A stretch of 49,471 nt of DNA, counting the filler, from Basidiobolus ranarum (lineage: Eukaryota), in the NCBI GenBank assembly GCA_040143965.1. It is 2 parts of 2 records of this genome, joined end to end, with 100 filler letters (N's around TTAATTAATTAA, not from the genome) between each part and the next. Parts side by side here need not be neighbours in the genome. Positions count along the whole stretch, not along the records: positions 1 to 24,753 come from JASJQH010007023.1; 1 more part is not named here. One strand, 5' to 3'. Numbering within the stretch: the stretch's first letter is position 1; the number at the start of each line of letters is the position of its first letter. A program made the translations under genes and the position numbers. The notes beneath the pieces were generated by a model. The model saw only the letters and a program-made list of their open reading frames with translations, was not told where the DNA came from and did not search any database. Shown piece by piece: positions 1-49,471 of the stretch.

Positions 1-2880
1 TGTTGTTCGAGTTGTGGGTAGGTGTTTGCGACTGAATTGGTAAAATATTGTTGTTGTTGCTGATATCCAGGGTTGGATGGCTGTTGAGGTTGTTCGGGCA
101 GAGGCTGCTGGTAAGATGGTGTAGATGGCGGATATTGATTTTGCTCGGGTTGGATTTGTTGGTAATTGGGAGCACTGGAGGGTTGATGAGAATGGTTCAC
201 TGGTAGGTTAGTGGATGGTTGGGGATAGTTAGTGGGTTGTGAAGCATAGGCAGGTTGTGGTGGGTTGTTAGGAAGAGGAGTTGGTGCCGACTGCTGTGGG
301 AAGTAACCTGTAGAGTAACTAAATGGTATTAACAGTTGTTAGTACAGCAAAAAACAGAATTTCAAGATCTAATAGATGCTTACTCAGGTTGTCCATTGGT
401 ATCAGGGTAGTTGTTGTTAGTAGTGTTGGGGTAGGCTTGATTTCTAGGATCCGAAGTTCCTACGTAGCCGTTCTGTGTGGGATTACCCGGTGAAACAGAG
501 TTGTCTGGATAGAAGTTGTTCTGAGCAGGGCTGGCGTGGGTGGGTGGATACATTGCTCCATACTGTTGAGAATGATTGTAACTCGATTGACGCTCAAATT
601 TAGGAACAGACTCCTCATACGAGGTAGCAGGTAATGAGGAATGATTGTTATAGTCCAAGTAGCTGGGAACTTGAGGATACGCCTGAGAAGCAGTAGGGAG
701 CGATGGATAGGCTTGCGCATGTGAAGGTTGATAGCGGTTGGTATTCCCTTGTGGTGACTGCATAGTATGAATACCTGATAGGCGTTCTTCTAGTAGACGA
801 TCATAAAGCTTTACAGCTGTAGTAATTTTCTCATTTAGTTGAACAAAATCACCTGTAAAATAGATTCGTTAGTAAGAGTACGAGTAAAGTTTAATACAAA
901 GCACCAAATCTTACGATGCTTCTGGATCGAACTCTCGAGGTCCTTTACTAGCTTTGGTTGTAAAGCAGCAACTTGTCCATATAGTCCCTAAAGAGTTTTG
1001 CTTAATAAATAAGTCACCGACAAAGGAGATCGAGTCGACTGAACACTACCTGAATGTGTGGGTCTCTGGCAAGATCATCACCACTTTGTTGAATTCTACT
1101 AATAAGAGTTATGAACATTTCGATGTTCTCTTGCTCTAATTTGGATAGATCATTAGATGGAGGAGCAACTTTTTTACTCTAAAAGAAGGAATCAGCATAA
1201 ATTGAATCAATTAGACAGTCTAGTGGCACCACTTGCTAACCTGGCTATTGAGTTCCGGGTATGTGTTTTCATATGATGCTTGATGTGGATTATCCAAGTT
1301 CGACCAAGTTTGAGAAATATGAGTTTCTCTCAAGGAGGCTGCAATAGCGGCAGCTAACTCGGGATCCTCTTCCTCCTGGGCAATTTAAATATAAGTTAAC
1401 GGAGGCATTCAGTATACTAAAAGCTTTCGTGACTAAATTACCTCCTTGACGACAGGCTTGCTCTTTATATCTTCTTGAGGCTTGACCTGGGACGCAGGTG
1501 CATAACCGCTGTAGCCTGACCTGTTCTCGGCTTCCTTAATGGATAGCTCTATGGCACGTTTCAAATCATCATCTTCATCATCGACATTCGCTGTGGAGTT
1601 GTTGTTGGATGTCCCTGTAGTAGCGGTTACTTTCGAAGTTTGTGGAGTCAGCGATTTAGCATTGTCAGGTGAATTCACAGAGCTGGGGTCTTGGAAGCTA
1701 CTTCAATATAAATAAGCATGCATATTTAAAGAGTTAAAGTGGGTTCGGTATTGAATTTCCACTTTACCTAGGTGTGAGATTTACAACCTTCTTGAGCTTT
1801 GGATAGCACCCATGACAAACACGTACATCTTCATGAATACCAAAGTGTGGAAGTGGCATATTATTAGAGGAGCATTGTTGGCAAAATGTTTGCCCACAGT
1901 TTCTGCAGTGATGCTAGCTAAGAGTAAGTGACAAAGTTGAATGGAGAGTCATATGGTTCTTTCACGTACTTTTCTATTTGTCATAGTGAATGGAGTTCTG
2001 CAGCGCATACAGACATCACTATCAGACCATTCAGGAGCCTAGTTGTTATTCCAAAAAAACATCAAGGGTAAGTCATATTGAAATATATAAATATAGTTGA
2101 AATTTCAAAACTCGACTTACAGTAGCAGTATCAAATAAGTTGGGATTTACTTTTGAATCTTTAGGGAAAGAGAAACCTACGAGATTTGGTTTGTGTAAGT
2201 ATACCAGTATAGAGGAATATTTGCAGAGAGGAATATACCTTCAGCTTCTAATTGTCTATAGACTTGTTGGACGTAGCTGAGTTCACTTTGGGATTGGAAA
2301 GCATCGGCCCAAGCTTTAATTAGCTCAAGAATTTTCGATTTGACGTCTCGATTGACACCAACCTAAGAAGTTTCATCAAAGCTGTTACTAGATGCGTATG
2401 AATTATTTACAAATTGAAGGGATATTTACTGGATTTTTTAGCATCGAGACCAGATTATCCATGAACTCTCGAGAGGCAATTTCCACCAAGAAATGTTTTC
2501 CTCCGTTTTTAACGCAAGCATCCGTTAGCTATTCGAGGGAAGCGGTTTAGAAATAAAATGGGGAGTAAAGATGTGTGCTATTCAAAAAGGATTTACTTTT
2601 AGAGCCAGAAGCTGGACGTTAGGATTGTTATGGTTCAGTCGTTTAGTTAGGGAGCGAACGGCGTCTTTAGCAGGGACTTTTTTACTTTTAATCTTGTCAC
2701 ATATGTCGAAGTTTAAAGCAATATCCTCCTCCCCGTTAGGGATTGCCTCTGAAGTAGCTTTCTCTATGATTGGAAGGGATATGAATTAGTAAAGAGAATA
2801 TCTAAGTCCTTGAGCATAAGTTGCATTCACATACCAACAAGCTCATCAAGTGGATTAGTTCCAAAAAATATGGATACCAT
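1..2880 (-). CDS. VPS27: ESCRT-0 subunit Vps27/Hrs (VHS-FYVE-UIM-UIM-GAT, P/Q-rich tail), multi-exon, 3' end beyond window
   Basis: ATG at 2880 ([15 protein letters not shown]). Spliced exons give VHS (KATSEAIP...[36 protein letters not shown]), FYVE ([10 protein letters not shown]...[17 protein letters not shown]...RVCHGC) and UIMs ([28 protein letters not shown]). Confidence 0.93.
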
Positions 2881-3454
2881 GTTTATGATTGTTAAAATTT
2901 ACTGAAGGGTACTAGTATAAGGTATAAGATTTCAAAAGTAGTCTTGAGCAGTTATATTGAACTTTAAAGAATACGGAGGTATAATGAACTCATGAAGTAC
3001 TACAAATCTGCATAAGGTTGATCTTCGATTATTGTTTTGTTGGTTAAAATCGAATATTGGAAAAGTGGTGGAAAATATGGATATTTTGTAGCAGCGCATA
3101 TAATATGATCCAGTTTGTCTACAATCAAATAAATTAACGAAGACGGAGTATGAATAAAAAGGGTAATCAGAGAAGGTACATATTAACATATATGGTATTT
3201 TGATTTTTAATGAAGCTTTACGTGGTGATACTACAAGTAGTCGAATTCTACCAGTGAGTTGATGTCCAAGTGAACCAATAATTCCAACCAAATGCAATTA
3301 AATTTAAGGAGCTCTTATATTATCAAGAATATTTAATTATTCGGATTTTCATTAGTCACTTTTCGATGTAAATCACAGTAACAGTTCATTGCAGTATTTA
3401 GGGTGGTAAGTTCAGTGCTTCAGAAGAAATCTAGACTACCAACTGGCCAAAGTT

Positions 3455-5463
3455 CTACCAACTGGCCCACTGCCTTTTAAATGTATCAGCTAAGCCCAAC
3501 ATATCTAGGAGTAAAAAACCACCATTAGCTAATGTTGCCAACGAAAAGAGCACAATTAAACCCACCAGTATCGCAATCAGAACGGGCTCGTGTTTGTAAG
3601 GCCTCTGGTATCCATTCATTAATCTTTGAGATTCTAGCCTCGTGGTTGGGATGTGTGCTGAGATATTGTGGGGGACCACCTTTTTCTGCTTTGCTCATTC
3701 TCTGCAAAATACAAAAGATCCTCTTCAGAAAGATTTCTTCGTTAAAACTATGGAATTAGCACCAACCTCCCACATACGAACCGCTGTATTTTACCGGTAA
3801 ATAGAAGGTTAGATTTGGTTGTCTTGGAGGAGAATTAATACTAAAAATACCTTCATAAGGATCATAGCATGCTTGTGCCATGAGTTGAAGGCTACGCGAA
3901 TACAGGTTAGCAGATGCAGGTTAGCTGATACACACACTTTACCAAGAGTGCATTGAAATTACCCGATCTAAACCTCGAATCAGTTAGTTGGAATTGGATG
4001 GATTGTAGGATTTGTGATAGAAGTACCATGTCAGCTTCAACTTCGCATTTACGGCTAAAAGGCAGGACAACCCCTAGAAAAATCCATTTCCTTTTCATCA
4101 AACAAGGAACCTCACGTGCTAGAGATCAGAGAGAATTACCTAATTCCAGGAATAGTCTATTGAACGCATAGGGCATGCCAAGCGCTACATCCAGAAAGAG
4201 TTGGAACTTGATTCCAGATTGGTTAGGAACTCAAATCAAGGAATAGATCAAAGAATCTATGAAACATACCATCAAAAGGATCTTCATGTGTGACATTTTC
4301 TCGGCAGAGTGTCTAATACAGTCAGATTATTACGATGACATAAATGCAACAGTGCTTGTCAATACCTAGCGACTTGATGTGCCACCTAACAGAAATTGAG
4401 TGTCGATTCAATAGAAATGCCAGAAAAACCTACTGCGGTTTACCTCATGTCCTAATACCGCAGCCATACCGTCTTTGTTTTTAACTATAGGAAGGATGCC
4501 CTTTAACATGGTTATTGTTTAAGCTTTGTAAATGTTTCGAGTGGTGTTCTAACTTACTGTAAACACGAAAACTTTGCCGCCTTTGAGGTATCAACGATAA
4601 CGTGTTGAGAATGCTTTTTGTATGTTGAATAGGGAGATAGTCTATAGTACACTACCTGGTAGCACAAAAGCATTTCTCTCTGGAGAATCGATAACGTGTA
4701 TTTCCCAGTTCAGATTGTCCATACCGCATACTATATTCCGAATTAGCAGTGATTTAAGTGGATATGGAAAAAATTAGCAACCTTTGATAATTCGCTCGGC
4801 AACATCTGTAACCCATCTAGAATACTAGACAATATCTAGTTAGTTGTCTACGAATTTAACAGGTTCGAAAAATATAAAGTTACTCTGTGATTAGGCGGGA
4901 GTATTTGGTGGCCATACTAAATTATGAAATTTAGTTAACGAAGCAATTCTACGTGAATACTCTAAGGGTCCATTCCTGTCTGATACAGAAAAGTAATGGA
5001 GTTGTATATAACCTCTTGAATAATCTCTTGATAGGACATTTTGGATAGCTTTTCCTCTTGAGTAGGTGATATATCCATAAAACGACGACGTCCACTTATG
5101 GGTACTGTTTCCAAATGGGCAATATAGTAAGACCCTGCTAAACCACCAAAGACACCTGTACCAATCCAGAACTGTTTTCTATTGTAGAAAGGCTCTTTTT
5201 TGTGGGTTAACAGTTGTTGGAAATGTAGGGGTTGATTCTATGCTCAGGACTAGAAAGAAAAGCGAATACCTCGATTAGATTGAAAGCGCTGATATTGTAC
5301 TTGAGGTCTGAGGATTATTTTATTAGGAAGTCTTCCCCAAGTGTTCCTCCCTATGATATTATAAAGCTCGTTACTTGAGTATAATAAAACTTGTATTCTA
5401 TATGACTACGCTCTGTTTACCTAGATTAATGGGCCCCCGAGTTTTGAACAAATTTCGAAACAT
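3455..5463 (-). CDS. OMA1: Mitochondrial inner-membrane M48 metalloprotease Oma1, many short exons
   Basis: ATG at 5463 (MFRNLFKTRG, presequence-like). Motifs: HLETVPISGRRRFM, NAFVLPGGKVFVFTG, HExxH (GHE|VAH split by an intron), PFSRKCEVEADMIGLQLMAQACYDP, YLSTHP. Stop TAG at 3455-3457. Confidence 0.92.
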
Positions 5464-5805
5464 TCTTTATGCTTCAAAGGCTGGAATACCTACGGTTATT
5501 AATGAAATCGAAATCGTATTCACGATTCTCTTATTTTGTATTAACCGTAACTTTTGCAGTAATCTACGTCACTTGCGAAATCATCCGAGAAAATCTCGAG
5601 CGAATTGAGAAACGCGATTTTCTTACGAAATTTATTATTTATTTAAGCAAAGTATATCAATCTATATATACTTAAAAAAATCCTGGAACAAAAGTGGTCA
5701 CACTATCTTGGTGGAAAATGCAAACAGTTCTAGCAAACTGATCATGGAAGAATATCAATAATTGAACAACAAGTTTTCTATAGTTTCAATCGCTGCCATT
5801 TGTTA

Positions 5806-8800
5806 CTAAAATAGATCTTTCAGTCTTGCTTGAATAGGCGGCGAGAACAACTGGATTATGGCTCGGATTTGTGACATGCTTTCAAAGTCAACCTGGAATT
5901 GGTATTTAATATGATAGCTAAATTTGAGTTAAGAACGCCAAATGGTATTTCCAGATCATATAATCAACATAATAAACACTTAGAAAGGATACAGGAAATC
6001 ATATATTTGCTCCAGTGCCCTGGTGGATGCATTGTCAGGTACGGTCAAAACGGAGGACAGATCTTGCAGAATGTACATCAAATCCATCAAAATCTATTGA
6101 AAATTAAGTAAAGCGTTTATGTAACGAGCATGCGTAACAAAACTAATACCTGATGCAGTAAACGAGGTGATTTCTCCAGTCGGAACAGCGAAGGGCCAAC
6201 AAGTGCACAAATATAAAGCATCTGTGTGTCGGAGGTAACTTGGCCACCTCGAAGAGACATCAAACACTGGTGCATTGTTTCAAATATATCAATACTGCTA
6301 TAGTGGATCATGCTTTGAAATAAAGTCAAAAAAGTGTTTGGTCCATTGATAGTGAAATTGTGATAATTGAACATGTAGTTGTTGAATATATAAGGAAGAG
6401 TGAAGTTTCGAGATGCAGAGGTTGACATCTGTATACCGGATTCACTGAAGCTGTCGTTGAGTTTTACGAACGTCATCGAACTGGATGCTCGAGGCTTTGG
6501 AAATAGTGTTGAGTAAATCATAATTAATATTACAACGTTGTGGTATATGCTAGAAAAGAAAGACTTACAGGGATGGAAACTTCAGATCTTTCAAGCAGAT
6601 ATGAATCAGCCTTCAACAAAACTAAAAGTTCTTCAAAAACGACAGTAACAAACTCCTCATGGGGCAAAGATGCTAATAGCAGGCCAAGAGCATGAAGAAC
6701 AACCGAAGGATAACCGTCACTTTTCCCAGAGTTGCCCATAATTAAGCTATGGAACAATTCCACTATGGTTCTGGCAGGGAGTGGACATGCCAGAATCTCT
6801 ATAGATACAGTCATTAAGGCTTGTAGACTGGGATTAGAGAATTCTCGGAAATGACGCTCAGGCAAGTCAGAATCACTCTTGAAATCGCACTTCTCGGGAG
6901 ACATTGCTAACATAGCATGGTTAATATAATAATAGGAATAGCTACTCAAATCTATACTTTATCTCACCTTCGGCTAGCTTTGTCAAGATCTTTTCAAAGT
7001 AGTTGCTGTCAAACATAAGGGGTGGGATGTCCTGATCAACATACTGCTTAAATTCTTCTGAGAACTGGTACTGTTGGAAATCTGCCAACAAAATCAGATA
7101 TAATTATATAAAACAGATCACATGTATCTACTAATAATTACCGGCAAGTTTCACCAAGAGTTTGGCGATTTCCGGGTCTTTAAGAGCTCCTGATCTATAG
7201 TAATTTTGAAGTGTATCCCGAATAAAGGCCAAAGGAGTTTGATGATAACGGTATAGTTTTTGGAATTTATCGAGTACCAGTTTTAGTAAGTCCGATTGTT
7301 CAAACTCAATGAGTTTTCCAATGGTAATATCCAAGAACGGAATGACCCTAAGGATTAAATTATCATAGTATATAGGCATTGGTGTGGACAGAGCTGGCTT
7401 TAACTCCTCCTTGTTCGAGACATAACCGTTCATGGCGAAGGCCTCGTATTCGAAATATTCCGGAAACTTGTCCAAATACTTAGTCAACTTTTCGTGGAAG
7501 TCATCCTCAACCCAGTAGCGAGGATTGAATTCAAGTGATATCCAAAAAGATAATCGCTCATCAAATTCTGTGGATTCGACAAGAACTTTCTCTAGTAGCT
7601 TGAAATTCAATTGAGTGGTATTTGAATGGCCTCTGGTCAACGCAAAAATCACATGCTCGAAGCTAACCAGTTGGTAAGTCCAGATAAAACTTGTCAGTGT
7701 TTCACAAGCCTACACATGTATACCGTAAATATTGGGAAGATCGGGTATACGAAACGAAGGACTCATTACCTTTTGCAAGTTTTCAACATCTTGATTTTCT
7801 TTTAGAATGTAATCTATCAAATGAAACACGTTTTCTGCAGTCTCACACAAAGGAAATTTGAGGGCGATTCGTCGAATATCTATGTCAGAAAAGCAGAACC
7901 ATTAGCATAAGATTCAATGATATTCAGAATCAAACAGGAAAAACATACGCTCAACAAAAGTAGAATCCAACGCTTTATCCTGAAAAATATTCCACAATAC
8001 GCATAGAAATTGGAGTTGATTCTCTTTTTTAGAGTAGTATTCTAGCAAGCCATCTTCATTTTGTGAATTAATTTCCCCAGTAGTAAAGAGTGCATGTGCT
8101 GAGCATTCCTGAATCATCTTCGACACCTATTTTTCATGGTTAGTGTATATATAAGTAGCAGGTCAATGGATCGATATTACTTGTTCAGAATTGACAGATG
8201 TCTCTTCTATTTCTGTTTGACTCTGATAAAAGGAACGAACAGAGTCGGGGAAATAAGCAAGTGTTTTCTCTGACCACGTTAACGGTTTTCCGTGCAACGA
8301 TTTGAGAGCACTGTGTAGTTTTTCTTGAGAAATATCATCCAACCCCCTACGTAATCTTTAGTATTTGCCTTCTCTTGTATACATTAAGTGCAGCATACCT
8401 AAGTCGGATGATTCTTGCAATAGTCATGACCATTGTTCGAGCTGTGATTTCAGACTCCGGGAACCATACATCTTTATCTCTGGTCGAGTCGGATAAGGTT
8501 TGAATAATATCAAGGTTCGATTGTATCAACTATATGAGTAAAAGAGATTAATAATAGCTAGGAAAACAAATCAAAAAACTCAATCTCTCACTATCAAATT
8601 TAAGGAAAACGACTCTAATATGTGATATATATGATGATGCTCTGTTGAAGTCAGGGAATGCTTTACACAATGAACCAGATTTAAAACGATAGAAGAATAT
8701 TTCAAGAATCTGGGAAGTCTAAAATTGAGCAACTGTAACATGGTAGACTGCCAACGAAGAGTGTGATCAGAAAGACTGGGCCCACCCTCAGCGTGAGTCT

Positions 8801-11709
8801 TCATCGCTTTATCACATCTCTTTAGCCTTTCAAATATCTCTCTCATCATGAGCTCGGCACTAAATTATAAAGTCATAGAAGCATATTAGTACTGATAAAC
8901 ACATGCCAAGTTTAGAACAAAGACCTTACGAGCATGGAGCACTATGCAACAGTTTATATACTACATCAAGTACGTATGGCGAGACACAGTTTGCTTGACC
9001 GGATCCATCCTGGAAACGAGGGCCCGCCTCACTGTCTAACATCATTTTATAGATGAGCTGCAGTAATCTTGAAAAATGGGTTAATACAATGGTTGGAAGC
9101 ACTCCAATCCAATAAATAGACCAAGTACCGTTGCTTTCCATTTATGTTAATAAAGTCCAAGAGCTTATACCCTAGGATGCCGCCTTTAAGGTATGTGTTT
9201 TGAGGGAATCCTAGAGTACCAGTATCCGATTTATTGGGAACCAAGTAGACGTAAAGTGTGTTGGGAACAATATGTTGCCGAAGTTGACTGACCAACGCAA
9301 CCTTATTGATTTCATGGAGTGTTAGGTTTCTGAAGACATCATGCTTAGTAATGTTTGCTATGATGCGATGCTCAAGTTAGTTCTAATGGCTACAACTTGG
9401 ATATATCAACCAGGAATAGGTACCTTTATAATGCGAGGCAAAATAAGTTTGCAAATGGTAACAAACTGTAGCATAACTCATAGCAGATGTCAAGTTTGGA
9501 TGTCGATACTTTAGGTTGGATCTATCGCGAAGGTGTGATTGCTGGTGGCTTAGCTACAAATGATATAAGTTAATAAGGTATAGCGCCACTTTTTAGCATA
9601 GAAATTTAAATTCTCACTGCGCAAGGAAGCGATAAATCTCGGAGATAGAAACCGTCTTGTGAAAGAACCTGTTTTTCATTGTAAAGTTTGACCATTTGAG
9701 ACAAGTAGGTCTCATCATTGGCAAAATCCCTAGCTATCAGATTACCCCCCAGTCTCTCAATATCTATAAAATGGAAGAGTTAAGGAGCTGCTGTGTATAT
9801 AAAATGGAAGATTTACAACAAGTGTGACTGATGCCAAGGATACGAAAAAGTTGCAATAAAAGCCATAAAAGAGAATTGTCTTTGGGGATTTTATCTGAAT
9901 CGATATCTAGAGCATCGTCTGGTCGAACGATTTGAGAAAAATCTGACAATAGATCGTCGAACCCTACAAGGCTGAAATAAAAGGGATTAAATTGTGTACG
10001 CTAGTCAAAATTCGTTGAAACCATCATTTACTCGGAGGATACCAGGCTATATAGCTGGTCAGCAACCTCAATCATACATTCCCAAAAATCGATATTCTCG
10101 GGTACTATCACATCTACTTCCGAGCCACTGCTTTGAGTGGAATCTACACCTGAAGAATAGTTAGCATTAGGGCTAGTCTATATTGTGCTACAATAAAACC
10201 ACTTCAACATCCTCACCTTGCTTTGGCTCATCGAAATGACTAATCTCACGTGCGCGTATGACTAAGTCGCGAATTTTATCAACTATCGCTTTACGAATAA
10301 AATTCCGATCTGTACTATGCCCTTGTTGCGTTAAGATCCCTCGTAAATCCTCTATCGAAGATCTTTGAAAGAGAAGATCTCTCAGATGTGAATACGTGGA
10401 TGTAGCAAAGTTACTACCAATAAATTCATCCTAACTAGTATATTAGTGAATGATACGAGAGCGCGAAAATCGAAAGAAAAGTGAACACGTACAAAATCGT
10501 GTTGAAATATCGTACAGTGTGGCTGATTGGTGACATGCGTATATTCATGACTTCGGCTAAACTGGGAGATAAGTGGCCAAGACGCGTCTAGGTAAAATCC
10601 AGATTACAACAAGCTCTATGTACGTATGTAACTTTAATAGAATTACCAGGCGGTACCAAGATAAAAGCTAGCTGACGCCTCCTTTTACTTAGTGCGTTGA
10701 TAAGTGGTTCGACAAGCCAATGGACATTCTTTACATAATTCCCCTGAACAAAATTCGAATATATATCTGGGAGCTAGAAGAATATTGATTAAGAAGTGTC
10801 ACGTAACCGATTTTCTTAGCTAGGAATTACCTGTTGTATTAGCTCATAATATGAGAGTGAACCAGATACTTTCTCTCCAGATAACGGGAGCATTTGGTCG
10901 AGTAATTCTTTTCCTTTTTCCACACACGAACGCTGGGTTTCGTCAACAACAGTTGGAAGAGTATTGATCTGTTTGAGAACAACTTTGACAAAGTTGATCG
11001 CTATATGGTTTGGTATAAAAATCCTTTGTTTCTCCTCTTTAAGAATATCCAAGATAAAATTCAATATTTGTGTCCATAACTGCGGTTTTTTTATATCAAG
11101 TAAAATAGCAGCCTGCTCATAAATATATGTCGAAGGAATGCTGGAAAGTTTATCTGCGTCCATAATACTACTCTTCAAAAATCCAAACAAAGATATCACA
11201 TATTCACTAGGATAGCTTTCCTTGGCGATAATGTCGAAAATACTTTTCAAACCTTCGCTCTGTAAAGTAATTTATGAGTGTAAACACCCTAAAAAGAAAA
11301 AACATTTTAATGGTAAGATCCGAGCATACCGGGTTGTTGGAAGTTTGTATGGCATTGGTTAAATCGAAATTCAGTTTATCTTGAAATGCTTGCTCTTCAT
11401 CCGTTCTGGTTTGTAAGTCACCTCCATTATGTGTTTTGATTTTTTTTGTCGGAGATTCGAATATACTTTAAACCAAAAAGTAAATACAAAAGAAAGGATG
11501 TAGTACAAAGTAAAAAATATTAGGATAATCTATACCCATAATAGAATTCTTTGGATTCTGAGGCAACTGAACGCTAGAAATTAGGAAATGTTTTTCAAAA
11601 GATCACCTCAGTAAACTTCTTTTGTGGAATGTCGAATGTGTCTTTTAAATACCTTATTTTTAGTGAAGCTCTCTTCAAGGTACTTTTTAACGATCGTGTC
11701 TACCTCCAT
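5806..11709 (-). CDS. MED23: Mediator subunit Med23 (tail module), multi-exon
   Basis: Motifs resemble metazoan MED23 as recalled: YWVEDDFHEKLTKYLDKFPE, MPIYYDNLILRVIPFLDITIGKLIE, LYRYHQTPLAFIRDTL, HFREFSNPSLQALMTVSIEILA, IYDFLYHIKYQF. ATG at 11709 (MEVDTIVKKYL), stop at 5806-5808. Confidence 0.85.
5918..5992 (-). other. U12-type GT-AG intron (last intron of MED23)
   Basis: 5'ss GTATCCTTT, branch TTCTTAAC (5935-5928) about 10 nt from the AG. Splicing restores DFL|YHIKYQF in frame. Confidence 0.88.
9764..9843 (-). other. U12-type GT-AG intron (MED23)
   Basis: 5'ss GTATCCTT, perfect branch TCCTTAAC (9786-9779), 3' TAG. Splicing joins LLQLFH|IERLGG with an open frame. Confidence 0.87.
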
Positions 11710-12045
11710 TTTATCGCGTCAGTGTATATGCATAAAATGGATAGCTCGTAGACCAACTTCAATAAGTACTTTGTAAATTTGATAATAGAATCATCGTGAT
11801 TAAATGATGGTCAAATCTGACAGAAAATTGACACTATATAAACAATAATTCATCAGTGTCAAACCAAGCATTTACTCACTATCAAGTTGACATAATTATT
11901 GTGAGATCTCACAATTCTCATAAATGATTAATAAACAAGACATTATGTCATTTATATGATGTTTAATAAAGGGACTTTTAGAGCAATATTTCTTGAGCAG
12001 CTACATTTATCCATAAGCTTGCCAGAAAAGTTGAGCTGTGGTATT

Positions 12046-12147
12046 GAAAATAGTGACTGACGAATCTTAGCTTACATTAGAAAATAGTGACTGACGAATC
12101 TTAGCTTACATTAGAAAATAGTGACTGACGAATCTTAGCTTACATTA
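12046..12147. repeat. Perfect tandem repeat, 34 bp x3 (GAAAATAGTGACTGACGAATCTTAGCTTACATTA)
   Basis: Copies start at 12046, 12080 and 12114, with no spacers. Confidence 0.97.
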
Positions 12148-13090
12148 TAATTCATAATGTTAGAGCGACTTAGTTTTACAAGGGTTTTGCTAACAGTCAT
12201 GTTATCTTTAGTGTCACACTCTATCCATTGTAATTGCTCGTTGACATATGTGGAGGATTGAAATTCCTACGGATTGCCGATCTGATGGCTCCAACAAACA
12301 CATTTGTTGGATGTAAAGTTGCAGGGTAGGCTATTTACACCATGCCTATAATATATTAATCTCATGTCTATAACCTTAAGAGATCGTCTCTTTCAAAAGC
12401 CATTCAATGCTCAGCTACAGTATACCTTTTCACCACAAACCATCTCATATATTGTGAATTTAAGCATGCTGCATCAAGTGATTCAGATCAATAAACTCCT
12501 AACCCAACTACCCAATAACACCGTTGTAGTAGCGTTGATGTATATATGAGAAGTATTTAAAATACTGCCACAAATTCCCTCCTTCTCGTGCTTATCCTCA
12601 AAACTCTTCTGAAACTTCTACCCCTATTTATTTATCCATGTAAAATGAGCTGTACAACCTGAAAGCAGTATTATGTCCATATTGCCTTTTTTGGAATTCC
12701 ACCTCAATCTTAGATCCTATGTATCTGCTTTAGTAGGTTACTTATCTTAGATGATGGAGTGCTATATTTAACGTTCGATGACTATGCAGATTCTTGCATT
12801 ATTAGCGGTTTAGCACGATCACATAATGACTCCGTACATACGATGCTCAAGTCCACCAATATCCAATTTTCTAGCATATATTACAATCAATAACAACCCA
12901 TTCTCCTTTATGTCATAGGAAATCGATCGCTTAGGTGTGGCAGCAAGTCTAGGCACATCCTAGTTGCTATGACATCGTTGAAGCCATACCAATTACCAAA
13001 ACAAGTTTACTATATATATCCCCTTCCCCTACGTTCCGAATTTGCCCTCTTGACCATCTGGATTCTGATTTCTATCACTTGCTTCAAAAT

Positions 13091-13763
<673 letters not shown>

Positions 13764-15394
13764 CGCTTTCAATACTGGAGATCAACTTTGACGTGCCCAT
13801 GGGCACTGCCCTTCAGTAAGAGTTACTTCGCTAAAAGCACTCACAACCACGTAACTCCGTTATGTCCAGAGTTTACCATTATTACTACTATAGTCTTCGG
13901 TTTTTTATCACCTATTCTTCAGAATTGCTGATGTAAATAAATTGTACAATAAAGCATAGATGCTAATTTTCAACTTTCACTCTAACCTAACTGGTTATAT
14001 TACATAATCACAAAGCTATTGTTCCACCAGCCTCAAATATGTATTTCCATCGAACCAAGAAGTATCACCAATACTACATGGTGAAACAATGACTTACCAG
14101 TATTCTACAATCTTTATTAGAATGAGATCATCGATTTGGAGGTTATTACAATGGCTTGTGTGTTTTTAGGACAACCATGATGCTTTCTGCCGAATAGATT
14201 AATCAACTTATTGAGTCAGAGTGGTTTCGGCAAAGTCAATTATGTGGATCGTGGTCCAAATTTGGGAACTTACCATGGCTATAAACCTGGTTCTACAGAT
14301 TGTACGAATCTATCTATTGGTCCATACATACTCATATTGGCCAATCCAGTTTCTTTAGTTCATTTCATAGTTCCCATTACATATTTCCAAGAACGGACAC
14401 GTGCTCAGTAAAATAGCTGCAACTTTTTTACGTAATCTTCCTAATATGTCATAGCAATTTTGGGAGGATTAAGGTTTCGATGACCTGTTCCATCGAGCTG
14501 ATAGTCACTTCCTTATACTTGCTCCATCAGGGGTCGTCGGACCTCAAGATTTATAATGTAAACTGGTCTTTCAATGCAGAATGTAGGGTGTGGAAACTCT
14601 AGATAGATCTATTACAACTAAATACATATCTGTAAAGCGAAACTTGCCCAATGAGGAACGTATCCCAGTTTAAGTGCGAACATTATTTACTAAAGTTTTG
14701 GATTTTCTCTTTATAGTACCAAGCCCTAGCAAGATGAACCCACTTGCCTTAGAAATGTAGTACATCTCGGAGTATGTGTCTTGTAGTAAAACCGTTTTAT
14801 AGTTTGTGTCAGATGGTGATAGTTCATAGCACTCCAACCGTTGTGCAGTGTGCCAGACAGCTTACATCTCACTATCAGGCTTGGATGATGTGAGCTATCC
14901 AAATGAATTTGTCAATGTTAATAGTTTGATAATGTAGATTTTATTGAGTTCAAGAGAATCTCAAACACAACTATTGTTCATTGAGCTAAAGATTTCCTTG
15001 TTCTGAAAAGTCAGAAATAATGTTGATAGATTCTGTTGACATATCCAGTTGTATTGCTAACTTTAAACAAAATTGACACAAAACATTAGGTGAATACTTC
15101 TGAAAGATGTGTGCTTATTACAACAAAACTGCAGTAAATAAAGTGGACGAGATGCTACATTCTAAATGATCAAAAACAATCGAGTAGGCCAATGGAAGTC
15201 ACGTTACAACTGATTTTCCAACGGTTTCTCACGCCTTGGTATACAATGCCCTCGGCAAAGTCTACATAGCAAAAATTACAAGTACACCTGGAATGCAAAG
15301 GATTGAGAAATGGGACTAGAGCTGTGGAGATTATCATTAGTATGCATATTGATATTGTAAGGGCTGATACCTATATATGTCTTAATTTTGAAAC

Positions 15395-16489
15395 TCAAGT
15401 GGGCTTCTCCTGACATTGTGGTTTTTTGGTACGATGCCGACCTAGCGCATCCATTCTGGAGAATTTTTTACCACATCCATTACATTCGAACGGTTTGAGC
15501 CCTGAATGTATCTTTTGATGACGTTTCAAGTCATGGTTACGACTGAAAGCTTGTTCACATTGCCCGCACTTGAATGGTCTATCGTCAGTATGTGTACGAG
15601 TATGTGATTTAAGGTTGTATAGCCTTCTGAAAGTTTTCTCACAGGAAGGAAAGTCACAACGGTAAATTACACCAGACTTATTCTCCTCTTCGCTTCGTAA
15701 ATCCTCGTGGAGGCTACTCTCAGGGCTTGAAGGTTCTGAATTTATTTCCTCCTCAAAAGTCACCGATTTATTATGAGAAGAGGTTGAAAAAGTTGATGAC
15801 TGGTGTGAGGAATTGACACCAAATGGAGTTGCTGTTTTGGAAGTACTTCCTAAAGTTTCATTCAAGGGTTGTGTTGTCAAAGAGGAGATATTACTACTTG
15901 GTAATATGATATGGTCAAAATTGGGTAAACTACTTGGTGGCACTTCCGCTGTCAATGAGTTGGGACCAATACTCCCAACTTCATTTGTTACTCTTAACTC
16001 TCGCGCCTGGCCTATCAGACCTAAAATTCTACTAGCTTCTAGTTCGATTGAACTAAACCCAGATAAAAATTCCTGCTCGACCTTGACTTCTGGTAATATG
16101 TTAGTTCGTATCTTATTTGTCTCAGGAGCACTCTTCTGGGTTGGAGATATGAGGGGTTTTCTTTTGAATTTTCGTGTAAAGTCTGTAGGACTACCAGAAC
16201 CACGCTTTATCGTTAGAAGAGTTTGCTCTTTGCTCTTTGATAAACCAAGTCGGGTTTCGTTTATTTCGGGGGGATTTTTTGACTCTGTATGGATTTGTGA
16301 AGAAGTAGCTATCTCTAGTGAAGCGTCTTCAGAAGGGTTTATAGGGAATAGATCACTGGAAGGTATATCACTTGTATCATCTCCCGTATGGTCTTGATTT
16401 CGCCCAGCATTTTCCATGTTCAGTCCGAATTTAATTAGAGTAGAAGATTCCGAGTGATAAAGGTTCTGAAAAGTGCCGAAGGTAAGCAT
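15395..16489 (-). CDS. C2H2 transcription factor, Crz1-like C-terminal three fingers; start codon uncertain (16489 or 16417)
   Basis: FRRLYNLKSHTRTHTDDRPF..FSRNHDLKRH..GCGKKFSRMDALGRH resembles Crz1/CrzA fingers. The N-terminus is Ser-rich and appears disordered. Confidence 0.8.
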   Translation of the reverse strand: MLTFGTFQNLYHSESSTLIKFGLNMENAGRNQDHTGDDTSDIPSSDLFPINPSEDASLEIATSSQIHTESKNPPEINETRLGLSKSKEQTLLTIKRGSGSPTDFTRKFKRKPLISPTQKSAPETNKIRTNILPEVKVEQEFLSGFSSIELEASRILGLIGQARELRVTNEVGSIGPNSLTAEVPPSSLPNFDHIILPSSNISSLTTQPLNETLGSTSKTATPFGVNSSHQSSTFSTSSHNKSVTFEEEINSEPSSPESSLHEDLRSEEENKSGVIYRCDFPSCEKTFRRLYNLKSHTRTHTDDRPFKCGQCEQAFSRNHDLKRHQKIHSGLKPFECNGCGKKFSRMDALGRHRTKKPQCQEKPT

Positions 16490-16931
16490 CCTTCGGTGGC
16501 TGAGAATCTATGAGTGGTAATCCAAGTTCCCCTGATCCTCCAACATCATTACTAAAATAGTCCCGCTCTTGGTAAATTTTCTTGAGGAAATAGCACCTTT
16601 CACTAGGCGTAAATGCCATTTCTCGGATAATTTAATCGAAGCGGATCTGTGAAGAACTTGGAATTGTCAAGGATTAGGTCAGGTGATACTTGTGTTCTTT
16701 GTGGCTGAGTAATAGAGAATAATAGAAATGTAAGCATGCTGAGCTATTAGGGCTATGATTTTATAGGACTCAGATGGGGTGATCGGTGAAGGAATAGTGC
16801 TCATCAATAAGATACAGTCATGCATTGGACATCGAAATACGGTTGAACTTCAGAGCCAGTTGTTTATTAATACGAAATGGACAGTCATTGGGGCCGTTAT
16901 CAAATATCTACATCTATTTTCAGATCTGTAT

Positions 16932-18441
16932 TTAAGCCTCAAGCATACGGTAATGCTCCAAGCTACATATGTCCCTCAAAAGCTTAGGATGTCGGTACTT
17001 CTTGACTCTTTCACATCCTGGAATACTGCATTTCGGTAACGAGGGTGGATAACTAGTGGAAATTTAGAGTTAGTTGCTCTGGCAGAAATTCAAACTATGC
17101 TTGTCAAATTACCCTGTGAATTTTTGGCTCGGAATTGGGTTGGCGTCTATAGGAAAGGAAACTGTGACACCTTCCTTGTTTTGTAGATAGTAGATTTTGG
17201 TGCGTGCATTTACTTCACGATCTCTTTGTTCCTGTAAGCAGAAGATTATTCAGTTTGGTGTTCATGTTATTGGTGAAAGTAAGAATCTTAACCTGCTCAT
17301 CATCATCCTTCTTGGTGCGTCGTGATGCTTGCTTCTTCAGCAGCTTATTAATGGTATCCATCTAAACAAACGGTTCTTTTTAATTCAAAGCCTTATGAAG
17401 AGATATCTGATGTGTTCACCTACCTTATCCTGTTCGGCACGTCGTTCGCTTTGGTTTTTCCTTCTTCTTGCAGTTTCTGATCGCTTTAAGGCCATCTCCT
17501 CTGCTGTAAGGTGTTTTTTCTTGGACTCTACGATATGGTATTGAATTAATCATTGCCTCAAAACACCCAAGCTTAATACAAAAGCCCCATACCAGTGGGG
17601 AGCTCCAGTAATTCTACTTGAAATTCGTCATCTAGCTTGGCTCGTTGTCTGCTCGTTAGTCGGTTTTTATCTTTCTTACTGTGTCCAGTAAAGAATTCCT
17701 CCAAACTAAAGAAACAAGATAATATTAGAAGTACGTTCAGTGATATCCGGGCATATTCAATAATTATACCTCTCTTCCGATGAATCCTCATCCTCTGTAA
17801 CCATACATAATAAGTGTTTCTTGAATTTTCATTTCTAAAGTGACAGGAGCAAAAAATCATACCTCTATCCGCCTTTTCTCTTCTTGAACGTCTCTTTTGA
17901 GAACTAGATTCTTGTGTTTCACTTTCCGAGTCTTCAGATATCTCTAGATCAGATTCTGAATCTTCATCGACATTAATGTTTTGACCGCTAGCTACAGATT
18001 TCTCAGGTGTAATAACATATTCATAGTCAGCTAAGTTTCCAGTCGGCTCAGATTTTCCGGTCGTTTTCTCTATCGTTCGATAAAGAGAAAGTTACTGATT
18101 AAATAGGAGAAGTTTAAGTCCTTTCTTTAAGATTGAGCCTACTTTTTTTTCCTTTGTCTTCTTCTGTTAACATTTCTTCATCCTCGTCCTCCTCCTCACT
18201 ATCGGTATAGGCTAATCGATCTGAAACAAAAAAGAAAACTCGTAAGTAGGAGAATCGGATTGTCGTTAGTTCCACATAGGTTGTTACTACTTTTGGAGGA
18301 TTTTTTTGAAGCATTCGATTGTTTGCCAGCAGCTGAAGTACGTTTACGCTTTAGATTAGTTTCTTCACCAGGATTTTCCATGTCCTTGGAGACGTCAAAC
18401 TCAGCATCGGATATAGAAGAACTTGCTTCTGAAGAACTCAT
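16932..18441 (-). CDS. IES2: INO80 complex subunit B/Ies2 (PAPA-1 domain plus C-terminal zf-HIT-like finger), multi-exon
   Basis: Acidic N-terminus, then LTSRQRAKL...LTAEEMALKRSETARRRKNQSERRAEQDK|MDTINKLLKKQ (PAPA-1). The last exon reads YPPSLPKCSIPGCERVKKYRHPKLLRDICSLEHYRMLEA*. Confidence 0.85.
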
Positions 18442-18815
18442 GAAAATAACTTTGGTATGTAGAAATGGTGGTTGTTGTTGAAGTATAACTTAGTCAAGAA
18501 TTTCGATATCTTGATAATAATAACCCATTGAAAATTATTTCGAAATTTAAATCAACCATATCGCAAGTATGGTGTATATTTAATCAGAGATCAGTGGGAT
18601 TTTAAACAAGCATTGAGAAATATTCGGAATTCATTGGTTGAAAATAACCCTTTTTAATGAGACACATTGGACATTCAGATAATTTGAATTGGTAAGATTA
18701 TATCTATTGGGTTACATTGATGTTTGACCAGCAATCAGGATTGATTTTAGAACTCAGAATAGACTAATTAGGTTTGATATTTACATTGGAAGGGAGTATA
18801 GACAATGGTACTGGA

Positions 18816-19531
18816 TTAGGGTGGGGTTAGAGAGTCGACATCCAACTTGCTTTTGATATCACGACGATGTGATAAACTGTACGGAGAATACTTTCTCTCT
18901 GGACGGACCTGACTAACTGGTGGAGAAATGGGATTTACCGGTGCCCGTGAGTTGCGAGTGCTATCGATAAATAACGAGGACCACCAAGAGAATAAAGGAC
19001 AGGGGATATAAAGATGATAATTGATTAACGATAAGAAAGCTATCTCGTTTTCATTGATTTCTTTCACTGGTAATCCAGATAAACGAGACCATATCGAATT
19101 AGCAAGACTACGATCATGAAGATATTTTGTCGCCAGAATAAGTGAGGCGATAAACATTCTACGACCACATAGAACAGGTTCTTTTTTTTTGACGCATTCG
19201 GTTAGTGCTCCGATTCGGAGACTAATCTCTTTTTTCACTCGGAATATATATAGTAAGGCTGTAAGGCAACAGGAGAAGGAAGTTCTTGAACGTCGAATGA
19301 TCTCTTGCACAAAAACCTTAAGGGGAAGTGTCTGGCAATTTGTGAGGTTGTTGGGCCAGATGTATTGGATCAGAAACACTGTATGGTCTATGGGAAGTGG
19401 GTTATTATGCGTAGTTATAATAATAATCATAAAGTGCGATGCTCACCGACTAAGGTATTGACTAAGCAACCCTTTGAAGCTAGTGGGAGAGAGTGGCTAG
19501 GGAAAGAGTTGTTTGAGGATGGTGTTGACAT
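18816..19531 (-). CDS. Pho85-type cyclin (Pcl5/Pcl1-like), 2 exons, intron 19388-19446
   Basis: FVQEIIRRSRTS..TALLY, CGRRMFIASLILATKYLHDR..WSRLSGL..INENEIAFLSLINYHL. ATG at 19531 spliced in frame through a GTGAGC...CATAG intron. Confidence 0.87.
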
Positions 19532-20432
19532 GCTGATGGAGAGCAATCACAATCTTGGTCATCATCAAGCGATGGCAGCTTTTATATTATAATCACAAAT
19601 ATGCTTTGGGTAAATCTTCGGGAATATCTCCGATACACTACTGAATTAAATTGATGTTCATTATAAAATCCGAGAAACTTCAATTCAAACCTTAATTGCT
19701 TCATTTTACGGCCCGGATTTCCGGCCCTGATATTTCGTATGGATCTAGGAATAAAAAAATTATCTGAATAGTGCACAAACGATGCTAAATCTTGATATAC
19801 TTCCAATCATTGGCTTGTACTCGCGAGAAACTGGTATGTTGCAGTTTCCCAACCTAAGCTAGTTGTATTCTAAATCCTGAAGCAGATGATCTATTCAGTG
19901 AGTGCTGGCAATCAATGATGTTAGATAATTCCTTTTTTACAGGCTAAAGTCATGCATGCGTTGATTTGGTTCAATCCAGCTCTCCGCTTATTATTGTGCC
20001 TTCTTTCCGGTTTTACTTTTACTATTCCGAACTTCCCTCAGCCTATAAAATATCTACTAGTTGTCATCAAGTATGCGTCGACTTTCTTAAGCAGGAAATA
20101 CCTGAATATCTCGATAGTGGTGAGATATCAGAGATTCGAGTCAAACACCGCCAAATTGAGGCTATCGGCTATTCACGAGAGAAATATCCCAAATGCTACC
20201 CCAATTCACCATAAAAGGTTTGTCACCTATTAGAAGGGAGTGTATAACCACGGCGTTAGATCCGGAATAGCGCTGTTGAGTTTCGCTAATAAGCTTCACA
20301 ATCTGTGTTATTGGGTTATATTTATTATACCACTTGTACGCCAATGGCCTCTGCCAGACAACGGTTAATGACAAATATCGGCTTGTATTATCCAAATAAT
20401 CCAGCGTATAAATAAAATAATGACTGATCATA

Positions 20433-20504
20433 CATACACAATACATGCATACACAATACATGCATACACAATACATGCATACACAATACATGCATACACA
20501 ATAC
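20433..20504. repeat. 15-bp minisatellite (CATACACAATACATG) x~4.8
   Basis: Direct reading. It produces the spurious MYCVC-repeat ORF. Confidence 0.95.
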
Positions 20505-21443
20505 CCAGGTGTTGATTATCTCACACAGTAAATATTCATTGCTGCTTTCTAATTACATCTTAACTCGCACAATAAGATGAATACAGTAATTTTCACAGTA
20601 TAAAGCTTTTGTGACTGTACGTATACTATAGCTCCCTAGCTCTTGGAAATTCAAAGCTGAGACTGTGGGTGAGAATGTTCTCATGGCTAGAGTTATGAAG
20701 TCTCCACCGCCAAAAGCCACTCAAGAACCTTATTGAGATTGTATTAGAGCTAGATCTCTTCAATCCAGATTCGAAAAAGGAAATTCATAATCGGAGTTTT
20801 CGCCATGATATTCGGAACCATAGGCGCTTTACAGGAAAACGCGCTTTACAGGATTAAATCAACTGAGTATCCGTATCAAAAGTGGACGATGGTTATGGAT
20901 ATTAGGCTATGGCTACGGGTATTTTACTACAGTTTTTCCAAGCATTCTTGGGCCCTACATACGAGTGGGCATATATACATGCAGCCAGAAACCCAGTCCC
21001 GAAAGCCGACGCAAAATCCACCCAAGCCTCATGGCTACCATCTTGCGCTTTAATTGTGACAAATTGGTGATGTGATCCGGGTAAGCATGATGTCATTGGC
21101 TCTTCACTTAATACCATTTGAGTATACTAAAACCTGTACTCTATATATCACGTGTTCCAGCTCTATATTTTCTAAATACCGATAGTCTCGCTCTATAATC
21201 CAGATCTAAACACTTACATCGCAGGATAATCTCTTACATAATTTGTTCTCTTCTTTTAACCCATTTCAACCCTTCAATAAATCGCCACAATTTAGTAGAT
21301 TCATCGAGCCATATGTTGGTCTACACATTGATCCAGCCTTTGCAACTATGGCCCAATTACCTGGTTCAATAACTCTATCTTACTGATGCTGATCATTTTC
21401 TCGAGTTATGAGTCATAGGTAAATATTCCTGGTATGAACTAAG

Positions 21444-21507
21444 CTATTTCCCTTTATCTCGCTATATTTCCCTTTATCTCACTATATTTCCCTATATTTC
21501 CCTTTAT
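21444..21507. repeat. Degenerate 10/20-bp tandem repeat (CTATATTTCCCTTTATCTC)
   Basis: Direct reading. It lies at the left edge of the CpG-depleted repeat island. Confidence 0.8.
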
Positions 21508-21940
21508 TTTGTGATGACTTGATACCTAAAATATCTCTGAATTGATAGGTATATGCTAAACCTGTGTGGATCAGAATATATATTGCTCAGAAGATGAAAA
21601 TGTGAGATCAGGAAAGTTCAGGAAATTAAGTTTGGTAGGAGAATGACAATCCTAACTATGAGCAAAATTACTTAATTTTTGGTCAGTGACTTTGAGTACA
21701 GCTGCTATAAGATACAGTGCTATCTCTAGTGCTAATATTGAAGAAAGGCAACAGAAATTAATTTCTAACATGGTTTTATATCACTTGCAGTGGAACTAGA
21801 CTGGTACAGATGAAATTGTTGATTGGATTTTCTATATTTACATGACAAGAACTCAATCAGTACTATTTTGAGTAAATTCAGACTATATGAGGCTTGTAAG
21901 CCATTGCTGTCTGATTGTTGCTGTTTGGAGATGTGAAAAC

Positions 21941-22271
21941 TGTTAAAGTATTTGGGAGCCTGTTGGAAGTGGTTTGGAGAAATTGGTGGTTTTCACTTAT
22001 TGATTTATTGAGTGGAAAGTTGACATTTATACTTTTGTCAAGATGTAAACAAACTAACATGTAGAATGTGTTAAAGGAGGTTCTAGGAAAATGTGTGCAA
22101 AGTTTTGGGCTTCTTTGAGAAATATATAAATCTGAGAACTTCTTAGTGGGCTAAAATATTCCAAGTAAATTCCTCTTGAGAAAAATGGATAATATCTTAG
22201 TGAGTTATAAGATAAATGAGTAATAAGCTATATATGACTATATAGATGTTTAGGCAATGCAAATTCCATCA
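21941..22271 (-). repeat. LTR of Copia copy A (~331 bp)
   Basis: Begins TGTTAAAGTATTTGGGAGCC and ends CA on the + strand. Homologous to 23564-23911. Confidence 0.85.
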
Positions 22272-23446
22272 CTCTTGCTCAACTAAATAGTCATATAAAC
22301 TGACCCTGTTTGCTTCTATTAGCTAATTTGGTGCTACTTTGTTGATCTTGAAGTATTATAGTTGGTGAATTTTGAGAATAACTTAAATCTATTAAAAGTT
22401 TTCTCAACCATATGGCTTCTTTTGTTGCTTCACAGGCAGCCATATACTCTGCTTCTGTTGTTGAAAGTGCTATAGTAGTTGTTTGTTGAATTCCAAGAAA
22501 TTGCTCCATTACAGCAAAGAAATAAGTATCCTGTTCTTGATCTCCTGTCTTCAATATCTCTTCCCCAATTTGCATCTGAAAATCCCATCAGATCAAAGTT
22601 TAATCCAGAATATGTGTACTTTAAGTACAGATCCACATTATCTTTCAAATATCTTAAAATCCACTTAACTGTCATGATTTGATCAGATCCATAATTTTGA
22701 AGATATTGGCACATAACTCCCACAGAATATGCAATATATGGCCATGTTCCAACCATGATATACATCAAACCACTAACCATAGATTGATAGAGACATTTCT
22801 GGCTTTCATTTGAATCTAACAACATCCAATTTGAGCCATTTTTGGTCAAGTTATGATTTGTCTCCATTGGGATAGATACTGGATTACATTCTTCCATTTT
22901 AAAATTGTTTAGTATATCTAGGATATATCTAGACTGGTTTAAAGTTATTGTTTTGGTGGTTCTAACTATCTTAATTTGGATTTCAATATAGTATATCATT
23001 TTGCCAAGATCAGTCATTTTGAATTTGGCAGATAAGATGGATTTGGTTTTCTCTAAAGTCTTCAAGTGATTGGTGGCTATAATATGGTCATCTACATATA
23101 AGGCTAATATAACTGGGTTTATCTTATCTGGCCTGAAGTAGGTATTATAGTCAGCATTACTCTTTTGGAATTTGAGTGTTTCCAAACAAGCATCTATCTT
23201 GCCATTCCAAGCTCTTGGAAATTGTTTTAAGACATAGAGTGCTTTCTGGAGTCTGCAAACTTTTTTAGGGTTTTCTGGGTCCACAAATCCATCTGGCCGG
23301 TCTATATAGATCTCCTCAGCAAGCCCACCATTCAAAAAAGCAGCTTTAACATCCATTTGATTTATAATAAATTGATATTTAGCTTCAATTGGTAAAATCT
23401 ATCTAATTAAATTGAACTTTGCTACAGGAGCAAAAGTTTCTGTATA
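21941..23446 (-). mobile_element. Decayed Ty1/Copia retrotransposon copy A (RT, frameshifted and partly deleted RNase H, 3' LTR)
   Basis: [49 protein letters not shown]. Frameshift near 22480, RNase H truncated, 5' part absent. Confidence 0.93.
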
Positions 23447-23563
23447 CCCTAATTTGTCACCTTTGATATTCCTAGTTTCTTTGATATATTCTCCTTAGTA
23501 TTTTTATAAAGTTCTTCATACCTGAGGTCTAGCACATATCTAACACAAGTTTGTATTAATATC

Positions 23564-23911
23564 TGTTAAAGTATTTGGGAGCCTGTTGGAAGTGGTTTGG
23601 AGAATTAGAGGAATTGATGATTCTCACTTATTGATTTATTGAGTAAAAAGTTGACATTTATAGTTTTGTCCAGATGTAAACAAACTAATATGTAGAGTGT
23701 GTTAAGAAAGGTCCCAGGAATATGTGTGCCAAGTTTGGGGCTTCTAGCTCAAGTTTGAAAAATCTATATATCCAAGAACTTCTAAGTTGGTAAAAATATT
23801 CCAAGCAAATTCCAATTGAGAACAATTGATAATATCTTAGTGAATTATAAGAAAACTAAGTACTAAGTTATAGATGACTGTATAGGTGCTTAGGCAATGC
23901 TAATTTCAACA
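23564..23911 (-). repeat. 3' LTR of Copia copy B (348 bp, TGTT...AACA termini)
   Basis: Terminal inverted TGTT/AACA, directly after the PPT. Homologous to LTR A. Confidence 0.9.
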
Positions 23912-24753
23912 CTCCCTCAACCAAATAGTCATATAAACTTATCCTAATAAAGGTCTAAATCTCTCAAATTTTTGTCTAGCTAATGGTTTGGTTAATATAT
24001 CAGCAATCATATCTTCTGTAGAACAATAAGTTAAGTCAATAAACTTATTCTCTATAGTCCCTCTAATGAAGTGATGCTTAATATCTATATGTTTGCTTCT
24101 ATTATGAAATGTGGGATTTTCAGCTAATTTGATACAACTTTGATTATCTTTAAATATTGTAGTTGGTGAATTTTGAGAATAACCCAAATCTGTTAAGAGT
24201 TTTCTTAACCATATTGCTTCTTTTGTTGCTTCACAGGCATCCATATATTCAGCTTCTGTTGTTGAAAGTGATGCAGTAGGTTGTTTCTTTGAATTCCAAA
24301 AAATAGCTCCATTACAACAAAGAAATAAGTATCCTGTTGTAGATCTCCTGTCTTCAATATCTCTTCCCCAATTTGCATTGGAATATCCCAACAGACCAAA
24401 GTTTGATCCAGAATATGTGTATTTTGAGCATAGATTCACAATACCTTTCAAATATCTGAAAATCCACTTAACTGCTATGATTTGATCAGATCCATAATTT
24501 TGAAGATATTGGCATATAACTCCCACAGAATATGCAATATCAGGCCATGTTCCAACCATGATATATATCAAACTACCAACCATAGGTTGATAAGGAAATT
24601 TATGGCTTTCATTTGTATCCAAAAAATCTGATTTGAGTCATTTTTGGTCAAGTTAAGATTTGTCTCCATTGGGATAGATACTGGATTACATTCTTCCATT
24701 TTAAACTTCTTTAGTATATCCAAGATATACTTAGACTGGGTTAAAGTTATTGT
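23564..24753 (-). mobile_element. Ty1/Copia copy B (RT 3' end, RNase H, polypurine tract, 3' LTR), cut by the gap
   Basis: ORF 23939-24622 contains [31 protein letters not shown] and EDMIADILTKPL. The PPT TTGAGGGAG abuts the LTR start TGTTG at 23911. Confidence 0.93.
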
Positions 24754-24853
24754 NNNNNNNNNNNNNNNNNNNNNNNNNNNNNNNNNNNNNNNNNNNNTTA
24801 ATTAATTAANNNNNNNNNNNNNNNNNNNNNNNNNNNNNNNNNNNNNNNNNNNN
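24754..24853. other. Artificial join: 44 N + TTAATTAATTAA + 44 N
   Basis: Exactly 100 bp, with a palindromic all-frame-stop linker at 24798-24809. Confidence 0.97.
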
Positions 24854-25593
24854 AGCTAAAAAATATACAAGCTCAGTTGCCAGTGACTAGTTCTTGCAGC
24901 AGGTCCAAGGACCAAAATGTTATTCATTAAAATGGCGATTCCTGCAGCATACCACTATGCGAAATTAGTGTGTATAAATTTTTGTTGACTAAATTGGATG
25001 CAATTTTTCATATTTATAAATTCAATTTAAGCATTACAATTTTTGTGTTGATGGATGGTACAAACATTCCTATTACAAGTGATTTTTGGCTCTAAATAAT
25101 AAATTGTATGAAGAATTCAAGCGGCTATTAAGGAATAGCTAATAAGGAGTAGTAGTTATATTATCAGTGCTATCGTTATATAAGTTGTATTTTCAATGCT
25201 GAAGTTAGCTCATTTTAGCTAGCGGGAATATATTCTATTATTTAACTAATCGGTGTGAATCCATGTTGTGCTGAGTATAAAAGATGTTTCAGGAACATTA
25301 TATTCCGGAATAATCTATTACAGGTGATTGAAAATGTAATAAATAGAAATACCCAGCGAGTGTGCATCCACTAATATTTGTATCAATTCGATTTAAAAAC
25401 CTGCTAGGACTGTTGGTGACTGTTGCAGTTGTTGGCTCTACGTGGGAAAATGGATCTTTAATAGGTAACAGACGAAAATACACCCCGTGGGCAAATCCAG
25501 AAAACCCGTTGTTCCTCTCAGTTATTCTCACTGTCTTATTAAACATTATACTGAGACTTTTTGTGAATTATTTTCTCCTTCACTTTTCCTGTT

Positions 25594-27225
25594 ATGTCCA
25601 CTGCTTCATATGAAGACGAGCAGCTTCGTAAGTCTTTTTTAAGAAATAAATACGTATCGAAACAGACACGTTGTGTAGTCAGTTGTTTTCGAGCAGTAGT
25701 TAAGTTTTGAACTCGAAACCCTTTAGAATTTGCTACAACTACATTTGCATGGAAGAGTTTTCTGGCCGGCACATTTGGAGGTACATTCTTCAAGCTGTGA
25801 CTGTCTTTTTGTATTTACGTCTTAACCGATAATCATATAGGTTGTGCAGGTCTAATAGTTGGTCATCCCTTGGGTAAAGTCAGAGTTTCATATATAGTGT
25901 GATATAAGAAACAATTAACTTAGCCACTTTATGATATTCCACTCGAAATTTCTTTTGTGTAAATGGACTTACAGACACTGGTACGAGATTATTGACAATA
26001 CATAACGATATACTCTTTTTTACTAATGATTACCTTTGTATTAAAAATAGTCAAGGTTCGACTACAGTCGCAAACAAAAGCCCACCTTGTTTACAGAGGA
26101 ACTGCTCATTGTTTCACCTCTATTATCAAATATGAAGGGGTAAAGTAGCCGTTGTACTCCACTTTTCAACCAATTCACTTGGCTAACCTTGAATTTTCAT
26201 TTTATACAGGTGAAAGGGTTATTTAAAGGAATGGTATGTATTACACGTCCCCTTTTGGAGAGTCCTAGCGTTAATTATTTATTTTTTTCAACTTTTAAAT
26301 AGGCCTCACCGATGGTATGTTGTTGATAAAATGTAGAATAGCAAGAAGTATGAATTCCCAGTGATTAATGGGAATGGCAAACTAAATGGTATAATTGTTG
26401 AATTCTGTACATTAGGCTGGTGTAGCTCTAGTAAACGCTCTAGCTTTTGGTGTATACGAGTCGGTATTGAACTTTCAAATACAAGGATCCGAAACAGATG
26501 CAACCCTAAATCAGATGTTTGTAGCAGGTATTGCGACGGGAGTCGTAAATAGGTAAAGGAGCTAGGAAACTTGTACAGTTCTACACTTGATATTAATGAG
26601 ATATGACACTATATAGCTTTGTAAGCTGTCCCATGGAGTTGGCCAAAATTCGACTCCAAAACCAGGGGCCTGAAAACGCCAAGTTTGGAAATTATTACAA
26701 AGGCCCTCTAGACTGCTTCCTAAAAACCTATAAAGCAGGTGGTGTAGTTGCATGCTATCGTGGTTTATGGTCTACAATCCTACGTGAGCTCAGCTTTGGT
26801 CCGTATTTCGTTTCCTATGAAATATTTTGTCGGATGCTAACGCCAGCCGGCAAAACTGTTAACGAAATGAGTAGCCCTAGGCTGATTGTCGCTGGAGGAT
26901 TTGCCGGGATTTGTGCTTGGGTATCAACATATCCATTTGGTAATGTTAACGGCTACTTTGGATTATCTACATAAGTATTTATGGAAATTTGTTCAATTTA
27001 TCAGATGTGGTTAAAACAAAAATCCAAGCTGACTTGGCCGGAAATGATAAGCCTCGCTATCGTGGGGTGATGGATTGTATGGTTAAATGCTATCGGGAAG
27101 AGGGAATTTCAATTTTATTTCGTGGTTTGAACGCCACTATACTCCGCGCTTTCCCATTAAATGCGGCTACATTCTTCGTGTACGCACAGAGCATGAGAAT
27201 GTTGAATAGTGACCAAGAAGTTTAG
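25594..27225 (+). CDS. Mitochondrial carrier (SLC25A29/45-, YMC-like basic amino acid/carnitine-type), multi-exon with microexons
   Basis: Three carrier signature motifs: GHPLDTVKVRLQ, CPMELAKIRLQ, YPFDVVKTKIQ. Also LRAFPLNAATF. ATG at 25594 (MSTASYEDEQ). Confidence 0.9.
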
Positions 27226-27771
27226 AATCTGTTCAGATACTTATTTCAAGAAAATTCAACTTCTATCAAGAATTAACATTAGCTAGATATGCCCATTAAA
27301 TCCAAAGAGATGACATCTACATGGTCAGAGCCTTATTCGAGTTCAAGTACTCTTCACAACAGTTCTTATTTTGCTTTCTTACATGATATCCATTTTGTAC
27401 ATATTAAAGCTCTATACCAAATTAATGATAGCAATGAGACGTTTATATACTGTCACTTGCGGTACTGGGGTTACTTGAGCACTGACTTCGTTGTGATGAA
27501 AAGTTCTTTTTGAGCATTAGGTTTATTTTTACAAAATACATTTGGCATGATATTTTTCTTCTGCTAAATTTCTCTACACTTGTGTGGAAAATTGACAGAA
27601 GCCAATGAAAGTATACTAACTCTATCGAGAGTTAAGACTGTCGATATAAACACAGAACATTCTCGATGGGCAGTTAACAAGTAGTAGACACCAAGTATTT
27701 GTTCTGCAGAAGAAGCCACACAGCATGAATGTGAACTATATATGAAACCATGATTACAGTAACTAAACGAA

Positions 27772-30997
<3,226 letters not shown>

Positions 30998-31601
30998 AAT
31001 CACGACAACCGCTGTGTAGATGCTTTGGGTTGCTTTATGACAAAAAAACTATCGATAATAATAGTAATAAACGTATATGTAATTATTATTATGTGCAAAG
31101 TTGCTGGAGACTGCTTCACTTTTACTGTTACTAAAATCTCAACTATCTGTCAATTTTGACCGCAGTCCTCACATACACATCCACTTGTATATATGATCCC
31201 TTTGTTTATTTGTCTCATAAGCATCTTTTCTGCATGTGGAAATTGGAAGTGTATTGGTACGAATTTGCGATTGCTCCGTTCAAAATCAGAATGTATGTAT
31301 ATAGTGTAAATTAATCAAAATAATACTCTTTTAAAATCTTGATTTGAATTGTGAATGCATACTTGGGCAATGATCTATTTAGTTCGGAGTATAGATGATT
31401 AATCGATTTGTTCATTTTTTATTAAGATTGAAGAAATAACGAGGGAAATTGTGACAAGAATTTCAAATGAAAAAGAAAAAAAAATTAACTTTAGAATTTA
31501 GAAGAGAAAGAAAAAAATAATCAAAGTAACATAATAAACGGAGTTTAAGTAACATACTCTTTGACAGTCTGTAAGGTCGTGTAATAGAAAAAAACTAAGT
31601 A

Positions 31602-34600
31602 ATGGTCAAAGCATATCTTCGCTACGAACCACAGGCGGCCTTTGGTATCATTACCAGTTCTACCTCGAACGCTGTTTTTGATGCCGAAGGAAAATTAGCC
31701 ATTGCTCCCGCTTTGGAAGATGTTATCGTATGGGATCTCAAGAAGGGCGTCCAGGTATATTGAATTTTACTTTGTCCCTTTAGCTTTTGGAGTGTAGTAT
31801 CGAACTACTTGACCAAGATGTTTACATTTTCCTTTCCTTACGTATTCTTAGGCTGGTAGATGGCATGATACTGATAACAAATCTGAAGTATCCGCTATAG
31901 CTCGTAATCCTAACGGAATCGATTACGCTGTTGGGTATGAGTCTTAAACACGTCGGTCTTTTTTCATCAATCCACCAACTCACTAAATCACTTTCTCGGC
32001 CAATTTAGTTATTCTGACGGCTCAATTCGTATTTGGAACATTAAAACCGGAACTGCTTCCATCACCTTCAATGGTCACAAGGGAGAGGTTTCCGCTCTTG
32101 TATTCGATAAGTCTGGTACTAGACTTGCTTCAGGATCCAAAGATACCGATTTAATTATTTGGGATGTCGTCGGAGAAGTTGGTTTATACAGGTAAGCGAA
32201 AATTATATACAACTATGAATGCTTGACATTCTTGAGGAGTATAATGAACTCACCCACTGTAATTAATAGATTAAAAGGTCACAAAGACATGATCACCTCC
32301 TTGAAGTTTATGACTAGAAATGGTGCTCGCACTGAGGATTCTGTTAATACTGCCGGATATCTTCTCTCTTCATCAAAAGACACACTTGTTAAGTTATGGG
32401 ATTTAGCAACTCAACATTGTGTAGAGACCTTAGTCGCTCATCGCAGTGAAGTATGGTCCTTTGATCTTACTGCTGATCAAAAAACTTTAATCACTGGTGG
32501 TGGTGATAATGAATTACGTGTATGGAGAATAGATCAAGATATTCTCGATCAAGGTGTTATTGAGTCATCTGAAAATGAGGTAAATAGGATAAGAAGTTTC
32601 AATTGGCATTCATGGTCTTAATATTTATTCATATGTATAGATGAAGAAGGCTTTCTCTCTCTATGGTTCTGTTTATCGCCAAAGCAAAGAGCGTGTAGTT
32701 ACCATTCAAATTCACCCTTCTGGTGATCTTTTAGCTTGCCAAGTAAGACCTAATAATAATTAGTTGTGGTATACAGTATAGTAAACAAATTTTATTTTAG
32801 TGCGCTGACAAAACCACCGAAATCTTCCGAATCAGATCCCAAGAGGAGCTTCAAAAGAAACTTCACCGTAGAATGAAGCGTCAGAAGGAGAAGCAGAAGA
32901 AGGCTGGTAAAACTGATGTAGAAACCGCCGAACCTGAAATGTTAAAAGTTGAAGCTTCTGATGAAATCACTTCGTATCAAATGATTCGTACAGCCGCTAA
33001 ACTCCGTTCCATTGACTTTTCTCCACAATTTGACCTCGAAAAGAACAAGACTGTCCACATTCTTGGTTCATTGACAAACAATGTCCTGGAGATGTATTCA
33101 GTAACACTTCCATCCAAATCTAAAAGTGATACACCCGTGGAGCCATCAACTGTATATACCGTCGATCTCCAAGGGCATCGATCAGATGTCAGAACTCTTG
33201 CACTGAGTTCCGATGATGAGCTTTTGTGTTCTGCTTCCAGTAATATTCTCAAGATTTGGAACGTCAAGACTAATGCTTGCATTCGTTCAATTGAATGTGG
33301 TTATGCTCTTTCTGCCGCATTCCTCCCCGGTAATCGTCATGTAGTAATTGGTACCAAGACTGGTGAATTGGAGATCTTCGATATTAATGCATCTACTATG
33401 ATTGAATCAATTGCTGCTCACGAAGGTGCCGTCTGGTCTATTACTGTCCGTCCCGACAGAAAGGGACTTGCTACTGGTAGTGCTGATAAAGATGTCAAAT
33501 TCTGGGATTTCGATGTTGCTGAGGATGAGGTCGAGACTGGTGCTAGACGTCGACTTACCCTCGTTCACATGAGAACTCTTAAGATGTCTGATGATGTCCT
33601 TTGTGTTCGCTACAGTCCTAACCAAAACCTAATTGCAATCTCTTTACTTGATACTACAATCAAGGTTTTCTATCACGATACTTTGAAATTTTTCCTTTCC
33701 CTCTATGGTCACAAGTTGCCTGTACTCTCTATGGACATCTCATCTGACAACAATCTGTTAGTTTCTTGCTCTGCTGACAAGAATGTTAAATTGTGGGGTT
33801 TGGACTTCGGTGATTGTCATAAATCTATCTTTGCTCATCAAGATAGTATCATGAACGTACAATTCGTCTGGGGAACACATTACTTCTTCACCGCTGGTAA
33901 AGACAAGCTAGTCAAGTATTGGGATGGTGATAGATTCGAAAATATCATGAAGCTAGAAGGCCATCATAGTGAGGTATGGGCTATTGCTATTGCCAAACAT
34001 GGAAACTTCGTTGTTTCTAGTTCCCATGATCGGTCTATTCGTATCTGGGAAAAGACCGAGGAGCAGTTGTTCTTAGAGGAAGAGCGTGAGAAAGAGCTCG
34101 AGGAATTATACGATTCTACACTTACTAACTCAATGGAAAAGGCCACTATCGAGGATGGGGAAGATACTGAGGAGATGGCTTCTGCTGGTAAGCAAACTAT
34201 GGAGACATTAAAAGCTGGTGAAAGAATCATGGAAGCTATTGATATCGCTGATGAGGAAAAGATCCAGTGGAAAGTGTATGAAGAGGTAAGTAATCAGTTA
34301 ACTCACTAACTTGAAGAGTGACATCTAAACGTTGAATATTTTCAGTCCATGGCCAAGGGTGAAAGAATTCCTCCTCCTCCCGCCAATCCCCATTTGGTTG
34401 CTATGGGCAACTTGACTCCAGATCAGTATGTTCTACGTACAGTTGAGAGAGTTCGTTCCAGTGATCTCGATGAGGCATTATTGGTGCTTCCATTCAAGAA
34501 GGTTATTTCATTACTCTCCTACTTGGACTCATGGTCACAGAAGGTATGTCGGATATATATTGAAAGATCACTGCTTCACTTTACTCATTTTTCTTTTAGA

Positions 34601-34890
34601 ATTGGAATCTTCCTTTGACCTGCCGAATTCTATTCTTTTTGCTCAAGGTCCATCATCATCAAATCGTCTCCAATCGTATTATGAGACCAATGCTGGATTC
34701 TCTTCGTAAGCATTTGAGATCTGGACTTCAAAAGCAGAAGGATAACATCGGATATAACACCGCTGCCTTGAAATATATCCGTCGTGATTGGGAAGCTAAT
34801 AATACTGCCGACTTCTTCGATGAGGAAAAGATTGAGGAAGCCAAGGGCGAGGTGAAAAAGAGAAAGTTTGTTGGGCTGAGTGCCGCTTAA
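31602..34890 (+). CDS. UTP12: U3 snoRNP/SSU processome WD40 protein Utp12/Dip2 (WDR3)
   Basis: MVKAYLRY start, many WD40 repeats, [29 protein letters not shown], and a Utp12 C-terminal domain ([11 protein letters not shown]). Confidence 0.95.
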
Positions 34891-35612
34891 ATCCTACCAT
34901 CTTCCCGAATCTACACCCTAAAGCTCTTCACTTACATCTTCAAATCCCGTCATTTGTCAAATATCACAGTTTTTTTATAGAGAAACCTTTTGGAAAACGT
35001 CATGGTCACCACAAATATAGAAAAAACTAAAAGTGTCACCTTGAACTAATCTGAACATTCTTTGACTTGCTTTTCCATCCATATATTTGCTACATTTAAC
35101 TGGCCACTAATCTTCCCTTGATGTTGAGCCACTCTCTCCTCTCTTTTAACATAAAGTTGGCTTGGCCATCGTATGCGAAAAATATTCTTGAATAAACTGA
35201 TATGTAATACAACTCTGCTATTGGAGATCTTGGTCATTGGAATCAGCAAGTAAATCCGATCGAGACATAATTCATCAATTACTGTTGTTTCAATGAGAAT
35301 AACAAGATCGCATTCCTCGTGATATATGTTACGCAGTTGAGAATTAGTATCATATATGGCCAAGTTTCTCAGAAAAACCCGTCACATTTAATAGTGTTGC
35401 CTATAGATCGCTTTCTTGATTGATGCCTCAGGAGAGAAAAATCCAGACTTTGATTTGCAGAGAAATATCCCATTACTCTCAATCCAGACGATTGCAGTAA
35501 TCAAAAATCTAGTTTAGTGGCAAGTCTTCAAGCATTGGCTAACTAGAGAGTATTGGTGTTTTATAACTGAAAGTACTGTATCTACCCCTCACTTGTGATA
35601 TCAAGAGAAAAT

Positions 35613-36977
35613 ATGACGTTTGAATCGGACACTTTGCTTGACAGTGACGAATTGTCAGAGTTCAGAAAGCAATGGAAAGATGAGGTAGAGGCTGGTAAAC
35701 GAATGCAAGTGGCGCCCTCGTTACCGAAGGACTCTGCTTCCAAGTCCAAAGAAGTTCAAAATAAAGCTGAACTGGAAGTTGACTTGGAGATATCAGCTGA
35801 AAAGGAAATGGGCATCGGTGCCTCCCAATCACAGGCTCTTCAAACTAAACCTTTGGATTGCCTTGAATATTATATTAGAGCCGTATCATATGAAAAACAG
35901 GGAAATCTCAATGCAGCTTTATTAAATTATCGGCTAGCCTTTAAGTTAAATCCATATGCAGATGATCTCTACAAACAGTACTGTCAGGAACAGAATTCTA
36001 TGGAGGTTCAGAAATCCAAATCCGACAACAAGGAGGAGTTCCAATTTGAACGTCATATTCAAATAGGCGAAGATTACGAAGCAATACACGCCGAACATCC
36101 TGATGCAAAAGAATTCGAAGACCCTTTGAAAGATCTGTTGCAAGACATGAAGCAGATGAACTTATCTTACAGTCCTCTAGATCCTGATAAAGCGGTGCAT
36201 ATAGCCATTCTCCCTGATGAACTAGTATTGTTCTTGTTCAAAAATTTATTGCTTCAAGATATTCAGTCTATAGGAAGATTGGGTAGATCCTGTAAAAAAT
36301 TCTTGATGCTCACTAGAGATAGTGCTATTTGGAAATTTGGTTGTCAAGTATTCTTCAAGGACCCACTGGACAAAGAAATGTACATGCTAAAGAGATACCA
36401 TCAGAGTTGGAGGCAAATGTACATTGATCGGCCCAGGCTTCGTTTGGATGGTGTTTATATATCTACCTGTTATTACTTAAGGTATTTACATATATATATA
36501 TATGCAAAGATATAGCCCGCAAGTCTAATATTTGTCAATTTTACTTACAGACAAGGAAGTGCTGAAAATGTCTGGAGCCAGCCAGTCCATATGATCACAT
36601 ATTATCGGTATTTGCGCTTCTACAACGATGGAACATGCATCAAGCTTCTAAGTAGTGATGAGCCTAGTCGAGTGGTCAAGCACTTCAGGACTGGCTTCAA
36701 AGCCAAGGGATTTATGACTGGCACTTATAAATGTTCCGAAGATCATGTCACTATCGAGGTGAAAGATAGCCATAGAATAACCAATACTTTCTTTCTTTCA
36801 CTCACTCTAAAGAGTACTACTCGTGGCAAGCAAAACAAATTGAGTTGGATCGAATACTGCTCTGAGGATTCAGCTAGAAATCACGAGATAACGCAGTACT
36901 CACTTCAGCATTACAGAAGCTTTTTTTTCTCTCGTGTAAGATCTTACAAAGCAGTTAAAAACATTTCGGTATATTAG
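35613..36977 (+). CDS. HRT3: F-box protein Hrt3/FBXO9 family, 2 exons
   Basis: ELSEFRKQWKDEV, TPR-like helix (AVSYEKQGNLNAALLNYRLAFKL), F-box (LPDELV), RPRLRLDGVYISTCYYLR, YYRYLRFYNDG. Confidence 0.88.
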
Positions 36978-37820
36978 GGCCAAGTATTAGGTATGCTTTC
37001 ATCGGATTCTGGTGAGTAATGGTAAAGTAGTGAGACTGGCCAATATGGTGAATTTCCATTTTGTTCGTTTGATTGATAATAAGTGACCTAAGAAAACGGA
37101 CTTTATTTATTGAAGTAATGTAAACAAATTCAATGCTATATAAAATATCTTTCTGAACAGTAGGGAAGAACTCTCGAGCCTGGATTGATGTTTAACTTGA
37201 ATATTGATCTTCGTGATATCCAACTAATGCAAGCCTCAAACTTGAAGTCTCGTGTCTTTGACGCCAACGGCTTATTTAAGAAGAAATAGTTATCACATAT
37301 TTAAACACGATGACCTCATAGGTTATCTTTCGTATAGAGTGTGTGACGTTCACCAAGTTTGCTCGACTCGACTCCATCAGCAGAATGAACTATAATCATA
37401 ATAGCTACACGATCACATTCTTATCATAACCTTTATAGCTAATGAATAGATTAACATCGCAGTTAACTCACTTAGAGCTGTTTCTACATTCCTCTACGGC
37501 AATTTTACGCACCATCATTCGAATAGCAGCTCTATAGGATTCACCTTATCGTCAATCTGGAGTTTCAGATTAAGCAAAGTTCCTCAAACACCTACCCAGT
37601 TGCTCATATTTCCCAATTGACGATAAAAACGGCAGACTTTATTTGTTTACATTAGAATATTAGATATTAGGTGAGATTACTGAAAGCTTTCTCCACCAGG
37701 GAGAAGAGGGGATTAGAACAAATATGGATAAAAAGTAACCAAGAAAACAATGGTTTATGCTTTGGATATCTAAAGCAGGTGTAGTGGAATAAAAGAAAAA
37801 ATACATACGAGAGAATTCAA

Positions 37821-38885
37821 CTAGCAATTAACATATTTTTCCTTGAAAATCCATGAGTTCCCAAATACACTGATTCCTTGAGCATGGGCTAATTTATAGT
37901 ATTTTGCCGCCTTATATCTATCTTTCTTAATGCCAATACCATGAGCATAGCAAAATGCGAGCTCAGCTTGGGCATCAGGATCTCCTAGAGTCGCAGCAAT
38001 TTCGAAGTAGTACGCAGCAGTGACTTTATTTTTAGGTACGCCCCAACCGTGACGAAAACAAATCCCTAGTTCATAAATTGCTAAAACCAACTCACCTTGG
38101 GCAATAACTGGATTCTCTGGTGTCATGTTACTGAGATCAAAAACTGCAGACTCAGCTGCTTTTTGTAAAAATTGGAAGGCCACCACTTGGTTTGAGTGAC
38201 AACCCTATCACACAGTAAAATTAGCTTGGTTGAAATTTTCTCTATCAACGAATTTGAAAACTCAACGTACCCAGCCGTGTCGCAACGAAATTCCATATAA
38301 GAACATTCCAAGTGGTGAACTTTTTTCTGCAGCAATACGAAAAAGCTCCGTAGCTTTTTCTAGTTCACCTTTTTCATGATGCTCTATTGCTCTTCGTATG
38401 TAATCTTCGACAAATTCTGATGAATTGGGATGACGCCTTCCAGATTGCGCTAACTGTGAGAATTGGTAAGGTGAAACAGTCGACGTAGCGGATAACCCAG
38501 AGGATGGTTGAGGAATTAGAGGAGAGGGTAAAGGATAGTTGGGGCTATTTAAGGGAGAGGGCAGTGGAGAGGGTACAGGTTGGAGAGAAACTTCGTTTGG
38601 TGAAGAGGGTGCGGACCGAGATAGGGTTGTCATCCCAGGTGGGCACAAATATGAGGCATTTGTTTTAATAGCCAAAGGCTTCTGAGAGCTGTAAAGAAGT
38701 GTATCAGGATTTGAATCTGGATGGGTGGTTCCTGAAGTAGTTATTTCAGGTACGTGTCGAAGAAGCTCCGCTTGGGAACGAGAAATATCTAGCGAGTGAT
38801 TACCATAGGGGTGTCTGTTATATATTTCAACAGATTCAGTACTTTTGCTTCTGGCAGTAAAGAAGGCTTTGCGAAGTCTATTCAT
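37821..38885 (-). CDS. SEL1-repeat protein of the Dsf2/Nif1 (mitosis inhibitor) family, 2 exons
   Basis: GMFLYGISLRHGW|GC, LAIYELGICFRHGWGV, GDPDAQAELAFCYAHGIG, GNSWIFK. The N-terminus is S/P-rich. Confidence 0.8.
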
Positions 38886-39617
38886 GTCTATATTCAGGTA
38901 AAATCAGTACTTGGGCTTTTCTTCTCTTCAGGAAAGTAGAGGAGTGGTGTTTATATAGGGATGTACAGGATTAATGAATCTTGTGGCAATAAGAACCCAA
39001 TAGTAGACAATACATGTGTAACTATTGTTCAATTCAAGTAATATTAATTGAGGCTGGCATGAATGTATTCAATGTTACCTGAGTGTTGCTTCTGACTTCT
39101 GAGAAGAAAATAGTCTTAAAAGCAGGGCTCTATTTGAATTGGTTTGCTCGTGCCAGGATCAGATTATTTTAACTAGCATGTAATTACCTTTCGTTACAAT
39201 ACAACATGCATGTAAGAAAAGGAAACTGGATCCACGATCATCCTTCTGAATATTAAAAAAGAGATCTGAGGACAGGAGATTACATAGCGATCTGTAGAGA
39301 AAGTTTCTCCTGATTACGGGTCTCAAGGATAGCCTCCTGAGTCGATGCATGGAGATAGACACTATATACGACAGCAATGTTGGGCAGGCAATGTCAAAGA
39401 ATCTACGACTTCGCCAACGATACAAGAAATGTTGGTATATATCGAGTGTGACTGGTTTAGGATCATGGCCACGTTTACTAGTAATCAACAAATAATAAAT
39501 TGATTGGTGATTAAGCCAGTAATGACTATTCAATATGTTGGATCAGACAGAAGTAGAAGACCAACCTTCAGAATATTTTGATTGTTACTTTTTCTCGATC
39601 AGTTGCGACAATTTCAA

Positions 39618-42600
39618 ATGCTGCCAACCAAAGTATGTATACTCTGAAGAAAAGCCCTAGATTAGCTAGCCCGACAGTGATCGAAAACTCTGACTTTGTA
39701 TCTTTGTATTTCGTAGAGAAAGGCTACAGCAAAGAAGGAAACTGATCTAAATTATAGGTGACTATTCTATACCTCTTGTACAATACTTTAATTTCACTAC
39801 CTTGTTGTATGAGCTAGAGTAAAAGATATTCGGTGATTATGGTTAAGTGCAAATAATAAAGATTTTTTCTGAATCAGTTGTAGCCAACCCGTATCCCGAG
39901 TCAGCAACGTGGTAGATTTAACAGAAGGCACCTATGACGACTTTGATCTTGTATATTCTTCTCGAAAACAAAATATTTCTTCAAGACCAAAGCGTAAAGC
40001 TGCTTATAAACCCATTAGTAAAGTAAGTTAACGTCCATCATCGTATTTTGAGTTCAGAATCGAGTCGATTTATATCACATTACTCCATATCCAGCCAAAA
40101 TGGAAAATCCCTACTCCTGGCAAGCAGGTCAGACACTCCGCAAAGATCGAAAGCAAGTATAATTGTTGAATCAACGTGTCCACTTATCTAGCAAAAGCTA
40201 ATTTAGTTTTACGTAGTACATTCTTCTATCCCATTATGGGAAAAATACCAGCCAAAAAATGAGGTTAGTATGCATACATGGTTGAGCCATCTCTAGCAAT
40301 TTGCTTAATATTTCAATAGGAAGAGATCGCCGTAAGTAAGAAAAAGTTGTCCCAAGTGAGAAGTTGGGTTGATAGTGCCTTAGATCCTGGAACCACACAT
40401 TCGGTATGTCTAATTTATAGTAGAAATTCGGCACTTCCTTCGAAAGGCAAAACCCTAATGCATCTTGAAGAATCGCATGTTGGTACTAACCGGCCCACCT
40501 GGAACTGGCAAGACTGCAGTCGTGAAATTATTGTCTGAAGAGATCAATTTTGAAATCATTGAATGGATAAATCCAATATGGACTAGTCGTGGAAGCTTTG
40601 ACCCTGAGGGTAATTCAAACTAACAGCCTCATTGTACCGTCAGAATTTCTTACAAGTGTCTTATTTCTCGTAGAGCCTAGTAGGGCAATTGACACATTCG
40701 AAGAATTCCTAATCAGATCGAACAAATATCCGACACTATCACTTCAGGAAGAGACTTCCACCCCTCATTGTGACGACTCTCGAAAAAAGATTGTTGTCAT
40801 CGAGGATATTCCACTTCTATCATCCGCAACAAACAAACAGCACTTCCACCGTGCACTGGAGAAGTATATACTTTCCCCTCGGTATCATTATCCTTTAATT
40901 TTGATTATCAGCGACACATTTGTACGGAACGACACTGATAGTTACAATGGACGATTCAATCAAGATTTCACTAGTGTGTGTACCATAATTCCGCCTTCTA
41001 TATTGAAATCACCATTTGTACAGCGTATAAGGTATCTACTTGCACCTCCCTTATTTGGCTTTTGTGCGCTCTAATAGATATTGTATGTGACTTTAGCTTC
41101 AATCTTATAGCACCTACATTCCTGAAAAAAGCCCTTAAGCGAATATTAGATCTGGAGTACTCGCAAAGCTCTCATCAATTAGACACAAACGAGGTGGATG
41201 CCATTGTGGCTCAGAGCAACGGAGACATTAGAAATGCTCTGAACGGATTACAATTCATTTGTCTCGGAGACCAAATGCCAAGATCCATAGGTATAACGAT
41301 AAAGGATTCTAAAGGCAAAACGAAATTTGACAAAACGAAAGACCCCAACAGGTTGGAGAAAGAGATGTTATTTACTTGTTAGCAATTTGAAGCCAGCAGT
41401 CTTACTCTTTATTTAAGCGTGCCGCTGTTTTCAAAAGAATCCAACCTCAATTTATTTCATGCTGTTGGCAAAGTTTTATACAACAAACGTAGGTTCTATC
41501 TGACTGGGTACGCTCCCTTTGTTTAGCCGAACTAACTCTTATTTTCCAGGTATCGATCGTACTGCAGGCTCAGGATCGAATAAAAAGAGCATAGCCCGTG
41601 AATGGGAGCTACCTAGTCATTTGAAACATCACTCTCGATGCAACTTAGAATCCAACCCCGATGTAAGCTACTATTAAGACGAGGTTCCCACAATGACTTT
41701 GGTACTAACATAACACTCAGATTGTTCTAGATCAAGTTCCGGTTGATCCCGATGTCTTTACATCATTCCTACATCAAAATTACCTGGGCTTTTATAACGA
41801 TATAGATGAATGCGTGAATGCCTCGGAATACATGAGTTCGTCTGATTATCTGATGGGAGGTTCAAACTGGGGGGTACAGTGATCATTAAATTGCCTTCTC
41901 AAGCCTTGTACATTGAACGAGCGATATTTCCCTTACATTTACAGAGTAGTCCAACGCTCAGCAAGTATGCGGCAGTTATAACTACGCGGGGACTAATGTT
42001 TTCTTCCACCGCTGCTCCCCGATATAAGCCCCTCTATAAACCAGAGATATGGTCTGTTAATCGGTGCACTCGAGAATTCCAGGAGAATCTATCGGAACTA
42101 CAGACAGCACTGCAGCAATCAAGAAATACTGCCAGTAAAATCCAATTTACTAGAGAATATCTATGTTGATAATTTGAGGCTAATTAACCTTGTTGTGTAA
42201 TTTTGCAAATACATATAGACACGAACAATGAAGCAGCTATCAAGTTGGAAATCGGGCCTTATTTGTCTCAGATACTCCAGAAGTGTTCTTCAACGCACCC
42301 AATCATTAACATATTCAGCAGAGGTAACAATCAATCAACATGCGATATATTCTTGGCATTTTATTTGTTGCGTGATACTCACTCTCATGTATTCTAGGAT
42401 CATTAGGATTTCTATATCAAATGTCAATATTTACAAAATCATCCCAATCTACATACACGGAGGGCTCACGTTTGGAAGATGATCCTTTTAGTATGGATGT
42501 CATAGAGGAGTTAAAAGAGAAATTCATCAAAGAAAGCACGCGAGTCGCACCACTTGGACCACCACCCGCACCAAAGATCAAAGGGTTAAATGTTGGTAAA

Positions 42601-42645
42601 GAATATGGTCCCTTAGCTGACGATGATATCGAAGAATTCGACTAA
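39618..42645 (+). CDS. RAD17: Checkpoint clamp loader Rad17 (yeast Rad24), multi-exon; 5' exons provisional
   Basis: LWEKYQP, EEIAVSKKKL, Walker A GPPGTGKT, IEWINP, IEDIP, GDIRNALNGLQF, LFHAVGKVLYNKR, acidic tail DDDIEEFD. Confidence 0.9.
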
Positions 42646-43003
42646 TTATAATTAAACGACAATGCATATGAACACTCTAAAGTCACATTCAATTAATATT
42701 TCTTTTTACAAGTGTACATAATAGTACGACATAAGCGAATTTCCTCAAATCTTTAGTTTGAAAATGCGTTCACAACCCTCCCATTTTAGCGCAAAATGTG
42801 ACACTCACTTCTCATACAACGCGTAGAACGAATTTAAATCTCCTTATGGTACTAGGTGTGAAAATGAGGTTATAAATGAAATTTGAGGATGTTTTAATTT
42901 ATTTTCTGGTAACCAGTACATCTGTGTTTTCACCATAAAATTAACTGTTTCAAATGATGGGTAGTACACACGACAAGGAATAATAGTTATAAAGAATAAG
43001 AAG

Positions 43004-43626
43004 TTAATTCTTCTTGAGGACAGCAATTTGCTTACCGACGATGTTACGACGTTGCTTTCTCAACTTCATAAGCTTGAAGCGGTCGAAATCGGTCAAAGCA
43101 GCACGCTTTTCACGAGCAGCAAGTTTTTGAGCCCATGTGCTCTTTTCCCAGAGAGCAATGATTTCTTGTTTCTCAAGAGCCTTTTGAACAGCGCCTGAAC
43201 CGGCACTACGGGGAAGAGTCTTGACAACCAAAGGAGTCAAAGTAAGGCGACGGAAGGCGTGAGCGTGACGAGCAACGCCAGTGGTAGGACCGTCAACAAT
43301 GGCCTGTAGTTGAATGGGTTAATATGTTGGTTTTACTAAACTTTTATCTTTACAGGACGTACTCTGTTGTGATCCAAAATTTCGACAATAACAGCAAGTT
43401 TGCCAGCATCAACACCACTGTTGAGCAACACAACTCTGCCAACTTCGACAATACGCTTGAAAGAATCTTGCTGCGAAAAATTGAACAAAGAGTTCAGGAA
43501 AATAAAAAGATGGTTAGTATCTTATCAAGTCTGCTGTTGGACACTTCTATCTGGATATTTCACAGACATCAGGTCGAGATATAAACTAATTTCCGCAAGC
43601 TATTATAAATTAACACATACAGTCAT
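43004..43626 (-). CDS. RPL14: 60S ribosomal protein L14 (eL14), 3 exons
   Basis: [17 protein letters not shown]...[20 protein letters not shown]...LTDFDRFK. First intron 43471-43620. Confidence 0.96.
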
Positions 43627-44447
43627 CTGTAGGGTTTTCGCAATCGACTAATTATTATGTCGAGTTGGATGGATGCAAAGAAAATTCGGATTTCTTAAAA
43701 AAGATTCCAAAAGTGAAAGAGGAAGCTACAACTCCCATGAATTACTCTATTTTTGTTCAGCTCCATCCATGAACCACTGTAGATGATCTCCACCCCTTTT
43801 CTTCCATATATCATTACCCCATTTTTCTACATTCAAAATTGGTCGAAAGCTTGATCCACTGGATATTAATTGGTTGGAAATTAATGATGTTGTACCTTTT
43901 GTGCTGAGGCTTGGTTTATATCAAGCACTCAAGCTATTCATATCAATACCAAGGCTACACTGAATAAACGAATTTCAGTTGACAGAGTTTATTACTGAGA
44001 ATCGTCCAACAACCAATTTGATGGAGACAAACGCTATCTAGTGCTGCAAGCCATCAACAAAGCGTCTTGCTTAAGGTTAGGGTGATTGCTGCAAATTCAT
44101 GTTACATTGGTGTGTGGGATCAATTCAATATGAATCAAATAATTAAGGTTAGATCAATAGATTTGACTGATCTAGTTATGCTCACTATCACAACATAGTT
44201 ACTCGTGGTAAACAAAACCAAGATTTATTATATGAACTTGTGTTAGGTATTCCTTATAAACTTATTTGGATCTTGGCCATGTACTACCTGGATGCTTACT
44301 GCCTGAAGTGAAAGTATGGACTTGTTGAGAAGTCCGCGTGTTGTGTGCAGATATAGAGCTGATAGCTCATTCTTTCTTGCAAACCATATATCTTTCTTTG
44401 TTCGTTCCTTTCAAAACTCCCTTTTTTTGACATAACGAAACAGACAA

Positions 44448-47235
44448 ATGTCACTAAATGAACCAAATATCCAGAGTGAATGTCAAAACGAGTCAGAATA
44501 TGACTTGTATACGAGTATGTATTTAACGGACCATATGGATCTTATCTCTGGGATGAATATGCTATCCGATCGATTCTATTCCAAACAAGCAAGTGTGCAA
44601 GACTCTCCTACCAAACCTTGTTCATGGAGAAAAACACACAATGACAATGGTGAAATCGAGTTCAATTACTTACTTGAATCCAATCTACCTTCCAGTGGCC
44701 TCGTTAAGAGCGAGGTTTTAAGTTTGGAAGAGCAGCAAGAAGTATCAAATATCACTTCCTCGAGTCTCAAAGAAACTCAACCTCATTGTACGACACCCAT
44801 AAACCGTACTTTTCGAAAAATGGATCAAAACTGGCGTAGGCGTCCCTCACCTAAATATGTACCTAATTCACCAGAACTGAACTCAGAGCTAACGACAAAC
44901 CACGGGTTACGAGGTACAGATATACATCATTCTGAGATTGATATTACCGAGCTCCTAATTCCCCGATATGATAAGCTTAACGATCAGTTTGACAACGAAC
45001 CAAAGCCCGTGTGTATATACAAAAGCAGCGTTGAAACTGCGCTAACCGATTCAGAATCGCTGGATGTTCCTATAACCATTGTAACATCTGACGATGTATT
45101 GGACCTAGGAGAAGACTCCTGCAGTACTGATACTGAGTCATCAGAGAGCGAAGAGGTTCCAATTACACCTTTGATATTAAATGATGTAGATCCTATTAAC
45201 CTCGATGGAAGCTCTTATGATGAAAGTGACCCATTTGCAAGTGAGCAATCCAAAACAATAGTTGACTGGGAATTCTGGACATCTTTACTAGAAAATTATT
45301 CTCTCAACGCATCGAAAGCACCATATCTCTTTACCACTAGAATTAGAGCTGGGATTCCTAAGAAACTTCGCGGTATCTTGTGGCAGACAATGTGTCAAGG
45401 ACGCTCTACGTATCTTGAAACCATGTATAACCAATTATTGCTAGAATCTAGTCCCTATGAAAGAATCATAATGAGGGATCTGCCAAGAACTTTTCCCAAG
45501 TTGGAGATGTTTAAAGACCAAAATGGAGTAGGTCAGACTAGACTGTTCAATATTATGAGAGCATACTCAATATATGATGATGGTGTCGGATACTGCCAAG
45601 GACTAGGATTTCTGGTGGGGCCTTTGATCATGAACATGCCGGAACGTGAGGCATTCTGTGTGTTTGTTAGGTATGGAAAATGCTATTGATTTCGTAAGTT
45701 AATGTGCTAAAACTCCTTTGTCACAAAGACTGATGGAGGATTACGACATGCGATCTATGTTCACCGAAAAGATGGAAGGTTTGGAGCTACGACTTTACCA
45801 ACTCAATGCTCTTCTGTCGCAGATCTTACCCGACCTCGTTCGCCATTTCCAAGAACATGGGGTTAATACAGGAATGTTTGCCTCACAATGGTTTTTAACC
45901 TTATTTGCCTATAGCTTTCCACTACCATTGGTATTGCGTATATTCGATATAGTGTTTTCCGAAGGGGCCCCCGAAACGATAATGCGTATCTCTTTGGCTT
46001 TGTTAAAACGCAATCAGGAACAGTTGTTGAGCATGAAGGAATTCGAAGAGATCATTGCATTCTTGAGTTTGAATTTATTTGATATCTTCGTCGGTCCTAC
46101 TGAACTGATCCAAGAAGCAATGTCTTTAAGTCAAACGATTACGAAAGAAAAGATAGACGCGCTAGCACAGAAATACACTTCCGAGAATGGTTCCGATTGC
46201 AAGACTGCAAAGAAAGAAAAGAAAAGAGGCTGGGGATGGATGAAAGGGCTCAGTGTGAATTTGCAATCTTCTGCGCCACAAAGCCCCGTCGGTAGCTTTG
46301 GAAGTCCAACCACCCCATCATCTCCTGTGGCTATTGATCCTACTTCAGAGACTGAGAGTATGAGATTGGAGTTGCATAACTTGAAGGTAACCACTGAGAC
46401 GTACATTACAACTTTAGGTCAACTACGCGAGGATAATACACATCTTACTTCAGAATTGCTCTCGATTAAAGCATCGAAATTTTCCATCGAAGAGGAGAAT
46501 GAGGAATTACGTGGACACCTTCGTGATAAAAAATCTCTCGAAGATAAATTCCGCGAAGAAACCAGGCAAAAAGATGAGTCGGTTGCCCGTTTAGAGCAAG
46601 AACTTGTAGCAACTAAGCTTGCGCTTGCTGAAGCTGAGTCGGAAAAAGAAAAGTTGAGCAAGCAAGTAGGAGGATTAAGAAGATTAGTGCTAGGATCTAA
46701 TGTTCAAGCACTTGACAAGTCTCCTGAAAATCCTAGTGAAATTGCTACCCCACAGCAAACTATATCGAAAGAGCAATTCTTTTCTAGAGTGACGAAAAAT
46801 TTGGAGCGCCAATCTTCTACTCAGAGGAGTGGAGATGGCTGGAGTTGGAGACTACCCGGTTCTACCAACTCTTCACCTACTACACCAACTTCTGCACAAT
46901 TTCTCGTACGGTCGTCATCTATCCCGAAAGGTGCGAAAGAAGCTATATCCCCAGACCAAAATTCTTTTGCTTCAAAGCTAACAGGGTATTTACCAAATGT
47001 CAGAAAGGCAAACAGAAACTCCATGATAGGCAGATTGACCTCTTCACCGATATTTGAAGAGCCTTTATCCACGGCACATACACCGACTTTAGAACCACCA
47101 CCACATCTACGTAAGGAGAATAATATCACTGATATAGAGAGGGCAAGATCTTTACGTAGAAGAGGAAAGTGTGCTAGTGCCATTGTGGTAATGAACAAAG
47201 ATACTGGGGAATTGGAACCTTGGGAGTTTCGGTAA
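44448..47235 (+). CDS. Rab-GAP TBC domain protein (Gyp5/EVI5-like) with coiled coil, intron 45671-45728
   Basis: GIPKKLRGILWQ, IMRDLPRTFP (Arg finger), GYCQGLGF (Gln finger), FASQWFLTLF. C-terminal coiled coil and S/P-rich tail. Confidence 0.9.
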
Positions 47236-47702
47236 AAGATGCATATAGCACCAGGCTATACTATACTCAGCTCGAATTACTCCGATTCTTTTTCTACTCT
47301 ATTGCCTCTTCACTTGCCCAAAATAATTAGTAACTATTGTTAATCTCATCTCAGCTCATCCTTACTATTTGTTTTTGTCATCATTTCAACAGAATATAAT
47401 TCGAACTAAAATAGTGAGACTAGATTGGATCGAATTTATATAGACACTCTTTGTATACTTCATAAATCCAGAATGACTTTGGAATAAACGAATTTCTAGA
47501 GTTTTAGTTTACTTTATATGCAGCTGCTAATCATTTTGTTTCACCAAATGATGCGTCAGTGATTTTTCTGATTAAATTACATATATATCTATATATGCAT
47601 ACATTAAGATGTGATGTTCAATAACCCATTAAAAGCTTCATTATCATCTTTACTTCCCAGGTGAACCAACAGAGAAAAAGCCAGTAACAGCAACGTATAA
47701 AT

Positions 47703-48417
47703 ATGCCTAGTGATAGTCAATCAGAGGAAATAACCAAGTCGGAAAAACTTGGAAAAGAACTTGAAAAAGGAATTCCTTTACTCACCGAGGGTTTCTTATA
47801 TCACTTTGCTTCCTTGTTTGAGGAAATAGAGAAGGAGTTAAGAGAGATAGAGTAAATATTTTAGTTTATATTTTTATAAGTCAAAATATGTGAAAACGAT
47901 GACTTTTATCTACCGCTTCCCACATTGTTACTGAATCCTCTTTCTATCTTTCCAGAGAATCTCAAGCCTTAACTGCAGCTGAGTTTCAGCGAGCCCAAGA
48001 TTCTCTACCAGCTCAAGAGGATCTGGATAAATATGCAGCTACGGTAATCTTTATTAAGTGAAAGTGAACTTATTGTATGTGTCACACACTAAATCTTCAA
48101 TTCAGTTTAAAAAACTCCCTTTATATCAAGCAAAATTAGCCAACATACGAACTACCATGCTAACCCTATTACCTCGCTCGCGTCAATTAAAACAAAGAGC
48201 TTCCACGCTACTTGACGCAAAATCAGTCTACGAAGAAAATATGGCGGAGACACTCAAAAAAGAAAAGGAATTGGATAAATCGATAGCAGCTAAAGCCACT
48301 ACCACAGAAGTGAAAGTTTTGTCAAAAGCTAAAAAATCTCGCACTAAAATTAAATCCGGTAGAAAGAGGGACAGTGACAAAAATAGTTCTCTTTCTAAGA
48401 ACTCGGGTGATAGTTAA
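47703..48417 (+). CDS. BLOC1S6: BLOC-1 subunit pallidin (Snapin/Pallidin family), 3 exons
   Basis: LTEGFLYHF...YQAKLANIRTTMLTL...RQLKQRA resembles recalled pallidin LAEGLLSHY...YHAKLVNIRKEMLML...KLKKRA. Confidence 0.72.
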
Positions 48418-49153
48418 CTGTTGATATACGTATATTTAGTCTCTATATTTCGATCTACTATTTTGTCTGTACGTACAATATCTAGAAAGGTCAGCATGAT
48501 ATTCAAAGCCACCTTTATCCTCTCGAACCAACATATTCACTCTCGTAAAACCGAGCTGCTTGTTGAGTGTAGATTAATCAGTAAAACACGAGTAAATGTT
48601 GTAAGATACCTCGACATTTTGCAACAGATTTAATGGAACAATTAATAAACAAGCCCTACAGATGAGCAAGGAGTAGATACTTCATTTATGTTCCACTAGC
48701 ATATACCAAGTACATTATAAAAGGCGTCCTGTCAGATCTACATGCAAGTATGGTCGGTTTCCAAACCACTTTTGATAGGCATATGGGCGATATTTACCAA
48801 TGAGGATTGATACCTTTGTTACAAGGCAGCGTTACGAATCGAAATTTTAATTTACACATTAAAAAGATCTGTAAAAGTTGAGGGTACACAGCTGACCAAA
48901 TCAAGCAATTATACATAAGCCATGACCACTCGCATAGCCTCGGAGAATGTTCAGTATAATAATGGCATTTACCTGATTGGAGATAACTGATTATGATAAT
49001 ATTACTATATATTTTGTATTTCTAAGTTAGTTTCATTAATCGGCGTATAATAACTGTTTGTTAAAGGGGCTTAGAGCAGGGGAGCATAGCCAGTAAAATA
49101 CAAAGAGACCGATCAAGGTTGGAATTGAGGATTCATTTCTTTTTCTCTTTAAC

Positions 49154-49471
49154 ATGTTCGGCAAATTCAGTTCAGTATTGGAAGGCAAGATCAAGGAGAA
49201 GGCCACTCAGTTTGTTCAAGAACAAAGTCAGCAATACTTTGGAGGTAACAAGCAAGAAGCTCAGCAGCAACCTCAACAGGGGCAATCTCAGAATAGTTAT
49301 CAAAATAATAACAATCAGCAACCGCAACAACAGCAACAATATAACCAAGGCCAACAACAACAGTATAACCAAGGTCAACAACAGCAGTATAACCAAGGTC
49401 AACAACAGCAGTATAACCAAGGTCAACAACAGCAGTATAACCAAGGTCAACAACAGCAGTATAACCAAGGT
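49154..49471 (+). CDS. Partial protein with Q/N/Y/G-rich prion-like N-terminal region, runs off window
   Basis: ATG at 49154: MFGKFSSVLEGKIKEKATQFVQEQSQQYFGG...(QQQQYNQG)x6, open to the window end. Confidence 0.7.
   Translation, partial: MFGKFSSVLEGKIKEKATQFVQEQSQQYFGGNKQEAQQQPQQGQSQNSYQNNNNQQPQQQQQYNQGQQQQYNQGQQQQYNQGQQQQYNQGQQQQYNQGQQQQYNQG
49328..49471 (+). repeat. Coding 24-bp tandem repeat, at least 6 copies (QQQQYNQG)
   Basis: Units start at 49328, 49352, 49376, 49400, 49424 and 49448. The last four are identical. Confidence 0.95.

Follow-up and report, generated by a model that had tools for sequence, protein, structure and literature searches.

MED23 and its neighborhood

The window analyzed here (i.e., the whole stretch of 49,471 nucleotides from Basidiobolus ranarum, whose assembly comprises 65 Mb in 13,754 contigs) joins contigs C7023 and C7024 through two runs of N at positions 24754 to 24853; since the contigs are joined there, distances across these runs may not be real. 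The minus strand of C7023 carries a gene whose product scores 244.9 bits against the Pfam Med23 model (cut-off, 25) and matches the human MED23 chains in the PDB (E = 3.5e-38), and we accordingly assign it to Mediator subunit 23 (MED23). Searching with an exon query returned a 100% match to the public B. ranarum protein P0001, which shares one locus tag with a second isoform (P0158, 1471 aa; P0001, 1438 aa). Exact-match threading of P0158 through the window placed 24 exons between 11709 and 5803, separated by 23 introns that range from 52 to 80 nt (Table 1). By homology, the C-terminal HEAT solenoid ends in the last exon, which aligns with the C terminus of Basidiobolus meristosporus P0002.

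Two features flank the gene. Just upstream (12046-12147), a 34-bp unit is present in three perfect tandem copies. Downstream lies an intron-rich gene (about 3500-5370, minus strand) with a HEXXH motif apparently spelled across short introns; by eye it resembles the Oma1/M48 peptidases.

Table 1. Features of the window discussed in the text (positions count along the whole window)
Feature	Position	Strand	Description
MED23 gene	5803..11709	-	24 exons, 1471 aa; Pfam Med23, PDB homology, exon map
Last coding exon	5803..5917	-	Split Leu followed by 37 codons and the stop; exon map
Intron 23 (site B)	5918..5992	-	Last of 23 introns; GT-AG U12-type, 75 nt, phase 2, Leu1435 of DFL|YH
U12 branch site of intron 23	5928..5935	-	TTCTTAAC; 7/8; its final A is 11 nt from the 3' end
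In-frame TAA in intron 23	5980..5982	-	Retention ends the protein at DFLYPF; public isoform P0001
U12 5' splice site of intron 23	5984..5992	-	GTATCCTTT; 9/9 versus consensus; pairs with the 5' end of the genome's own U11
Penultimate exon	5993..6093	-	Ends ...QIYDF-L (2 nt); exon map
Intron 22 (site D)	6094..6149	-	U2-type, phase 0
Intron 20 (site C)	6907..6967	-	U2-type donor GTGAGA, phase 1, Ala1174; exon map
Intron 9 (site A)	9764..9843	-	GT-AG U12-type, 80 nt, phase 1, His448; donor 8/9, branch 8/8
Third minor intron	29902..29980	-	AT-AC U12-type, 79 nt, phase 0, MCM9-like gene; contig C7024

Intron 23 as a minor intron

Introns were scored against the U12 donor and branch consensus sequences and the U12 branch-distance range. 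Only introns 9 and 23 (2 of 23) fit, the best values among the other 21 MED23 introns being 7/9 for the donor and 6/8 for the branch. Another U12-like string, which would have been the fourth (GTATCCTCC at 10042), proved to be exonic and was discarded, intron 8 beginning at 10031. Intron 23 starts at 5992 with the junction CT|GTATCCTTTC and shows the extended 5' splice site RTATCCTTT at all nine positions; TTCTTAAC at 5935-5928 is followed by 10 nt (TCAAATTTAG) up to the AG ending at 5918, i.e., a TCCTTAAC-like branch near the 3' end with no long pyrimidine tract. The next exon picks up as C TAT CAT, and removal of this GT-AG intron restores the conserved frame. The P0158 model is spliced exactly at 5992-5918 and continues as DFL-YH-IKY to the normal end, and the C terminus of B. 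meristosporus P0002 matches the spliced product. The pattern GTATCCTT-N30-60-YCTTAAC-N6-14-AG has two matches in the window versus one in 100 first-order Markov resamplings of it; the signals are not due to chance. The second U12-type intron that had been proposed for MED23, with its full donor, near-complete branch, and 10-nt spacing to the AG, is therefore real and, as judged from these signals, confirmed in its class.

One of the two public isoform models counts against this reading. P0001 retains intron 23, and it is the expected product of retention since the TAA follows at 5982-5980. From this it could be argued that 5992-5918 mostly stays unspliced, that the main MED23 product stops at DFLYPF, the frame running straight through to the early stop, and that the downstream exon is a relic. 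However, the 37 downstream codons form an open frame that is conserved with B. meristosporus, their YHIKY motif is conserved with animals, the matching human residues are folded, and P0158 uses the exon, so we consider a mostly unspliced intron very improbable.

The U11/U12 di-snRNP recognizes the donor and the branch site together, and U6atac, U4atac, and U5 complete the reaction. Candidates for all four minor snRNAs were found in the genome of B. ranarum itself, two of them below the Rfam cut-off: U11 (84.6 bits; cut-off, 39), U6atac (66.3 bits; cut-off, 33), a full-length U12 candidate (49.4 bits, E = 2.9e-7; cut-off, 53), and a full-length U4atac candidate (G000:C640:9904-10032, L074; 46.6 bits, E = 2.1e-5; cut-off, 53). 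For B. meristosporus, likewise, the parts of Olthof 2024 available to us report only a putative divergent U4atac (PMC11347168). These RNAs are able to pair with the signals of intron 23, the predicted duplexes being -7.0 kcal/mol between the donor and the 5' end of U11 and -10.0 kcal/mol between the branch and the AGUAAGGA region of the U12 candidate; the U2-type intron 20, which is a single comparison intron and thus a weak control, pairs less strongly (U11, -3.5 kcal/mol; U12, -7.9 kcal/mol). In the proposed reaction, U11 would pair with the donor of intron 23 and U12 with its branch site as the U11/U12 di-snRNP, and U6atac would then replace U11. The branch A would attack G5992, and ligation at the AG 11 nt downstream would re-form DFL|YH and bring back the final 37 residues.

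The class of intron is well represented in the genome. The genome-wide donor count that had been suggested as a check gave 58 matches to a tight GT-AG pattern versus 5 to a reversed control, and a tight AT-AC pattern gave 69 versus 24. The 122 distinct donors obtained from both patterns are partly chance matches, yet they represent a lower bound for the true set. A looser pattern (254 versus 125 in the control) was too noisy, and the tight patterns were used instead.

These counts bear on the idea that intron 23, although real and old, is a minor-like or hybrid intron that the major spliceosome excises in whole or in part. Its donor begins with GTAT, as do those of several U2 introns of MED23, its branch shows TT in place of the consensus TC, the string TTAAC recurs in U2 introns 10, 12, and 20, and the U12 candidate scores under the Rfam cut-off; since the U2 donors of MED23 are degenerate, the major spliceosome might also use intron 23. 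On the other hand, the donor fits the consensus at 9/9 positions versus at most 7/9 in the 21 U2 introns, the TT variant retains its pairing with U12 by way of a G-U pair and recurs in an animal locus (L024), and the class is abundant in the genome by the tight-pattern counts. We therefore regard use of the major spliceosome as improbable, and splicing of intron 23 in vivo by the minor spliceosome is the reading that we infer.

The initial annotation had also counted three minor introns in the window, and this number holds: MED23 introns 9 and 23 are joined by the AT-AC intron at 29980-29902, whose removal leaves the MCM9-like frame open. It had further called this density notable. Three introns per 49 kb exceed the 0.19 expected for 250 evenly spaced introns (p about 0.001), but the window was chosen post hoc among 347 windows of this genome, and two of the three share one gene while the third sits on the other contig. 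Same-strand pairs of tight-pattern matches within 5 kb numbered six versus 0.57 expected from even spacing, MED23 being one of them; the six, which probably represent genes with two minor introns, lie on G000 contigs C10, C80, C209, C790, C7260, and C7023. For B. meristosporus, 249 (0.554%; Larue & Roy 2023, PMC10639083) and 237 (0.5%; Olthof 2024, PMC11347168) minor introns have been published. Given these totals of about 240 to 250 and the six close pairs here, the density appears ordinary for the genus, and the claim that it is remarkable does not stand. Genes with at least two minor introns have been reviewed as a small fraction of minor-intron genes (PMC8199999), and the arrangement in MED23 is uncommon but known. 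The B. meristosporus complement agrees with our observations in genus, class, and signals, and U11 and U6atac genes are listed for it (PMC10639083, PMC11347168), but it belongs to a different species. MED23 is absent from those portions of the main texts of Larue & Roy 2023 and Olthof 2024 that were available, and the accessible part of the supplement of the former has no MED23 entry (PMC10639083); per-intron databases may already catalogue the orthologous intron.

Intron positions in animals, fungi, and plants

For the comparison with animals, metagenomic sequences were scanned with an alignment built from 12 pieces of the MED23 C terminus, which yielded 69 loci; the low-scoring rows of a first scan (mostly below about 30 bits) were spurious and left out, and the counts given here come from a stricter scan. 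Animal loci were placed by their nearest named protein only. The codon of site B was reached in 27 of the 69 loci and not in 42. Nine of these 27 animal-type loci carry an intron at site B, in every case with a GTATCCTT donor, an AG acceptor, and phase 2, and with a length of 205 to 1532 nt; eight of the nine have a branch-like motif 18 to 19 nt from the intron end. The nine collapse to five distinct sequences (L024/L028, L030/L031, L033, L035, and L039/L041/L046), of which three are nearest to arthropods and one to nemertean and brachiopod proteins, and one is about equidistant (44 to 49%) from the named bilaterians. These introns share codon, phase 2, GT-AG ends, and the GTATCCTT donor with Basidiobolus intron 23, although they are longer than its 75 nt. 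No description of an invertebrate U12 intron at site B was found in the literature searched.

Animals and a fungus thus have a U12 intron that interrupts one and the same codon in the same phase, and since several invertebrate animals share codon, phase, and class with Basidiobolus, site B must be regarded as very old. The proposal that a shared position would place the intron before the animal-fungal split is borne out through the five invertebrate-type sequences, but most likely not as a position shared with human. The remaining 18 of the 27 loci are uninterrupted at site B: 7 are intron-bearing elsewhere, 3 are intronless within long contigs, and 8 are short and possibly transcripts. The presence of other introns in the seven makes them true absences, and together with the apparent absence from vertebrates they could speak for independent gains of U12 introns at this codon in animals and fungi, as could the similarity of the exon context TAT CA to the donor TATCC and the occasional minor-intron gain argued for by Olthof 2024 (PMC11347168). 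Against this, codon, phase, and class coincide in five distinct animal sequences and Basidiobolus, positions C and D are likewise shared, indicating that MED23 keeps old introns, and Larue & Roy 2023 report patchy loss as the norm (PMC10639083). Independent gain therefore seems extremely improbable to us, and we hold with high confidence that intron 23 is truly of the GT-AG U12 type and descends from an intron of the animal-fungal ancestor.

At site B, the evidence from other fungi consists of proteins, and the fungal and vertebrate claims draw on mispredicted proteins and exon numbering. A joint alignment places the site B Leu in a single column throughout its 14 rows from fungi, ichthyosporeans, and animals (one with Phe) and in two plant rows, and the register can be checked at site D, which aligns with an inferred mammalian exon boundary (E|I). 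Two proteins of one cluster differ as DFL-YV (P0082) and DFF-YH (P0157), which may reflect a U2-type donor at site B. In P0118 (49% like Funneliformis), 35 extra residues stand between DFL and HYV, beginning with YLF and containing SSLT..NR, and this insert is compatible with a phase-2 intron having a U12 branch site. The Paraglomus model ends at DFL, and that of Diversispora eburnea skips site B. One of the 123 animal proteins examined (P0143, 85 to 98% like sea-urchin MED23) reads through as DFLYPL. None of 122 plant proteins, taken as the top-scoring intact models, showed the read-through signature, and literature searches for an Arabidopsis gene with U12 and for conserved intron positions in Mediator gave no matches.

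Human MED23, which the initial annotation had described as a minor-intron gene, is listed as such in Table S6 of Olthof 2024; as far as Tables S6 and S8 were available, they give a single MED23 minor intron (chr6:131593172-131594098, ENST00000368068), which responded in two of nine minor-spliceosome perturbation datasets (Table S6, PMC11347168). This intron and that of mouse match Basidiobolus intron 23 in gene and class but differ in position, which is most likely site C (Thr1078, phase 1; the vertebrate sequences seen have AT-AC ends there), about 260 residues upstream of site B. The placement is indirect. Human Thr1078 aligns with Ala1174 of the window, and site C coincides in codon and phase with the U12 intron found in vertebrates and in many invertebrates. 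The DNA of a fish-like locus (L022) reads A|ATATCCTTC at the site C codon, and the Tupaia, Alosa, and Branchiostoma models read through site C as LVD-NIL and a spider model as LVD-SIL. In Table S8, the B. meristosporus entry for the MED23 intron is "protein_ortholog" (PMC11347168), which we read as no matching intron. With the orca protein as a stand-in, the 40% flank rule of Olthof would about pass at site B (9/20) and fail at site C (3/20), so that the missing match is expected for a human intron at C and not at B. Intron 23 is accordingly most likely not the orthologue of the human minor intron, the vertebrate U12 signal lying at C.

In the vertebrate evidence examined, nothing pointed to a U12 intron at site B. 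The available part of a clinical paper on MED23 places a donor after c.3939, i.e., 15 codons beyond the site B Leu, and the Tupaia model repeats a 44-residue block from the site D boundary to the c.3939 donor, the pattern expected if one exon spanned DFLYH. Site B therefore appears to lack an intron in mammals, as far as such models and exon numbering can indicate.

Four of the five animal groups bearing an intron at B have a U12 donor at C, and the fifth (L030/L031) has GTAAGC. Three fungal-type fragments read through site C in ways that fit U2 donors, and conversion is generally taken to proceed from minor to major (Larue & Roy 2023, PMC10639083, in the part available). Intron 20 is thus likely a minor-to-major conversion. 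It still contains a branch-like ATATTAAC, located 14 nt from the end of the intron. Drifted site C donors occur in the animal loci L058, L063, L064, L066, L067, and L048 (GTATCCC, GTATCCG, GTATCTTT, and GTATCCA) and possibly form a series of minor-major intermediates. Six fish models (P0191, P0195, P0197-P0199, and P0230) have LVSPMAG or LASPMAG in place of LVDTMAG at site C; these are probably annotation errors around the AT-AC intron.

At site A, the models of the Glomeromycota Acaulospora and Ambispora read through as RIL, which indicates that the intron is of U12 type in that group too. The site A motif was covered in 9 of the 69 animal loci, 3 of them intron-bearing, and none had an intron there; since the alignment has a four-residue gap at this point, site A can only be described as not seen in animals.

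History of the introns and intron retention

By these positions, MED23 of the opisthokont ancestor had a U12 intron at B and probably a second one at C. Both persist in several invertebrates, and vertebrates retain C, apparently without B; Basidiobolus still has B, together with a U2-type intron at C and a further U12 intron at A in common with Glomeromycota. We infer both the vertebrate loss of B and the direction of the change at C. MED23 alone would then combine a retained position (B) with a probable conversion from minor to major (C) and a position restricted to fungi (A), which makes it a useful small test case for loss versus conversion, and intron 23 adds a minor intron position that is well supported and predates the split between animals and fungi. 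Since vertebrates seem to have lost site B, a human-centered orthology table cannot show it. No paper with MED23 introns as its subject was found by title, and the MIDB, IAOD, and intronIC tables may hold intron 23. The minor introns of Basidiobolus, their age, and their patchy loss have all been published, and no general view is altered; MED23 is a tidy instance of reciprocal loss and conversion and not a surprising one.

Intron 23 also accounts for the truncated MED23 models in databases. If it were kept, translation would stop four codons in, and the end of the C-terminal HEAT solenoid would be lost. The site B Leu corresponds to human residue 1298, within the folded C-HEAT region (residues 1035-1334; PMC6107663). 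Patient variants listed for human MED23 include a stop at Arg1330; since retention of intron 23 cuts the protein earlier, it would probably damage MED23.

Slow minor splicing as a rate limit is a standard idea (PMC8199999). A bolder and rather unlikely reading is that at least three U12 positions existed in MED23 across opisthokonts and were reciprocally lost or converted in lineages rich in minor introns, with at least one kept by selection, and that the retained-intron isoform of Basidiobolus is regulated and escapes decay. The escape would follow from a stop with no downstream junction. If this were true, selection would be maintaining control of MED23 by the minor spliceosome, and there would be a regulated form of MED23 without the end of the C-terminal solenoid, as P0001 suggests.
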